A stretch of DNA of 64,000 nucleotides, taken from Escherichia coli (GTDB lineage Bacteria > Pseudomonadota > Gammaproteobacteria > Enterobacterales > Enterobacteriaceae). Shown piece after piece: positions 1-64,000 of the stretch (positions within the stretch are counted from its first letter, which is position 1; every line of letters begins with the position of its first letter). The position numbers and the translations under genes were made by a program. The stretch lies in assembly GCF_016903815.1 (NCBI RefSeq), contig NZ_CP069973.1. One strand, given 5' to 3'. The notes beneath the pieces are model-generated. The model searched no databases and had not been told where the DNA came from. It was given only the letters and a program-made list of their open reading frames with translations.

Positions 1-11454: not shown

Positions 11455-12507
11455 ATGCAAGCGTCGCAATTTTCAGCCCAGGTTCTGGACTGGTACGATA
11501 AATACGGGCGAAAAACTCTGCCCTGGCAAATTGACAAGACGCCCTACAAAGTATGGCTCTCAGAAGTGATGTTGCAACAAACTCAGGTTGCGACCGTTAT
11601 CCCCTATTTTGAACGCTTTATGGCGCGCTTCCCGACGGTGACCGATCTCGCCAATGCGCCGCTCGACGAAGTTCTCCACTTGTGGACCGGGCTTGGCTAT
11701 TACGCCCGCGCGCGCAATCTGCATAAAGCGGCACAACAAGTGGCGACCTTACACGGCGGTAAATTCCCGGAAACCTTTGAGGAAGTTGCAGCACTGCCGG
11801 GCGTCGGGCGTTCCACCGCAGGCGCGATTCTCTCGCTTTCTCTGGGTAAGCACTTTCCGATTCTCGACGGTAACGTCAAACGGGTGCTGGCGCGCTGCTA
11901 TGCTGTAAGCGGCTGGCCAGGGAAAAAAGAGGTCGAGAATAAATTATGGAGTTTGAGCGAGCAGGTGACGCCCGCGGTTGGCGTGGAACGGTTTAATCAG
12001 GCGATGATGGATTTGGGTGCGATGATTTGTACGCGCTCGAAACCGAAATGTTCGCTCTGTCCGCTACAAAACGGATGTATTGCCGCCGCCAACAATAGCT
12101 GGGCGCTTTATCCGGGCAAAAAACCGAAACAGACGCTGCCGGAGCGCACCGGCTACTTTTTGCTATTACAGCACGAAGATGAAGTATTGCTGGCGCAGCG
12201 TCCGCCGAGCGGATTGTGGGGCGGTTTATACTGTTTCCCGCAGTTTGCCGACGAAGAAAGTTTGCGGCAGTGGCTGGCGCAACGGCAGATTGCTGCCGAT
12301 AACCTGACGCAACTGACCGCGTTTCGGCATACCTTCAGCCATTTCCACTTAGATATTGTGCCTATGTGGCTTCCCGTGTCGTCATTCACCGGCTGCATGG
12401 ATGAAGGCAATGCGCTCTGGTATAACTTAGCGCAACCGCCGTCAGTTGGCCTGGCGGCTCCCGTGGAGCGTTTGTTACAGCAGTTACGCACTGGCGCGCC
12501 GGTTTAG
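11455..12507 (+). CDS. mutY: adenine DNA glycosylase
   Basis: Start at [20 protein letters not shown]; 4-Cys cluster C-x6-C-x2-C-x5-C present. Confidence 0.9.
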
Positions 12508-12531
12508 CGCGTGAGTCGATAAAGAGGATGA

Positions 12532-12810
<279 letters not shown>

Positions 12811-12847
12811 AAACAGTGCCGGAGCACGCCTCCGGCAACTTGCATAA

Positions 12848-13954
<1,107 letters not shown>

Positions 13955-14155
13955 TTCCATTAACCGCCCCTGACGATGCTCAGGGGCAAAAATGTTATCC
14001 ACATCACAATTTCGTTTTGCAAATTGGGAATGTTTGCAATTATTTGCCACAGGTAACAAAAAACCAGTCCGCGAAGTTGATAGAATCGCATCATCTCGCA
14101 CGGTCAAATGTGCTTTTTCAAACACTCATCCGCATCACGATGTGAGGAAATTAAC

Positions 14156-15412
14156 ATGAATCTTAAGCTGCAGCTGAAAATCCTCTCTTTTCTGCAGTTC
14201 TGTCTGTGGGGAAGTTGGCTGACGACCCTCGGCTCCTATATGTTTGTTACCCTGAAGTTTGACGGTGCTTCTATTGGCGCAGTTTATAGCTCACTGGGTA
14301 TCGCAGCGGTCTTTATGCCTGCGCTGCTGGGGATTGTGGCCGACAAATGGTTAAGTGCGAAATGGGTATATGCCATTTGCCACACCATTGGCGCTATCAC
14401 GCTGTTCATGGCGGCACAGGTCACGACACCGGAAGCGATGTTCCTTGTGATATTGATTAACTCGTTTGCTTATATGCCAACGCTTGGGTTAATCAACACC
14501 ATCTCTTACTATCGCCTGCAAAATGCCGGGATGGATATCGTTACTGACTTCCCGCCAATCCGTATCTGGGGCACCATCGGCTTTATCATGGCAATGTGGG
14601 TGGTGAGCCTGTCTGGCTTCGAATTAAGCCACATGCAGCTGTATATTGGCGCAGCACTTTCCGCCATTCTGGTTCTGTTTACCCTGACTCTGCCGCATAT
14701 TCCGGTTGCTAAACAGCAAGCGAATCAGAGCTGGACAACCCTGCTGGGCCTCGATGCATTCGCGCTGTTTAAAAACAAGCGTATGGCAATCTTCTTCATC
14801 TTCTCAATGCTGCTGGGCGCGGAACTGCAGATTACCAACATGTTCGGTAACACCTTCCTGCACAGCTTCGACAAAGATCCGATGTTTGCCAGCAGCTTCA
14901 TCGTGCAGCATGCGTCAATCATCATGTCGATTTCGCAGATCTCTGAAACCCTGTTCATTCTGACCATCCCGTTCTTCTTAAGCCGCTACGGCATTAAGAA
15001 CGTAATGATGATCAGTATCGTGGCGTGGATCCTGCGTTTTGCGCTGTTTGCTTACGGTGACCCGACTCCGTTCGGCACCGTACTGCTGGTTCTGTCGATG
15101 ATTGTTTACGGCTGCGCATTCGACTTCTTCAACATCTCTGGTTCGGTGTTTGTCGAAAAAGAAGTTAGCCCGGCAATTCGCGCCAGTGCGCAGGGGATGT
15201 TCCTGATGATGACTAACGGCTTCGGCTGTATCCTCGGCGGCATCGTGAGCGGTAAAGTGGTTGAGATGTACACCCAAAACGGCATTACCGACTGGCAGAC
15301 CGTATGGCTGATTTTCGCAGGTTACTCCGTGGTTCTGGCCTTCGCATTCATGGCGATGTTCAAATATAAACACGTTCGTGTCCCGACAGGCACACAGACG
15401 GTTAGCCACTAA
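14156..15412 (+). CDS. nupG: nucleoside:H+ symporter
   Basis: Multi-TM ORF starting MNLKLQLKILSFLQF. Confidence 0.9.
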   Translation: MNLKLQLKILSFLQFCLWGSWLTTLGSYMFVTLKFDGASIGAVYSSLGIAAVFMPALLGIVADKWLSAKWVYAICHTIGAITLFMAAQVTTPEAMFLVILINSFAYMPTLGLINTISYYRLQNAGMDIVTDFPPIRIWGTIGFIMAMWVVSLSGFELSHMQLYIGAALSAILVLFTLTLPHIPVAKQQANQSWTTLLGLDAFALFKNKRMAIFFIFSMLLGAELQITNMFGNTFLHSFDKDPMFASSFIVQHASIIMSISQISETLFILTIPFFLSRYGIKNVMMISIVAWILRFALFAYGDPTPFGTVLLVLSMIVYGCAFDFFNISGSVFVEKEVSPAIRASAQGMFLMMTNGFGCILGGIVSGKVVEMYTQNGITDWQTVWLIFAGYSVVLAFAFMAMFKYKHVRVPTGTQTVSH

Positions 15413-15422
15413 TTACGCAAAG

Positions 15423-15457
15423 AAAAACGGGTCGCCAGAAGGTGACCCGTTTTTTTA
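15423..15457. terminator. bidirectional rho-independent terminator between nupG and speC
   Basis: aaaaacgggtcgccagaaggtgacccgttttttt: hairpin flanked by A-run and T-run. Confidence 0.6.
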
Positions 15458-15460
15458 TTC

Positions 15461-17596
15461 TTACTTCAACACATACCCGTACAACCGTTTCATGCCATCT
15501 GCATCGGTTTCGCTATAGACACCTTGCAGCTCCGGCGAAAATCCCGGCAACAAATTCACCCCTTCTTCCAGCGCAAGGAAATAACGTTGAACCGCCCCAC
15601 CCCAGACTTCTCCGGGTACCACGCAAAGCACGCCTGGTGGATAAGGCAACGCCCCTTCTGCCGCAATTCGCCCTTCGGCATCACGAATCCGCACCAACTC
15701 CACTTCACCGCGAATATAAGCGCTATGCGCATCCTGGGGATTCATCACCACTGACGGGAAACTCTGCTGGCGGAACATCGCTTTTTGTAGGTCTTTGACG
15801 TCGAAACTGACATACAAATCGTGCATCTCCTGACACAACTGGCGCAGGGTGTAGTCGCGATAGCGCACCGGATATTTGTTATAAACGCTCGGCAACACCT
15901 CAGCCAGCGGCGAGTCATCCTCAATATGCTGTTCAAACTGCGCCAGCATCGCCACCAGTTGTGCCAGCTTCTCGTGGCTTTCCGCCGGAGTTAATAAGAA
16001 CAGAATGGAGTTGAGATCGCACTTCTCCGGCACAATGCCGTTCTCACGCAGGTAGTGCGCCAGAATCGTCGCCGGAACGCCAAAGTCGCTATATTCGCCG
16101 GTTTCGGCATTGATACCTGGTGTAGTGAGTAACAGCTTGCACGGATCAACAAAATACTGATCCGCGGCATATCCTTCAAAGCCGTGCCACTTCGCCCCCG
16201 GCTCAAAACTGAAAAAACGACGGTCACTGGCTAACACTGATGTCGGATAATCCTGCCACAATTTGCCATCAACAACAGGCGGGATAAACGGGCGGAACAG
16301 CTTACAGCGCGCAAGAATCGCCTTCCGGGCTTCAATCCCCAACGCAACGCACTCCGCCCACAGCCGACGCCCACTCTCCCCTTCATGAATTTTGGCGTTA
16401 ACGTCCAGCGCGGCAAACAGCGGATAGAACGGGCTGGTAGAAGCATGGAGCATAAAGGCATTATTTAACCGCTTATGCGGGCAAAAACGCGCCTGCCCGC
16501 GAATATGGTTATCTTTTTTATGGATCTGCGATGTCTGCGAGAAGCCCGCCTGCTGTTTGTGCACCGACTGGGTCACAAAGATCCCCGGATCGTTTTCGTT
16601 AAGTTCTAACAGCAGCGGCGAGCTATCCGCCATCATCGGGATAAACTGTTCGTAACCGACCCACGCGGAATCAAACAGAATGTAATCACACAGATGCCCA
16701 ACGGTATCGATCACCTGACGGGCGTTATAGACAGTGCCGTCATAGGTTCCCAGCTGAATAATCGCCAGGCGAAACGGGCGCGGCAGGTCGGCTTTTTCTG
16801 GCGCAACGTCGCGAATTTGCTGGCGCAGATACTCTTCATTAAAACAGTGCGCATCAATACCGCCAATGAAACCAAACGGGTTACGTGAAGCTTCCAGATA
16901 GACCGGCGTCGCCCCCGCCTGAATCAGCGCGCCGTGATGATTCGACTTATGGTTGTTACGGTCGAAGAGCACCAGATCGCCACGCGTTAACAGCGCATTC
17001 GTCACCACTTTATTCGCTGCCGATGTGCCGTTCAGTACAAAATAGGTTTTATCGGCATGAAAGACTTTGGCTGCGAATTTCTGCGCATCCTTCGCCGATC
17101 CTTCATGAATAAGCAGATCGCCCAATTTTACGTCAGCGTTACACATATCGGCGCGAAAGATGTTCTCGCCAAAGAAATCGTAAAAATGGCGTCCGGCAGG
17201 ATGCTTTTTAAAGAACGCACCATGTTGATGTCCAGGGCAAGCAAAGGTGCTGTTGCCCATCTCAACGTACTGCGTCAGCGTGTCATAAAACGGTGGCAGC
17301 AAATTCTCTTCATACTGACAGGCTGCGGATTCCAGCTCCAGCCACTGCTGCTCGTTGCCGTTGATTACCGCCGTAACGCCCGCAGGTAATTCAACAGCAT
17401 GTTCGGAATACAAAAACACCGGTAGATGAAAACCGGTGCGCTTAAGCAACGCAAGAATGCCACTGCGACTATCCGCAGCGGTAATGACGACTGCCGCGAC
17501 GTCCGTAAAATCAGTATCTCCCAACGCCACCACGCGGCGATGAGTAGAAAGTCGGGATACCAGTTCACTACTGGCGGCAATATTCATTGATTTCAT
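15461..17596 (-). CDS. speC: constitutive ornithine decarboxylase
   Basis: Start taken at MKSMNIAASSELVSRL (711 aa), PLP-dependent decarboxylase. Confidence 0.95.
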   Translation of the reverse strand: MKSMNIAASSELVSRLSTHRRVVALGDTDFTDVAAVVITAADSRSGILALLKRTGFHLPVFLYSEHAVELPAGVTAVINGNEQQWLELESAACQYEENLLPPFYDTLTQYVEMGNSTFACPGHQHGAFFKKHPAGRHFYDFFGENIFRADMCNADVKLGDLLIHEGSAKDAQKFAAKVFHADKTYFVLNGTSAANKVVTNALLTRGDLVLFDRNNHKSNHHGALIQAGATPVYLEASRNPFGFIGGIDAHCFNEEYLRQQIRDVAPEKADLPRPFRLAIIQLGTYDGTVYNARQVIDTVGHLCDYILFDSAWVGYEQFIPMMADSSPLLLELNENDPGIFVTQSVHKQQAGFSQTSQIHKKDNHIRGQARFCPHKRLNNAFMLHASTSPFYPLFAALDVNAKIHEGESGRRLWAECVALGIEARKAILARCKLFRPFIPPVVDGKLWQDYPTSVLASDRRFFSFEPGAKWHGFEGYAADQYFVDPCKLLLTTPGINAETGEYSDFGVPATILAHYLRENGIVPEKCDLNSILFLLTPAESHEKLAQLVAMLAQFEQHIEDDSPLAEVLPSVYNKYPVRYRDYTLRQLCQEMHDLYVSFDVKDLQKAMFRQQSFPSVVMNPQDAHSAYIRGEVELVRIRDAEGRIAAEGALPYPPGVLCVVPGEVWGGAVQRYFLALEEGVNLLPGFSPELQGVYSETDADGMKRLYGYVLK

Positions 17597-17967
17597 AAGC
17601 GCAAAACCCGTTTCGGGGAAGTAAGAATACCGGACAAGGTGAAAAACCCTGCCCCACGAGATATGGGTCAAACTGGTCACCAGCTCCGACCGCCAGACAT
17701 CAGTAAAAGCAGAAACGCTCTGATTTTACTGTTGTCCTGCAGTGAGCGTGCGTTAACCTCACCGCATGAGCAGAAAAAGGGAGGAGTTTCGCGCGAAACG
17801 GCGATAAGCGAGAGAATGTAAGGAGGTGGCGTGCATCGGGCAAACTCCGTACAGAGAGGAGAAAATTCGCGCAATCATGGCACCTTTCGCCAGAGCGTGC
17901 AAGCCAGGACTTTGCGAACAAACAAGCCATCGAAGGAGCCAAACGGTCATAATAAGAAAATCAGACA

Positions 17968-18696
17968 ATGCAGCTAACAGGAACTCTTGTGGTCATCGGT
18001 CCTTTTATCAACGCAAGTGCAGTATTACTGGGTGGCGTTCTCGGTGCACTCCTTAGTCAACGCTTACCGGAACGTATCCGCGTCTCCATGACATCAATTT
18101 TTGGTCTGGCATCGCTGGGGATTGGTATTTTACTGGTGGTGAAATGCGCCAACCTTCCGGCGATGGTTTTAACAACCTTACTCGGGGCATTAATCGGCGA
18201 AATTTGTCTGCTGGAAAAAGGCGTCAATACCGCGGTCACCAAAGCACAAAATCTGTTTCGCCACTCACGTAAGAAGCCAGCGCATGAATCTTTTATTCAG
18301 AATTATGTCGCGATTATTGTCCTGTTTTGCGCCAGCGGCACCGGGATCTTCGGGGCGATGAACGAAGGGATGACCGGCGATCCGAGTATTTTAATCGCCA
18401 AGTCATTTCTCGATTTCTTTACGGCGATGATCTTCGCCTGCTCGTTGGGTATTGCGGTGTCGGTGATTAGCATTCCATTACTGATCATCCAGTTAACGCT
18501 GGCGTGGGCTGCCGCGCTGATATTACCGCTGACCACACCGTCGATGATGGCAGACTTCAGCGCTGTAGGCGGTTTATTGCTGCTGGCAACCGGATTACGC
18601 ATCTGTGGCATTAAAATGTTCCCGGTGGTCAACATGCTTCCAGCACTCCTTCTGGCAATGCCGCTTTCCGCCGCCTGGACCGCCTGGTTTGCCTGA
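17968..18696 (+). CDS. yqgA: DUF554 inner membrane protein YqgA
   Basis: 242-aa hydrophobic ORF directly upstream of the tRNA-Phe gene. Confidence 0.85.
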   Translation: MQLTGTLVVIGPFINASAVLLGGVLGALLSQRLPERIRVSMTSIFGLASLGIGILLVVKCANLPAMVLTTLLGALIGEICLLEKGVNTAVTKAQNLFRHSRKKPAHESFIQNYVAIIVLFCASGTGIFGAMNEGMTGDPSILIAKSFLDFFTAMIFACSLGIAVSVISIPLLIIQLTLAWAAALILPLTTPSMMADFSAVGGLLLLATGLRICGIKMFPVVNMLPALLLAMPLSAAWTAWFA

Positions 18697-18801
18697 CAAT
18701 GCGTGCAATAGCGGCAAAGTGATGATAGATTGTGCAGTCTGCCCTAAATTGAAGAAATTTGATTGACGAGACGAGGCGAATCAGGTTTAATGCGCCCCGT
18801 T

Positions 18802-18877
18802 GCCCGGATAGCTCAGTCGGTAGAGCAGGGGATTGAAAATCCCCGTGTCCTTGGTTCGATTCCGAGTCCGGGCACCA
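18802..18877 (+). tRNA. pheV: tRNA-Phe (GAA anticodon)
   Basis: 76-nt cloverleaf gcccggatagctcagtcggtagagcaggggattgaaaatccccgtgtccttggttcgattccgagtccgggcacca; position after yqgA. Confidence 0.95.
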
Positions 18878-18888
18878 AATTCATATAA

Positions 18889-18915
18889 ACGGACCTCCAC
18901 GGAGGTCCGTTTTTC
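18889..18915 (+). terminator. tRNA terminator
   Basis: acggacctccacggaggtccgtttttcg hairpin plus T-run. Confidence 0.6.
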
Positions 18916-19074
18916 GTTTCAGAACACCATGATTTAAGTGTTCTTCCTCCAAATCAATTCTACCGAACTCAACCAAATTCTCCCCACATCAACCTCATTG
19001 TGTGGGTATAATTGCGGGTATACCCCAGTTCGACAGAATTTGTACCCTCTTTAACGCATTCAGAAGGCTGAACT

Positions 19075-20337
19075 ATGGCACTGACTGACGCAAAAATCCG
19101 GGCTGCAAAGCCCACTGACAAGGCTTATAAACTTACTGACGGGGCCGGCATGTTCCTGCTGGTTCATCCTAATGGTTCCCGTTACTGGCGTCTCCGTTAT
19201 CGTATTCTGGGTAAGGAGAAGACTCTGGCACTTGGTGTGTATCCAGAAGTTTCTCTCTCCGAAGCTCGTACAAAACGGGATGAGGCCCGAAAACTGATTT
19301 CGGAGGGGGTTGACCCTTGCGAACAGAAAAGAGCTAAAAAAGTTGTCCCTGATTTACAGCTCTCTTTTGAACATATTGCACGACGCTGGCATGCCAGTAA
19401 TAAACAATGGGCACAATCACACAGCGATAAAGTACTCAAAAGCCTCGAGACACACGTTTTCCCCTTTATCGGCAACCGGGATATCACAACACTCAATACC
19501 CCGGACCTGCTTATCCCTGTTCGTGCTGCAGAAGCTAAACAAATTTATGAAATCGCCAGTCGTCTGCAGCAAAGAATATCTGCTGTAATGCGTTATGCCG
19601 TACAGTCTGGCATCATCAGATATAACCCGGCTCTGGATATGGCTGGTGCATTGACCACGGTAAAACGCCAGCATCGCCCTGCTCTGGATCTTTCACGCCT
19701 GCCTGAACTTCTGTCGCGTATTGACGGTTATAAAGGCCAGCCTGTCACCCGACTGGCAGTTATGCTGAATTTACTGGTTTTTATTCGTTCCAGTGAACTC
19801 AGATATGCCCGCTGGTCTGAAATTGATATTGACAATGCCATGTGGACTATTCCAGCCGAACGCGAACCTCTGCCGGGCGTAAAATACTCACACCGGGGCT
19901 CCAAGATGCGAACACCACATCTTGTGCCACTCAGCCAACAGGCTGTAGCCATACTGACAGAACTTCAGACATGGGCAGGTGAAAATGGTCTGATATTTAC
20001 GGGTGCACATGACCCGCGTAAACCAATCAGTGAAAATACTGTAAATAAAGCCCTCAGGGTGATGGGGTATGACACAACCCGGGAAGTCTGTGGCCATGGA
20101 TTCCGGGCGATGGCGTGCAGTGCATTGATTGAATCAGGTTTGTGGTCCCGCGATGCTGTGGAACGTCAGATGAGCCATCAGGAGCGTAATGGTGTACGTG
20201 CTGCGTATATCCATAAAGCAGAACATCTGGAAGAACGTCGACTGATGCTACAGTGGTGGGCAGATTTTCTGGATGCGAACAGAGAACAATGTATCAGCCC
20301 GTTTGAATATGCAAAGATTAACAATCCATTAAAATAG
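19075..20337 (+). CDS. P4-type tyrosine integrase
   Basis: 420-aa ORF, N-terminus MALTDAKIRAAKPTDKAYKLTDGAGMFLLVHPNGSRYWRLRYR typical of P4/CP4 integrases, adjacent to tRNA. Confidence 0.9.
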   Translation: MALTDAKIRAAKPTDKAYKLTDGAGMFLLVHPNGSRYWRLRYRILGKEKTLALGVYPEVSLSEARTKRDEARKLISEGVDPCEQKRAKKVVPDLQLSFEHIARRWHASNKQWAQSHSDKVLKSLETHVFPFIGNRDITTLNTPDLLIPVRAAEAKQIYEIASRLQQRISAVMRYAVQSGIIRYNPALDMAGALTTVKRQHRPALDLSRLPELLSRIDGYKGQPVTRLAVMLNLLVFIRSSELRYARWSEIDIDNAMWTIPAEREPLPGVKYSHRGSKMRTPHLVPLSQQAVAILTELQTWAGENGLIFTGAHDPRKPISENTVNKALRVMGYDTTREVCGHGFRAMACSALIESGLWSRDAVERQMSHQERNGVRAAYIHKAEHLEERRLMLQWWADFLDANREQCISPFEYAKINNPLK

Positions 20338-20433
20338 TAATCATCCCGGGCTGCCAGCCCGGGAATTGTTTTATGAATATTTTTCTTTGTGAGTAACCGG
20401 AAAAAAGATAGCGAAATAAATTACTTTAATGAA

Positions 20434-22038
20434 TTACTCCAGGGTTTCATTAAAGTTCTTTCGTAATACTTTGTAGTCAAACACGTTATGACTGGCATCA
20501 AAAACCACGGATTTCCCCTGCCAGCGGGTAATCACCTCCTCCGGCGTTTTCGGTTGAGCCGGTCTGGTTACGCCCATCCATGCATTAATCAGATAATCAT
20601 TATACGCAGTGGAAAAAACGCTGTTCACCGTCTGGCGATCGACATGCTCTCCCAGTGTCGGGCTGTACCAGATAAACATCGGAACATGATAAGCCTGCTG
20701 ACTGGGTTTTATTCCACCATGAAAATAGGCATGTTCTTTTGTCGGGTCATACTCCAGACCGTGATCTGAAAAATACATGACTGATGCCCGACGCGTTTCC
20801 AGCATGGCGAAAATCTGTCCCAACAAACTGTCGGTATAATGAATGGAATTATCGTAGCAGACTTCTTCTGTATCCAGCGGTTTAAACACGGCTTTATCTC
20901 TGGGCCAGTTACTGCAGACTGGCTCATGACTGCCCGTCAAATGCAGAACAATCAGTTTCCTGCCTCCCGGATTACTGTTCAGTGCTTCAGCCAGGTGTGG
21001 GAGCAGTAACTCATCATAGCCTCTGACATAAATTCTGTTTCTGGCCCGCATGGCGATACTGGCCACAGCCGTTCCGTTCTGTCGGAAAGCGGACTGCGCA
21101 CTGAGCCACCAGGTATCGAACCCCGCCTGATTCGCCATGTTGATAATGTTATCAGGGTAATTACGGATATCATGATGCAGTACACTATCGGCAGATAACG
21201 CCAGTGGAACAGCCAGCGCGGTGTAAGGTGCGCCACTGATTGCCTGAGTGAACAGTTTCAGTCGTGATTTCTGTTTCTGAAGCTCTGGTGTGGTAGGGCG
21301 CGAATACCCGTAAATGGACATGTTATCAGTCCTTGCAGATTCACCAATCACCAGAACAAATACGTCAGTGTTGTTATCCGTAATCACCAGATCGTAGTGA
21401 GGTATGGTATCAGCAATCGTCATTAATCTCTGATGCTCCTTTGCGGCCAGTGCAAAATAGTTCAGATTAAAGAAAGGGGTATATGTGGCAAACCGGGAAG
21501 CGACTATGTAAGGATCAACTTCATTTATTTGATACTGTTTCTTCAACGCAAACTGGAAGGAAGAATATAACGTTACTGTAATTAACAATAAAAATGTAAT
21601 TACCGTGACCTTTTCCGATGGCAATGAGGACGTTTTATTTATTGCTGAACAGAAGAACAATAAAAAGAGGATAATAAATGCGATAACATAAACAACATAC
21701 ATCCTGAACATTCTTATTGCTTCATCAGGATCTGTCTGTAGGATACTGATTGCAAAACCATCATTGAATGTGGTGTCAAATGTACACCATGAATACAGGC
21801 TGATACTGATATCTGCCGCGGTCAGTAATGTGAACGGAAAGGCCAGAATAAAACGCAGCGTAAGCGATTTCATCGCCTTAATAATAAGAATTGCCAGGAT
21901 AAAGAATAACACCCGGTAGATCAGATGTGCTCCTGAGGATACCAGGAGATTAGAAAGAGTAAAGACACCCACAGATAACACGAGGCACTTATCATTGCAA
22001 ATCCGCGGCCAGTGTATGAACGGAAGATTAATTTTCAT
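20434..22038 (-). CDS. sulfatase-family phosphoethanolamine transferase-like inner membrane protein
   Basis: N-terminal multi-TM region plus VLVIGESARTDNMSIYGY motif typical of PEtN transferases; start (MKINLPF) uncertain. Confidence 0.7.
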   Translation of the reverse strand: MKINLPFIHWPRICNDKCLVLSVGVFTLSNLLVSSGAHLIYRVLFFILAILIIKAMKSLTLRFILAFPFTLLTAADISISLYSWCTFDTTFNDGFAISILQTDPDEAIRMFRMYVVYVIAFIILFLLFFCSAINKTSSLPSEKVTVITFLLLITVTLYSSFQFALKKQYQINEVDPYIVASRFATYTPFFNLNYFALAAKEHQRLMTIADTIPHYDLVITDNNTDVFVLVIGESARTDNMSIYGYSRPTTPELQKQKSRLKLFTQAISGAPYTALAVPLALSADSVLHHDIRNYPDNIINMANQAGFDTWWLSAQSAFRQNGTAVASIAMRARNRIYVRGYDELLLPHLAEALNSNPGGRKLIVLHLTGSHEPVCSNWPRDKAVFKPLDTEEVCYDNSIHYTDSLLGQIFAMLETRRASVMYFSDHGLEYDPTKEHAYFHGGIKPSQQAYHVPMFIWYSPTLGEHVDRQTVNSVFSTAYNDYLINAWMGVTRPAQPKTPEEVITRWQGKSVVFDASHNVFDYKVLRKNFNETLE

Positions 22039-22159
22039 AATAATTGTGTAAAAGCGATATTTCTGTCCGGCACTGGTCGCTGAACATGCCGTGACAGGTG
22101 AATTCATTATTTTGAATAATCATAAAGCCGCCACAAATGTAGCGGCGTAAACAGGAGCG

Positions 22160-22444
22160 TCATGATGTTTTCTTTCGTGACAGAAGAGAACGGCACATAC
22201 CGCCCGCAATCATTATCATCAGGAATAACATCCCCAGGCCAACGATTACTCTTAATGCCGGATGAACCCGATCGGCGAGAAAAAATAACTCCATCCCGAA
22301 ACCAATAACAAGCCAGACCAGCGCCATTCCGACGAGCCCTTTTAACAGCAATCTCACGATCCTCTCCTTCTGCGTTCTTAACGAAAATGCCTTACAATAA
22401 CAGCAGCCGGAGAAAGCAACGCTGGCTGCTGAACGGAATGACAT
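22160..22444 (-). CDS. small hydrophobic protein (hypothetical)
   Basis: 94-aa ORF with TM-like stretch LVGMALVWLVIGFGMELFFL; last gene of the WYL cassette string. Confidence 0.35.
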   Translation of the reverse strand: MSFRSAASVAFSGCCYCKAFSLRTQKERIVRLLLKGLVGMALVWLVIGFGMELFFLADRVHPALRVIVGLGMLFLMIMIAGGMCRSLLSRKKTS

Positions 22445-22496
22445 TTTACTGTTTTATGTTCTCTCAGTTTCTATCCTGACGCCGCCATTAATGGCA

Positions 22497-22763
22497 TTAC
22501 AGTTTATTCAGAATAAGGCAGGCGGCCCGGTTTAATGCAATAAACTCCTGCCAGCTGTACTGAGACTGATAATTCAGTAAATACTGGTCTTCAACCCGGC
22601 AAATCTGTGGGCGTTTATCATAAATTGCACACAAATGAGAATCAGTCTGATAGTGACGGCAAATACCGTCACCACGATCCAGACATTGCGTTTCACCCGC
22701 CCTGTTGACATGACGACAACAGGCCCCACACTGGTTACAGGGAAATGGAGGGTGTAATTTCAT
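22497..22763 (-). CDS. YkgJ-family Cys-cluster (zinc/iron-chelating) protein
   Basis: CNQCGACC ... C-x-C motifs in 88-aa ORF; 4-nt overlap with upstream gene. Confidence 0.7.
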   Translation of the reverse strand: MKLHPPFPCNQCGACCRHVNRAGETQCLDRGDGICRHYQTDSHLCAIYDKRPQICRVEDQYLLNYQSQYSWQEFIALNRAACLILNKL

Positions 22764-24331
22764 CGCTTATTTAACCAGTCACGAACAGAAGCCACATTTC
22801 CTGACTCAAACGGCAACGCAATCCCTCGTCGGCTGACTTCTTCTCTCAGCAGAAGTCCGCGCTCTATCTCACTGTTTACGCTATCCAGATGAAGTGAAAA
22901 ATGATTTAACGCGGCAGCATCAACAGAAAATTCCAGTGCAGTAAGTTCCACAAGATAGCGATCAAGTTCAGCATTGACTGCCTGAAAGTATTCCAGTGAC
23001 CGCTGGAATTTGTCCTTAAATTTGTCCAGAAATGCCCATACCCGCTGCATAACCTCGCTATATTCGAGATAATAATTCATCACCAGCCCGAGAATACCTG
23101 TCGTCAGCGCACCACAAAAGGCAGCAAGCTCTGAACCAAATGGAAAAATAAGGATCTGCGCCATCGCCTCATTTATCATCACCCCACCGGCAACAGCCAC
23201 ACCTGCTGCTATCAGTTTAGTGACCGCTTTGGCTAACTGCCCCGGCGATAATCCCTCCGGGTTAAATACCAGGACTTTAAAGGCCTGAACGAGGTTGTTC
23301 CACATTTCCCTGATAAGCCGGACAATCATTCTTTCCGTCGTCAGGAATATATTTAACAGCGTTGTGGTAATACCTGACAGTATCCCTCCGATGACACCAT
23401 CTTTAAAGGCAATTAAAAAAGAACTGAATTTTTCCTGTACTCGTTCCTGGCAGGCACGTAATGCTGACGTTATTTCGGACAGGCATTTGCCGGCGCAGAA
23501 TGAGTTCCGTTGCTGTCTGATAATATGCGGGATTCGTTCCCTCAGTTCGAACCAGATCTCGGCAAGAATAAGCCCCAGCATCTGTCGCGTCCCCATACGA
23601 AAACCGGAATTAAGTGAAGCACTGGCGACAGCAGTAGCAAACTTACTACTCAGGTAATAGCTCTGATTAATCGTGGTCTCGTATTTTTCCCGGGCATATT
23701 TATCAGCCCTTTCCATACGCTCAGTATCTGCATCAGCTTTTTTTCTCAGACTTATCAGACGTTTCTTTTCTTTTTCTGTCAGTGTTGCCTGAGATTCAAG
23801 CTCTGCTATCTGCCTTAACGTATCTTCTCTGTTTTTCTGCAGCGTGCAAATAAACGCATCCATTGAGTCTGCTTTCTTTGATTTATTGAGCGACTCATGA
23901 GTGAATGCCAGATTTGAAGCGTCATTTGCCAGTTCTGCACCATCCCGTTCAGCAAGAATTCTCCCCGGATCATCATGAATTTCTTTAGCGGAAATAATAT
24001 GATCCAGATTTTTTTTATCGTCTGAAGCAAACACTTCGCCTGTATATGCATCAGTAAGAGTCCCTGACTGATGTGCACGCTTTCCTTTCCGGTTCGTCGC
24101 GATGTAGTTCTCATGGCTGTGGTAATGATGAGAATCATAGTCGCCACGACCTTCATACCGCTGTCGCTCAGCCTCCGTGGCATAAATGCCATTACGCACA
24201 TTATGGATAGTGTCAACATCACCACCCTTACGATCATTTAGCAACAGAAAATCCAGCCCGAATGATGCAACCAGGCTCTTCACCATGGTCTGATGTAACT
24301 CTTCTGCCCAGTCAAATTTTTCCACATTCAT
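22760..24331 (-). CDS. hypothetical 523-aa protein, soluble His/Asp-rich N-domain plus C-terminal multi-TM region
   Basis: ORF translation; N-terminal motifs GGDVDTIHNV, DHIISAKEIHDDPGR; hydrophobic helices in C-terminal half. Confidence 0.6.
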   Translation of the reverse strand: MNVEKFDWAEELHQTMVKSLVASFGLDFLLLNDRKGGDVDTIHNVRNGIYATEAERQRYEGRGDYDSHHYHSHENYIATNRKGKRAHQSGTLTDAYTGEVFASDDKKNLDHIISAKEIHDDPGRILAERDGAELANDASNLAFTHESLNKSKKADSMDAFICTLQKNREDTLRQIAELESQATLTEKEKKRLISLRKKADADTERMERADKYAREKYETTINQSYYLSSKFATAVASASLNSGFRMGTRQMLGLILAEIWFELRERIPHIIRQQRNSFCAGKCLSEITSALRACQERVQEKFSSFLIAFKDGVIGGILSGITTTLLNIFLTTERMIVRLIREMWNNLVQAFKVLVFNPEGLSPGQLAKAVTKLIAAGVAVAGGVMINEAMAQILIFPFGSELAAFCGALTTGILGLVMNYYLEYSEVMQRVWAFLDKFKDKFQRSLEYFQAVNAELDRYLVELTALEFSVDAAALNHFSLHLDSVNSEIERGLLLREEVSRRGIALPFESGNVASVRDWLNKR

Positions 24332-24377
24332 GTTATTTCACTTCTTGTAAAGCCGGGCTTTAACGCCCGGTAAATCA

Positions 24378-25457
24378 TTAACTCCGGGATGAAAAATCAT
24401 CAAATTTCACAACCGAACTGGCCAGTACATCATCCAGCTCTTCCTTATTAATAACATTCATTCCATTATCATCCTTTTCCATTTCAATAACGTTATCTTT
24501 TATCACAGCCTCACCATTTTCCTGTTTCCGCGGTTTAAACAGTGGCGTTGTAATAATATCCGTCATAATAGCGGCCAGTGAATATCCATGGTCAATAAGC
24601 ATAATGATTTCATCTGATACATTGATATCCTGTTGTTCTGTAATAACAGAATGCATGGATTTAAGCGGCTCAAAATAGTGTTTAATAAATACAGCATGCA
24701 TTCTGTTCAGCGCAGCGAGAATTTCATCAACGTATTGATTAACTTTTGCAAAATGCTCCCGGGCCAGATTCATTTTCTTAACTGCCCGTTCAACTTTGCA
24801 GGCACACTGATGGGCATTTTCAAGAGCTTTCGTCGCGTGTCTGTCGTAAGCCCAGCCCGCAATGGCAATCAACGGTGCAGCCACTGCGGTGCCTAATACC
24901 ATTGCGCCGCCGGCCATTCCCATGCCCCCTGCCGCGAGAGAGCCCCCTCCAATTGCCGCCATCGTCGCGTTATAAGCCGCGGCACCAGAAAGCGCTGCAA
25001 TGGGTGTACCTGTGGAAGCCGCAGCAAATGCCATCACTCCGCTATACACAGCAAAACCCGCAGCAGCCCCGGAAACTCCGGCAGCTACGACCGTACTGAG
25101 ATATTCTGTTGCTGAAATGGCCAGGTTATGAATCTTATTGATGTTATGTTGCGGGACACTCAGTTTCAGGTCTTTATTGCCCTCTTTTTCCAGACGCGCC
25201 AGGAGCTCAGCAGCAATCCTGTCGAACTCACTGAAATCTTTACCAATCTCAAGCTCTTTATTTCCGAGCGTTGTTAATTTTGATGATGTCTGAGCTTCAG
25301 CCTGCTCAAATTTTCCTTTATGCTCCTCGTAACGCTCTTTTGCTTTTTCGAGCACATCCTCTGCTTCTGACTTTTTTTGATATCCATCGTAAGCTTTTTT
25401 TCCGCCGAATGCCGCAGCGCCGGCAGCCACACCCAAAATAATGAAAGGTAACGCCAT
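24378..25457 (-). CDS. hypothetical membrane protein with Gly/Ala-rich glycine-zipper-like TM segment
   Basis: N-terminal TM MALPFIILGVAAGAAAF, coiled-coil-like charged region, Gly/Ala-rich stretch; AGGAGG RBS. Confidence 0.6.
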   Translation of the reverse strand: MALPFIILGVAAGAAAFGGKKAYDGYQKKSEAEDVLEKAKERYEEHKGKFEQAEAQTSSKLTTLGNKELEIGKDFSEFDRIAAELLARLEKEGNKDLKLSVPQHNINKIHNLAISATEYLSTVVAAGVSGAAAGFAVYSGVMAFAAASTGTPIAALSGAAAYNATMAAIGGGSLAAGGMGMAGGAMVLGTAVAAPLIAIAGWAYDRHATKALENAHQCACKVERAVKKMNLAREHFAKVNQYVDEILAALNRMHAVFIKHYFEPLKSMHSVITEQQDINVSDEIIMLIDHGYSLAAIMTDIITTPLFKPRKQENGEAVIKDNVIEMEKDDNGMNVINKEELDDVLASSVVKFDDFSSRS

Positions 25458-25495
25458 TCTTTTCCTCCTGTACAGGTTGCTTTATCATCAGTCAA

Positions 25496-25509
25496 CTGAA
25501 ATATTTCAG
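25496..25509. promoter_or_regulatory. 14-bp perfect palindrome CTGAAATATTTCAG between regulator and downstream gene
   Basis: Seen directly; overlaps regulator stop codon, about 40 bp upstream of next start. Confidence 0.3.
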
Positions 25510-26402
25510 GAAACATTCTCAGCGGTGAGGTATTTTCCTAACATTGTTAACACGGCTTCTTTCAACCATACTGGTTCAATAATTTCAACATTCGGTAGCC
25601 AGTATAAAATCAACGGGATAATTTGATTTTTATGTGCAGCCTTGCATGACAGCGTAATGCCATTATCATGTCTGTGTAGCAATTGCTGGTAAGGAAGTAA
25701 GTCCCGTCGCAAAAAATAATGGGCGATATTACTGTGAATGAACAACACTACATCAAATGTTTTGTCGCTCACCCACGGGTCACATGACTCACTTATCAGT
25801 GACTGTATTTCCTCACTCTTTGCAAACTTTTCTTTTTTTATATCCAGCCATTTTATTTTAGCTAATGAAAACGACTTTAACTTGTTCTCTTCAGTAGCCA
25901 GCAAATACCATATACTTCTCTGATTAGTTAATTTATAGGGATGAACGATTCTGGTCTTACCGGCATATGCAATCTGACAAATATTACTGTTGCGGATCGC
26001 TTTTTCAAGAACATCAAGATATTTTCTTAAATCATCCCTGATAGTGTGCTCAGGGTTATGAAACTGAACACGAATATGCTTTTCGGTTGCCCTGTTTTCT
26101 AATTTCTGCCAGAAACCTTCATCCCGTTCAGGAAAAATCGCATCAGTATCCAGTAACCTGGCCAGAGATTTGTGCAGTGATCCTTTGCTCTGGTTTCCTG
26201 CTCTTGCTGAAATAAGCCGGTATTTTCCATCGCCACAGGCTTCAATAAAGGGAGAAAGCATATTCAGATCACGATATGCTGTTCGCTCAGTGATGTTGTA
26301 TTTTTTCATCAAATTATGACGACTGACCACGCCATAATTCTGTAATTCAACAAGGATATCAATCAAACGCTCCGCTGAGCGATTTCTCGTTGAGTCAGCC
26401 AT
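25506..26402 (-). CDS. WYL-domain transcriptional regulator (HTH-WYL-WCX type)
   Basis: N-terminal HTH-like segment, WYL signature RSIWYLLATEENKLKSFSLAKI. Confidence 0.75.
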   Translation of the reverse strand: MADSTRNRSAERLIDILVELQNYGVVSRHNLMKKYNITERTAYRDLNMLSPFIEACGDGKYRLISARAGNQSKGSLHKSLARLLDTDAIFPERDEGFWQKLENRATEKHIRVQFHNPEHTIRDDLRKYLDVLEKAIRNSNICQIAYAGKTRIVHPYKLTNQRSIWYLLATEENKLKSFSLAKIKWLDIKKEKFAKSEEIQSLISESCDPWVSDKTFDVVLFIHSNIAHYFLRRDLLPYQQLLHRHDNGITLSCKAAHKNQIIPLILYWLPNVEIIEPVWLKEAVLTMLGKYLTAENVS

Positions 26403-26455
26403 AAATCACTGCACCTGTAGTATTACTCTTGTGTAAGTGAATTATATAAATACTC

Positions 26456-26472
26456 CTGACATCATTTGTCAG
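26456..26472. promoter_or_regulatory. inverted repeat CTGACAtcattTGTCAG upstream of WYL regulator
   Basis: Seen directly, about 55 bp upstream of regulator start; half-site resembles the 25496 palindrome. Confidence 0.3.
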
Positions 26473-26821
26473 TTCCACAAAACTACGCCCTCCGGCAACA
26501 GATTTTTATTTGATTATGTTCAAACTTTAAACCAGATGTCCGGGAGCCTCCTTCGTAATACGGTTTATTGTTTCCGGAAGGGCTGATATGACAAAAAACA
26601 ACGTGTCCCAACAACAGTCCTTTTTCATTTAACAGACTGACAACCATACTGCGCGCTACCTGCCCCCTGTAAAAAATCAACGAGAGTAATATTTTTGCTC
26701 TATTTATATTTCATTCATCTGAAATTATTAGTTGCCAGAGGGAGAATATCATCAGGATATCTGTTATTGATTTGTCATACCTGCACTTTACTGTGCTCCA
26801 AAGCGCAGGCAGAAATGGCCA

Positions 26822-27559
26822 TCAGAAGTTATATGTTGCACCTAACATAAACTCATTACTTCTGACATCAACAGAGGATTTATATTTAGCGCCATCCTCA
26901 TCTTTATAAGTCAGAGTGGAATCCCCTGCATCCAGATACCGGTAACTGAGGTCAAGGCTGAAATCCTGCGTCACATCGTATTTAACACCGACACCAAGGC
27001 TCCATGCCAGGTTATTTTCGTATTTTGACGCTGAAGCTGAATATACTTCACTGCCTGCCGGACTGTTATCGGTATATATGTACGAAGTTTTATGATGAAC
27101 CCGAGCATAACCCAGACCAGCAGATATCCATGGCGTGAATGCACTGCTGTTTCTGAAATCATAATACGCATTCAGCATCAGCGTGTTTACACTGAGCTTG
27201 TTCTGTGCATCATCAAACTCGGCACCACCGACACTTTCCCAATAACTCAGACGATATTTTGATTCAGCGTTACCGCGGCCATAAAACTCCACTTCAGTAC
27301 GCACCGGCACATTGTAGTGCTGATAAAAATCGTATCCCACCGCAAGGCCTGCGCCAAAAACCGTATCACTTTTGTCACCGCCTTTATATTTATCCGCCCA
27401 TGCCCCTTCACCATCAACGAAACGTTGCTCTGAAAGTGACATAACAGAAGCACCTGCTTTACCGGTCACATAAAAGCCTGTTTTGCTCTCATCAGCCAGA
27501 GTCTGGGCCGAAAACATGCCTGCCATTGCAAGCGCTGAAACCGCAATAACCTTTTTCAT
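26822..27559 (-). CDS. outer membrane beta-barrel protein (Tia/Hek/Hra-like adhesin-invasin family)
   Basis: Signal peptide MKKVIAVSALAMAGMFSAQTLA, alternating aromatic beta-strand pattern, C-terminal ...LGATYNF. Confidence 0.7.
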   Translation of the reverse strand: MKKVIAVSALAMAGMFSAQTLADESKTGFYVTGKAGASVMSLSEQRFVDGEGAWADKYKGGDKSDTVFGAGLAVGYDFYQHYNVPVRTEVEFYGRGNAESKYRLSYWESVGGAEFDDAQNKLSVNTLMLNAYYDFRNSSAFTPWISAGLGYARVHHKTSYIYTDNSPAGSEVYSASASKYENNLAWSLGVGVKYDVTQDFSLDLSYRYLDAGDSTLTYKDEDGAKYKSSVDVRSNEFMLGATYNF

Positions 27560-27877
27560 TTCAATCATCTCCGTTGGTTCTTGCCCTACCCGACAAAGAG
27601 GGTTGCCTATTTTAAAACCATGCAAAAGACAGGGTAAAATGGTTACAACCGATCGATGTGATCATATCGATCGGTAAAATCGATCGATATTGGTGAGGGT
27701 TTTCGTTTCGAATCAACAAAATGGTAATGATGGGGCCCGGACTGAAATGCTGTGTCCCAGAAGCCCGGAAGGTTTGCATTACAACTGCACCACAGTACAA
27801 AATGTCAGACACAGTAAAAAAGACTGGGTAATCAACCCACCAGAGAAAACACGTTTATTGCAAAAGAGAGGGGAATT

Positions 27878-28351
27878 ATGTGCAAACTGACTAAAGAAGA
27901 AGAATACAGCATCATCAGTCGGACAATGACGAATATTCGTTCACTACGCACGTATGTACGCGAACTTGATTTTGAGCAATTACTCGACATGCAGGAAAAG
28001 CTCAACACTGTTATTGAAGAACGCCGTGAAGATGCTGAACGAAAAGCGGCTGAACGTAAGGAACTGGAAACTAAATGTCAACAGGTATTTGAGTACATCG
28101 TTTCTGTGGGGCTTGACCCGGAAGAATGGCAGGGTCCAGTTTCTGCTATTGCAGGGACAACGGAAACCAAACGAAAACCCAAAGGCGGTGTGAGAAAAGC
28201 GAAATATATCTTTGAGGATGAGAACGGCGAAACCAGGACGTGGTCTGGTAACGGTAAAATGCCACTTGCTTTGCGGAAACAGGTTAATGGAGATTGTACC
28301 CTGGAAACTTTCCTCATTGAAAAACCCAATCAACATGAACAAAGTGAATAA
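27878..28351 (+). CDS. H-NS family nucleoid protein paralog
   Basis: Translation aligns by eye with H-NS (NIRSLRTYVRELDFEQLLDM...; AKYIFEDENGETRTWSGNGKMP). Confidence 0.8.
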   Translation: MCKLTKEEEYSIISRTMTNIRSLRTYVRELDFEQLLDMQEKLNTVIEERREDAERKAAERKELETKCQQVFEYIVSVGLDPEEWQGPVSAIAGTTETKRKPKGGVRKAKYIFEDENGETRTWSGNGKMPLALRKQVNGDCTLETFLIEKPNQHEQSE

Positions 28352-28902
28352 AGTTTTCATGTAGCAAAGGTAGCCAACTCAAATTACGGCACAATGATTA
28401 CAGTTCTGTTCCCCCTGCCAGAACTATTACTTTCAGGGAGATTTACCTTCGATAGATGAGCGACTCCTGTCGTCAGATATTATCATTCAGTCCGAAAACC
28501 CGCAGCCGGGCATGAGAAAACTGACGACAGGAAATGAGCCAGAGCAGCAACCACGCGGGCTGACAGCGGGTCAGAACTTGAATCAATCCGGAGCCATTTC
28601 CGGGACAGGATTTCATCACCTGCCACCAATCCCGTGTCAGTAATTCGCAGCCAGCGGCCAGACGCGATCACCCGACTCAGTACTTCAGAGCCAGCCTTCG
28701 GTACCTAGCAGGCGATTGCCCCTGCGCAACAAAATAAATCAACCATCGTCAAACTGCGATCGTTCGTATGCACCATTCGTAACACCGGGGGCTGATACGC
28801 CCGAAAAATGCGTCAATATGAGTTCATCAGAACGATACAATTGTCGTGGGAAAGACTGATCATTTGTCACCTAATACTCAGCTACATAAGATAATTAATA
28901 AA

Positions 28903-29910
28903 TTATCTATAGCGTTTTTGTAAACTGGCAGGAAGATAACGCTGTAATGGGGATGGCGTTTCACCTTCAATCAGTTGCGAAATAAGCTCAAAGCAGTGAA
29001 AAGCAAGTTGGCGATTATCCTGTTGTATTGTGTCGATTCTTACCGAAAGTGAATCATACAAATAATGATCATCAAAACTCGCCAGGTGGATTGTACTGTC
29101 GAGTAAATTATATTGGCTCATATAGCGCAGAACGCCTTCCAGTAATCCACAAGCGGCAGTGAATAAGGCTTTAGGAGGACGTCCTAAACGAGCGCATAGC
29201 GCGGCAAACATTTCATAGCCTGAGCTCGGATGATAATTACCGTGAATAATCCATTCAGGTTGTAGCGTTACTCCGGCTTGCTGCAAGCCTTGTGTAAATC
29301 CTTCCAGTCGATCGCGAGTCGGTGACAAACGGGGTTGTCCCCCCAGAAAATAGAATTCATCCGGGTGACTCCGTGCAATATCTGCCACCAGAGCGGCGGT
29401 GGGAGAAACAGAGTCAGTAATGACCAATGGCAATGTGCTGCCGTTCATGTGGCGATCGAACAACACAACAGGTAATTGCTCGCTAAGTTTTTGATAGTCA
29501 TTATCATGCAGCATACTGGATGCGACGATTAACCCATCAACCTGGCGGGCAATCATATTGTTCACCACCATTGTTTCCTGTGAAGGATTTTCATCAGTAC
29601 AGGATATGAGGAGTTGGACGCCCGCTTCCCGACACAATGTTTCCAGTTCATGGGAAAATACTGCAAATCCGTAGTTAGTGATTTCAGGAACGACGAGACC
29701 AATGGTATGACTGCGGTTGTCCCGTAATGAGCGGGCATGAATGCTGGGCTGATAATGCTGCTGTTGGGCAATACTCAGCACACGCTCACGCGTTTCCTGC
29801 GCAACACGTAACTCTTTGCCACGACCATTGAGAACCAGACTGGCGGTTGCTTTCGACACTCCCGCCAGTTCAGCAATGTCTTTAATAGTAACGCGTTTGG
29901 TTTTTCTCAC
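28903..29910 (-). CDS. scrR: LacI-family sucrose operon repressor
   Basis: N-terminal [26 protein letters not shown]; sugar-binding domain; position after scrB. Confidence 0.85.
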
Positions 29911-29935
29911 GACGAGGATCCGTAATTCAAAACCC

Positions 29936-31345
29936 TCATTCTACCATGCAGGCGCGTAGCGACCAGTAGCGTAACGTGACGTCAGACTCACCCTGTAATA
30001 TCAGCGAAGCTGGATGATGGGGAAAATAACGATTACTCATTACACCTTCACCATTATTGATGAATATCTCTACGCTGGAACTGTCACAGAGAATCTTCAG
30101 TGACGTTACGCTTCCTCGCCAGTAACGAGTTAGTTTCTCTTGCCCTGCAAGGCTTCTCCTCTGTAGTTGAATACCATCGTCATTAAGATGCAGTGCCAGC
30201 GCATTGCCAAAATTCAGATACAGCTCACCCGACGGAATGATGTCCATTTCCAGGCGTTCAATTTCGACATGCGGCGCATGATCCGCTTTTCCTTGCCAGA
30301 AGTGTTCAGCTTCACGCAGTTGCGCGAGTTCCCTGATTGGCATCTGAAACAATTTTCCCTTCTGGAATGAGAGTTCGCGAAAACAGGTCATTTGATGCTG
30401 CCAATGATGCTTTCTGGTTGGCTGCAACATCTCTTCGCCATCAGGAACCCCCATCCAGCCGACCAGCAATCGTCGCCCGTCCGGGGCTTCCATCGTCTGT
30501 GGTGCATAGAATTCAAATCCCGCATCCAGCTCTGAGAAAGCGCCATGCGTAAATTTGCCTGTCTCGTAATCAAACTGTCCATGTAGCCAGGCGCAGGGAT
30601 AAGTATTCAGATAGCGCTCATGTTCGCGCACCATTCCCTGGGGGCAACAGAGGAGAATGTATTCACCATCAAGGGCGAAAAGATCAGGACATTCCCACAT
30701 GTATCCTGCGTTATCTATTTCATTCAGACCGTTACCAGCAATTTCTCCATGAAAAGACCAGGTATTCAGATCGACAGAGGAATACAGCAGCACTTTCCCC
30801 CGTTTCTCTTTATCTTGCGCGCCAAGCACCATGTACCATTGGCTGTTGTGCTTCCAGACTTTTGGATCACGAACATGTCCGGTGTAACCATCAGGTAACG
30901 ATATGACAGGGCCTAGTTTATCAAACCCGCCCTGGTTATTTTCGGTGGCCAGACATTGCCATGCCGTTCTGCTGCCATCATCAAACTTAACATTACCGGT
31001 ATAGCAAAGTGTGAGAACGCCCTGATTATTAACCGCGCTTCCTGAGTAACAACCATTACGGTCGTACTCTTTATCGGGCATTAGCGCTAATGGTTCATGC
31101 TGCCAGTGCAATAAATCCGTCGAACTCCAGTGCCCCCAACATTTGTACTTATGATCACAAGCCAGTGGATTCCACTGATAAAACAGATGATAGCGGCCTC
31201 CAGACCAGCAAAAGCCATTTGGATCGTTCATTAGTCCGGTGACGGGAGCGAGATGCCAACAAGGATAGTGGGCATCTGCCAGTGCTTTGGACTGACCTTT
31301 CATCACTGCCTGTAAAATCGCGGGCATTTGTGAAGGCATCGACAT
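29936..31345 (-). CDS. scrB: sucrose-6-phosphate hydrolase (GH32)
   Basis: GH32 motifs [15 protein letters not shown] and WECPD. Confidence 0.85.
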
Positions 31346-32715
31346 TACTCCTCGTCCGTTTTGTATTTGAATAATAAAGAGAGGCTAAAAGCGACAGCGA
31401 AAGCAATCACCATTCCAATAATATAATTAACCAACGATGTTGGCTGAACGATTGCCATGCCGGGTATTGCGGTCAGACCAACGGCAGTCATATAAACGTG
31501 AACAGAGACAACCCAGGCACCGCCGGCAGCGCCACCAATTAAGGCCGCAATAAAAGGTTTAACAAAACGAAGGTTGATACCAAAAATAGCGGCTTCAGTA
31601 ATCCCTAACATTGCGGAAAAGGCCGAGGGTAGGGTGATTGCTTTAATTTTTGTATCTTTGGTTTTAAACCATACCGCCAGACATGCACCGCCTTGCGCAA
31701 CGTTTGCCATTGCCCAAATAGGCAGCAGGAAATTAACACCGATTGCAGGGTTACCTAAAAGTCCTGCTTCAATTGCGTGGAAGCTATGATGAATACCCGT
31801 AATAACAATCGCTGAATATAGCCCGCCGAATAACAACCCTGCTAACCAGCCTGCGTGTGCAATCAGCGTGCTGAGAACGAAAGAGATACCGTCACCTAAC
31901 GCTCGTCCTGCCGGACCAATAATCAAAAGAGCGATAAAGCCAGAAATGACGACAGTCAGAAATGGCGTCAGAATGAGATCCAGAGCATCAGGGATAAACC
32001 TGCGTAACTGTTTTTCCACTATGCTCATAAACCATACTGCCAGAAGCACGGGGAAAACCGTTCCCTGATAGCCAATCATGGCGATTTCAAAACCGAAGAA
32101 GTTCATTGTCTGAAATCCCGCAGCAACGCCCCAGGCATTTGTGAGTGCCGGGTGAGTCAGAATCCCTCCTAATGTCGCGCCAAGATAAGGATTTCCACCA
32201 AATTCACGAGCAGCAGTAAAGCCAATAAGGATGGGGAGAATAATAAATGCGGCTGAACTGCACATATCCAGCAGGATATAAATCGCATTATCGGTATTCA
32301 CCCAGCCATATGTTTTCACCATTCCCAGAAGCCCCATTAATAAACCAGAAGCAACAATGGCTGGAATGATGGGGACAAAAATATTAGAAAGTAGCCGTGC
32401 TATTCGCTGAAAAGGATTGAGTTTTTGAGCGGCGAGTCGAGCGATATCTGCTTTACTGGATTCGCTAATACCTGCAACCTGAATAAAGGCAGCATAGACT
32501 TTATTAACCACGCCGGTGCCAAAGATAATTTGCATTTGCCCTGAATTACGAAAACAACCTTTCACTCCATCAATCTGGCCAATGGCATGTTGATCGGCAA
32601 GTGTGTCGTCAACCAGTACCAGCCGTAGGCGAGTGGCGCAATGTGCTGCACTGGCGATGTTCTCCTTACCACCTAATAAAGGAAGCAACGATTGGGCGAT
32701 TTTATCGAAATCCAT
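31345..32715 (-). CDS. scrA: PTS sucrose-specific EIIBC component
   Basis: EIIB motif AHCATRLRL then multi-TM EIIC. Confidence 0.85.
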   Translation of the reverse strand: MDFDKIAQSLLPLLGGKENIASAAHCATRLRLVLVDDTLADQHAIGQIDGVKGCFRNSGQMQIIFGTGVVNKVYAAFIQVAGISESSKADIARLAAQKLNPFQRIARLLSNIFVPIIPAIVASGLLMGLLGMVKTYGWVNTDNAIYILLDMCSSAAFIILPILIGFTAAREFGGNPYLGATLGGILTHPALTNAWGVAAGFQTMNFFGFEIAMIGYQGTVFPVLLAVWFMSIVEKQLRRFIPDALDLILTPFLTVVISGFIALLIIGPAGRALGDGISFVLSTLIAHAGWLAGLLFGGLYSAIVITGIHHSFHAIEAGLLGNPAIGVNFLLPIWAMANVAQGGACLAVWFKTKDTKIKAITLPSAFSAMLGITEAAIFGINLRFVKPFIAALIGGAAGGAWVVSVHVYMTAVGLTAIPGMAIVQPTSLVNYIIGMVIAFAVAFSLSLLFKYKTDEE

Positions 32716-32775
32716 ATAACCCTCTAATTCATTGTTATTTCAGTAAAAACTTCACATCTGTGAGGTTGTCTGGTA

Positions 32776-34317
<1,542 letters not shown>

Positions 34318-34460
34318 TTATAAAAATTGCTAAAATGCTAAACCGGTTTAGGTGTTGATAATAAAGCTGACTTTTTAGCCAAAGCAATTATTTTCGCTAA
34401 ACCGATTTAGTAAATGTGACAGGCACGACAAATCGGGTTACAGATACAACAGCAGGATCA

Positions 34461-35381
34461 CTATTGTGAAGGGAGATCGTGTTGTCGGGGTAAGGCGGTC
34501 ATCGCGCCTTTAGCCGTGGTCGCCAGAGCACCACAAATCTGAGCTTGTACAATGATTCGTTCAAGCTGTCTGGTATTTGTTGGTATTCCAGAATCAGCCA
34601 GACCGGCAAGTAATCCAGCGACAAAAGCATCTCCTGCCCCGGTCGTATCGACGACAGAAACAGGTTTGGCGGGATAGTGGATAAACTGCCCCTGAAAATA
34701 CACAAGTACGCCATTTTTTCCTTGTGTGATAAGCAATAAAGTCAACGAATAACGTTGTACTAATGAATATGCGCCTTGCTGAACCTGGCTTTCGCCACTG
34801 ATGAATAGCAACTCTTCTTCGGACAATTTAGCGATATTCGCCAGCGAAAGTGCGCGATCAAGGTATTTCCTTAATAGCGCTTCACTCTGCCAGAGATCGC
34901 TGCGGATATTGGGATCAAAACTGATGTTTCCGCCAGCCTGACGTATTTTCTCCATAGCCAGAAATGCGGTACTTCGGGAAGGTTCTGCACTGAGCGCAAT
35001 GGAACAAAGATGGAGCCATTCACCCGGCCCAAATGCAGGAAGGCCATCAGGTTGTAAAAAAAGATCGGCACTTGGGCGTACCATAAAGGTAAAGTTTCTT
35101 TCTCCTTGCTCATCAAGTCCTACAGCCACAATTGAGGTGCGATGTTGAGGATCAAGAGACATATAACGTGTATCAACATTTTCTGTACTCAGTGTCTGAT
35201 ACATAAAGCGACCGAAAGGATCATCGCCAACTTTGCCAATAAAGGCACTTTTCCCCCCCAGCCTTGCGATACCGACTGCAACATTAGCAGGCGCCCCGCC
35301 AGGACACTGTAGTAGTCTCCCCTGGCTTTCGGGTAATAAATCAACAACCGCATCACCAAGTACCCATACTCTTGTGCTCAT
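34461..35381 (-). CDS. scrK: fructokinase (PfkB family)
   Basis: PfkB motifs GGAPANVAVG and DTTGAGDAFVAGLL. Confidence 0.85.
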   Translation of the reverse strand: MSTRVWVLGDAVVDLLPESQGRLLQCPGGAPANVAVGIARLGGKSAFIGKVGDDPFGRFMYQTLSTENVDTRYMSLDPQHRTSIVAVGLDEQGERNFTFMVRPSADLFLQPDGLPAFGPGEWLHLCSIALSAEPSRSTAFLAMEKIRQAGGNISFDPNIRSDLWQSEALLRKYLDRALSLANIAKLSEEELLFISGESQVQQGAYSLVQRYSLTLLLITQGKNGVLVYFQGQFIHYPAKPVSVVDTTGAGDAFVAGLLAGLADSGIPTNTRQLERIIVQAQICGALATTAKGAMTALPRQHDLPSQ

Positions 35382-35940
35382 AAAGGCTCCAATATACTAA
35401 TTGCTAAACTAATTAAATCGATTTAGCAATTAAAGCATAAACGCTGCTCAGGAGAGAACAATATTCATCAATAGTTACGTGGTATTTTGTTGTGAGAATA
35501 TGTCGGAAATATGGTAAGTGATGAGATAGTCTTCCCCCACCTTCACGACCGCTTTCAATTGCGCCATAGCGAATAAATTTTAACCACAAAAGTAAGAGAA
35601 AGGCCATGATTGAACAGAAAATTACCGACATCGCTCAGGCTAAAACGAACTTTTATCTTTTCAGTATCAATGCTCGTGGCAATCACGCGGGAAAGATCAA
35701 ACTTTCTCACAACCAACTGCTTAACTGGCTGGTATAACAGCCAAAATGACCGTTGCGATGAAGGCTTGCGGGACATCCCATCACTGCCCACAGGAAATAA
35801 GGGAACTCAACTATGATGTAATATTGCATCCAGCACAACATGTTAAATCTTATCAATGGCGTCAGAAAAATGATTATAACAACGCACAGCAATAGCTGAA
35901 ACCTATCAATATAGAACTATACGACTGGTACCAATAAAAA

Positions 35941-35972
35941 GTCTGGACCTACAGAACGTCCAGGCTTTTTTG
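35941..35972. terminator. bidirectional hairpin terminator
   Basis: aaaagtctggacctacagaacgtccaggcttttttg; plausibly the original terminator of the gene now interrupted by IS3. Confidence 0.45.
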
Positions 35973-36214
35973 AAAATGCATCGGTTGATCTCGATGGAAG
36001 GACACAACTGATAGATCATGTTCTTGGACTTCTTACTGAATACGGCATTGTGTTCAGTAAAAGCGCAACAGAATTACGCCCCAAATTACCGGCATTACTT
36101 GAGGATGCGGCGATGCTGTACCTGCGGATTGGTACATGCCGTCTGAACAATATGGCTCCAGAAAAATGGCTGTGAACCGCCCCGGGTTTCCTGGAGAGTG
36201 TTTTATCTGTGAAC

Positions 36215-37105
36215 TCAGGCTGCCAGATCATCGTTTCCGATGGAAGCATAATAAGCTTTTTCTGCTTCTGCCGGAGGAGTATGGCCCAGCCTTCCCAGCA
36301 ATCGTCGATTGTTATACCAGTCCACCCACGTTAGTGTGGCCAGTTCCACTTCTGCACGGTTTTTCCAGCTCTTACGGTGTATTACCTCCGCTTTGTAAAG
36401 ACCATTGATGCTCTCAGCCATCGCGTTGTCATACGAGTCGCCTGTACTCCCTGTTGATGCCAGTAATCCGGCTTCTTTTAGTCGCTCCGTATAGGCCAGT
36501 GACACATACTGAGAGCCTTTATCGCTGTGATGGATGGTGCCAGACGGACGACGGGCCCACAACGCCTGCTCCAGCGCATCCAGCACGAATGTCGTTTCCA
36601 TAGACGATGAGACCCGCCACCCCACGATGTATCCGGCAAACACATCAATGATAAACGCCACATAGACGAAGCCCTGCCATGTGCTGACGTAAGTAAAATC
36701 AGCCACCCACAGCTGGTCAGGTCGTTCTGCCACGAACTGACGGTTTACGCGGTCGCCTGCGGCAACGGCTTTCCGGCTGATGGTCGTACGGACCTTTTTA
36801 CCCCGGAGAACACCGGCAAGTCCCATAACCGCCATGAGACGTGCCACTGTACATCTGGCCACCCTGATTCCTTCCCGTAACAACTGACGCCAGACTTTAC
36901 GCACACCGTACACCTGATGATTTTCATCGTATACGCGCTGTATCTCTCTCTTCAGCCAGTCGTCGTGCTGCGCACGGGCACTGCGTTTATCCGGATGATG
37001 TCGCTGTTGCTGACAATGGTAATACGTTGACGGGGCAATATGCAGTTCGCTGCATACCGGTCCGACCCCGTACTGCTCACGCAGCTTATCCAGCAGTGGC
37101 ATCAT
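36215..37105 (-). CDS. insF: IS3 transposase OrfB (DDE integrase domain)
   Basis: 296-aa translation recognised as IS3 InsF. Confidence 0.85.
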
Positions 37106-37428
37106 TTTTTCCAGAGGCGGTCGAACTCCGCCTTCGCAAAATAAGCGGAAGCCTGGCGAAGGATATCGTTACTGCGGCGCAGTTCACGATTTTCACGTTC
37201 CAGCTCTTTCAGACGCTGACGTTCAGCGCTGGTGAGCCCACCATCACCGCCCCCGGTATCCCGCTCATGCTGGCGAACCCAGACACGCAGAGTCTCCGGC
37301 GTACAGCCAATCTTTGGAGCAATGGAACAAATTGCCGCCCACTGTGAGTCATATTCATCCTGACTTTCCAGAACCATACGAATCGCCCGCTGACGGACTT
37401 CGGGGGAAAAACGAGTATTTTTAGTCAT
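37102..37428 (-). CDS. insE: IS3 transposase OrfA (HTH)
   Basis: 108-aa translation [20 protein letters not shown]... recognised as IS3 InsE. Confidence 0.85.
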
Positions 37429-37453
37429 CCTGTTTACCTCTTTCTCAGGGAGT

Positions 37454-40400
37454 TTAGTCTCCAGGATTTCCGGGGCGGTTCAGCTGTTCATTAAAACGTT
37501 GTCCAGGCTGATCATAAAGTGCGCGTAATGTCTCCGCGGATGGCCGCGGTTGCATTTGCTGCATGCAGGGTTTCTGGTGGTAATCAAAATACTGTGGCAG
37601 ATGCTGGATCTCTGCTTTGTTTTCAATTACCCGTTGAAGGGCTCTTTGACGCAACTCTCTTGATGATTTGTCACGGATCGATTCCAATTGTAGCTGGCTG
37701 CCGCTACTAATTCGCTTACGAGCAGCATCAAAATCAAAGCGAATAGCCAATAGACTCGGCGTAGTCTCACTTAGCTGCAATTCCCCTAATTGCACTGATT
37801 CACGCTTATCTTTAATATAAACAATGATCTTATCATCAAGTTCAAAGCTGAGGTCAGCACCGGATTCCGTAGTATATGGGTAGAGTAAGCAACCACTCGG
37901 TGATTCCTGAAAGTCAGTAGAGTCGATGTTGACTATATCTCGTAGGTCTACTTCTGTATCAGATAATGCCTGCCATAACTCAATTGGGCTTGACTCACTA
38001 CTATCGAAGTCATCTTCATCCATCTCTTGATTAGGATTAGCTCGCTCAATGATGGCATCAATTACTGGCTCGAGGTTAAACAGTAGTTCAATAAAAGTAT
38101 TACGCTGATTAAGTGAGCCACGTTGTAATGAAAGTTGAGTATTAATTTTAGCCTGGGAATATTTACCAGCCTTTATACTTTCTTCGATCGATAATCCTTT
38201 TTCATACACTATTCTATTAATAGTGCGATTATCAGGATCTAAGTCTATCAATAGCCGCTCTCCTAGGCCAGTGATGTAACAACGCAATTCATGCGCAAAG
38301 CGTGGGTTAGATGACCAGTTACATTGAAAATAATAGATCCCATCATTTTGTTCTAGAAGCTTCACTTCTTGCGGCCAATCATCTGTGCCCCAGCAAACAG
38401 GAATTACCTTATCCTGTGACTCAGACGCCACAACTTGATTAATCTCAGCTTGTTCCGGTGCTCGAATTGACTGCAGCAAAGGATCGAGCGCGATAGGTAT
38501 ACCGTCAACGGTTTGTTTTGCGCGTTCTAGCTCAGCCTGCACCAGTACTGGCATATCTTCACTAAATAGCTCCTCCACCATACGATATACTGCAAAGCAA
38601 TCTCGCCCAAAAGCATCAGTACTTTCGGGATTCTCTGGCTGGTAGCGATTATCTGCAGTTAATTCATCACTGAATTCAAGCAATCCAATCAGAGTAATTA
38701 CTGTCTGCTCCCCGACTTGTACCAGCAGTTTCTCTGGGCAAAGATCTCCATGAGGTAACTGCTTTTCATGAAAAGCATGAATGGTGTTGATCAACTTTTC
38801 CGCAATTGTAAAACGTTGGGATTGTACTAACACGTTCTCAGCAATAAACTGTGACCACGGTAGGCCATCCACATACTCGCTCACTACATACAAGCCGCCT
38901 TGTCCTAATAGTCCATAGGACTGCACCTTAGGAGTTGGCAGATTTATATGCGTAAGCTTATCGATCCGTTGCTTAAAAGCGTGGATACGGCGGTTAACAC
39001 CAGGTTGTTGAGGGGTCAAAATAACACCATCCCACAATTTTACCTGCAGAGCTTTCCCACCTTGTTCACAGTGATAACTGATGCTGCCAGTCGTAGCAAT
39101 AGCAGCAAGAGCAGAGTAAACCATAGACAACTGTTCAGGAAGTGGAGGAAACTCAATTAACACACCAACGCTGTTCATCCCTTCGCGAAAGAATTTGTTT
39201 TGCTTTAATTCTTGATAAATCTGGTTAGCTTCATCAAATTCTTGGCTATGTTCCTTAGTAGCTGCATTAAACTCATTGAGCATTATGTCCGCACGTGGAA
39301 AGCGTTTACTTGGCTCAAGGTTAAGAGCTTGCTCAAACCAGCTATTTAGAATACCGCTAAAAGGATCAGTTAATGGAGCTCTCCATTCAGGCATCTGTCC
39401 AGGAGTCAGTAATGATTCACCTGCAAAACAAATACGATAAGCAATTACAGCCAACATGAATACATCTAGGCGATAGGGCTCAACTGCTTCTTCAAAAGCA
39501 TCTTCGGGCAAAATATATGGAGCACTTTGCAATGTCGGACGCAATGACTCTAGGCTATTATGTCCCTCCAGTGAGGCTGCGCCAAAGCCAGTAACGACAA
39601 TGCTCTTCTGATCCCCTGCGTACCATAGATTGTGCGGGTCAATATCACAATGACTGATACCCAAGCTATGTAATTCCGAGAATGGAGCTAATAATGCACG
39701 AACGCGATCAATACGCTCAGATTTACTCCATCCGTCAGCTTCGCTATCTAGAATCTCATCTAATCGGCTAAAACTACGGCGTAACTCATACAGCTCACGG
39801 GCATCATCAGTTATATCCTCCTCGGATAGTTCCCTTACAGCACGCAACATATAATCCTGCATAGTTGCGCTGCCATGACGAACTAGGCGACCGACTCGAG
39901 TCTCACGCAGAGCTATCTCAGCCCACAATGTTTGCATTGCGTTTGCTACACCCAAGGCATCAAAGTTCCACTGCCGTAGCAGACCTCTGTGTTGACTATT
40001 GTCTTTGTGGGTAGCCCTGAATTCGTTGTAGACCATGTGAGGGTGACTAAAGAATGGCTTATCGTTCGCAAGATAACCGCTTTCTTTTAGTGGCAAAGGC
40101 CTGACTTTTGGTCCTTCAAAGAAGGACTTAATTATAGGTAATGCCTCATCAGAATTTGGTCGAGGCTTTCCCCCTTCAAAAAGATGAAAAAAGTTAGTGT
40201 GTTGCACCAGCTTTTCGTAATTTTTTGGGTTACCTATAGTCAAGAATTCATCACGGGTATGAACATAGCGCCTCTCACTTAATGGCAAGTTTTCAGGACC
40301 AGCTGTGCCACACAGCACTACATGAGCCTCAACATGCAAAAAGTAACCCAGCTTACGAGATAACTCTTCCTGCAACAAATCTTTTAGTCGCAGTGCATGC

Positions 40401-40678
40401 TCACGCTTGATCTGATAGGGACTTTTGCCTCGTGACTTACCATTTTGCAGCCACTTCCCCCCTTCAAATGTGATGTTACCATTCCACTCTTTAAGCTCGA
40501 CTAATAGCAGACGGTCAGCAGTAATAATTAGCATATCGATTTCCATCGACCCTTGGCTATCAGTAACAACTAAGCCAGCATAGCCAAACCAACTATCTGG
40601 TAACTGCTTAACCATCATATCAACTGTTTTGGTTTCGCTGCGGTGCAGGCCAGCACCACCTACTATCTGATACTTCAC
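37454..40678 (-). CDS. 1074-aa protein with N-terminal NERD-like nuclease domain and two protein-kinase-like regions; 3' end runs into IS3
   Basis: NERD-like motif [21 protein letters not shown]; kinase catalytic-loop-like motifs [10 protein letters not shown] and [10 protein letters not shown]; last about 9 codons and stop lie inside the IS3 inverted repeat. Confidence 0.7.
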
Positions 40679-40885
40679 GTTTTCTCCTGCACCACTAAAT
40701 TTTTGTTGGTGGTAGTCCAGTAAAAATGGATGTAGTTATCTAAGACAGCGCATAGATTGTGCCTGCCTAACCCTAAAAAGTGTAATTATGAAAAGTAACG
40801 CTAGAAATTCTATACCGTTCGCAAAGAGAACACTTTTCAAAGATATATCATCATCTTGAACATGTCACTATAATGGTGAATCCAT

Positions 40886-41042
40886 AAGATGCGAACACCA
40901 CATCTTGTGCCACTCAGCAAACAGGCTGTAGCCATACTGATAAAACTTCAGACATGGGCAGTTGAAAATGGTCTGGTCTTTACGGGAGCACATGACCCGC
41001 GTAAACCAATCAGCGAAAACACCGTAAATAAGGCCCTTAGGT
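40886..41042 (+). pseudogene. integrase gene fragment (about 157 bp copy of 19903-20060)
   Basis: Near-identical by eye to the internal segment of the integrase at 19075-20337. Confidence 0.7.
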
Positions 41043-41145
41043 GCCCTTGAACCACTATATCCAGACAGCCGTTGAGCTTAAGTTAACGTTACCGAGTGAC
41101 GTTGATATTCCCTCGGTGAGAGATAACCAAGGCACCATGAGGATG

Positions 41146-41773
41146 CTATTCGTTATAGTGTTCGAACGCCTCCGCAAGGTTTTTTACTGCCGTTAACACG
41201 TCCGGTTTAGGTATGATACTGATGTAATCGCTCTTCATCGTTTTCACGAACCGTTCTCTCATTCCATTACTCTGAGGGCTACTGACTGCCGTCGTGCAGA
41301 GCTCCAGATTCAACTCTCTGGCGAACTGCCGTGTTTCATGAGTTGTATAAGCCGAACCGTTATCGGTCAGCCACTGGATGGGCCATCCCGGTCTATCGCC
41401 AAAGCGTTTTTCTATCGCTCCTGACATGACATCCTGCACCGTTGCTTTGCCATAACCTCCCGTGCTTGCGGCCCAGTCTATGGATTCAAGATCGCAACAG
41501 TCCAGTGCGAACGTGACACGCAGTTTTTCGTCATCATCACAACCGAACTCAAAGCCATCGGCACACCAGCGCGGGTCGCTTTCCTTCACCGATATTCGGG
41601 CCTTTATGTTCCCTCTGCGGTCGTGAAGGTTTGTCATGTAATAACAACAGGTTATTCTCGCTCATTATTCGATAAACGCGATTTGCATTCACGAACTGCA
41701 GTCCTTCGTTAAGACTGCCGTCTGAGAATAGCCCGGACACGACGATAGCCATCGAATCGCTGAACAGCGTCAT
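41146..41773 (-). pseudogene. IS2-like (IS3 family) transposase OrfB remnant, frameshifted
   Basis: Translation resembles IS2 InsD ([32 protein letters not shown]...AEAFEHYNE); split over two frames. Confidence 0.6.
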
Positions 41774-41879
41774 TCGGCAGGCGATAAAGAAGGTGTCGTT
41801 ACGGGGAAGTCATCTTCACAGAGATTTTCAGTCAGTTAGCATTACCGACATTCATTCACCAACTTACCGGAGATAATCA

Positions 41880-42209
41880 ATGTCAAAACCCCGATGGACC
41901 ATTGAACAGAAAAGGCAGCACGTTGCTGCCTGGCGCGCCAGTGGTCTTACACGTCAGCAATACTGTGAACTCAACGATATTCCCTTCACATCACTTCGCG
42001 AATGGCCGCAGGATGTCGCAAAAGCTGAACGCCGGGCAAATGAACCGACCGTTCTTCCCGTTCATATTGCGCCACCACTGCATGCTGATGTACCACAGCC
42101 CGTCACGAATGAGCCAGTCACGCTCTTCCTTCCCGGCGGAGTACGGATGTGCTGTCAGCCGTCACAACTTACCGATGTCTTCAGGGCGCTCAAATATGCT
42201 CAGTCCTGA
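41880..42209 (+). CDS. IS66-family accessory protein Orf1 (TnpA)
   Basis: Small HTH-like ORF preceding the IS66 Orf2-like gene. Confidence 0.55.
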   Translation: MSKPRWTIEQKRQHVAAWRASGLTRQQYCELNDIPFTSLREWPQDVAKAERRANEPTVLPVHIAPPLHADVPQPVTNEPVTLFLPGGVRMCCQPSQLTDVFRALKYAQS

Positions 42210-42588
42210 TAATGTCTTCATCGCGATTAAACCTGTTGACATGCGCCGGGGCATCGACACACTGACGCAGTATATACAGGATGAACTCCGGTCGACATGG
42301 CATGAGGGAGCCGCCTTCGTCTTTGTTAACAAAGTCCGTTCGCGTATCAAAGTTCTCCGGTGGGATAAACACGGGGTGTGGTTGTGTACCCGCCGTCTGC
42401 ACAAAGGCAGCTTCCGCTGGCCACGTGCAAATGATGCTGCCTGGCACCTAACTCCCGACGAGTTTAACTGGCTGATTGCCGGTGTTGACTGGCAGCAGGT
42501 TAAGGGACATGACCTGACGAAATGGGGCTGGCAGAATGAACCTGAACTGCGCCCTGAAAACACGCAAAATACACTGCTAACTCAGTGA
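42196..42588 (+). CDS. IS66-family Orf2 (TnpB)
   Basis: Translation MLSPDNVFIAIKPVDMRRGIDTL...RLHKGSFRWP typical of IS66 Orf2. Confidence 0.7.
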   Translation: MLSPDNVFIAIKPVDMRRGIDTLTQYIQDELRSTWHEGAAFVFVNKVRSRIKVLRWDKHGVWLCTRRLHKGSFRWPRANDAAWHLTPDEFNWLIAGVDWQQVKGHDLTKWGWQNEPELRPENTQNTLLTQ

Positions 42589-42594
42589 AAAATA

Positions 42595-43480
42595 ATGAAT
42601 ATCCGTATCTGGAGTGGTATACTCCCCTGTATGGATATCTCCGCTCTCAACACCACGAATGACATCGAAAAACTGCGTGCTATGGCACTTACCATGGTAC
42701 AAAAAGTCATGTCGGAGAATGCCGAAAAAGAGCGGGAATTACTGGAGAAAAGCCGGCGCATCCAGCTTCTGGAAGAAATGCTGAAACTGGTTCGTCAACA
42801 GCGCTTCGGTAAAAAATGTGAAACGCTGGCTGGTATGCAACGCTCCCTGTTCGAAGAGGATGTTGATGTCGATATCGCCGCGCTTACCGCACATCTGGAT
42901 AAACTGCTCCCGCAATCCCCTGAAGAAGACGAAAAAGCGTCCCGTTCACGCCCGATACGCAAACCCTTACCGGCTCATCTTCCACGGGTGGAAAAAATTA
43001 TCCAGCCGGACACTGACCATTGCCCTGAATGTGACGAGCCGCTGCACTATATCCGTGATGCGGTGAGTGAAAAGCTGGAGTATATTCCCGTTCACTTCGT
43101 GGTGAACCGTTATGTCCGTCCGCAATACAGTTGTTCCTGTTGCCAGAAGGTGTTCAGCGGTGAAATGCCGGCACATATCCTCCCGAAAAGTGCCGTTGAG
43201 CCATCAGTCATCGCACAGGTGATCATCAATAAATACGGTGACCACCTGCCTCTGTATCGCCAGCAACAGGTCTTTGCCCGTTCAGTGTCGGGCTGCCCGT
43301 CAGTTCGATGGCTGACATGGTTGGCGCGGCGGGTGCCGCATTATCTCCCCTGGCGGCGTTACTCCATCGCGAGTTGATAAACCGTCCGGTGGTGCATGCA
43401 GATGAGACTACCCTGAAGATCCTGAACACTAAGAAAGGCGGTAAATCCTGCTCCGGTTATCTGTGGGCAACCAGCCTTCC
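42595..43480 (+). pseudogene. IS66-family transposase (TnpC), frameshifted and 3'-truncated
   Basis: Zn-ribbon CPECDEPL ... CSCCQKV, then HADETTLKILN in another frame; homology ends near 43480. Confidence 0.65.
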
Positions 43481-44274
43481 GCCTCGTCCGGATCCGCTGT
43501 TTCCAGTGTCATCAGGAGCCGGCTGCATGCTTCCCCTGCCGTTTTACCCAGCGTGGCCCGCTGCGAAAGACGGATGCGGTTTCCGGCACCCAGCCCACTG
43601 CGGTTATCGATATGGACCTTAACCGGATCGGGTTCGGTGATAAGTGCGCGGGTATCCGGTGCCAGCAGACTCACCAGAGCCCGGATGCCTTCAGCATTGC
43701 GGGTGGGTAATCGCATGGCACCCAGTAAGGCCAGGAAACGGGAAACCGGCGTTGCCACCTGTTCAGCGGTGCCGGGTATACCGAGTCCGACCAGTCCCAG
43801 CAGACACTGCGATGTGGCATCGCGCCCCCCCTCCTCGAAAGTGGCCGGATACGCATATTTTCGCCAGATCCGGTAGTACTGGGTGGTGATGCGGTGGCTG
43901 AAAATATCCAGAAATGAGGTGAGCGCCTCATGTCCTTCACGGCGCTGCGCAATATCATCCAGCCAGGACGTCGGCAGAGGTGAGTCCACCCCATACATTC
44001 CGAGAAATGTCGTGCGGATCGTTGGGGGTAATGTCGGACGGTCTTCGTCGATCTCCACCGCTTTCAGGGTGCTGACCGGGAATCCCATCCCGGGCCAGGG
44101 CCTGAATCGCACCGGGTCATCGCCCGGATGGCTGGTCGTGCCCAGTTTTGGCCCGTCCGGATTTTCCAGCTCCAGCAGCTGGCAGAAACGATAAAAACTG
44201 GCCCGCCAGATATCGTTGTTAAGGGCCAGGGCCTGCGTCAGCCCGGTACGTGCTGGCTGTGATTCTCTTTTCAT
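43429..44274 (-). CDS. tssG: type VI secretion baseplate protein TssG, C-terminally truncated
   Basis: N-terminal FYRFCQLLELE...DPVRFRPWPGMGFPVS pattern of TssG; abuts IS66 remnant. Confidence 0.6.
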   Translation of the reverse strand: MKRESQPARTGLTQALALNNDIWRASFYRFCQLLELENPDGPKLGTTSHPGDDPVRFRPWPGMGFPVSTLKAVEIDEDRPTLPPTIRTTFLGMYGVDSPLPTSWLDDIAQRREGHEALTSFLDIFSHRITTQYYRIWRKYAYPATFEEGGRDATSQCLLGLVGLGIPGTAEQVATPVSRFLALLGAMRLPTRNAEGIRALVSLLAPDTRALITEPDPVKVHIDNRSGLGAGNRIRLSQRATLGKTAGEACSRLLMTLETADPDEAEGWLPTDNRSRIYRLS

Positions 44275-45929
44275 CTCAGTCGTTTCCCTGTGGGTTGCAG
44301 TACCAGTGTGAGCTGGTTGAAAAGGTGAACATCAGCATAGAGCGCAAAGAAACGGTGCAGCATCTCCCCGAAGAGATTCACATCGCCCTCGCCGGCAAAA
44401 TTATCCATATTCAGCGTGACCTCAATGTCCACGCCACGGAGCATAAAGCCCTTTTCAAAACGGCGGATCAGGGTGTGCTTCACAGCAACGATGGCTTCAA
44501 GCCGGCGGCGGTTCATTTCATCGTCGGTCCAGTCATAGAGCGCCAGCGTCCCCCGCAGCACCTCCGGATTGTCCATCATGCTGAGAAAGTTTGATCCGAG
44601 GTGACTCATCACCCGCCAGTGAAACCGGTCATTTGCCGGGGGATACAGTGGCATCGTCGGTGCGGTCAGGTTCAGGACTCTGACGGGGACTTTGCCGGTT
44701 TTGACCACCCTGTCCAGGAGCGTACTTTCCAGCGCCCTGCGCGGAAGCTGCCCGTTGGTCGCGGTGATTCGCATCGAGAGGGACTCCGGTTTATCGGACA
44801 ACTGCTCCAGCTCGAACGAACGCCCCCCGAGAACTAACCATGTGTCATACAGGCCGGAGGGTCCCCGTTTCACACGGGTGTGGTAATAACGTTCAGGAGC
44901 ATCGTGGCGCATCATACCGCCCCGGTGCCGGAAGCTGGTGAACGGGACATAAGGGTGTCTGCCGTTCTTCACCGAGCCGTGAATGTTATCGACGCTGTAA
45001 ATTTCGGTGTGACCATCCTGAAGACGCAGCGGCCTGAGCAGGTACTCGTTATCCAGCGGGTTAAGGATCAGCGGGTCGGCTTCCAGGGTAAAGAGATTGA
45101 TAACCGGCGCACAGTGCAGGCGGAAGTTTTCTGTCTCAAAAGGCAAACCGGATGACCAGGCTTCACTGAGCACAATGTCGATTTCAAACCAGGTACTGGC
45201 CGCAGTGAGCCCAATGGTGTCGAGGCCGCGCAGTTCAACAAACATAAACTTCGGACGGAAGCTGAAATACTCCAGCAGCAACTGGTAACCACTGAAGGCT
45301 GTATCAGCTTTCTTCCACAGGCAGTCATTGTCGTCAAAGCCCATGGGTCTGCACCAGCCGTCAAACTGACGACGTCCGGTATATGTCCCGGCATGACGCG
45401 CATACATGGCATGTACACGCCGGGTCATTGCCAGATGTAGCGCAGCACTTACCGGCGCCTCTGCGTTAAGAAAAATGGCGACTTTGTCGATCCCGGCTTT
45501 ACTCCAGTCCACTTTTTCAGGGCATTCGAAGCGCAGACGGATAGCAGAGCGGCCATCGGATTCAGTATGGAGACGGGCATCTGCAAGGTGCAGCGGTTGT
45601 AGCAACACATCGCGGGTCGCCCGGTACTGGCAGGCGGTTTTATGCGGCCCGACAGGACGGGACAGAACGGAAAAGCCTTCAGCCAGTATTTCGGCCTGAC
45701 GCAGACTACGCCAGTCAGGCGAGAACTCAACGATGGCCAGCGACGGGATAGTCCGCATATAGTGCGGCCACAGCAGACTCACCAGACCTTCGGTGAGCTC
45801 CGGCAGGTCATCATCCAGCTTTTCACGCAAACGTCCCATCAGGAAGGCAAAGCCTTCAAACAGACGTTCCACACTGGGATCGCAGGCACCAGGCTTATCC
45901 AGATTCAGCATTGCTGACGTAATCCACAT
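44271..45929 (-). CDS. tssF: type VI secretion baseplate protein TssF (N-terminus possibly frameshifted)
   Basis: VERLFEGFAFLMGRLREKLDDDLPELTEGLVSLLWPHYMRTIPSLAIVEF pattern of TssF; upstream 73-aa ORF is in a different frame. Confidence 0.6.
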   Translation of the reverse strand: MWITSAMLNLDKPGACDPSVERLFEGFAFLMGRLREKLDDDLPELTEGLVSLLWPHYMRTIPSLAIVEFSPDWRSLRQAEILAEGFSVLSRPVGPHKTACQYRATRDVLLQPLHLADARLHTESDGRSAIRLRFECPEKVDWSKAGIDKVAIFLNAEAPVSAALHLAMTRRVHAMYARHAGTYTGRRQFDGWCRPMGFDDNDCLWKKADTAFSGYQLLLEYFSFRPKFMFVELRGLDTIGLTAASTWFEIDIVLSEAWSSGLPFETENFRLHCAPVINLFTLEADPLILNPLDNEYLLRPLRLQDGHTEIYSVDNIHGSVKNGRHPYVPFTSFRHRGGMMRHDAPERYYHTRVKRGPSGLYDTWLVLGGRSFELEQLSDKPESLSMRITATNGQLPRRALESTLLDRVVKTGKVPVRVLNLTAPTMPLYPPANDRFHWRVMSHLGSNFLSMMDNPEVLRGTLALYDWTDDEMNRRRLEAIVAVKHTLIRRFEKGFMLRGVDIEVTLNMDNFAGEGDVNLFGEMLHRFFALYADVHLFNQLTLVLQPTGKRLR

Positions 45930-46168
45930 TCAACAGTGCAATACGCAACCGTTCTTCCGGCCCTGCCTCTGTCTGCCGGCACTCATCCAGGACATCCTGC
46001 CATTGCCGGCGAAGACGGGGCGATTCATTCAGTTCTGTAAAACAGTATTTATCCGCCAGATAATCAATTCGTGTACGCATACTGAAAAGAATTCCGTATA
46101 AAGATTCAGCAGACAAAACTTTATCAGTCTGTAAAAATTAACGGAAGAGTCGATATTTCTCCCGGTCA

Positions 46169-46711
46169 TCACCGGATGATTGTTGCAATAACCAGTGGCA
46201 TCAGAGACTGAACAGCCGTTTTTAACGCAACGTATTGCTCTGATGTATCAGGCCGGGTAACCCGAAAACACCTTTCCACCCGACATTGTCCGCCCGTATC
46301 CATCCCCCGCCAGGTCTGCTGCAGTAAATCCACCACTTGCGAACATTGTTCATCAACTGTGACACTGGCTCGCGGGTGACAAATACTCGTCTGGCTGAGC
46401 AGCAACAGGCATCGCATTGTTGCTCCTCCATGTTGTTCCCGCAACCAGCGTAATACCACCGGCGATGATGGACTGGTCGTGTGATTACGCTCAGTAATAC
46501 GTTCATAAAAGGAAGTACAGAATGCATGAATCTGTTGCCCGTTGATGTTTCCTTCTGCCGAATGGAGCGTGAAGTGAAATGCCAGCAGACGCGGCCAGTG
46601 GTCCACCCCCTGCTGAACAAAACGCCGGATTTCCCCCGGCGCTGAAAGTAAGGCTTCGGTTATTTGCACTATTTTACCCCTGTGAATTTTGTTAAGCCGG
46701 TGCAGACACAC
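46169..46711 (-). CDS. hypothetical protein
   Basis: 180-aa ORF only; no recognisable motif. Confidence 0.3.
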   Translation of the reverse strand: MCLHRLNKIHRGKIVQITEALLSAPGEIRRFVQQGVDHWPRLLAFHFTLHSAEGNINGQQIHAFCTSFYERITERNHTTSPSSPVVLRWLREQHGGATMRCLLLLSQTSICHPRASVTVDEQCSQVVDLLQQTWRGMDTGGQCRVERCFRVTRPDTSEQYVALKTAVQSLMPLVIATIIR

Positions 46712-46936
46712 GGAAAACGCACATCAACACCAGCACAGTACGATACAAACACCAGTGACTGACGGGACGAAAGGAATAACGAATCAGTCAGGAAAGAGCT
46801 ACAACCTGCTGGCTGACCGGAGAGGGTCAGCAGGAAAATGAACGGTAATGTCGCCAGCACCAGGGACAGAGCTGATTTCCGCAATACCAGCGCCGGCATT
46901 TTGCACATTGCCAGCGTACCGGCATCACAACTCGTT

Positions 46937-47170
46937 TCATGCTGCTCCTCGTGATTCCTCAATTCGCTGCTGCATCCACTGCTCTACTTCACTTTTGTAC
47001 CAGCGGCTGCTGCGCCCCAGTTTGATGGGTTTAGGGAAATGGCCTTCACTGATCAGCTTGTAAAACCATTTGTCGGTCATACCAGTGAAGCTGGTGATGT
47101 AGTTCATGTCGATCAGGGGATCGTCGGCACGCAGCAATACGCTGTCGTGACCTGTCATTGAGGTCAACAT
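46937..47170 (-). CDS. alpA: AlpA-family phage transcriptional regulator
   Basis: ISEGHFPKPIKLGRSSRWYKSEVEQWM matches AlpA HTH pattern; start may be internal. Confidence 0.75.
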   Translation of the reverse strand: MLTSMTGHDSVLLRADDPLIDMNYITSFTGMTDKWFYKLISEGHFPKPIKLGRSSRWYKSEVEQWMQQRIEESRGAA

Positions 47171-47238
47171 GGTCAGAATGTCCTCTGTGAGATTTATGAA
47201 TGTTGGGCAAATGCGGGTGAATCTGCTGAGCTGAGCTT

Positions 47239-47841
47239 TCAGAGCTGGCCTGCTACGGGATACCAGGGATTACCGGCGAGGTAACGGGCTTCCGGATCGC
47301 GCACACCACGACGATCGCGGGCGAAATCACTGAACGCCCATATCAGCTCTTTGAGTCTCTCTTCGCAGTCCGGTGAACAACTGTCCAGCACCACATCCCG
47401 GGTGATCTGCTTCTGGTACGGTGCTGCTTCACCCGGTGATGCGAAGCCCAGTACGTTGCTCCAGGCATCCAGAATCAGCCGATCCAGTTCAGGGCCGTCG
47501 AAATACTCCTGTCTGACGCACAGCACCACGTGGTATTCCGGTTTTTCAGGATGACGTGTCAGGAGCCAGCAGAGGTCACGTCCGGGTGTTGCATTCATCA
47601 GCGCACTGACGGTTTCGATAAAGGCCATACCGAACCAGGTTTTTCTGTCGCTGAAGATGTTGCCATGTTCCCCCGGCAGACGAAGCAGGATCCGCCGTAT
47701 TCGGGAGCAGGACTGCTCGCGCAACACACGGTTGAGAACGCCGATGATTTTGTTCTGATAAGATGGCCAGAAGGGGGCCAGGCTATAGTCGAAATAAGGG
47801 ATAGCATTCATAAGATATGCTCCGTTATGCGCAGCCCACAA
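47239..47841 (-). CDS. inovirus Gp2-like (YagK/YfjJ family) protein
   Basis: Shares YHVVL..R motif pattern with the paralogs at 48069 and 51308. Confidence 0.55.
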   Translation of the reverse strand: MWAAHNGAYLMNAIPYFDYSLAPFWPSYQNKIIGVLNRVLREQSCSRIRRILLRLPGEHGNIFSDRKTWFGMAFIETVSALMNATPGRDLCWLLTRHPEKPEYHVVLCVRQEYFDGPELDRLILDAWSNVLGFASPGEAAPYQKQITRDVVLDSCSPDCEERLKELIWAFSDFARDRRGVRDPEARYLAGNPWYPVAGQL

Positions 47842-48068
47842 TGCGTCCTGCCCGTGAATAAGCTGACGTGTTATGGTTTGCGGATGGGGTTGATGGAATA
47901 AGTGAAGAACCGGGGCAGAACGGGAAGATCAGGTCACCGACAAGGGACAGAACACCGGATGTGGTTCAGAGTGAATGATCTCCGTTGACTTCAGTTCACA
48001 TCATTAAGCAAGGCGGTAAGGTTTTACCGACGGAATGTTTCCAGGACAGGAAGCTCAGGATTTAAGCT

Positions 48069-48635
48069 TCAGAAGTGAGGCTTACGAGGACGCCCTGCAG
48101 CAGGTCGTTCAGGAACTTCACTGCAACCGTATGCGCACAGTCCGTCTTTTTGCTCTTCTTTCGCCAGATAATGCAGGACACCGCGAATATTATCGATGCT
48201 CCCGGGATCGTTATGACGCACGGGAATGTTGATGTTGTATGTATAATGCGGCTGATATGTACAGCGGTGTGCCGAACCGCTGTTATGCGTAATAGACTGC
48301 CAGCATTCCGTAATCCGCTCCGCAAAGGGATATATTTTTTTAACCCTCTGACGATCGAGCCAGAAAACCGCATGCGCATGAAAACCATGATCAGCCGTCC
48401 ATTCAATCACCCAGAAGAAACCAACGATATTTTCAAATTGTTCCACCTGCTCCAGCAGCATACGCAACTGCAATTCAAGCCAGCGATGATCAGGTTGTAA
48501 GAAATCAGGCGTATCTTTCCTGTAGAAGAAATCCATGCGTAAGGCCCGCAGGCGGGAATAGCGTGCGACCAACTGATTGATGTGATTGTCAAGTAAAGCG
48601 GTAAAAAACCAGTTTGGTGTGTAAGATTTAGGCAT
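48069..48635 (-). CDS. inovirus Gp2-like (YagK/YfjJ family) protein
   Basis: LRALRMDFFYRKD ... FHAHAVFWLDRQ motifs. Confidence 0.65.
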   Translation of the reverse strand: MPKSYTPNWFFTALLDNHINQLVARYSRLRALRMDFFYRKDTPDFLQPDHRWLELQLRMLLEQVEQFENIVGFFWVIEWTADHGFHAHAVFWLDRQRVKKIYPFAERITECWQSITHNSGSAHRCTYQPHYTYNINIPVRHNDPGSIDNIRGVLHYLAKEEQKDGLCAYGCSEVPERPAAGRPRKPHF

Positions 48636-50179
48636 GCTGATGACTCCTGAAAGTTAATGACGTTTTAAGTGCTGTAAACGAATTAATGCTTTCGCTCATA
48701 ATCAGATCTAAAACGGTAATAACTTACAGACGGTATTTATCAGGCATGCTGTAACAGAATGGATACGTCGGTTATTAACGACACACAGCGTTGTGCTGAA
48801 GGGTATGAGTTATCTGATGGCATTGTCTATAGAGATGAGATAAACGAGGTGCGAAGAAAATACAGATTCAATACAACACAGTGAAATACAGAAAAATACG
48901 AACTGTAATCCCGCTGCCAGGCGGTTAGGAAACATATTACAACTATAAGCTCATGGTTTGTAAATTTGCTCTCAGTGAGTCTGAAAAAACGTTTATAAGG
49001 TCACCACAATAAACTCACACGCGCTTATTCAATCTGTTCTCCAGGATATGAACGTTAACGACACACGATAGCATAAGACAACATACAATGGATGAATAAT
49101 TTTCACCCAGTACCTTAAACAATACAACCGGCAACAAATATAATCAGAAATTCACTCTGTTAATTCTGTTGTTTATCCTGCGCTGTTAAACATGACGGAA
49201 CCATGGATACCTTATCAAAGAGTAAGCATTCAGTTAATCAGTAATGACAGAGAAATTGATGTTCACCAGAATAGTTAAAACACTTCAGATAAACAATCAT
49301 TGTTAAGCAAATACGGTTCATAATGGATAAATTAGAATCAATTACTGTTTTACTGAAGATGAGAATAGATGAATATCAACAATAGCGTAGTAGAGAATAA
49401 CTTACCTGAACATCATATGAGTTACAGTAGTTATGATTGAGGGATGGAGTGAATACGATAACAAGAGTAATACTAATGGAATGTGTAAAGATTGAGAGTG
49501 AGTGAAGACAGGAAGTAAATAACAATAGAGATTGTATGAAAAAGGGAGTGAATAAAGAATATATAAAGAATAAATATAATTATAGTAATAAACCTAAATT
49601 AAAATCATCCTTGTTTGATGAGTAAAAATAATTCTAGAAAATGAATCTGTCTGAAAACTCTTTCTCAGAGATTAACCGATCAGATGCTCAACGGACTCAA
49701 TAAATTGGCTGAGTCAGGTTACCTCATCCACACTCTATTTGTTTCTAGAAGGATCTACCATTTTGTTCATCTACCGGAACACATCAATTTAGTAACTCGA
49801 TAATATCGGTTATGTAGATATTTATCGTTGCTACCAATGCCTAGATTATTATTCTCCAAGTATTTTCTTGACTTACAGGCTAATTTTGAAACAAATGTCA
49901 TGCTATTTTAGGAAAAGAACCTATGCAAAAGTCTGCTATGAGCGAGGAGCAGATATTCATCTGGTATACAAAGACAATATCGCTTAAGTCATCAGTGCTG
50001 CCACTTTAACCACTAGCTCTGCTCTTTTTGGACTTTTGAGCTAAAAATTAAATCTGACAGTGTGATAAGGTGCAAGTTTCTGAAAATACGCCAGTTGTTT
50101 TACACTCAAAAGCCCCCATTACTATCTGATGTTAATGGCGCAGCAGTTATCTTTCAGATTATTAAGGGGAAACAAGAGT

Positions 50180-50884
50180 ATGGCAAGATGTACAGCTCCT
50201 GTACGTGGACATAGCTCAGCAGCAGCTGCTGCTGCCTGTCCCGCATGTCGTAATCGCAGTGGTTATCGCCGCAGTAGCTACAGTTATGATAGTTACCCTT
50301 CTTACTCATCAGGCTCTAGCGGTGGCGGAAGTTATGGAGGCAGTAGCGGTGGTTCCAGCAGCAGCGCGAAGCCACGTTGGTCAAAATCAGGGTCTTCCGT
50401 TTCTTACACAACAGCCCAAGTACAATCACTCACACCAATTCGACAAGCGGTAGAGAAACTTGCCATTGAGCAACCTGATCTGCGTGATGTCTTTCTTTGC
50501 CATGCTTGGGATGACCGACAAGGTATTGCCAAAGAGTTACACGATTTGCTCGAAGCGGCAGGTGTCAAAGTATGGTTCAGCGAAAAGGATCTTGCCCTTG
50601 GTGTTCCGATGATGCGTGCCATTGATAAAGGATTAGCAAACTCTCGAATCGGCTTGGTTTTAGTGACACCTGCATTGTTAAACCGTCTTCCTAAAGAAGG
50701 CGTTGCTGATAAAGAACTTTCCGCCTTACTGGCAGGCAACCAACTCGTTCCCATCGTGCATAACACGACGTATGAAGCTCTCCGTAATGTCAGTCCTTTG
50801 CTTGCATCCCGAAGCGGCCTCGACACGGGAGAAGATACATTGGCAGTTGTTGCAACAAAAATTGCAGAGCTGATCACTGTTTAG
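50180..50884 (+). CDS. TIR-domain protein with Ser/Gly/Tyr-rich low-complexity N-terminus
   Basis: RBS aagggga then ATG; TIR-like motifs DVFLCHAWDD, VWFSEKDLALG, SRIGLVLVTPALL. Confidence 0.7.
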   Translation: MARCTAPVRGHSSAAAAAACPACRNRSGYRRSSYSYDSYPSYSSGSSGGGSYGGSSGGSSSSAKPRWSKSGSSVSYTTAQVQSLTPIRQAVEKLAIEQPDLRDVFLCHAWDDRQGIAKELHDLLEAAGVKVWFSEKDLALGVPMMRAIDKGLANSRIGLVLVTPALLNRLPKEGVADKELSALLAGNQLVPIVHNTTYEALRNVSPLLASRSGLDTGEDTLAVVATKIAELITV

Positions 50885-51307
50885 TTTATCCAAGCCACCG
50901 TTAAATATTTCCAGCTCATGAATCTGGTCTGCTATTGCAGGCCAGATATCAGTCAATACTGAAAGGTTTGACCTGCTCCCCGTTGATTAACATAGACTGA
51001 TATAGCAACTTCCGCTTTTGGCACAAAGCAGACCATGAGAAGATAGACGCTATAACATTTGAGTCCTACCAATCGATCTGTTCATTTCCATAAATGGCAG
51101 TAAATGCAAATAACCAGAACAGCCAGGCGCTTTTCGACTTATGGTCGATGTTGCAAAGAGTGAGGAGTGGAAAGCAAGCGTGCGAACGAAAGTAGATGGC
51201 AATCCATTGCATTACTTCAGGACGACTTTTCAGAAAGCGAGCTAAGGGCGTCAGCCAACGCCCTTACCGTGGCATAAGCTCAGGCACCGGATGCCGTTTT
51301 ACAGGGC

Positions 51308-52039
51308 TCACCTGCCATCCAGTAAACGCCCCGGCCCACGACTGCAACCATAATTACGTTGACCAGAACCGTCATGCTGCTTCGTCTCATACTTCACGAG
51401 ATAACAGGCTCTCTCCATGGCTTTCTGCATCGCTTCCACATCACCACGCTTGACCCAGAGCACAGCGGATCCACCAGATTTTTTGTCAGAAGCTTTCCGG
51501 GTATCAGAACATCCACCCGACAAAGGCGTATCATCGGAAGAAGGGCGAGCATCAGATGATGCCGGTTTACGGAAAGGCGTCCGCCTGGAAAAATGAACCA
51601 GTCCATTACCCTGCCAGGGTTCAAGATGCAGAGCGCTACACCATGCCAGCTTGATCAGCGTCGCCAGCGAAGAAGGAACGGTGAAATCCCCTAGCGAGCA
51701 CCAGGTATCTTTGTTGAGCAGTAATATCACGTGATAATGTTTCCTGCCTTTTTCCTTGCCAAACTCCCGACACCAGAAATAACGCAGAGTGGTTGCACGC
51801 ACACGCTTGTTGGCACGTCGTTTATGTCGCTGGTAAGCCTGAATTTTTGCTTTCAGGGATTCGAAAAAACGAGAAATCACCGCTGAATCCGAATCGGGAT
51901 CCATGATGGTGACAGGCATATACTCAGGGAAACGTAAATCCATCCGGATTAACGAGACGACACGGTGTTGCGCCAGGGCACTGTTGAGAATACTTTCAAA
52001 ACGGGATAACCAGTAAGCATTGTGTATTGGTTGATTCAT
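51308..52039 (-). CDS. inovirus Gp2-like (YagK/YfjJ family) protein
   Basis: VSLIRMDLRFPEY ... HYHVILLLNKD motifs. Confidence 0.65.
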   Translation of the reverse strand: MNQPIHNAYWLSRFESILNSALAQHRVVSLIRMDLRFPEYMPVTIMDPDSDSAVISRFFESLKAKIQAYQRHKRRANKRVRATTLRYFWCREFGKEKGRKHYHVILLLNKDTWCSLGDFTVPSSLATLIKLAWCSALHLEPWQGNGLVHFSRRTPFRKPASSDARPSSDDTPLSGGCSDTRKASDKKSGGSAVLWVKRGDVEAMQKAMERACYLVKYETKQHDGSGQRNYGCSRGPGRLLDGR

Positions 52040-52883
52040 GATGAGAGATCTCCGTTGATTTGGATTGACTTCACATCATTAATCACCGCGGTAAAACTTT
52101 ACGGCATCCCGCCATTGAGCAACGCCAATGGCTCCTGATTAAAACAGAATGAATCCCCCACGAAGAAAAAATAAACCTACACGCAGAGTAAAACACACAA
52201 CAACGGCATAAATGGTTTTTAAAAACTACAAAGCCTGAAGGGAAACGGATCCACAGAACGTGCAAACAAAACACCAAAAACGCAATCAGAACGCTTTCTG
52301 CTGCTGTGAATCAACAACAATACCAAAACCTACAGCTTAACCACAAAACTCAATCACAGAGCCGAATAGCGTGTTTAAAACCTGTTTACAGATAACCCTG
52401 CCACAAGAACAAAGTTCACCAATATCAGAATCGATTTTCTCATCCTGAAAATGTTACGTTTCACTACACAGCATAAAAACGATTAACTATTGATAACGTA
52501 AACCTCATCTGAATCAAAACACCAGAACCAATCATCACGCTTTTCCTGAAAAGAGCCTTGCGCTGAGAAAAAACACCAGGGTCAGTTAATCATCTCATCA
52601 ATCTCATCGTTACAAAAACATCCATAAAACCATTTAACAAAATCATCGTAAGCACACAGTAAATCACGCCAGGTTATCTCAGCCAAATTTTCGTTTTACA
52701 TAAAGACACTTGTCTCAGGTTAACGACTAAAAACACAAAAACTCAGAAAAGGTTAAACGTAACTTCAGAAAAATAGAATATCATATTGATTGCTTAAACA
52801 GGAAAGATTGTTTTGTAGTAGCATTAAGCTGATTTTAGTTAACGTAAAAACAGGACTGACAGGTTTACTAAACTGGATGTGTA

Positions 52884-53100
52884 TCAGACAAAGCAATGTG
52901 TATAACAATACTTAATGAAAACACTTGTAGAATTGTTTATGAAAATACGTGTATGTCTGGTAAAACACTTAGTAGAAAATACGTGTATAACACTTACTGA
53001 AATGCTTAGTAAAAATACTTAGTAAAATATGTGTAGAATTATCTATTTAAAAAGATATGTATATAACACTTAATAAAAACATGTGTATATAGTATCATAC
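52884..53100. repeat. iteron-like array of degenerate direct repeats in AT-rich intergenic DNA
   Basis: Recurring GTGTATAACA(A/C)T..A.TGAAAA and TGTAGAATT.T.TAT..AAAA units, 2-3 copies each. Confidence 0.4.
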
Positions 53101-53730
53101 CGACATTCTCAACATCTTCAGACTTCCATACATACTGGGTGTTGATTTCTCACTTTTACAGCCAGCATGGAGTTTTCTGTCCTAAAAACAGAGCAGATTT
53201 ACTCTGGAATTATTTTTCTACCCCCGTATTTCAGGCCCCAGAAAAGACAATCCGAAGCAAACCGTTTGTCAGCCTCCATATCATCTTTTACCCCCGGAAA
53301 GTGATCGCGTTTACAACCAGAATGACAGCCATACTGATTATGTCGTCTCCCGGCCCCCTTCACATATAACATGCATGTCTGTCATTGCTTACTGCTCCAC
53401 ATGACCGGATTTCACATACAGGATGCACATTCAGTGTTTTTATCGCTACTATAACAGACAGATTACTGTCGTCTTTACTCTTCAGATTGTTAATCTGACC
53501 ACAAGAACAGCCGAACGGCAAAACGCCCTCCACAAGGGGCACATGAACCATAGTTGATAGCATGTTTTTCCTAATCAAGGAATAGTTCAGGAATATTTTA
53601 TTGCATTAATAACTGGCGAATAATCGTTCTGTGAACACAAAATGCTTTTATTTGTAAATTTTATTGCATTGCACTCGTTTTATTGATATGGGGTTTAATA
53701 ACAGATAACCCGGAAAGAAGGAGAAAACAG

Positions 53731-54522
53731 ATGACATTACGGATTAACGATCAGGGGCGAGATAAACAGAATCAATTTTTATCGAAAAATGGAGAAAATC
53801 TGAATTCGTTAAAATCGCGTCATGTGCAGGATAGGCATTTACCTGAATGGCTTAAGGATAAAGTTGCAGCATTCTGGTTTTGTCTGGTGATAAAGGATAT
53901 GAAAGTGTCAGGGAGCAGTTACTATGAACTTACCATGCAACTTCCCACTTCTGAAGAATCTGTTTGCATCAGTAAGCTGTCATCCTCAACCCATGAGATT
54001 CGGCTGGAGATCATCAGGCGATGGATTGATAGTGTAGCGCAGATAGAAACGGAAGCTTTTACTAAAAATCTCGTTGATGCCATCTATAAAAACTGGAAGG
54101 AAATCGGGAACAAAAACCAGGCCACATGGCTTAAAAAAAATCCGGAACAACTCGAGTGGGCATGGAAATATATTAACATTCGTATTCCCGAGTCACATTT
54201 AACCTGGTTTTGCCCCGTCAATAACGAAGAGAAACGCATTGCCATCTTAGCATTGCTTAAAATACTGTATCCCGGAGATATACCATGCCAGTACAACGAC
54301 AAAGAGTTTCATGTCGGGATCTGCGCTGAAGAACATTTTTACAGAAGAATGCACGACGCTTTCAGAAAACAGTTTATCGACGGGAAAAAAGATAAACGGG
54401 TACAAATTAACGTAAAGATATCACCGTCCGCAAAAAGCGCTCTGGACAGACTGACCAGAGCGAGGAAAACAACACAGCAGGCTATTCTGGAACAACTGAT
54501 TCTGAACGGTAGACTGGATTAA
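53731..54522 (+). CDS. hypothetical protein with C-terminal RHH/HTH-like tail
   Basis: RBS aaggag then ATG; tail ...SAKSALDRLTRARKTTQQAILEQLIL; contains an A8 homopolymer at 54133-54140. Confidence 0.5.
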   Translation: MTLRINDQGRDKQNQFLSKNGENLNSLKSRHVQDRHLPEWLKDKVAAFWFCLVIKDMKVSGSSYYELTMQLPTSEESVCISKLSSSTHEIRLEIIRRWIDSVAQIETEAFTKNLVDAIYKNWKEIGNKNQATWLKKNPEQLEWAWKYINIRIPESHLTWFCPVNNEEKRIAILALLKILYPGDIPCQYNDKEFHVGICAEEHFYRRMHDAFRKQFIDGKKDKRVQINVKISPSAKSALDRLTRARKTTQQAILEQLILNGRLD

Positions 54523-55505
54523 CTTTCACTACTTCCACTCCTGGCAGTTTTCCTCTTTTTGTAGTGTCTCCCGGCTGCAGGCATCAGGTACTTTTCCGTC
54601 ATTTCGTTGCAGAACTCTTCAATGTAGTTAATCAGCTTCTGGTGTGCTTTCACCTTTTCTTCCCCGGGGGACGCTTTCAGATAAATGTCCTCCTTTTCCA
54701 CAAGTGTATTTATAAACTCTCCCGGACATCCCTGGTTATAAAGCAACGTGAAAAACAACACATTCCCCAGTCTCTCCAGTAACTGCGATTTAACCCTGTA
54801 TTGTTGTTTGCTGAGGATTGATTGTTTTATAAAGCTTAGTCTTGTTAAAAGTTGTTCAAATCCCGGTTCCAGTTTAAAAACAGATTTTAATACCAGGGAC
54901 TGATACTCCTGATAAAAAAGTTCAAACGTCGGGGATGCAGACTGACGAACAGATTTGGCTACAACCCATGGACTAAATCCCATGATTGGGATTTCCTTCG
55001 CTCCCTCCAGCGCACTCAGAGGTAGTCCAGCAATCCATGCGTCCAGCTTAGCCGAATCAATATCCCCGCTCAAAACCTCATACAAACTGCCCGTGAACGG
55101 TTGAGTCGGTTTTTTTGTTGTTTTACCTTCTGATTGCCTGAATCCATCCACTTTTCTCCGGATATTACGCGGAATCAGCATAAAAGGCGGGACATTAAGT
55201 GATAAACGTTTACCCGTCATACGATACCAGTGGCCCACCTCAACCTTAATCCGTGTATCTGGCCTTGTATCTGGCCTTGTATCTGGCCTTAGCTCAAGTG
55301 CTATTATGTTAAGCAGGTACAGATAACGCACCGTATAACAGTCAAAATGTTTCTCCGGATCAAACGGCTCTGATCGTTCTCTGCACACAAGTCCGCTGCG
55401 CTTCAGTATTCGCTGGGTATCTTTCCAGGCCTTACTCTGAAGAATGGTGGTAACTCTGGCTTTATTAGCAATCTCACGCAGCGCATCACTTTGTTGTGCC
55501 GTCAT
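54519..55505 (-). CDS. hypothetical protein containing (RPDT)x3 tandem repeat
   Basis: ORF with RBS ggaggg before MTAQQSD; convergent with, and 4-nt overlapping, the previous gene. Confidence 0.5.
   Translation of the reverse strand: MTAQQSDALREIANKARVTTILQSKAWKDTQRILKRSGLVCRERSEPFDPEKHFDCYTVRYLYLLNIIALELRPDTRPDTRPDTRIKVEVGHWYRMTGKRLSLNVPPFMLIPRNIRRKVDGFRQSEGKTTKKPTQPFTGSLYEVLSGDIDSAKLDAWIAGLPLSALEGAKEIPIMGFSPWVVAKSVRQSASPTFELFYQEYQSLVLKSVFKLEPGFEQLLTRLSFIKQSILSKQQYRVKSQLLERLGNVLFFTLLYNQGCPGEFINTLVEKEDIYLKASPGEEKVKAHQKLINYIEEFCNEMTEKYLMPAAGRHYKKRKTARSGSSES
55253..55292. repeat. 12-bp in-frame tandem repeat (tggccttgtatc, about 3 units)
   Basis: Seen directly; encodes RPDTRPDTRPDT on the minus strand. 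Confidence 0.6.
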
Positions 55506-55611
55506 CTCTTCCCTCCACACTTTGTCACTCCAGATTTTTTCACGTCCATATTACCTGAATGATAAACCGGATTAGTGTGATCCGGTTCAGCGAAATCAAC
55601 AGGATACCGGT

Positions 55612-56496
55612 ATGTCATTCAGCCATTCTTCCCTCTCTGCACAAGTGAAATCATATCTGACGTTTCTTCCTGAAGAAATTCGCCAGAAAATCCTTGAACA
55701 TCTCCACGGTGTTATTCATTACGAGCCCGTGATTGGCATTATGGGTAAATCCGGCACAGGCAAAAGCAGCCTGTGTAATGCCATTTTTCAGTCCCGTATC
55801 TGCGCCACGCATCCCCTGAACGGCTGCACCCGCCAGGCTCATCGTCTTACCCTGCAGCTCGGTGAACGCAGAATGACGCTGGTCGATCTGCCCGGCATTG
55901 GTGAAACACCGCAGCATGATCAGGAATACCGGACACTTTATCGTCAGCTGCTACCGGAACTGGATCTGATTATCTGGATCCTACGGGCTGATGAACGTGC
56001 GTATGCTGCCGATATTGCCATGCATCAGTTTTTACTGAATGAAGGTGCAGATCCCTCGCGTTTTCTGTTTGTTCTCAGCCATGCCGATCGCGTGTTTCCT
56101 GCTGAAGAATGGAACGACACAGAAAAATGCCCGTCCCGTCAGCAGGCGCTCTCACTGGCGACGGTGACAGCCCGGGTGGCAACCCTGTTCCCTTCATCAT
56201 TTCCGGTACTCTCCGTTGCTGCACCTGTCGGCTGGAACCTTCCGGCGTTTGTGTCGCTGATGATCCACGCACTGCCACCACAGGCAACCAGCGCGGTGTA
56301 TTCACATATCCGGGGAGAAAACCGCTCTGAACAGGCCCAGAAACACGCACAACAGACTTTTGGTGACGCCATCGGGAAAAGCTTTGACGCTGCCGTTGTC
56401 CGGTTCAGTTTTCCGGCCTGGATGTTACAGCTTCTCCGTAAAGCCCGGGACCGCATTATCCACCTGCTGGTCACACTGTGGGATCGTCTGTTCTGA
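55612..56496 (+). CDS. YeeP/YkfA/YfjP-family GTPase
   Basis: P-loop GIMGKSGTGKSS; CP4-type backbone position. Confidence 0.8.
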   Translation: MSFSHSSLSAQVKSYLTFLPEEIRQKILEHLHGVIHYEPVIGIMGKSGTGKSSLCNAIFQSRICATHPLNGCTRQAHRLTLQLGERRMTLVDLPGIGETPQHDQEYRTLYRQLLPELDLIIWILRADERAYAADIAMHQFLLNEGADPSRFLFVLSHADRVFPAEEWNDTEKCPSRQQALSLATVTARVATLFPSSFPVLSVAAPVGWNLPAFVSLMIHALPPQATSAVYSHIRGENRSEQAQKHAQQTFGDAIGKSFDAAVVRFSFPAWMLQLLRKARDRIIHLLVTLWDRLF

Positions 56497-56614
56497 GCGC
56501 CCCGGAGTCCCCCGTGGCAACCGTATACCTTTACACGACAACGGATTACGGTAACCACTGCCGTATACCGTCTGTCATTATCAATAACACGCTCTTTAAT
56601 TTCAGAGGTCAGTC

Positions 56615-57292
56615 ATGAATACCAGAATTCTTTTTCCCCTGCTGTTCACTGTGGCATCCTTCTCCGCCTCCGCCGGCAACTGGGCTGTCAAAAACGGCTG
56701 GTGTCAGACCATGACGGAAGATGGTCAGGCACTGGTAATGCTGAAAAATGGCACGATTGGTATTACCGGCCTGATGCAGGAATGCCCGAATGGCGTACAG
56801 ACGCTCCTGGGCAGCCGTATCAGTATTAACGGTAACCTGATCCCCACATCACAAATGTGTAATCAGCAGACGGGATTCAGGGCTGTTGAGGTGGAAGTCG
56901 GACAGGCGCCGGAAATGGTCAAAAAAGCCGTTCACTCCATAGCAGAGCGTGATGTGTCCGTTTTACAGGCATTTGGTGTACGAATGGAATTCACCCGCGG
57001 TGATATGCTGAAGGTCTGTCCGAAATTTGTCACATCACTTGCCGGTTTTTCCCCGAAACAGACACCCGCCATTAATAAAGATTCCGTCCTGCAGGCTGCC
57101 CGGCAGGCATACGCCCGGGAATATGACGAGGAAACAACAGAAACCGCTGATTTTGGCTCTTACGAAGTAAAAGGCAATAAGGTTGAGTTTGAAGTGTTCA
57201 ATCCTGAAGACCGTGCGTACGACAAAGTGACCGTCACGGTTGGTGCTGACGGTAATGCCACCGGTGCCAGCGTTGAATTTATCGGAAAATAG
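56615..57292 (+). CDS. hypothetical secreted protein
   Basis: Signal peptide [20 protein letters not shown]. Confidence 0.55.
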
Positions 57293-57297
57293 CCGGT

Positions 57298-57531
57298 ATG
57301 TCGGACTGTCACCCTGTTTTATTGCCCGAAGGCCCTTTCTCACGCGAACAGGCGGTTGCCGTCACAACAGCTTACCGCAATGTGCTTATTGAAGATGACC
57401 AGGGAACGCATTTCCGGCTGGTTATCCGTAATGCTGAAGGTCAGTTGCGCTGGCGATACTGGAATTTTGAACCTGATGCCGGAAAACAGCTAAATCCGCA
57501 TCTCGCCAGTGAGGGAATTCTCAGGCAATAA
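57298..57531 (+). CDS. hypothetical small protein
   Basis: 77-aa ORF only. Confidence 0.4.
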
Positions 57532-57620
57532 ACGTCTTCATTTCATCCATCAGGCCGCGTCTTCTCCGGGAGACGCGGCCTTTTCATTTATACCGCTAAC
57601 TCATTCATAAGGAGCAAAGT

Positions 57621-58439
57621 ATGCAATTAGCCAGTCGTTTTGGTCATGTAAATCAGATCCGTCGGGAGCGCCCACTGACACGCGAAGAACTGATGTACCA
57701 CGTCCCGAGTATTTTTGGAGAAGACCGGCACACCTCCCGCAGTGAACGGTATGCGTACATTCCCACCATCACCGTCCTGGAAAATCTGCAGCGGGAAGGC
57801 TTTCAGCCGTTCTTCGCCTGCCAGACCCGTGTGCGCGACCAGAGCCGTCGGGAATATACCAAACACATGCTGCGTCTGCGGCGGAGCGGACAGATAACCG
57901 GCCAGCATGTGCCTGAAATTATTCTGCTCAACTCCCATGACGGTTCATCCAGCTACCAGATGTTACCCGGATATTTTCGTGCCATCTGCACCAATGGCCT
58001 GGTCTGCGGTCAGTCGCTGGGAGAAGTCCGGGTGCCACACCGGGGAAACGTGGTGGACAGGGTGATTGAAGGTGCTTACGAAGTGGTGGGCGTTTTTGAC
58101 CGGATTGAGGAAAAGCGTGATGCCATGCAGTCGCTGCTCTTACCGCCACCGGCACGTCAGGCACTGGCTCAGGCGGCACTGACTTACCGTTATGGTGACG
58201 AACATCAGCCCGTCACCACTGCCGACATTCTGACACCACGACGCCGGGAGGATTACGGTAAGGACCTGTGGAGTGCTTATCAGACCATCCAGGAGAATAT
58301 GCTGAAAGGCGGGATTTCCGGCCGCAGTGCAAAAGGAAAACGTATCCATACCCGGGCCATTCACAACATCGACACCGACATTAAGCTCAATCGCGCATTG
58401 TGGGTGATGGCGGAAACGCTGCTGGAGAACCTGCGCTGA
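57621..58439 (+). CDS. DUF932-family protein (YfjQ/YafZ-like)
   Basis: Translation and CP4-type backbone position. Confidence 0.65.
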   Translation: MQLASRFGHVNQIRRERPLTREELMYHVPSIFGEDRHTSRSERYAYIPTITVLENLQREGFQPFFACQTRVRDQSRREYTKHMLRLRRSGQITGQHVPEIILLNSHDGSSSYQMLPGYFRAICTNGLVCGQSLGEVRVPHRGNVVDRVIEGAYEVVGVFDRIEEKRDAMQSLLLPPPARQALAQAALTYRYGDEHQPVTTADILTPRRREDYGKDLWSAYQTIQENMLKGGISGRSAKGKRIHTRAIHNIDTDIKLNRALWVMAETLLENLR

Positions 58440-58515
58440 TGCCGTTTACCTGAATCACGTCTGTCCCTGCCCCCGAGCCTTCTTCATTCATTTGCTTTTT
58501 ATAAGGAATAATATC

Positions 58516-59001
58516 ATGACAACCTCTTCGCATAATTCCACCACACCTTCTGTTTCCGTAACTACTGCATCAGGGAATAACCAGTCTCAACTGGTTGCCA
58601 CTCCCGTCCCTGATGAACAGCGCATCAGCTTCTGGCCGCAGCACTTTGGCCTCATTCCACAGTGGGTGACCCTGGAGCCCCGCGTCTTCGGCTGGATGGA
58701 CCGTCTGTGCGAAGACTACTGCGGTGGTATCTGGAATCTGTACACCCTGAACAACGGCGGGGCATTTATGGCACCCGAACCGGATGACGATGATGACGAA
58801 ACATGGGTACTGTTCAATGCCATGAACGGTAACCGCGCTGAAATGAGCCCGGAAGCTGCCGGTATTGCCGCCTGTCTGATGACGTACAGTCATCATGCCT
58901 GTCGTACGGAGTGTTATGCCATGACGGTCCATTATTACCGGCTGCGGGATTACGCCCTGCAGCATCCGGAATGCAGCGCCATTATGCGCATCATCGACTG
59001 A
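58516..59001 (+). CDS. antirestriction protein (KlcA/ArdB family, YfjX/YafX-like)
   Basis: RBS aaggaa then MTTSSHNS...; acidic DDDDDE patch; backbone position. Confidence 0.75.
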   Translation: MTTSSHNSTTPSVSVTTASGNNQSQLVATPVPDEQRISFWPQHFGLIPQWVTLEPRVFGWMDRLCEDYCGGIWNLYTLNNGGAFMAPEPDDDDDETWVLFNAMNGNRAEMSPEAAGIAACLMTYSHHACRTECYAMTVHYYRLRDYALQHPECSAIMRIID

Positions 59002-59016
59002 ATGGAGGCAGGGACA

Positions 59017-59493
59017 ATGCAGCAGCTTTCCTTTCTGCCCGGAGAAATGACGCCCGGCGAGCGCAGTCTCATTCTGCGGGCTCTGAAAACCCTGGACCGC
59101 CATCTTCATGAACCCGGTGTGGCCTTCACCTCCACCCGTGCGGCACGGGAATGGCTGATTCTGAACATGGCGGGACTGGAGCGTGAAGAGTTCCGGGTGC
59201 TGTATCTGAATAACCAGAATCAGCTGATTGCCGGTGAAACCCTCTTCACCGGCACCATCAACCGCACGGAAGTCCATCCCCGGGAAGTGATTAAACGCGC
59301 CCTGTATCACAATGCCGCTGCCGTGGTGCTGGCACACAATCACCCGTCAGGTGAAGTCACACCCAGCAAGGCAGACCGCCTTATTACGGAACGTCTGGTA
59401 CAGGCACTGGCCCTGGTGGATATCCGGGTGCCGGACCATCTGATAATCGGTGGCAGCCAGGTTTTCTCCTTTGCGGAACACGGTCTGCTTTAA
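59017..59493 (+). CDS. RadC-like JAB-domain protein (YeeS/YfjY-like)
   Basis: JAMM-like motif HNHPSGEVTPSKAD. Confidence 0.8.
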   Translation: MQQLSFLPGEMTPGERSLILRALKTLDRHLHEPGVAFTSTRAAREWLILNMAGLEREEFRVLYLNNQNQLIAGETLFTGTINRTEVHPREVIKRALYHNAAAVVLAHNHPSGEVTPSKADRLITERLVQALALVDIRVPDHLIIGGSQVFSFAEHGLL

Positions 59494-59561
59494 CCCGTCA
59501 CCGTCACAACCACATCACACCTGTTTTCACTTTTATCTTCTGTCTTCAGAGGTATCACACT

Positions 59562-59783
59562 ATGAAAATCATCACCCGTGGTGAAGCCATGCGTATTCAC
59601 CGTCAGCATCCTGCATCCCGTCTTTTTCCGTTCTGTACCGGCAAATACCGCTGGCATGGTGGCACTGAAGCGTATACCGGTCGTGAAGTGCAGGATATTC
59701 CCGGTGTGCTGGCTGTATTTGCAGAACGCCGTAAGGACAGTTTTGGCCCGTATGTCCGGCTGATGAGTGTCACCCTGAACTGA
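59562..59783 (+). CDS. DUF987 protein (YeeT-like)
   Basis: 73-aa ORF in conserved position between radC-like and antitoxin genes. Confidence 0.7.
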   Translation: MKIITRGEAMRIHRQHPASRLFPFCTGKYRWHGGTEAYTGREVQDIPGVLAVFAERRKDSFGPYVRLMSVTLN

Positions 59784-59945
59784 TGTTCCGTCACCCGGGA
59801 AACGAGTACGACCAGATGACCTCAGACGCCGCTGTGGATGAGGCCATTCTCATCAACGAATACACCTTCACCGAAACCGGTCAGCGCGCCGGCTGACCTG
59901 TCATCATTAAACCATTCTTAACCACTTTTCAGAGAGGATTTTATC

Positions 59946-60314
59946 GTGTCAGACAAACTCTCCGGGATAACTCATCCCGACGACAATCACGACCGCCCCT
60001 GGTGGGGGCTTCCCTGCACAGTGAGGCCCTGTTTTGGCGCTCGTCTGGTGCAGGAGGGTAACCGCCTGCATTACCTTGCCGACCGCGCCGGTATCAGAGG
60101 CCGCTTCAGCGACGCAGATGCATACCATCTGGACCAGGCCTTTCCGCTGCTGATGAAACAACTGGAACTCATGCTCACCAGCGGTGAACTGAATCCCCGA
60201 CATCAGCATACCGTCACGCTGTATGCGAAAGGGCTGACCTGCGAAGCCGACACCCTCGGCTCCTGTGGTTACGTTTATCTGGCTGTTTATCCGACGCCCG
60301 AAACGAAAAAGTAA
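59946..60314 (+). CDS. cbeA: type IV antitoxin CbeA/YeeU family
   Basis: Translation DDNHDRPWWGLPCTV...LVQEGNRLHYLADRAGI matches YeeU/YfjZ family. Confidence 0.8.
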   Translation: MSDKLSGITHPDDNHDRPWWGLPCTVRPCFGARLVQEGNRLHYLADRAGIRGRFSDADAYHLDQAFPLLMKQLELMLTSGELNPRHQHTVTLYAKGLTCEADTLGSCGYVYLAVYPTPETKK

Positions 60315-60403
60315 ACCACCGGAATAACCTTCTGCTCCGGCCTGGTGCTTTCACCACGCCACTTTTCCATTTTTCATCTCTGCATATCAGGAAAACCTTC
60401 AGT

Positions 60404-60781
60404 ATGAAAACATTACCCGATACACACGTACGGGAGGCATCGAGCTGCCCGTCTCCCGTCACCATCTGGCAGACTCTGCTCTCCCGACTACTGGGCCAGC
60501 ATTACGGCCTTACACTGAATGACACACCGTTCGCCGATGAACGTGTGATTGAGCAGCATATTGAAGCTGGCATTTCACTGTGTGATGCGGTGAATTTTCT
60601 CGTGGAAAAATACGCGCTGGTGCGTACCGACCAGCCGGGATTCAGCACTTGTCCCCGCTCTCAGTTAATAAACAGTATTGATATCCTCCGGGCTCGCCGG
60701 GCGACCGGCCTGATGACCCGCGACAACTACAGAACGGTAAATAACATTACCCTGGGTAAACATCCGGGGGCGAAACAATGA
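60404..60781 (+). CDS. cbtA: type IV toxin CbtA/YeeV family (cytoskeleton-binding)
   Basis: Translation ...LLSRLLGQHYGLTLNDTPFADERVIEQHIEAGISLCDAVNFLVEKYALVR matches YeeV/YpjF. Confidence 0.8.
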   Translation: MKTLPDTHVREASSCPSPVTIWQTLLSRLLGQHYGLTLNDTPFADERVIEQHIEAGISLCDAVNFLVEKYALVRTDQPGFSTCPRSQLINSIDILRARRATGLMTRDNYRTVNNITLGKHPGAKQ

Positions 60782-61200
60782 AACTGGCCCTGACGCTGGA
60801 AGCCGACAGCATTAATGCGCAGGCGCTGAACATGGGGCGCATTGTCGTTGACGTCGATGGTATTAAGCTCGCTGAACTGATTAACAAAGTCGCTGAAAAC
60901 GGTTATTCACTCCGCGTGGTGGATGAACATGACGCTACCGAAACACCGGCGACTTCTGCCAGCCCTCATCAGTTGCCGGAAGACAATACAGTGATACAGA
61001 GCGTGATGCCATTAACCACTGAAACAGCGCTGGATATCCTCATTGCGTGGCTGCAGGACAATATTGACTGCGAATCGGAAATTATCTTTGACAACGATGA
61101 GGACAAAACGGATTCGGCAGCACTGTTGCCCTGTATTGAACAGGCCAGGGAGGATATCCGTACCCTGCGCCAACTGCAGCTTCTGTACCAGAACCGGTGA
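60778..61200 (+). CDS. YeeW-like protein
   Basis: 140-aa ORF overlapping the toxin stop; backbone position. Confidence 0.6.
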   Translation: MKLALTLEADSINAQALNMGRIVVDVDGIKLAELINKVAENGYSLRVVDEHDATETPATSASPHQLPEDNTVIQSVMPLTTETALDILIAWLQDNIDCESEIIFDNDEDKTDSAALLPCIEQAREDIRTLRQLQLLYQNR

Positions 61201-61284
61201 GTCTTACTCACCAGACTTCATTCCACTGACGCCAGCCTGAACAGGGCAGGCGTTTTCATTTATCTGCAAAAAGGAATATCGATT

Positions 61285-62127
61285 ATGTCTGAAATCACAG
61301 CCCCCCGTCCGGAAGTGGTCAACGGGCATACGGACGTTATCTGCTCAACCAGTATCCGCCACATTCTGGCTGTACGAAAGAGTACACTGCTGCAAATCGA
61401 CACACTTATCCGGCAACTGGCTGAAATATCAGCAATGACAGAAAGTATTGGCGGTAAAGCCGCCCCGGGCTGGGCCATGAAACAGGATTTTCGCTACGGC
61501 TGCTGGCTGATGGAGAAACCGGAAACCGCAATGAAAGCCATCACACGCAATCTCGATCGCGAAATCTGGCGTGACCTGATGCAACGTTCAGGGATGCTTT
61601 CCTTAATGGATGCACAGGCCCGTGATACATGGTACCGGTCACTGGAGTACGATAATTTTCCGGAAATCAGTGAAGCGAACATTCTGATCACATTTGAACA
61701 ACTACACCAGAATAAGGATGAGGTGTTTGAGCGAGGGGTGATCAACGTCTTCAGGGGACTGAGCTGGAATTACAAAACCAATTGCCCCTGCAAATTTGGC
61801 AGTAAAATTATCGTCAACAACCTGGTGAGGTGGGACCGGTGGGGGTTTCATCTTATCACCGGGCAACAGACTGACCGACTCGTCGACCTGGAAAGAATGC
61901 TACATCTGTTCAGCGGCAAACCGATCCCCGACAACCGGGAAAACATCACTATTCGTCTGGATGGTCACATCCAGTCCGTTCAGGGTAAAGAGCGCTATGA
62001 AGACGAGATGTTCATCATTAAATACTTTAAGAAGGGATCTGCACACATCACTTTCAAAAGGCTGGAACTGATTGACAGAATTAACGATATAATAGCCAAG
62101 TACTTTCCTTCTGTGCTCTCAGCCTGA
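61285..62127 (+). CDS. DUF4942-like protein
   Basis: 280-aa ORF at the distal end of the CP4-type backbone. Confidence 0.55.
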   Translation: MSEITAPRPEVVNGHTDVICSTSIRHILAVRKSTLLQIDTLIRQLAEISAMTESIGGKAAPGWAMKQDFRYGCWLMEKPETAMKAITRNLDREIWRDLMQRSGMLSLMDAQARDTWYRSLEYDNFPEISEANILITFEQLHQNKDEVFERGVINVFRGLSWNYKTNCPCKFGSKIIVNNLVRWDRWGFHLITGQQTDRLVDLERMLHLFSGKPIPDNRENITIRLDGHIQSVQGKERYEDEMFIIKYFKKGSAHITFKRLELIDRINDIIAKYFPSVLSA

Positions 62128-62237
62128 TCCCGAGTGTGATTCCCTTTCGATATCAAAAGGGACTGCGGGTATAATTGAGGGTACATTTTTAATCAAACCA
62201 AATAAATTATATTAATATCAATATGATAAAAGAAATT

Positions 62238-62260
62238 TTCGATTCCGAGTCCGGCACCAC
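62238..62260 (+). repeat. attR-like direct repeat: imperfect copy of tRNA-Phe 3' end
   Basis: ttcgattccgagtccgg-cacca versus tRNA ttcgattccgagtccgggcacca (one base missing). Confidence 0.65.
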
Positions 62261-62274
62261 TAATTCTTAAGAAC

Positions 62275-62295
62275 CCGCCCACAAGGCGGGTTTTT
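62275..62295 (+). terminator. hairpin terminator
   Basis: cccgcccacaaggcgggttttt. Confidence 0.4.
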
Positions 62296-62439
62296 GCTTT
62301 TGGATCTTTATATAAAATAAACTTGGGAGCATAACGCCATCAGGTCTTAAACACTCCCGAATCATCAATAAACATCCCCCGTTAACAAAACACAGTTCAG
62401 TTCACATAACATCCCTGTTATCCCACACATATCTGCTGG

Positions 62440-62640
62440 CCGAACGACGCCAGTGCGCGTACGGAGGCAAGAGCAGCCCTGCACATGGCAGCGCTTGTGG
62501 TAACCTGGTTTAATCCGGTGATAAAGGCGTTTTACATGCATCTGCCAGCAGCCGGAAAAACCAAAAAAGTGGCGCTGGTTGACTGTATGCGTAAATTGCT
62601 GACCATCCTGAACGCAATGCTCAGAAAAAACGAAGAGTGA
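62440..62640 (+). pseudogene. IS110-family transposase 3' fragment
   Basis: Translated tail ...WFNPVIKAFYMHLPAAGKTKKVALVDCMRKLLTILNAMLRKNEE* typical of IS110-family C-termini; no N-terminal part present. Confidence 0.45.
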
Positions 62641-63450
62641 AATGAATCGTAGCATCATGTTGCTCCATAATTTTTACGTTCAAGACAGTTGATTATCGGC
62701 GCATATGACTCAAAAAGAGCCTGATGATTGCCTCTTTTCCATAGGCTCTTTCTCTGAAGTGAAGGAAGGCCCGGAAGAAAGCACTCGCTGGCATACGTGA
62801 CTCCAGCTCAACCGGAGATAATCACCATTGTTATTTTTCTATTTAATAATAATCTCCTGAAAAATAGATATAGCAAAAATACAATCCGGCCAGATTTAAT
62901 TCCGCATTCATTACCAGAAATAATCAACACCACAACTATCATATCATTCAATAGTCACCGCTAAAATTTTATTATTTTCCTCTTCTTTACATGGAAATTG
63001 TCAACCTGTTTATTATGCCGCACTTAAATAGTTAATCACAAAACAACATCACCATTATTTGCGTGTTTTATTTATTAATAACATAGTCATACGTTCTTTT
63101 TTTACAAGGAAATAATCAATTGATAAATTGTTTTTGGTCTTAATAGTCAAGTAGGAAACATTTTAATAAATGATAAAAATCCTAAATTCCTTGTTCATAA
63201 TGTAGGGGTGTGTTAAATAGGTGGGCAAAATTTGGTTCCCCTTCTCGCCTGTAATATTGCAGCATCTTCGCACCTCCATGAGACATTGCGACTTAATAAG
63301 AAGGTGATAAGTCCTGCATATAAGCATGGACTGACCATGGTTTTATATTCATTAAAAATTTTGTTACAACCCATTGATTTAGCATAAATAAATTATAGTG
63401 GGTTCGGGTTAGTTGTGACTGTGGCATTATTTCCGTGCAAAGGAGCTGAT

Positions 63451-64000
63451 ATGTCTGAAAGACATTTACCTGATGACCAGAGCAGTACTATCGATCCATA
63501 TCTAATTACCTCTGTTCGCCAGACTCTGGCAGAACAAGGCGCAGCATTACAAAACTTGTCTAAACAACTGGATTCCGGGCAGTACCAGCGTGTCCTTAAT
63601 TTGATAATGAACTGTAAAGGTCACGTTATTCTTTCGGGAATGGGTAAATCAGGGCATGTCGGTCGTAAAATGTCAGCGACGCTGGCCTCTACGGGTACGC
63701 CTAGTTTCTTTATTCATCCTGCAGAAGCTTTCCATGGCGATCTGGGCATGATTACGCCTTACGATCTTCTGATCCTTATTTCTGCCAGCGGTGAAACGGA
63801 TGAAATCCTCAAGCTAGTTCCTTCACTGAAAAATTTCGGCAACCGAATTATCGCCATTACCAATAATGGAAATTCCACGCTGGCGAAAAATGCTGATGCC
63901 GTGCTGGAACTCCACATGGCGAATGAAACCTGCCCGAATAATCTTGCACCAACAACGTCTACCACGCTGACGATGGCGATCGGCGATGCGCTGGCGATTG
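63451..64000 (+). CDS. kpsF: arabinose-5-phosphate isomerase KpsF (5' part; continues beyond window)
   Basis: SIS-domain motifs GMGKSGHVGRKMSATLASTGTPSFF; RBS aggag; preceded by about 700 bp of AT-rich DNA. Confidence 0.85.
   Translation, partial: MSERHLPDDQSSTIDPYLITSVRQTLAEQGAALQNLSKQLDSGQYQRVLNLIMNCKGHVILSGMGKSGHVGRKMSATLASTGTPSFFIHPAEAFHGDLGMITPYDLLILISASGETDEILKLVPSLKNFGNRIIAITNNGNSTLAKNADAVLELHMANETCPNNLAPTTSTTLTMAIGDALAI

Follow-up and report, generated by a model that had tools for sequence, protein, structure and literature searches.

A conserved, fast-evolving pair of convergent genes in an Escherichia coli island

Are the two convergent genes that lie between the Gp2-family genes and the YeeP/YfjP-type GTPase gene of an Escherichia coli island variable cargo, or a fixed part of the island, and what might they do? 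The question is raised by a 64,000-nucleotide stretch of DNA from E. coli strain 222 (contig NZ_CP069973.1; hereafter the window), in which a sequence-only reading had taken both genes, here called A and B, for variable cargo of a hotspot. The islands bearing the pair are CP4-like pathogenicity islands of the pheV/pheU type; genes for capsule, virulence, resistance and phage defence are found on them, and a large share of E. coli has such islands. A literature search found no papers on protein A or protein B.

The gene pair and its place in the island

The following features define the pair and its neighbour:

53731-54522, plus strand: gene A, 263 aa plus stop, pI 9.3 (open reading frame, ribosome-binding site, RefSeq CDS WP_000175256.1)
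54519-55505, minus strand: gene B, 328 aa plus stop, pI 9.6 (open reading frame, ribosome-binding site, RefSeq CDS WP_029396404.1)
54519-54522, no strand: TTAA, the 4-nt overlap of the stop codons of A and B (from the sequence)
55612-56496, plus strand: YeeP/YfjP-type GTPase gene, divergent from B (open reading frame, annotation)

Gene A starts with the ATG at 53731, preceded by AAGGAG-N7, and gene B with the ATG at 55505 on the minus strand, its stop codon ending at 54519. The RefSeq annotation of strain 222 contains exactly these two coding sequences, WP_000175256.1 and WP_029396404.1. The convergent arrangement with a 4-nt overlap described by the sequence-only reading is thus correct, as both stop codons lie within TTAA; its open reading frames also stand, although the stop codon had been included in its sizes (264 and 329 aa). 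The overlap is kept in all twelve pair-bearing E. coli loci, CFT073 included, and in a metagenomic locus (L008); in other genera the two genes overlap by up to 26 nt or lie up to 121 nt apart. Given that homologues at 22-38% identity occur in the same arrangement in other genera, and that the dN/dS of the pair is 0.33-0.55 (below 1 in 11 of 12 comparisons), A and B are real genes.

Homologues of A and B are convergent neighbours in all 16 islands examined, which come from E. coli, Citrobacter, Hafnia, Lelliottia, Serratia and metagenomes (at least five genera) and belong to a lineage with the backbone AlpA, Gp2/YfjJ, YeeP-type GTPase, DUF932, KlcA, RadC and CbtA. B adjoins the GTPase gene in 14 of these loci and is displaced in two, and A partners that were left out when the A model was built still score between 3e-34 and 5e-64 against it. 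Among complete E. coli genomes, about 14% have the pair (B in 741 of 5426), uropathogenic CFT073 being one of them, and wherever B was inspected in E. coli it lay in the same island context. No B was found in 50,697 phage records, and 2 of 72,556 plasmids carry it.

The slot is also filled in E. coli islands that lack the pair, where three loci carry a remote homologue of B (376-407 aa; hhalign probability 96-98%, E=5e-13 and 1e-8) with an additional N-terminal C-x2-C...C-x2-H segment. Pfam yielded nothing for the 407-aa protein of this kind. Unrelated genes occupy the slot only in the distant CP4-57 lineage, and it is for K-12 CP4-57, with abpAB and rnlAB, that cargo in the yfjJ-yfjP interval was rightly supposed. 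The islands examined here contradict the view of a hotspot with variable cargo, given that the slot holds homologues of A and B in 16 of 16 loci and remote homologues of B in the three others. Judged from these comparisons of sequence, the pair is a conserved and very fast-evolving two-gene module of the island, not swapped-in cargo. Orphan genes between conserved island genes are easily mistaken for defence cargo; the defence cargo of this island consists of a truncated Mokosh gene and a ThsB-like TIR gene, which lie on the far side of the Gp2 gene from A and B. The island also has the toxin-antitoxin genes CbtA/YeeU. K-12 YfjH (318 aa) was considered as a homologue of B or A and ruled out, with an hhalign probability of 0.1%.

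Cassette exchange and in-frame repeats

In E. coli the unit of exchange comprises the whole of A and the C-terminal third of B, which form one cassette beside otherwise identical GTPase genes; locus L017, for instance, has an entirely different cassette from L020 and L022, with identical GTPase genes. Residues 216-328 of B co-vary with the C-terminal domain of A (r=0.96) and with its N-domain (r=0.86), a co-variation that could reflect mere physical linkage since these segments abut on the DNA, and residues 1-160 of B are 69-93% identical across types. Hence, as far as sequence comparison goes, variation in the slot is a matter of alleles and not of gene content. When the cassette types of co-resident islands were compared with blastn, matches lay at up to four places per genome, but these included partial type II matches.

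Across genera, identity is 27-34% for A and 31-38% for B, in comparison with 51-70% for the GTPase and 66-75% for DUF932. These values indicate that the divergence of A and B parallels that of the backbone and is faster. For gene B, one lineage pair presents 23 nonsynonymous against 1 synonymous codon changes.

Two repeats in the pair had been singled out as possible sites of slipped-strand variation:

54133-54140, plus strand: run of eight A (A8) within gene A, which codes for the Lys-Lys-Asn part of the W-L-K-K-N (WLKKN) motif conserved in the family
55254-55290, minus strand: in-frame 12-bp tandem repeat, 3.1 copies with 100% matches (Tandem Repeats Finder), giving RPDT three times in a loop of B

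Both positions proved accurate, the former from the sequence and the latter by Tandem Repeats Finder. The A8 region is present in 53 complete E. coli genomes, and a span of 141 nt around it keeps its length in all 25 that were sampled. The repeat in B encodes RPDTRPDTRPDT, and its copy number was judged from the match to a 301-nt repeat region across the 741 B-bearing E. coli genomes. Three copies are assigned to 50 of the 741 on the strength of a match of at least 99%, and two copies to about 6 (match 95-99%; the single one inspected is 12 nt shorter). About 686 genomes with diverged alleles (80-90% DNA identity) probably have one copy, a call taken from aligned protein representatives of those alleles, every one of which has a single copy. 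The B family contains a second in-frame repeat, RQS, present one to five times.

The comparison among strains that had been proposed therefore gave a divided result: the number of RPDT copies does differ between alleles (three, two or one), and the length of the A8 tract does not change in the 25 genomes sampled of 53. Since RPDT and RQS differ by multiples of 3 nt only, a change in RPDT number stays in frame, so that it alters the loop and cannot switch gene B on or off. No frame-shifting length change was seen in A8, RPDT or RQS, which speaks against a phase-variable contingency locus.

The two proteins and the flanking DNA

Protein A has a Trp-rich, mainly helical N-domain (approximately residues 1-215). 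Its C-terminus (approximately 219-263), in which a VQINVKIS strand is followed by two helices, is a probable ribbon-helix-helix (RHH) DNA-binding domain, predicted from several weak and mutually consistent matches, and the RHH-like tail noted earlier is upheld at that grade. The matches include Pfam RHH_1 (E=0.065 for A, 0.02 for the best family member), PF10723 (E=1e-3 for the family) and NCBIfam PRK13702 (RepA/CopB; E=7e-5 for type II relatives of A, 0.057 for A of the window), the family scoring 13-23 bits against the PRK13702 cut-off of 87 bits. The three best PDB matches of the C-terminal profile are CopG, twice, and ORF56, each at E of about 0.1. Each RHH match, taken singly, is below significance. 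A full-length homologue of A annotated as "RepB family" presents 25% identity (E=3e-25), and in NCBI the type II A proteins bear the label "replication regulatory RepB family protein". In the AlphaFold model of A, helices are found at 232-245 and 249-258 (pLDDT 75-80) and strand 224-230 is not modelled; the alternating hydrophobic pattern of VQINVKI can be read in the sequence. Profile searches of full-length A against the PDB gave only noise, and Pfam over all members of the A family only the weak RHH signals.

Protein B is also mainly helical. Its N-terminal two-thirds are conserved, with the motifs SKAW..TQ..LKRSG, IVP..IRRK..F.Q, GSLY and LE.LG.ALFF.LLY, and its exchangeable C-terminal third ends in a basic tail. 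Residues W27, Q31, P112, K118, L141, Y142, E200 and F252 are invariant in the family alignment, and a search of 1.84 billion representative proteins gave just 49 hits. No match was found for 22 B members in Pfam or for B in NCBIfam, nothing in PHROGs (best E=0.35), and only noise in a PDB profile search with full-length B; the replication initiator (Rep), relaxase (Mob) and ParA/ParB families were likewise without a match in Pfam (the same 22 members), NCBIfam, PHROGs and the PDB profile search. When PADLOC-DB 2.0.0 was searched with A, B and six relatives, zero families were returned at E up to 1; the same search recovered ThsB (2.7e-128) and MkoA (2e-188) of the same island. That neither protein matches a characterised family is thereby upheld for Pfam, NCBIfam, PHROGs, PADLOC and the PDB, the scores of A all lying under the family cut-offs. 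The two AlphaFold2 models reached pLDDT values of 45 and 52 from shallow alignments (21 and 7 sequences), and a Foldseek search of both against the PDB, which returned nothing below E=2, is uninformative given such poor models.

Two stretches of flanking DNA come into question as control sites:

55506-55611, no strand: divergent promoter region common to B and the GTPase gene (Tandem Repeats Finder, sequence)
53595-53670, plus strand: exact 13-nt direct repeat ATTTTATTGCATT, in two copies with a spacing of 63 nt, lying 60-135 nt upstream of A (repeat search)

The divergent region contains a 15-bp direct repeat of 2.9 copies at 55509-55552 (Tandem Repeats Finder) and a perfect 8-bp inverted repeat, AACCGGAT-N7-ATCCGGTT, at 55565-55587, and the 64 nt at 55536-55600 are found in 1826 of 5426 E. 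coli genomes. The ATTTTATTGCATT repeat upstream of A is a candidate for an operator. Pairs of TTATTGCA also precede type II A genes in loci L003 and L004, not in L002, and an enrichment of TTGCA ahead of A is seen in E. coli loci and not in distant ones. As an operator of A, TTATTGCA / TTGCA was rejected, being absent in several distant loci and uncorrelated with RHH type, and stays a lead.

Between the Gp2/YfjJ gene and A, 1.4 kb of conserved gene-free DNA contain an AT-rich iteron-like array with strong strand asymmetry. This stretch and its array are equally conserved in islands without A, and hence not specific to A. The array was rejected as a cluster of DnaA boxes, as one exact box lies in it and six in the window, in comparison with 6.35 expected. 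A promoter and terminator scan, in which total site counts were not above those of shuffled sequence, found no terminator-like site within the pair, and Rfam gave no credible RNA for 49000-58000, its sole match, PhotoRC-I, reaching 24 bits where the gathering threshold is 45.

A possible control module and other readings

The reading we favour, tentatively and with less than even confidence, is that the pair is a cognate switch of a DNA-binding protein and its partner that controls island genes or island replication. Our starting points are the conserved pairing and position, the cassette co-variation, the fast protein evolution, the restriction to islands and the probable RHH domain, from which we infer that A contacts B, that the pair has a regulatory role, and what its target would be. 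A dimer of A would bind island DNA through its C-terminal CopG/CopB-like RHH, the N-terminal two-thirds of B would act on a conserved island target, and the exchangeable C-terminal third of B would dock onto the N-domain of its cognate A. The balance of A and B might then set the expression of the divergently transcribed operon for GTPase, DUF932, anti-restriction, RadC and CbtA, of the gene for the Gp2-type replication initiator, or of the two together. As A and B are transcribed tail to tail and no terminator separates them, mutual interference could come on top. The whole would be a repressor/partner switch, a fast-evolving control or specificity module of one lineage of tRNA-integrated islands of Enterobacterales. 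The remote B homologues with C-x2-C...C-x2-H and no A partner fit a B that needs a DNA-targeting part, either from A or as a fused segment. Against such a switch count the RHH matches, each below significance, the co-variation, which physical linkage could explain, and the inconsistency of the TTATTGCA / TTGCA motif upstream of A across loci.

The pair could instead be an anti-phage or anti-plasmid defence or toxin-antitoxin-like system, in which B would be the effector with a polymorphic C-terminus and A its cognate RHH neutraliser and autoregulator. An RHH domain is a typical feature of type II antitoxins, and in its variable C-terminus, which co-varies with the adjacent gene, B is reminiscent of polymorphic toxin/immunity cassettes. 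The island has other defence or toxin-antitoxin genes (ThsB-like, Mokosh, CbtA/YeeU). A and B evolve far faster than the GTPase, and this speed, together with the 23:1 change ratio, fits an arms-race gene equally well as a control switch; the equivalent CP4-57 interval of K-12 does hold defence systems, abpAB and rnlAB. We nevertheless consider the defence reading unlikely. The PADLOC library that finds ThsB and MkoA in this island has no match for eight members of the two families, A and B converge in each of the 16 loci instead of being co-transcribed, and the invariant residues of B (W, Q, P, K, L, Y, E and F) form no recognisable catalytic motif. Moreover, a fixed backbone position across genera, with the pair not seen elsewhere, in phages or, practically, on plasmids, is unlike mobile defence systems, and remote B homologues without an A partner are hard to square with a toxin that depends on A.

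A low probability is also given to a replication-control, partition or mobilisation module, with A as a CopB/RepB-like regulator or an RHH accessory of a relaxosome or centromere, and B as a new DNA-processing or origin-binding protein that would act at the conserved non-coding stretch together with the rolling-circle initiator of the Gp2 type. In agreement with this, the nearest matches of the A RHH are repressors of plasmid copy control (PRK13702, PF10723, CopG), an initiator gene of the Gp2/YfjJ family lies nearby with the 1.4 kb and its iteron-like array between it and A, B is basic with an invariant Tyr142 and an IRRK motif, and the downstream operon resembles a plasmid leading region (anti-restriction, RadC, DUF932). 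In addition, a rise in copy number of an integrase and a Gp2-family gene has been reported for E. coli Nissle during growth in mice (bioRxiv 10.1101/364505). Yet the non-coding stretch and its array are conserved to the same degree where A is missing, DnaA boxes are not enriched, and B matches no Rep, relaxase or Par family.

That both frames are decaying remnants without function, as the fairly high dN/dS and the lack of a known domain in either protein might suggest, is extremely improbable and effectively refuted by conservation across genera (22-38% identity, arrangement kept), with both genes intact in every locus examined and dN/dS below 1 in 11 of 12 comparisons.

Returning to the control switch, the module lies directly at the divergent promoter that serves the conserved operon of the islands, and is hence a concrete, testable candidate for their missing control element. 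It is possible, if rather doubtful, that A and B are an unrecognised specificity switch akin to a phage immunity region, deciding for a widespread class of pathogenicity and defence islands of Enterobacterales between silence and excision, replication or the anti-restriction "leading-region" operon, or else an uncatalogued island-borne defence system. If there is such a switch, the exchangeable cassettes of A and the B C-terminus would be compatibility types by which several islands could coexist per cell. The analysis adds a two-gene module, at once conserved and hypervariable, that is shared by some 14% of the complete genomes of E. coli and by four or more other genera.

In comparison with known systems, the last 45 or so residues of A resemble, as strand-helix-helix, the repressors CopG, CopB (RepA2) and PF10723 RepB-RCR_reg, with pRN1 ORF56 among the weak best matches. 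These repressors are 45-90 aa long and consist of the RHH alone, whereas A adds a Trp-rich N-domain of about 215 aa without known relative and, unlike plasmid copy-control repressors, is a gene of chromosomal islands always paired with B. Type II toxin-antitoxin and polymorphic toxin/immunity pairs are similar to A and B in so far as a protein with an RHH, here a probable one, lies beside a partner with a co-varying, variable C-terminus; A and B differ from them in being convergent, with a C-terminal instead of an N-terminal RHH, no toxin domain, remote B proteins without A and no PADLOC match. The AbpAB/RnlAB cargo of K-12 CP4-57 likewise lies between a Gp2/YfjJ-family gene and a YfjP-type GTPase gene, but it has no homology to A or B, its yfjJ points the other way with respect to the GTPase gene than in the window island, and its YfjP is 35% identical to the GTPase of the window, which indicates a distant lineage. 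The immunity regions of temperate phages and satellites, with their exchangeable repressor/antirepressor cassettes, are unlike the pair in that A and B have no sequence relation to CI, Cro, Apl, Ant or proteins of that kind and lie tail to tail and not face to face. They share with it a homologous but highly diverged block swapped between near-identical backbones, with one breakpoint inside a gene, and a predicted DNA-binding protein together with a divergent promoter region.

The gene pair and its two protein families

The features of the pair are listed below.

Genes A and B and the repeats within them
53731-54522, plus strand: gene A, 263 aa; AAGGAG precedes the ATG (ORF list, raw sequence)
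55505-54519, minus strand: gene B, 328 aa; GGAGGG precedes the ATG (ORF list, raw sequence)
54519-54522: stop-codon overlap of A and B, common palindrome TTAA (raw sequence)
54133-54140, plus strand: A8 run in gene A, encoding the conserved WLKKN motif
55254-55290: perfect 12-bp tandem repeat, 3.1 copies, in gene B, encoding RPDTRPDTRPDT (Tandem Repeats Finder)

The convergent, overlapping arrangement described in the sequence-only reading is confirmed by the ORF list and the raw sequence, and the A8 tract and the in-frame 12-bp repeat lie where it placed them (raw sequence, Tandem Repeats Finder). In E. coli strain 222, which is 100% identical to the window across a 2-kb query spanning A/B, RefSeq has exactly both CDSs, as hypothetical proteins. 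Of 5426 complete E. coli genomes, 62 have the entire pair, 741 the DNA of B's N-terminus, and 1826 a 64-nt piece of the GTPase promoter (55536-55600). B was found on 2 of 72,556 plasmids and in 0 of 50,697 phage records.

That neither protein belongs to a recognised family holds across PADLOC (no match), NCBIfam and PHROGs (noise only) and Pfam, which yielded nothing for B and only a sub-threshold RHH_1 (ribbon-helix-helix, RHH) match for A, at residues 226-259. Word-indexed homology searches matched solely Escherichia proteins, every one unnamed. When the B profile was run with HMMER against all 1.84 billion representative proteins, it gave just 49 hits, some 17 of them full-length relatives (22-31% identity), with named cluster members from Citrobacter, Hafnia, Serratia, Lelliottia, Enterobacter and one metagenome bin labelled Acinetobacter sp. 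A and B are two orphan protein families, and literature searches found no published work on the module.

Protein A is basic (pI 9.3), with a helical N-domain carrying six conserved tryptophans and a C-terminus that reads as strand-helix-helix. The RHH-like tail proposed earlier is probable: weak signals from Pfam RHH_1, PF10723 and NCBIfam PRK13702 (RepA/CopB) agree, and the three best, though weak, matches among 177,635 PDB sequences are CopG (twice) and pRN1 ORF56. Protein B is also basic (pI 9.6) and mostly helical, with invariant residues W27, Q31, P112, K118, L141, Y142, E200 and F252, an IRRK motif that is conserved, and a basic tail; its conserved residues show no recognisable catalytic signature. 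Given that the AlphaFold models were folded before the distant homologues were found, they were poor, and fold searches were hence uninformative.

Of the two sites suggested for slipped-strand variation, only the tandem repeat (RPDT) was seen to vary. Three copies occur in 50 genomes (at least 99% identity over a 301-nt region); six genomes lie at 95-99%, and the one inspected lacks 12 nt, i.e., has two copies; the other 686 have more diverged alleles, with one copy in every aligned protein representative. Repeat number is thus not invariant across isolates, whereas the A8 tract shows no length change in 25 genomes sampled out of 53 with that segment. A second in-frame repeat in the B family, RQS, is present once in the window (residues 123-125), twice in L003 (one of the island loci from other genomes) and five times in E. 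coli ACN002 (L019 2622-3611). The two repeats sit in loops and vary only in whole codons, which alters loop length and does not switch the gene on or off.

Place in the island backbone and cassette exchange

One flank of the pair has an inovirus-Gp2-family gene; the opposite flank has GTPase, DUF905, DUF932, anti-restriction, RadC and CbtA genes. Further E. coli islands that share these neighbours, that of uropathogenic strain CFT073 included, have a homologous pair in the equivalent place, with orientation and 4-nt overlap kept. Some A homologues are 284-aa proteins named 'replication regulatory RepB family' by NCBI; one aligns with the window's A over 255 residues at 25% identity (E=3e-25). 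In other genera, distant B relatives lie divergent to the GTPase and convergent with an A-family gene, beyond which come AlpA and YagK/YfjJ genes. The A-family HMM matched four partners left out of its building at 3e-34 to 5e-64. The A/B junction is a 4-nt overlap in every E. coli locus and one metagenomic locus; in the rest, it varies between an overlap of 26 nt and a gap of 121 nt. Cross-genus identity is 27-34% for A and 31-38% for B, against 51-70% for the GTPase and 66-75% for DUF932; A and B diverge along with the backbone, but faster.

The proposal that A and B are variable cargo in a hotspot is not borne out, given a homologous pair in the same position in 16 of 16 loci. The pair is instead part of the island backbone, as a conserved, cassette-exchanging module. 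In E. coli islands without it, the slot between the Gp2/YfjJ-family gene and the GTPase is filled by a single protein of 376 or 407 aa (L005 6762-7892, L006 6752-7975, L007 6753-7976). These are remote B homologues (hhalign probability 97.9% and 95.6%) that lack an A partner and have an added C-x2-C...C-x2-H segment at the N-terminus.

Within E. coli, residues 1-160 of B are 69-93% identical, whereas residues 216-328 fall into two deep types with about 36% identity between them. Type membership co-varies with A, both in its RHH (r=0.96) and in its N-domain (r=0.86), and locus L017 has a GTPase gene identical to those of L020 and CFT073 beside a completely different cassette. Hence, the exchangeable unit is all of A together with B's C-terminal third, and one breakpoint falls within B. 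Amino acid change is far quicker in A and B than in the GTPase, with nonsynonymous/synonymous codon differences of about 2-5 versus 0.5-1; their dN/dS is 0.33-0.55. The B homologues L003 4704-5666 and L004 4501-5463 differ by 23 nonsynonymous codons and 1 synonymous, versus 20 and 21, respectively, in the adjoining GTPase genes, which is suggestive of positive selection in this single lineage comparison.

Island surroundings and possible roles

Features around the pair
37454-40678, minus strand: N-terminal 1074 aa of Mokosh MkoA (PADLOC E=2e-188, model positions 2-1030 of 1607; compare island locus L001 574-7079)
50180-50884, plus strand: gene for a 234-aa TIR-domain protein; PADLOC ThsB1 model, full-length match (E=2.7e-128)
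52040-53730: gene-free stretch, 1.7 kb, between the Gp2-family gene and gene A
52890-53100: AT-rich iteron-like array (28% GC), about a dozen degenerate 12-14-nt units of forms AAAATACGTGTAT and AAAACACTTAGTA
55506-55611: B-GTPase intergenic region, with a 15-bp direct repeat (2.9 copies) at 55509-55552
55565-55587: perfect inverted repeat AACCGGAT-N7-ATCCGGTT in that region (raw sequence)
55612-56496, plus strand: YeeP-type GTPase; weak PADLOC LeoBC match (E=1.6e-6, no individual stretch passing)

The LeoBC match probably reflects merely the common GTPase fold. The gene-free stretch has no Rfam match, and its plus strand is A/C-rich, with strong strand asymmetry, at 52150-52750; possible identities are a long leader, a non-coding RNA and a single-strand origin. 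The stretch carries an inserted ISEcp1-blaCTX-M-24 unit in L006. The iteron-like array shows no enrichment of DnaA boxes.

The CopB-like RHH of A, the nearby initiator gene and this conserved stretch with its array would suit a role in replication, partition or mobilisation. We consider this unlikely, since the first ~1.4 kb of the stretch is 74-90% conserved in every island of the lineage, equally in those without A, and B bears no resemblance to Rep, Mob or Par proteins. A role in defence or as a toxin-antitoxin pair is similarly doubtful: although A and B evolve fast in an island with other defence genes, their position is fixed, their layout is convergent, B homologues exist without A, and PADLOC, which detects this island's ThsB and MkoA, does not match the pair. 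The island's true defence cargo is likely the ThsB1-matching gene, flanked by two Gp2/YagK-YfjJ-family genes; MkoA is truncated or disrupted here, and intact with MkoB in strain 222.

The best-supported reading, held tentatively, is that the pair is a cognate two-protein module of the island's own housekeeping, in which A would be the DNA-targeting subunit and B its partner, with a C-terminus matched to its A. The module is located where the conserved GTPase-to-CbtA operon has its divergent promoter, and the Gp2-type replication initiator gene is 1.7 kb away. A type-specific regulator, as in a phage immunity region, would fit both the block exchange of the cassette and the Cys/His-rich N-terminal extension of the B-only variants. 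Widespread as it is, CFT073 included, the module may be well placed as a candidate control element of a medically important island class.

In K-12 CP4-57, the yfjJ-yfjP interval does hold true defence cargo (abpAB and rnlAB). The cargo reading of this interval therefore stands for CP4-57, but not for the window's island lineage, from which CP4-57 is distant (35% identity between YfjP and the window's GTPase).

Follow-up and report, generated by a model that had tools for sequence, protein, structure and literature searches.

Does the gene pair at 59946-60781 of the window (the whole 64-kb stretch of E. coli DNA analysed here) encode a working CbtA/CbeA-family toxin–antitoxin module, and what does it do for the island that carries it? 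A sequence-only reading had placed such a pair there, as a CP4-type addiction module in the backbone of the island, and had suggested that it can stabilise the island. Two same-strand ORFs were found at exactly these coordinates, the antitoxin gene lying directly 5′ of the toxin gene and separated from it by an 89-nt spacer (Table 1). The antitoxin ORF matched PF06154 (CbeA_antitoxin) with 184.1 bits (E 7.9e-55; profile positions 1-100 of 101), against a curated Pfam cut-off of 27 bits, and the toxin ORF matched the full profile of PF06755 (CbtA_toxin; positions 1-112 of 112) with 206.3 bits (E 9.9e-62; cut-off 25 bits). A Shine-Dalgarno-like run, GAGAGGA, is located 8 nt 5′ of the antitoxin GTG. 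NCBIfam had no model for either protein, and a tblastn search found no second copy of the pair within the 64-kb window.

Three K-12 loci served as references: cbeA-cbtA in CP4-44, yafW-ykfI in CP4-6 and yfjZ-ypjF in CP4-57. Alignment with K-12 yeeV/yeeU, proposed in the sequence-only reading as a check, was positive: the DNA was colinear with CP4-44 from 5′ of cbeA into yeeW, and the window antitoxin and toxin were 91% and 89% identical to K-12 CbeA and CbtA (YeeU/YeeV), respectively. The CP4-44 proteins belong to the same Pfam families and, as in the window, are encoded antitoxin first with a GTG start for the antitoxin. The CP4-6 and CP4-57 pairs are of the same families too, but their identity with the window proteins is just 58-66% (antitoxin: 63% with YafW and 66% with YfjZ; toxin: 63% with YpjF and 58% with YkfI). 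YafW and YfjZ lack a 14-residue N-terminal extension that the window antitoxin has, and YkfI and YpjF lack the 12-residue C-terminal tail of the window toxin, which is itself one residue longer than K-12 CbtA. Among solved structures, the antitoxin matched YeeU (PDB 2H28, E 4.5e-76; 2INW, E 2.7e-77) and, within the YeeU/YfjZ structure set, 2JN7 and 2EA9 (E ~5e-42), and the toxin had no relative (best E 0.21). The toxin had 2281 homologues at E <= 1e-10 in a database search. These sequence comparisons confirm the pair as an intact, conserved copy of E. coli CbeA/CbtA, at a level of similarity far beyond chance.

Table 1. Features of the pheV island and of the toxin–antitoxin locus, in window coordinates
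Feature	Position	Strand	Details	Basis
tRNA-Phe (pheV)	18802..18877	+		ARAGORN
attL	18855-18877	+	pheV 3′ end	sequence
P4-type tyrosine integrase	19075..20337	+	Arm-DNA-bind_3, Phage_int_M and Phage_integrase domains	
TIR_2-domain protein	50129-50884	+	251 aa; island, between two YagK/YfjJ-family genes	
GTPase	55612-56496	+	block member	
DUF905	57298-57531	+	block member	
DUF932 (YfjQ/YafZ-like)	57621..58439	+	PF06067, 168.8 bits	
Antirestriction (YfjX/YafX-like)	58516..59001	+	PF03230, 127 bits	PGAP coordinates
RadC-like JAB protein (YeeS/YfjY-like)	59017..59493	+	PF04002, 152.7 bits	PGAP start
DUF987 (YeeT-like)	59562..59783	+	PF06174, 132.8 bits; same place as yeeT in K-12 CP4-44	
37-codon gene remnant	59783..59896	+	aligns to C-terminus of WP_001774605.1 (strain 537-20)	
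cbeA/yeeU-family antitoxin gene	59946..60314	+	122 aa, GTG start	ORF list, Pfam, K-12 comparison
Antitoxin–toxin spacer	60315..60403	+	89 nt, ~90% identical to K-12 spacer	
cbtA/yeeV-family toxin gene	60404..60781	+	125 aa, ATG start	ORF list, Pfam, K-12 comparison
DUF5983 (YeeW-like)/DUF957 in-frame fusion ORF	60778..61200	+	140 aa; overlaps cbtA stop codon (ATGA)	
DUF4942	61285..62127	+	PF13708, 221.8 bits; last island gene	
attR	62238..62259	+	direct repeat of pheV 3′ end; 22/23 nt, 1 base deleted; 17-nt exact seed	

The pair is already known, and its annotation is routine and correct for one of the commonest accessory modules of E. coli. With a 901-bp query, matches were obtained in 4929 of 5426 complete E. 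coli genomes (91%), and the median genome had three such places. Identity was 100% over the 901 bp in RefSeq genomes of six strains (222, 103, 2779, 5283, 98210 and 98192), in which PGAP annotates a 'type IV toxin-antitoxin system YeeU family antitoxin' and a 'TA system toxin CbtA family protein'. In strain 222, the closest genome, these are WP_001280951.1 (YeeU family antitoxin) and WP_021543420.1, and four places match the pair query. The pair is therefore ordinary and matters little in itself; what the present analysis adds are the bounds of the island, the gene remnants beside the pair, the unproven status of its stabilising role and the class of toxin to which it belongs, defined by a cysteine at residue 15.

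The island is inserted at pheV. The second copy of the pheV 3′ end, on the far side of the island, was located by a k-mer search, since a search allowing mismatches only misses it because of the single-nucleotide deletion. It lies 110 bp past the DUF4942 gene and is followed by a flank and terminator identical to the downstream flank of pheV in K-12. Because this repeat is followed by the native pheV flank, the island spans 18855-62259 (43.4 kb), with the kps capsule genes and an IS110 fragment outside it. The pair is located 1.46 kb from attR, at the right end and opposite the integrase. A P4-family integrase beside a tRNA gene, a far-end repeat and the conserved gene block are all present, and the placement of the pair in a CP4-type backbone is thus upheld. 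The insertion site (pheV) differs from that of CP4-44 in K-12. In an Rfam search of 55000-64000 (E<=1), the only match was a sub-threshold one to P9, over the attR tRNA fragment and the terminator.

Within the island, the pair belongs to a series of co-directional genes in the order GTPase, hypothetical, DUF905, DUF932, antirestriction, RadC, DUF987, CbeA, CbtA, DUF5983/DUF957 and DUF4942. The block from the GTPase to the toxin is shared with CP4-57, CP4-6 and CP4-44, and gene order and spacing match all three. Specifically, CP4-6 and CP4-57 have the same run of DUF932, antirestriction, RadC, DUF987, antitoxin and toxin genes, and CP4-44 has RadC and DUF987 upstream of the pair and, downstream, a YeeW-like ORF that overlaps the toxin stop codon. 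The spacer between antitoxin and toxin is 89 nt in the window and 88 nt in CP4-44, whereas the gap before the antitoxin gene is 162 nt compared with 73 nt. The longer gap in the window is due to a gene remnant there. In strain 537-20, an intact gene for a 214-aa hypothetical protein lies between DUF987 and cbeA, and the 37-aa ORF of the window is the 3′ remnant of this gene, so it was rejected as a small gene in its own right. This remnant form was found in 3529 of the 5426 E. coli genomes and, among the matches listed, was never annotated as a gene. The remnant ORF overlaps the stop codon of DUF987 (TGATG).

A second rearrangement lies on the other side of the pair. The ORF downstream of cbtA consists of the first ~52 codons of the DUF5983 gene joined in frame to the DUF957 gene: its residues 4-57 matched PF25638 (DUF5983_N; 97.8 bits), and its C-terminal 63 aa shared 92% identity with the DUF957 protein encoded in strain 20Ec-P-124. 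The fusion arose because ~356 bp present in strain 20Ec-P-124 is replaced by 82 bp in the window. PGAP annotates the interval as a pseudogene and a separate DUF957 gene; Pfam gave no match for the DUF957 part, so this label comes from the PGAP annotation. Three further island ORFs, at 53683-54522 (+), 54519-55520 (-) and 56615-57292 (+), had no Pfam match (279, 333 and 225 aa, respectively).

Both genes of the pair are intact and under purifying selection. Compared with K-12, the antitoxin gene had a dN/dS (Nei-Gojobori) of 0.23 and the whole toxin gene one of 0.25, which falls to 0.08 in the toxin core (codons 32-124). The window toxin, aligned with 54 full-length representatives of sequence clusters, had the consensus residue at all 73 positions conserved in ≥90% of sequences. 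F65, which cannot be substituted in CbtA, YkfI or YpjF without loss of FtsZ binding (PMC5624674), is present in the window toxin, and each of the 54 aligned full-length homologues with a residue at that column has it as well. The N-terminal codons 1-31 (60404-60496) have diverged from K-12 far more than the remainder of the gene (dS 0.60, dN 0.32), with DTHVRE in place of VLPGQA at residues 6-11, cysteine in place of arginine at residue 15 and glycine in place of aspartate at residue 31. Positive selection on these codons was rejected, because dS is also high and dN/dS is 0.53, a pattern that fits a recombined allele class. Together, the DTHVRE N-terminus and a remainder near-identical to K-12 suggest recombination between allele classes.

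The type IV mechanism is known from a small number of studies in K-12. There, CbtA blocks the assembly of FtsZ and of MreB, which it binds independently of each other, at the H6/H7 loop and the flat face, respectively (Heller 2017, PMC5624674). Toxins of the CbtA family are toxic on over-expression (PMC5624674, PMC5371832), and CbeA is reported to neutralise in the type IV mode, leaving the toxin unbound and instead attaching to the filaments and bundling them (PMC5371832, PMC13276650). On the basis of homology and of these K-12 experiments, which inform toxicity, molecular targets and antitoxin action alike, the 125-aa toxin is predicted to bind the FtsZ H6/H7 loop, with the flat face of MreB as a probable second target. 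Binding would block polymerisation of FtsZ and MreB, and over-expression would be expected to halt division and elongation and to deform the cell; such an effect on cell shape, as the sequence-only reading had anticipated, would follow by homology (Heller 2017, PMC5624674; Wen 2017, PMC5371832). The 122-aa antitoxin is predicted to leave the toxin unbound and to bind and bundle FtsZ and MreB filaments. On the island, the pair is a passenger of the conserved accessory-gene block beside attR of the 43.4-kb P4-integrase element at pheV. A functional CbeA/CbtA module that acts in type IV mode is, in our view, highly probable (about 0.9).

Two alternatives bear on whether and how such a module would act. 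The absence of R15 raises the possibility of a toxin that reaches FtsZ alone, blocking division and leaving elongation untouched, so that cells would form filaments and not lemon shapes. In K-12 CbtA, R15C specifically abolishes MreB binding and converts lemon-shaped cells to filaments (PMC5624674), and the window protein, 89% identical to K-12 CbtA, has this cysteine in a CbtA-type backbone. However, C15 is the native residue of YkfI and YpjF, both of which block elongation nonetheless and are unaffected by C15R (PMC5624674). Furthermore, among 55 aligned sequences (the window toxin and the 54 representatives), Cys-15 was the majority state (39/55) and was always paired with DTHVRE, never with the VLPGQA motif of K-12, which is a context unlike that of the K-12 point mutant. 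The DTHVRE...C15 class is thus commoner than the VLPGQA...R15 class of K-12, and the window allele is a member of this majority. Since most aligned sequences have this cysteine and YkfI and YpjF carry it naturally, Cys-15 is normal for the family as aligned here and has no bearing on CbtA membership, and the view of it as an unusual natural 'R15C' allele that has lost MreB binding was discarded. Dual targeting of FtsZ and MreB is nevertheless not assured for the C15 allele, because R15C removes the MreB interaction in K-12 CbtA; the abundant C15/DTHVRE class may target MreB differently from K-12 CbtA. We regard lost or altered MreB targeting in the window allele as somewhat unlikely, and give the same modest weight to a toxin confined to FtsZ.

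The other alternative is that the ORFs, although intact, are essentially unexpressed and have no current role, being kept by hitch-hiking and recombination between islands. No consensus sigma-70 promoter was found by a promoter scan of 57000-62100, and the 89-nt spacer had neither a consensus promoter nor significant RNA structure on folding (z = -1.34). Strong terminator-like hairpins at 57552-57581 and 62268-62296 bracket nine co-directional genes from DUF932 to DUF4942, which may form a single transcription unit. Given the absence of a consensus promoter in this interval, expression of the pair may rely on read-through from upstream. The decay of both neighbours would also suit a silent passenger. 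In contrast, strong purifying selection on both genes, most marked in the toxin core, the retention of every conserved toxin position and the presence of the pair in 91% of complete E. coli genomes argue against it, as do the oxidative-stress and biofilm phenotypes of K-12 triple-deletion mutants (PMC5371832). Silence of the pair therefore appears unlikely, and the functional type IV module remains the preferred reading.

What a functional module would do for the island is a separate matter, and its suggested stabilising role is an unproven label that should not be repeated as fact. A classical addiction module would kill or arrest cells after loss of the island, because the toxin is stable and persists when the labile antitoxin has gone. 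The toxin family is toxic on over-expression, the island that carries the pair is mobile, having an integrase and intact att repeats, and some ICEs and superintegrons gain stability from toxin–antitoxin systems (reviewed in PMC5371832), all of which would suit addiction. In K-12, however, deletion is tolerated for all three antitoxin genes, the operons show no autoregulation by either protein and each of the three antitoxins neutralises all three toxins (Wen 2017, PMC5371832). Addiction also presupposes that no other antitoxin able to neutralise the toxin remains after loss of the locus, whereas the copy numbers found (four in the closest genome, a median of three in the species) mean that paralogous antitoxins would remain. 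Because of these additional places and the cross-neutralisation in K-12, loss of the window copy would probably not kill the cell, and we find an addiction role improbable.

A role in abortive infection, with phage infection freeing the toxin to arrest the infected cell, appears more doubtful still. Many toxin–antitoxin systems defend against phage, and the island also has antirestriction genes and a TIR-domain protein that may be a defence gene. Moreover, a preprint describes integrase-bearing defence islands in which RadC/ArdB antirestriction, CbtA/CbeA and DUF genes lie beside one direct repeat, opposite the integrase (PMC12458937), so modules of this kind ride on defence-carrying elements. 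Yet PADLOC models matched none of the eight block proteins, and phage defence by CbtA/CbeA was not reported in the literature retrieved; we consider this role very improbable. The layout of the att-distal 'moron' modules in that preprint is exactly that of the window, although the account there is generic and assigns no function to the module as a whole. In a further reading, the pair would be part of a conserved establishment or accessory cassette beside attR that acts on entry or activation of the island, and would not be an addiction device. The proposed partners of the pair are the antirestriction, RadC, DUF932 and DUF987 genes. Two published observations fit this reading: many defence islands have the same cassette at the end away from the integrase (PMC12458937), and CbeA-family antitoxins (CbeA, YagB and YfjZ) were reported to pass through an F-like type IV secretion system (PMC11288057). 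We offer this reading as speculative, and judge it to be about as improbable as addiction.

Apart from one segment, the window was colinear with strain 222 at 99.99-100% identity. The island of strain 222 has an extra 15.9 kb, with IS elements and a group II intron, which is absent from the window at ~37483-37486. At this junction, the coding sequence for an AAA-domain protein of 1652 aa is cut short.

Follow-up and report, generated by a model that had tools for sequence, protein, structure and literature searches.

The DNA that lies directly upstream of kpsF in this E. coli chromosome raises a simple question: is it the tail of the genomic island that ends beside it, or the beginning of the capsule locus that follows, and are those two neighbours one module or two? 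We addressed this in a 64,000-nucleotide stretch of E. coli DNA (hereafter the window; 48.4% G+C overall), positions 62100-64000 of which are 100% identical to several complete genomes, strain 2779 among them. From left to right, the junction consists of a copy of the pheV 3' end, the native pheV terminator, a spacer, an IS110 remnant, a further 119 bp and a tract of AT-rich DNA that runs up to kpsF (Table 1). With high confidence, we assign this stretch to a group 2 capsule (kps) cluster, as its left border and transcriptional control region, situated just outside a pheV-integrated island.

Table 1. Features of the junction between the pheV island and the kps cluster, in window coordinates.
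Feature	Position	Strand	Basis or product
attR of the pheV-integrated island (distal direct repeat, 22 nt, copied from the pheV 3' end)	62238..62259	+	
Native pheV-downstream DNA, common to K-12, including the intrinsic terminator	62260..62307	+	Alignment to a K-12-like genome; terminator scan
kps-linked spacer, left edge of the kps module	62308..62451	none	
IS110-family element remnant, last 72 codons and right end	62452..62691	+	
Spacer of ordinary composition, 119 bp, conserved with the kps leader	62692..62810	none	
AT-rich upstream regulatory DNA of PR1	62811..63226	+	Published coordinates transferred by exact matches
kpsF 5' untranslated region, 224 nt	63227..63450	+	
kpsF, 5' part, cut at the window end	63451..64000	+	Arabinose-5-phosphate isomerase of the capsule cluster

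The only tRNA gene that ARAGORN detected in the window was tRNA-Phe (pheV; 18802-18877). The 3' end of this gene recurs far to the right as TTCGATTCCGAGTCCGGCACCA, with one G of the GGG run missing, and a 17-mer taken from it occurs exactly twice in the window (the second time at 62238), compared with an expectation of 0. The tRNA-copy repeat that the original prediction had placed ahead of a transposase fragment is therefore present. Adjoining pheV is an open reading frame of 420 amino acids (19075-20337), a P4-type integrase with the arm-binding, central and catalytic domains of the phage integrases. The intervening DNA thus has the attributes of a tRNA-integrated island, namely a tyrosine integrase beside the tRNA gene, a direct repeat at the far end and variable occupancy. 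A pheV island with 22-bp repeats and variable occupancy has been described previously (PMC10272209).

Several other properties of the island were evident. It encodes an H-NS family paralogue of 157 amino acids (27878-28348, plus strand; the call is taken from the annotation of a strain that is identical at that point), 35 kb from the H-NS-silenced capsule promoter. It also contains two further stretches of less than 36% G+C (48751-50210 and 52211-53450), one of which includes the most AT-rich point of the window (30.5% G+C at 49271). Strain 2779 differs from the window in a single respect, approximately 8.2 kb of additional island DNA in which copies of IS1203 are repeated (window ~36173-37486), so that 100% matches at the junction do not imply the same island structure.

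Beyond the tRNA copy, alignment to a K-12-like genome showed that homology to K-12 persists for 48 bp (62260-62307) and is then lost. Within these 48 bp, 62262-62307 matched at 100% in all 14 kps-negative genomes among the matches listed, and a terminator scan detected a hairpin of 12 pairs (62268-62296) followed by a T run. This native pheV terminator would probably halt transcription arriving from the island and so shield kps. An Rfam search at a permissive threshold returned a single match over the tRNA copy and terminator, to the Pseudomonas P9 RNA, which was sub-threshold (24 bits against 43) and which we took to be a hairpin artefact. At the other end of the island, a hairpin with a T run supplied by the island (CGGACCTCCACGGAGGTCCGTTTTT; 18878-18920) can be read directly in the sequence behind the reconstituted pheV gene, so that pheV has a replacement terminator while the native one stays at the distal end.

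We then compared the organisation of this region with that of K-12, in which yghD lies about 150 bp after pheV. One strain shares the last 21.9 kb of the window at full identity; there, the yghD stop codon is exactly where homology to K-12 begins again, at a distance of 17,549 bp to the right of 62308, and the kps segment takes the place of 101 bp of intergenic sequence in K-12. Of 5,426 complete E. coli genomes surveyed, 1,698 carry the kps leader. Three junction queries were applied to the same collection. The junction of island end and kps was found in 1,501 genomes; in another 210, kps is present in the absence of the island, its flank being joined directly to an intact, unoccupied pheV; and in 794, the same island end is joined directly to yghD with kps missing. 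Since K-12-like genomes have neither, all four combinations exist among complete genomes, indicating that island and kps come and go independently. This distribution, together with the direct repeat that lies between them, upholds the earlier proposal that kps is a separately acquired module next to the island.

It has been argued, on the contrary, that a single event brought in island and capsule locus together, the two being one pathogenicity island (PAI-pheV in the broad sense). A 2025 study extended PAI-pheV of CFT073 from c3556 to beyond kpsM and called both parts co-acquired (PMC12488582), a view with which the many genomes carrying the two side by side are compatible. Co-transfer on large fragments does occur, as donors of K1 loci have been inferred from island synteny (PMC10272209). 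Against a single island, the direct repeat and 48 bp of native pheV flank, terminator included, separate the island from kps; each of the two is found beside its chromosomal neighbour without the other; and kps has no integrase of its own and has boundaries (62308 to the yghD stop) that differ from those of the island. We therefore consider a single acquisition unlikely, and the co-acquired island described for CFT073 is not supported as a general statement (PMC12488582). That island and kps are separate modules is supported, and agrees with work on K1 lineages (PMC10272209).

The assignment of the AT-rich DNA to a capsule locus depends on the identity of the gene that it precedes. The open reading frame that begins with the ATG at 63451 is cut by the end of the window, with 183 residues inside. 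KpsF, KdsD and GutQ are homologous, and the in-window residues match the models of all three, so that on this fragment the gene could be taken for a housekeeping KdsD/GutQ paralogue in a non-capsule context, and the AT-rich DNA would then not be a capsule promoter. To distinguish between these, the full-length protein and its neighbours were taken from the strain identical to the window over 42100-64000. The complete protein passed the KpsF/GutQ subfamily cut-off (340.8 against 203.7 bits) but fell short of the equivalog cut-offs for both KdsD (302.7 against 505) and GutQ (286.4 against 481). Furthermore, the genes that follow are kpsE, kpsD, kpsU (annotated as kdsB), kpsC, kpsS, the serotype-specific region 2, kpsT and kpsM, and then yghD, and K-12 lacks the locus at this position. 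Scores and neighbours together refute an identity as KdsD or GutQ, a reading to which we assign practically no probability. The gene thus withstood the comparison with its gutQ/kdsD paralogues and is kpsF, a capsule gene.

Between the pheV terminator and the AT-rich DNA lies the piece that had been described as a C-terminal transposase fragment of the IS110 type, and this proved to be correct. RefSeq annotates an open reading frame at 62458-62640 (plus strand) as a partial 'IS110 family transposase, missing N-terminus'. In a tblastn search, residues 251-322 of an intact 322-residue IS110-family transposase aligned to 62452-62667 (76% identity, E 1.5e-32), and by BLASTP the 60-residue fragment was 78% identical to residues 253-312 of the intact copy. 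The latter has both PF01548 (DEDD) and PF02371 and passes NCBIfam NF033542. The fragment itself gave no match in a Pfam search of its 60 amino acids and matched NF033542 at model positions 282-342 of 343 (E 1.4e-8), below the full-length cut-off. At the nucleotide level, full-length IS110-family genes on E. coli chromosomes and on plasmids of Klebsiella and E. coli match 62471-62691 with their 3' ends, at about 87% identity. Similarity to the intact element stops at ...CAAGACAGTTG (62691), beyond which the flanks diverge, and this position therefore marks the right terminus of the IS. A search for further IS110 homology upstream of 62452 found none.

Relative to an intact member of the family, the remnant preserves the C-terminal transposase domain in part, and is without the N-terminal DEDD (RuvC-like) domain, an intact reading frame and the left end. 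The reading frame is interrupted by a premature stop (TGG to TGA at 62638-62640), through which the tblastn alignment reads. Members of the IS110 group encode a guide RNA in the left end; here, the left end and any bridge-RNA region are missing. With the DEDD domain and left end gone and a premature stop in what is left, the remnant cannot be a functional IS110 member. Judged from its sequence, it is a dead 240-bp stub, inert and devoid of the parts needed for activity. The left flank with the stub was carried by ~1,611 complete genomes, compared with the 1,698 that have the leader, and the stub is thus essentially fixed in the kps locus. The transposase fragment is already on record as c3684 in CFT073 (PMC12488582).

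A spacer lies on either side of the remnant. The left one (45% G+C over 62308-62470, 163 bp) occurs only together with kps, and its segment 62308-62451 resembled neither the intact IS110 element nor any other sequence. The right one (62693-62810) is of ordinary composition (49% G+C) and is conserved alongside the kps leader. A repeat search of 62100-63500 returned just short two-copy matches.

To the right of the remnant the composition changes. The distance from the IS end (62692) to the kpsF ATG is 759 bp, with 34.6% G+C over 62693-63450, so that the predicted figure of about 700 bp of AT-rich DNA was a fair one. The strongly AT-rich core (62811-63450) comprises 640 bp at 31.9% G+C, which places it in the lowest 1% of 640-bp windows. 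To establish whether this is the capsule promoter region, as had been proposed, we compared it with the characterised region 1 promoter (PR1) of group 2 kps by exact sequence matching, using as anchors a review (PMC8960920) and the data of Jia et al. 2017 (PMC5738388) with their supplementary Table S2. The sequence agreed with published PR1, at the published spacing. Of the PR1-1 oligonucleotide, the 3' 18 nt (GTGTTAAATAGGTGGGCA, the last base of which is +1) matched exactly at 63210-63227, which places the -10 hexamer TTAAAT at 63213-63218 and the start at 63227. The published oligonucleotide is 20 nt long; at its first two bases, which precede the part searched, the window differs (GTGTGTT rather than GAGTGTT). 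The PR1-2 oligonucleotide matched in its entirety at 63338-63358, with the -10 hexamer TATATT at 63344-63349 and the start at 63358, equivalent to +132 as published. Additionally, the IHF site TTACAACCCATTG was found as an exact match at 63364-63376 (+138 to +150, near the published +140), and both EMSA primers used by Jia et al. 2017 (PMC5738388) matched exactly. The published numbering differs by 2 nt between primer-based and table-based anchors.

The remaining elements were positioned from these anchors. By numbering alone, the PR1-3 start (+181) falls at 63407, and TATAGT at 63394-63399 is likely to be its -10 hexamer. The kpsF ATG falls at +225, again in agreement with the published spacing, and is preceded by a Shine-Dalgarno sequence, AAGGAG, at 63440-63445. 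H-NS and SlyA protect site I, from -224 to -134, and site II, from -121 to -79 (PMC8960920). Transfer of coordinates puts these at 63003-63093 and 63106-63148, respectively, and H-NS site III at 63227-63258; the DNA from -224 to -1 relative to PR1-1 has 27% G+C. In an alignment of five strains including CFT073, the promoter hexamers, starts and IHF site were invariant, and two columns of the 5' UTR varied within 63398-63411. Indeed, 1,691 of the 1,698 carrier genomes among the 5,426 surveyed have the leader at at least 95% identity. When a 21-mer across the IHF site was sought in 100,044 species-representative genomes, no exact match was found; the leader was thus not seen outside E. coli in that collection.

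A consensus promoter scan reported 7 sites against 4.9 expected, no better than in shuffled sequences, and the promoters mapped by experiment were not among them. For H-NS, the nucleation motif TCGATAAATT was not enriched in the window (7 against 5.4), with one 9/10 match inside H-NS site II. Folding of the 5' UTR gave no significant structure (z = -1.37), and an attenuator at the hairpin 63325-63339 was unsupported, this terminator-like hairpin being weak and within chance expectation. The ops/JUMPStart motif was not found in the region, and GGCGGTAG occurs twice in other parts of the window, as often as expected by chance.

The behaviour of PR1 has been demonstrated experimentally in strains K5, K1 and UTI89 (PMC8960920, PMC5738388). 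In those strains, kpsFEDUCS is transcribed from three tandem sigma-70 promoters, PR1-1, PR1-2 and PR1-3. At 20 C, PR1-1 is silenced by H-NS bound to the AT-rich DNA; SlyA uses the same sites I and II as H-NS, and full transcription at 37 C needs H-NS and SlyA jointly. PR1-2 depends on transcription from PR1-1, probably via supercoiling. Finally, IHF bound at +140 represses PR1-2 and PR1-3 as exponential growth ends and cells enter stationary phase. Given the conservation of all mapped elements, the strain studied here would be expected to behave in the same way. RyhB has also been reported to activate expression via the kpsF 5' UTR.

We also considered whether the part of the junction that is not AT-rich contributes to this regulation. 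The right end of the IS110 fragment, or the surrounding 62308-62810, might provide an input in cis to kps, for example an outward promoter element or one that restrains PR1-1. Remnant and flanks are, after all, retained at high identity in nearly all genomes that have the leader. Moreover, Jia et al. reported that PR1-1 is weaker when chromosomal than when plasmid-borne and suggested cis elements beyond -646 (PMC5738388); this position, at which the longest published reporter construct starts, corresponds to 62581, inside the stub. Yet linkage and the young age of the locus explain the retention equally well, no promoter-like site was found there by the promoter scan and no match by Rfam, and variants with ISEc10 inserted at ~62889, or with the DNA left of ~63028 replaced, keep an intact kps operon. 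An input of this kind therefore seems improbable. We think it similarly improbable that 62308-62810 and the pheV terminator together act as the PR1-1-weakening element 'beyond -646' or as an insulator against transcription from the island. The reading that we favour remains that of a border, with an inert stub, beside a conserved PR1.

Variant junctions were seen in several other genomes. Some strains, such as SCU-176 (685-2936), carry ISEc10, an IS21-like element, in the AT-rich leader some 560 bp ahead of kpsF, an insertion that leaves PR1 intact but parted from the IS110 stub. In strain E1624, all DNA to the left of about -199 has been replaced by IS5 and IS1, truncating H-NS site I; the pheV integrase lies merely 1.7 kb from kpsF, indicating that the island has been largely deleted. 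In strain EC24, a DUF5983 gene of the island abuts the IS110 stub at window ~62501, implying a deletion in which the end of the island was lost along with the tRNA copy and the terminator. The junction of pheV terminator, IS110 stub, PR1 and kpsF was also found at 99% identity in NZ_LR890315.1 (1-29040; junction 15901-17088), a 29-kb 'circular plasmid 4' of Klebsiella oxytoca MSB1_10D with no replicon typed. This molecule also has E. coli-type island genes and a kps cluster, in which kpsS is followed, on its own strand, by kpsM and kpsT. Its appearance is that of E. coli contamination or of a misassembly, although it may be a mobilised kps segment.

The literature already covers each element of the stretch upstream of kpsF, and the junction is an ordinary and well understood one. 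What the analysis provides is annotation, in the form of an exact boundary between island and kps and of promoter, H-NS and IHF features in window coordinates, and it leaves current understanding unchanged; the genome counts show island and kps to be independent modules. Among the virulence factors of extra-intestinal E. coli, the K capsule is a major one, and PR1 integrates the temperature and growth-phase signals that act on it.

Compared with known systems, the island resembles PAI-V/PAI-pheV, the island with a P4-type integrase found in pheV beside kpsF (PMC10272209), in its integrase adjoining pheV, in its 22-nt direct repeats, of which the distal one lies just upstream of the left flank of kps, and in its presence in only some kps-positive strains. 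It differs from those versions that carry pap or ireA in its cargo, which here comprises sucrose utilisation, an H-NS paralogue and type VI secretion fragments. The remnant resembles the IS110 RNA-guided DEDD transposases (NF033542; PF01548, PF02371) in its C-terminal 72 codons and right terminus (76-78% identity in protein and 87% in DNA, relative to intact E. coli and Klebsiella copies); unlike them, it is a stub that stops early and retains neither the DEDD domain nor the left end, and little of the C-terminal domain; it cannot be functional. The leader corresponds to the kps PR1 of Jia et al. 2017 (PMC5738388) in the -10 hexamers of PR1-1 and PR1-2, the three starts, the IHF site, the primer sites, the spacing and the downstream operon. 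It differs from UTI89 and CFT073 by no more than a few single-base changes, such as GTGTGTT for GAGTGTT upstream of the PR1-1 -10 hexamer and CCCCTTC for CCCTTTC at +14.
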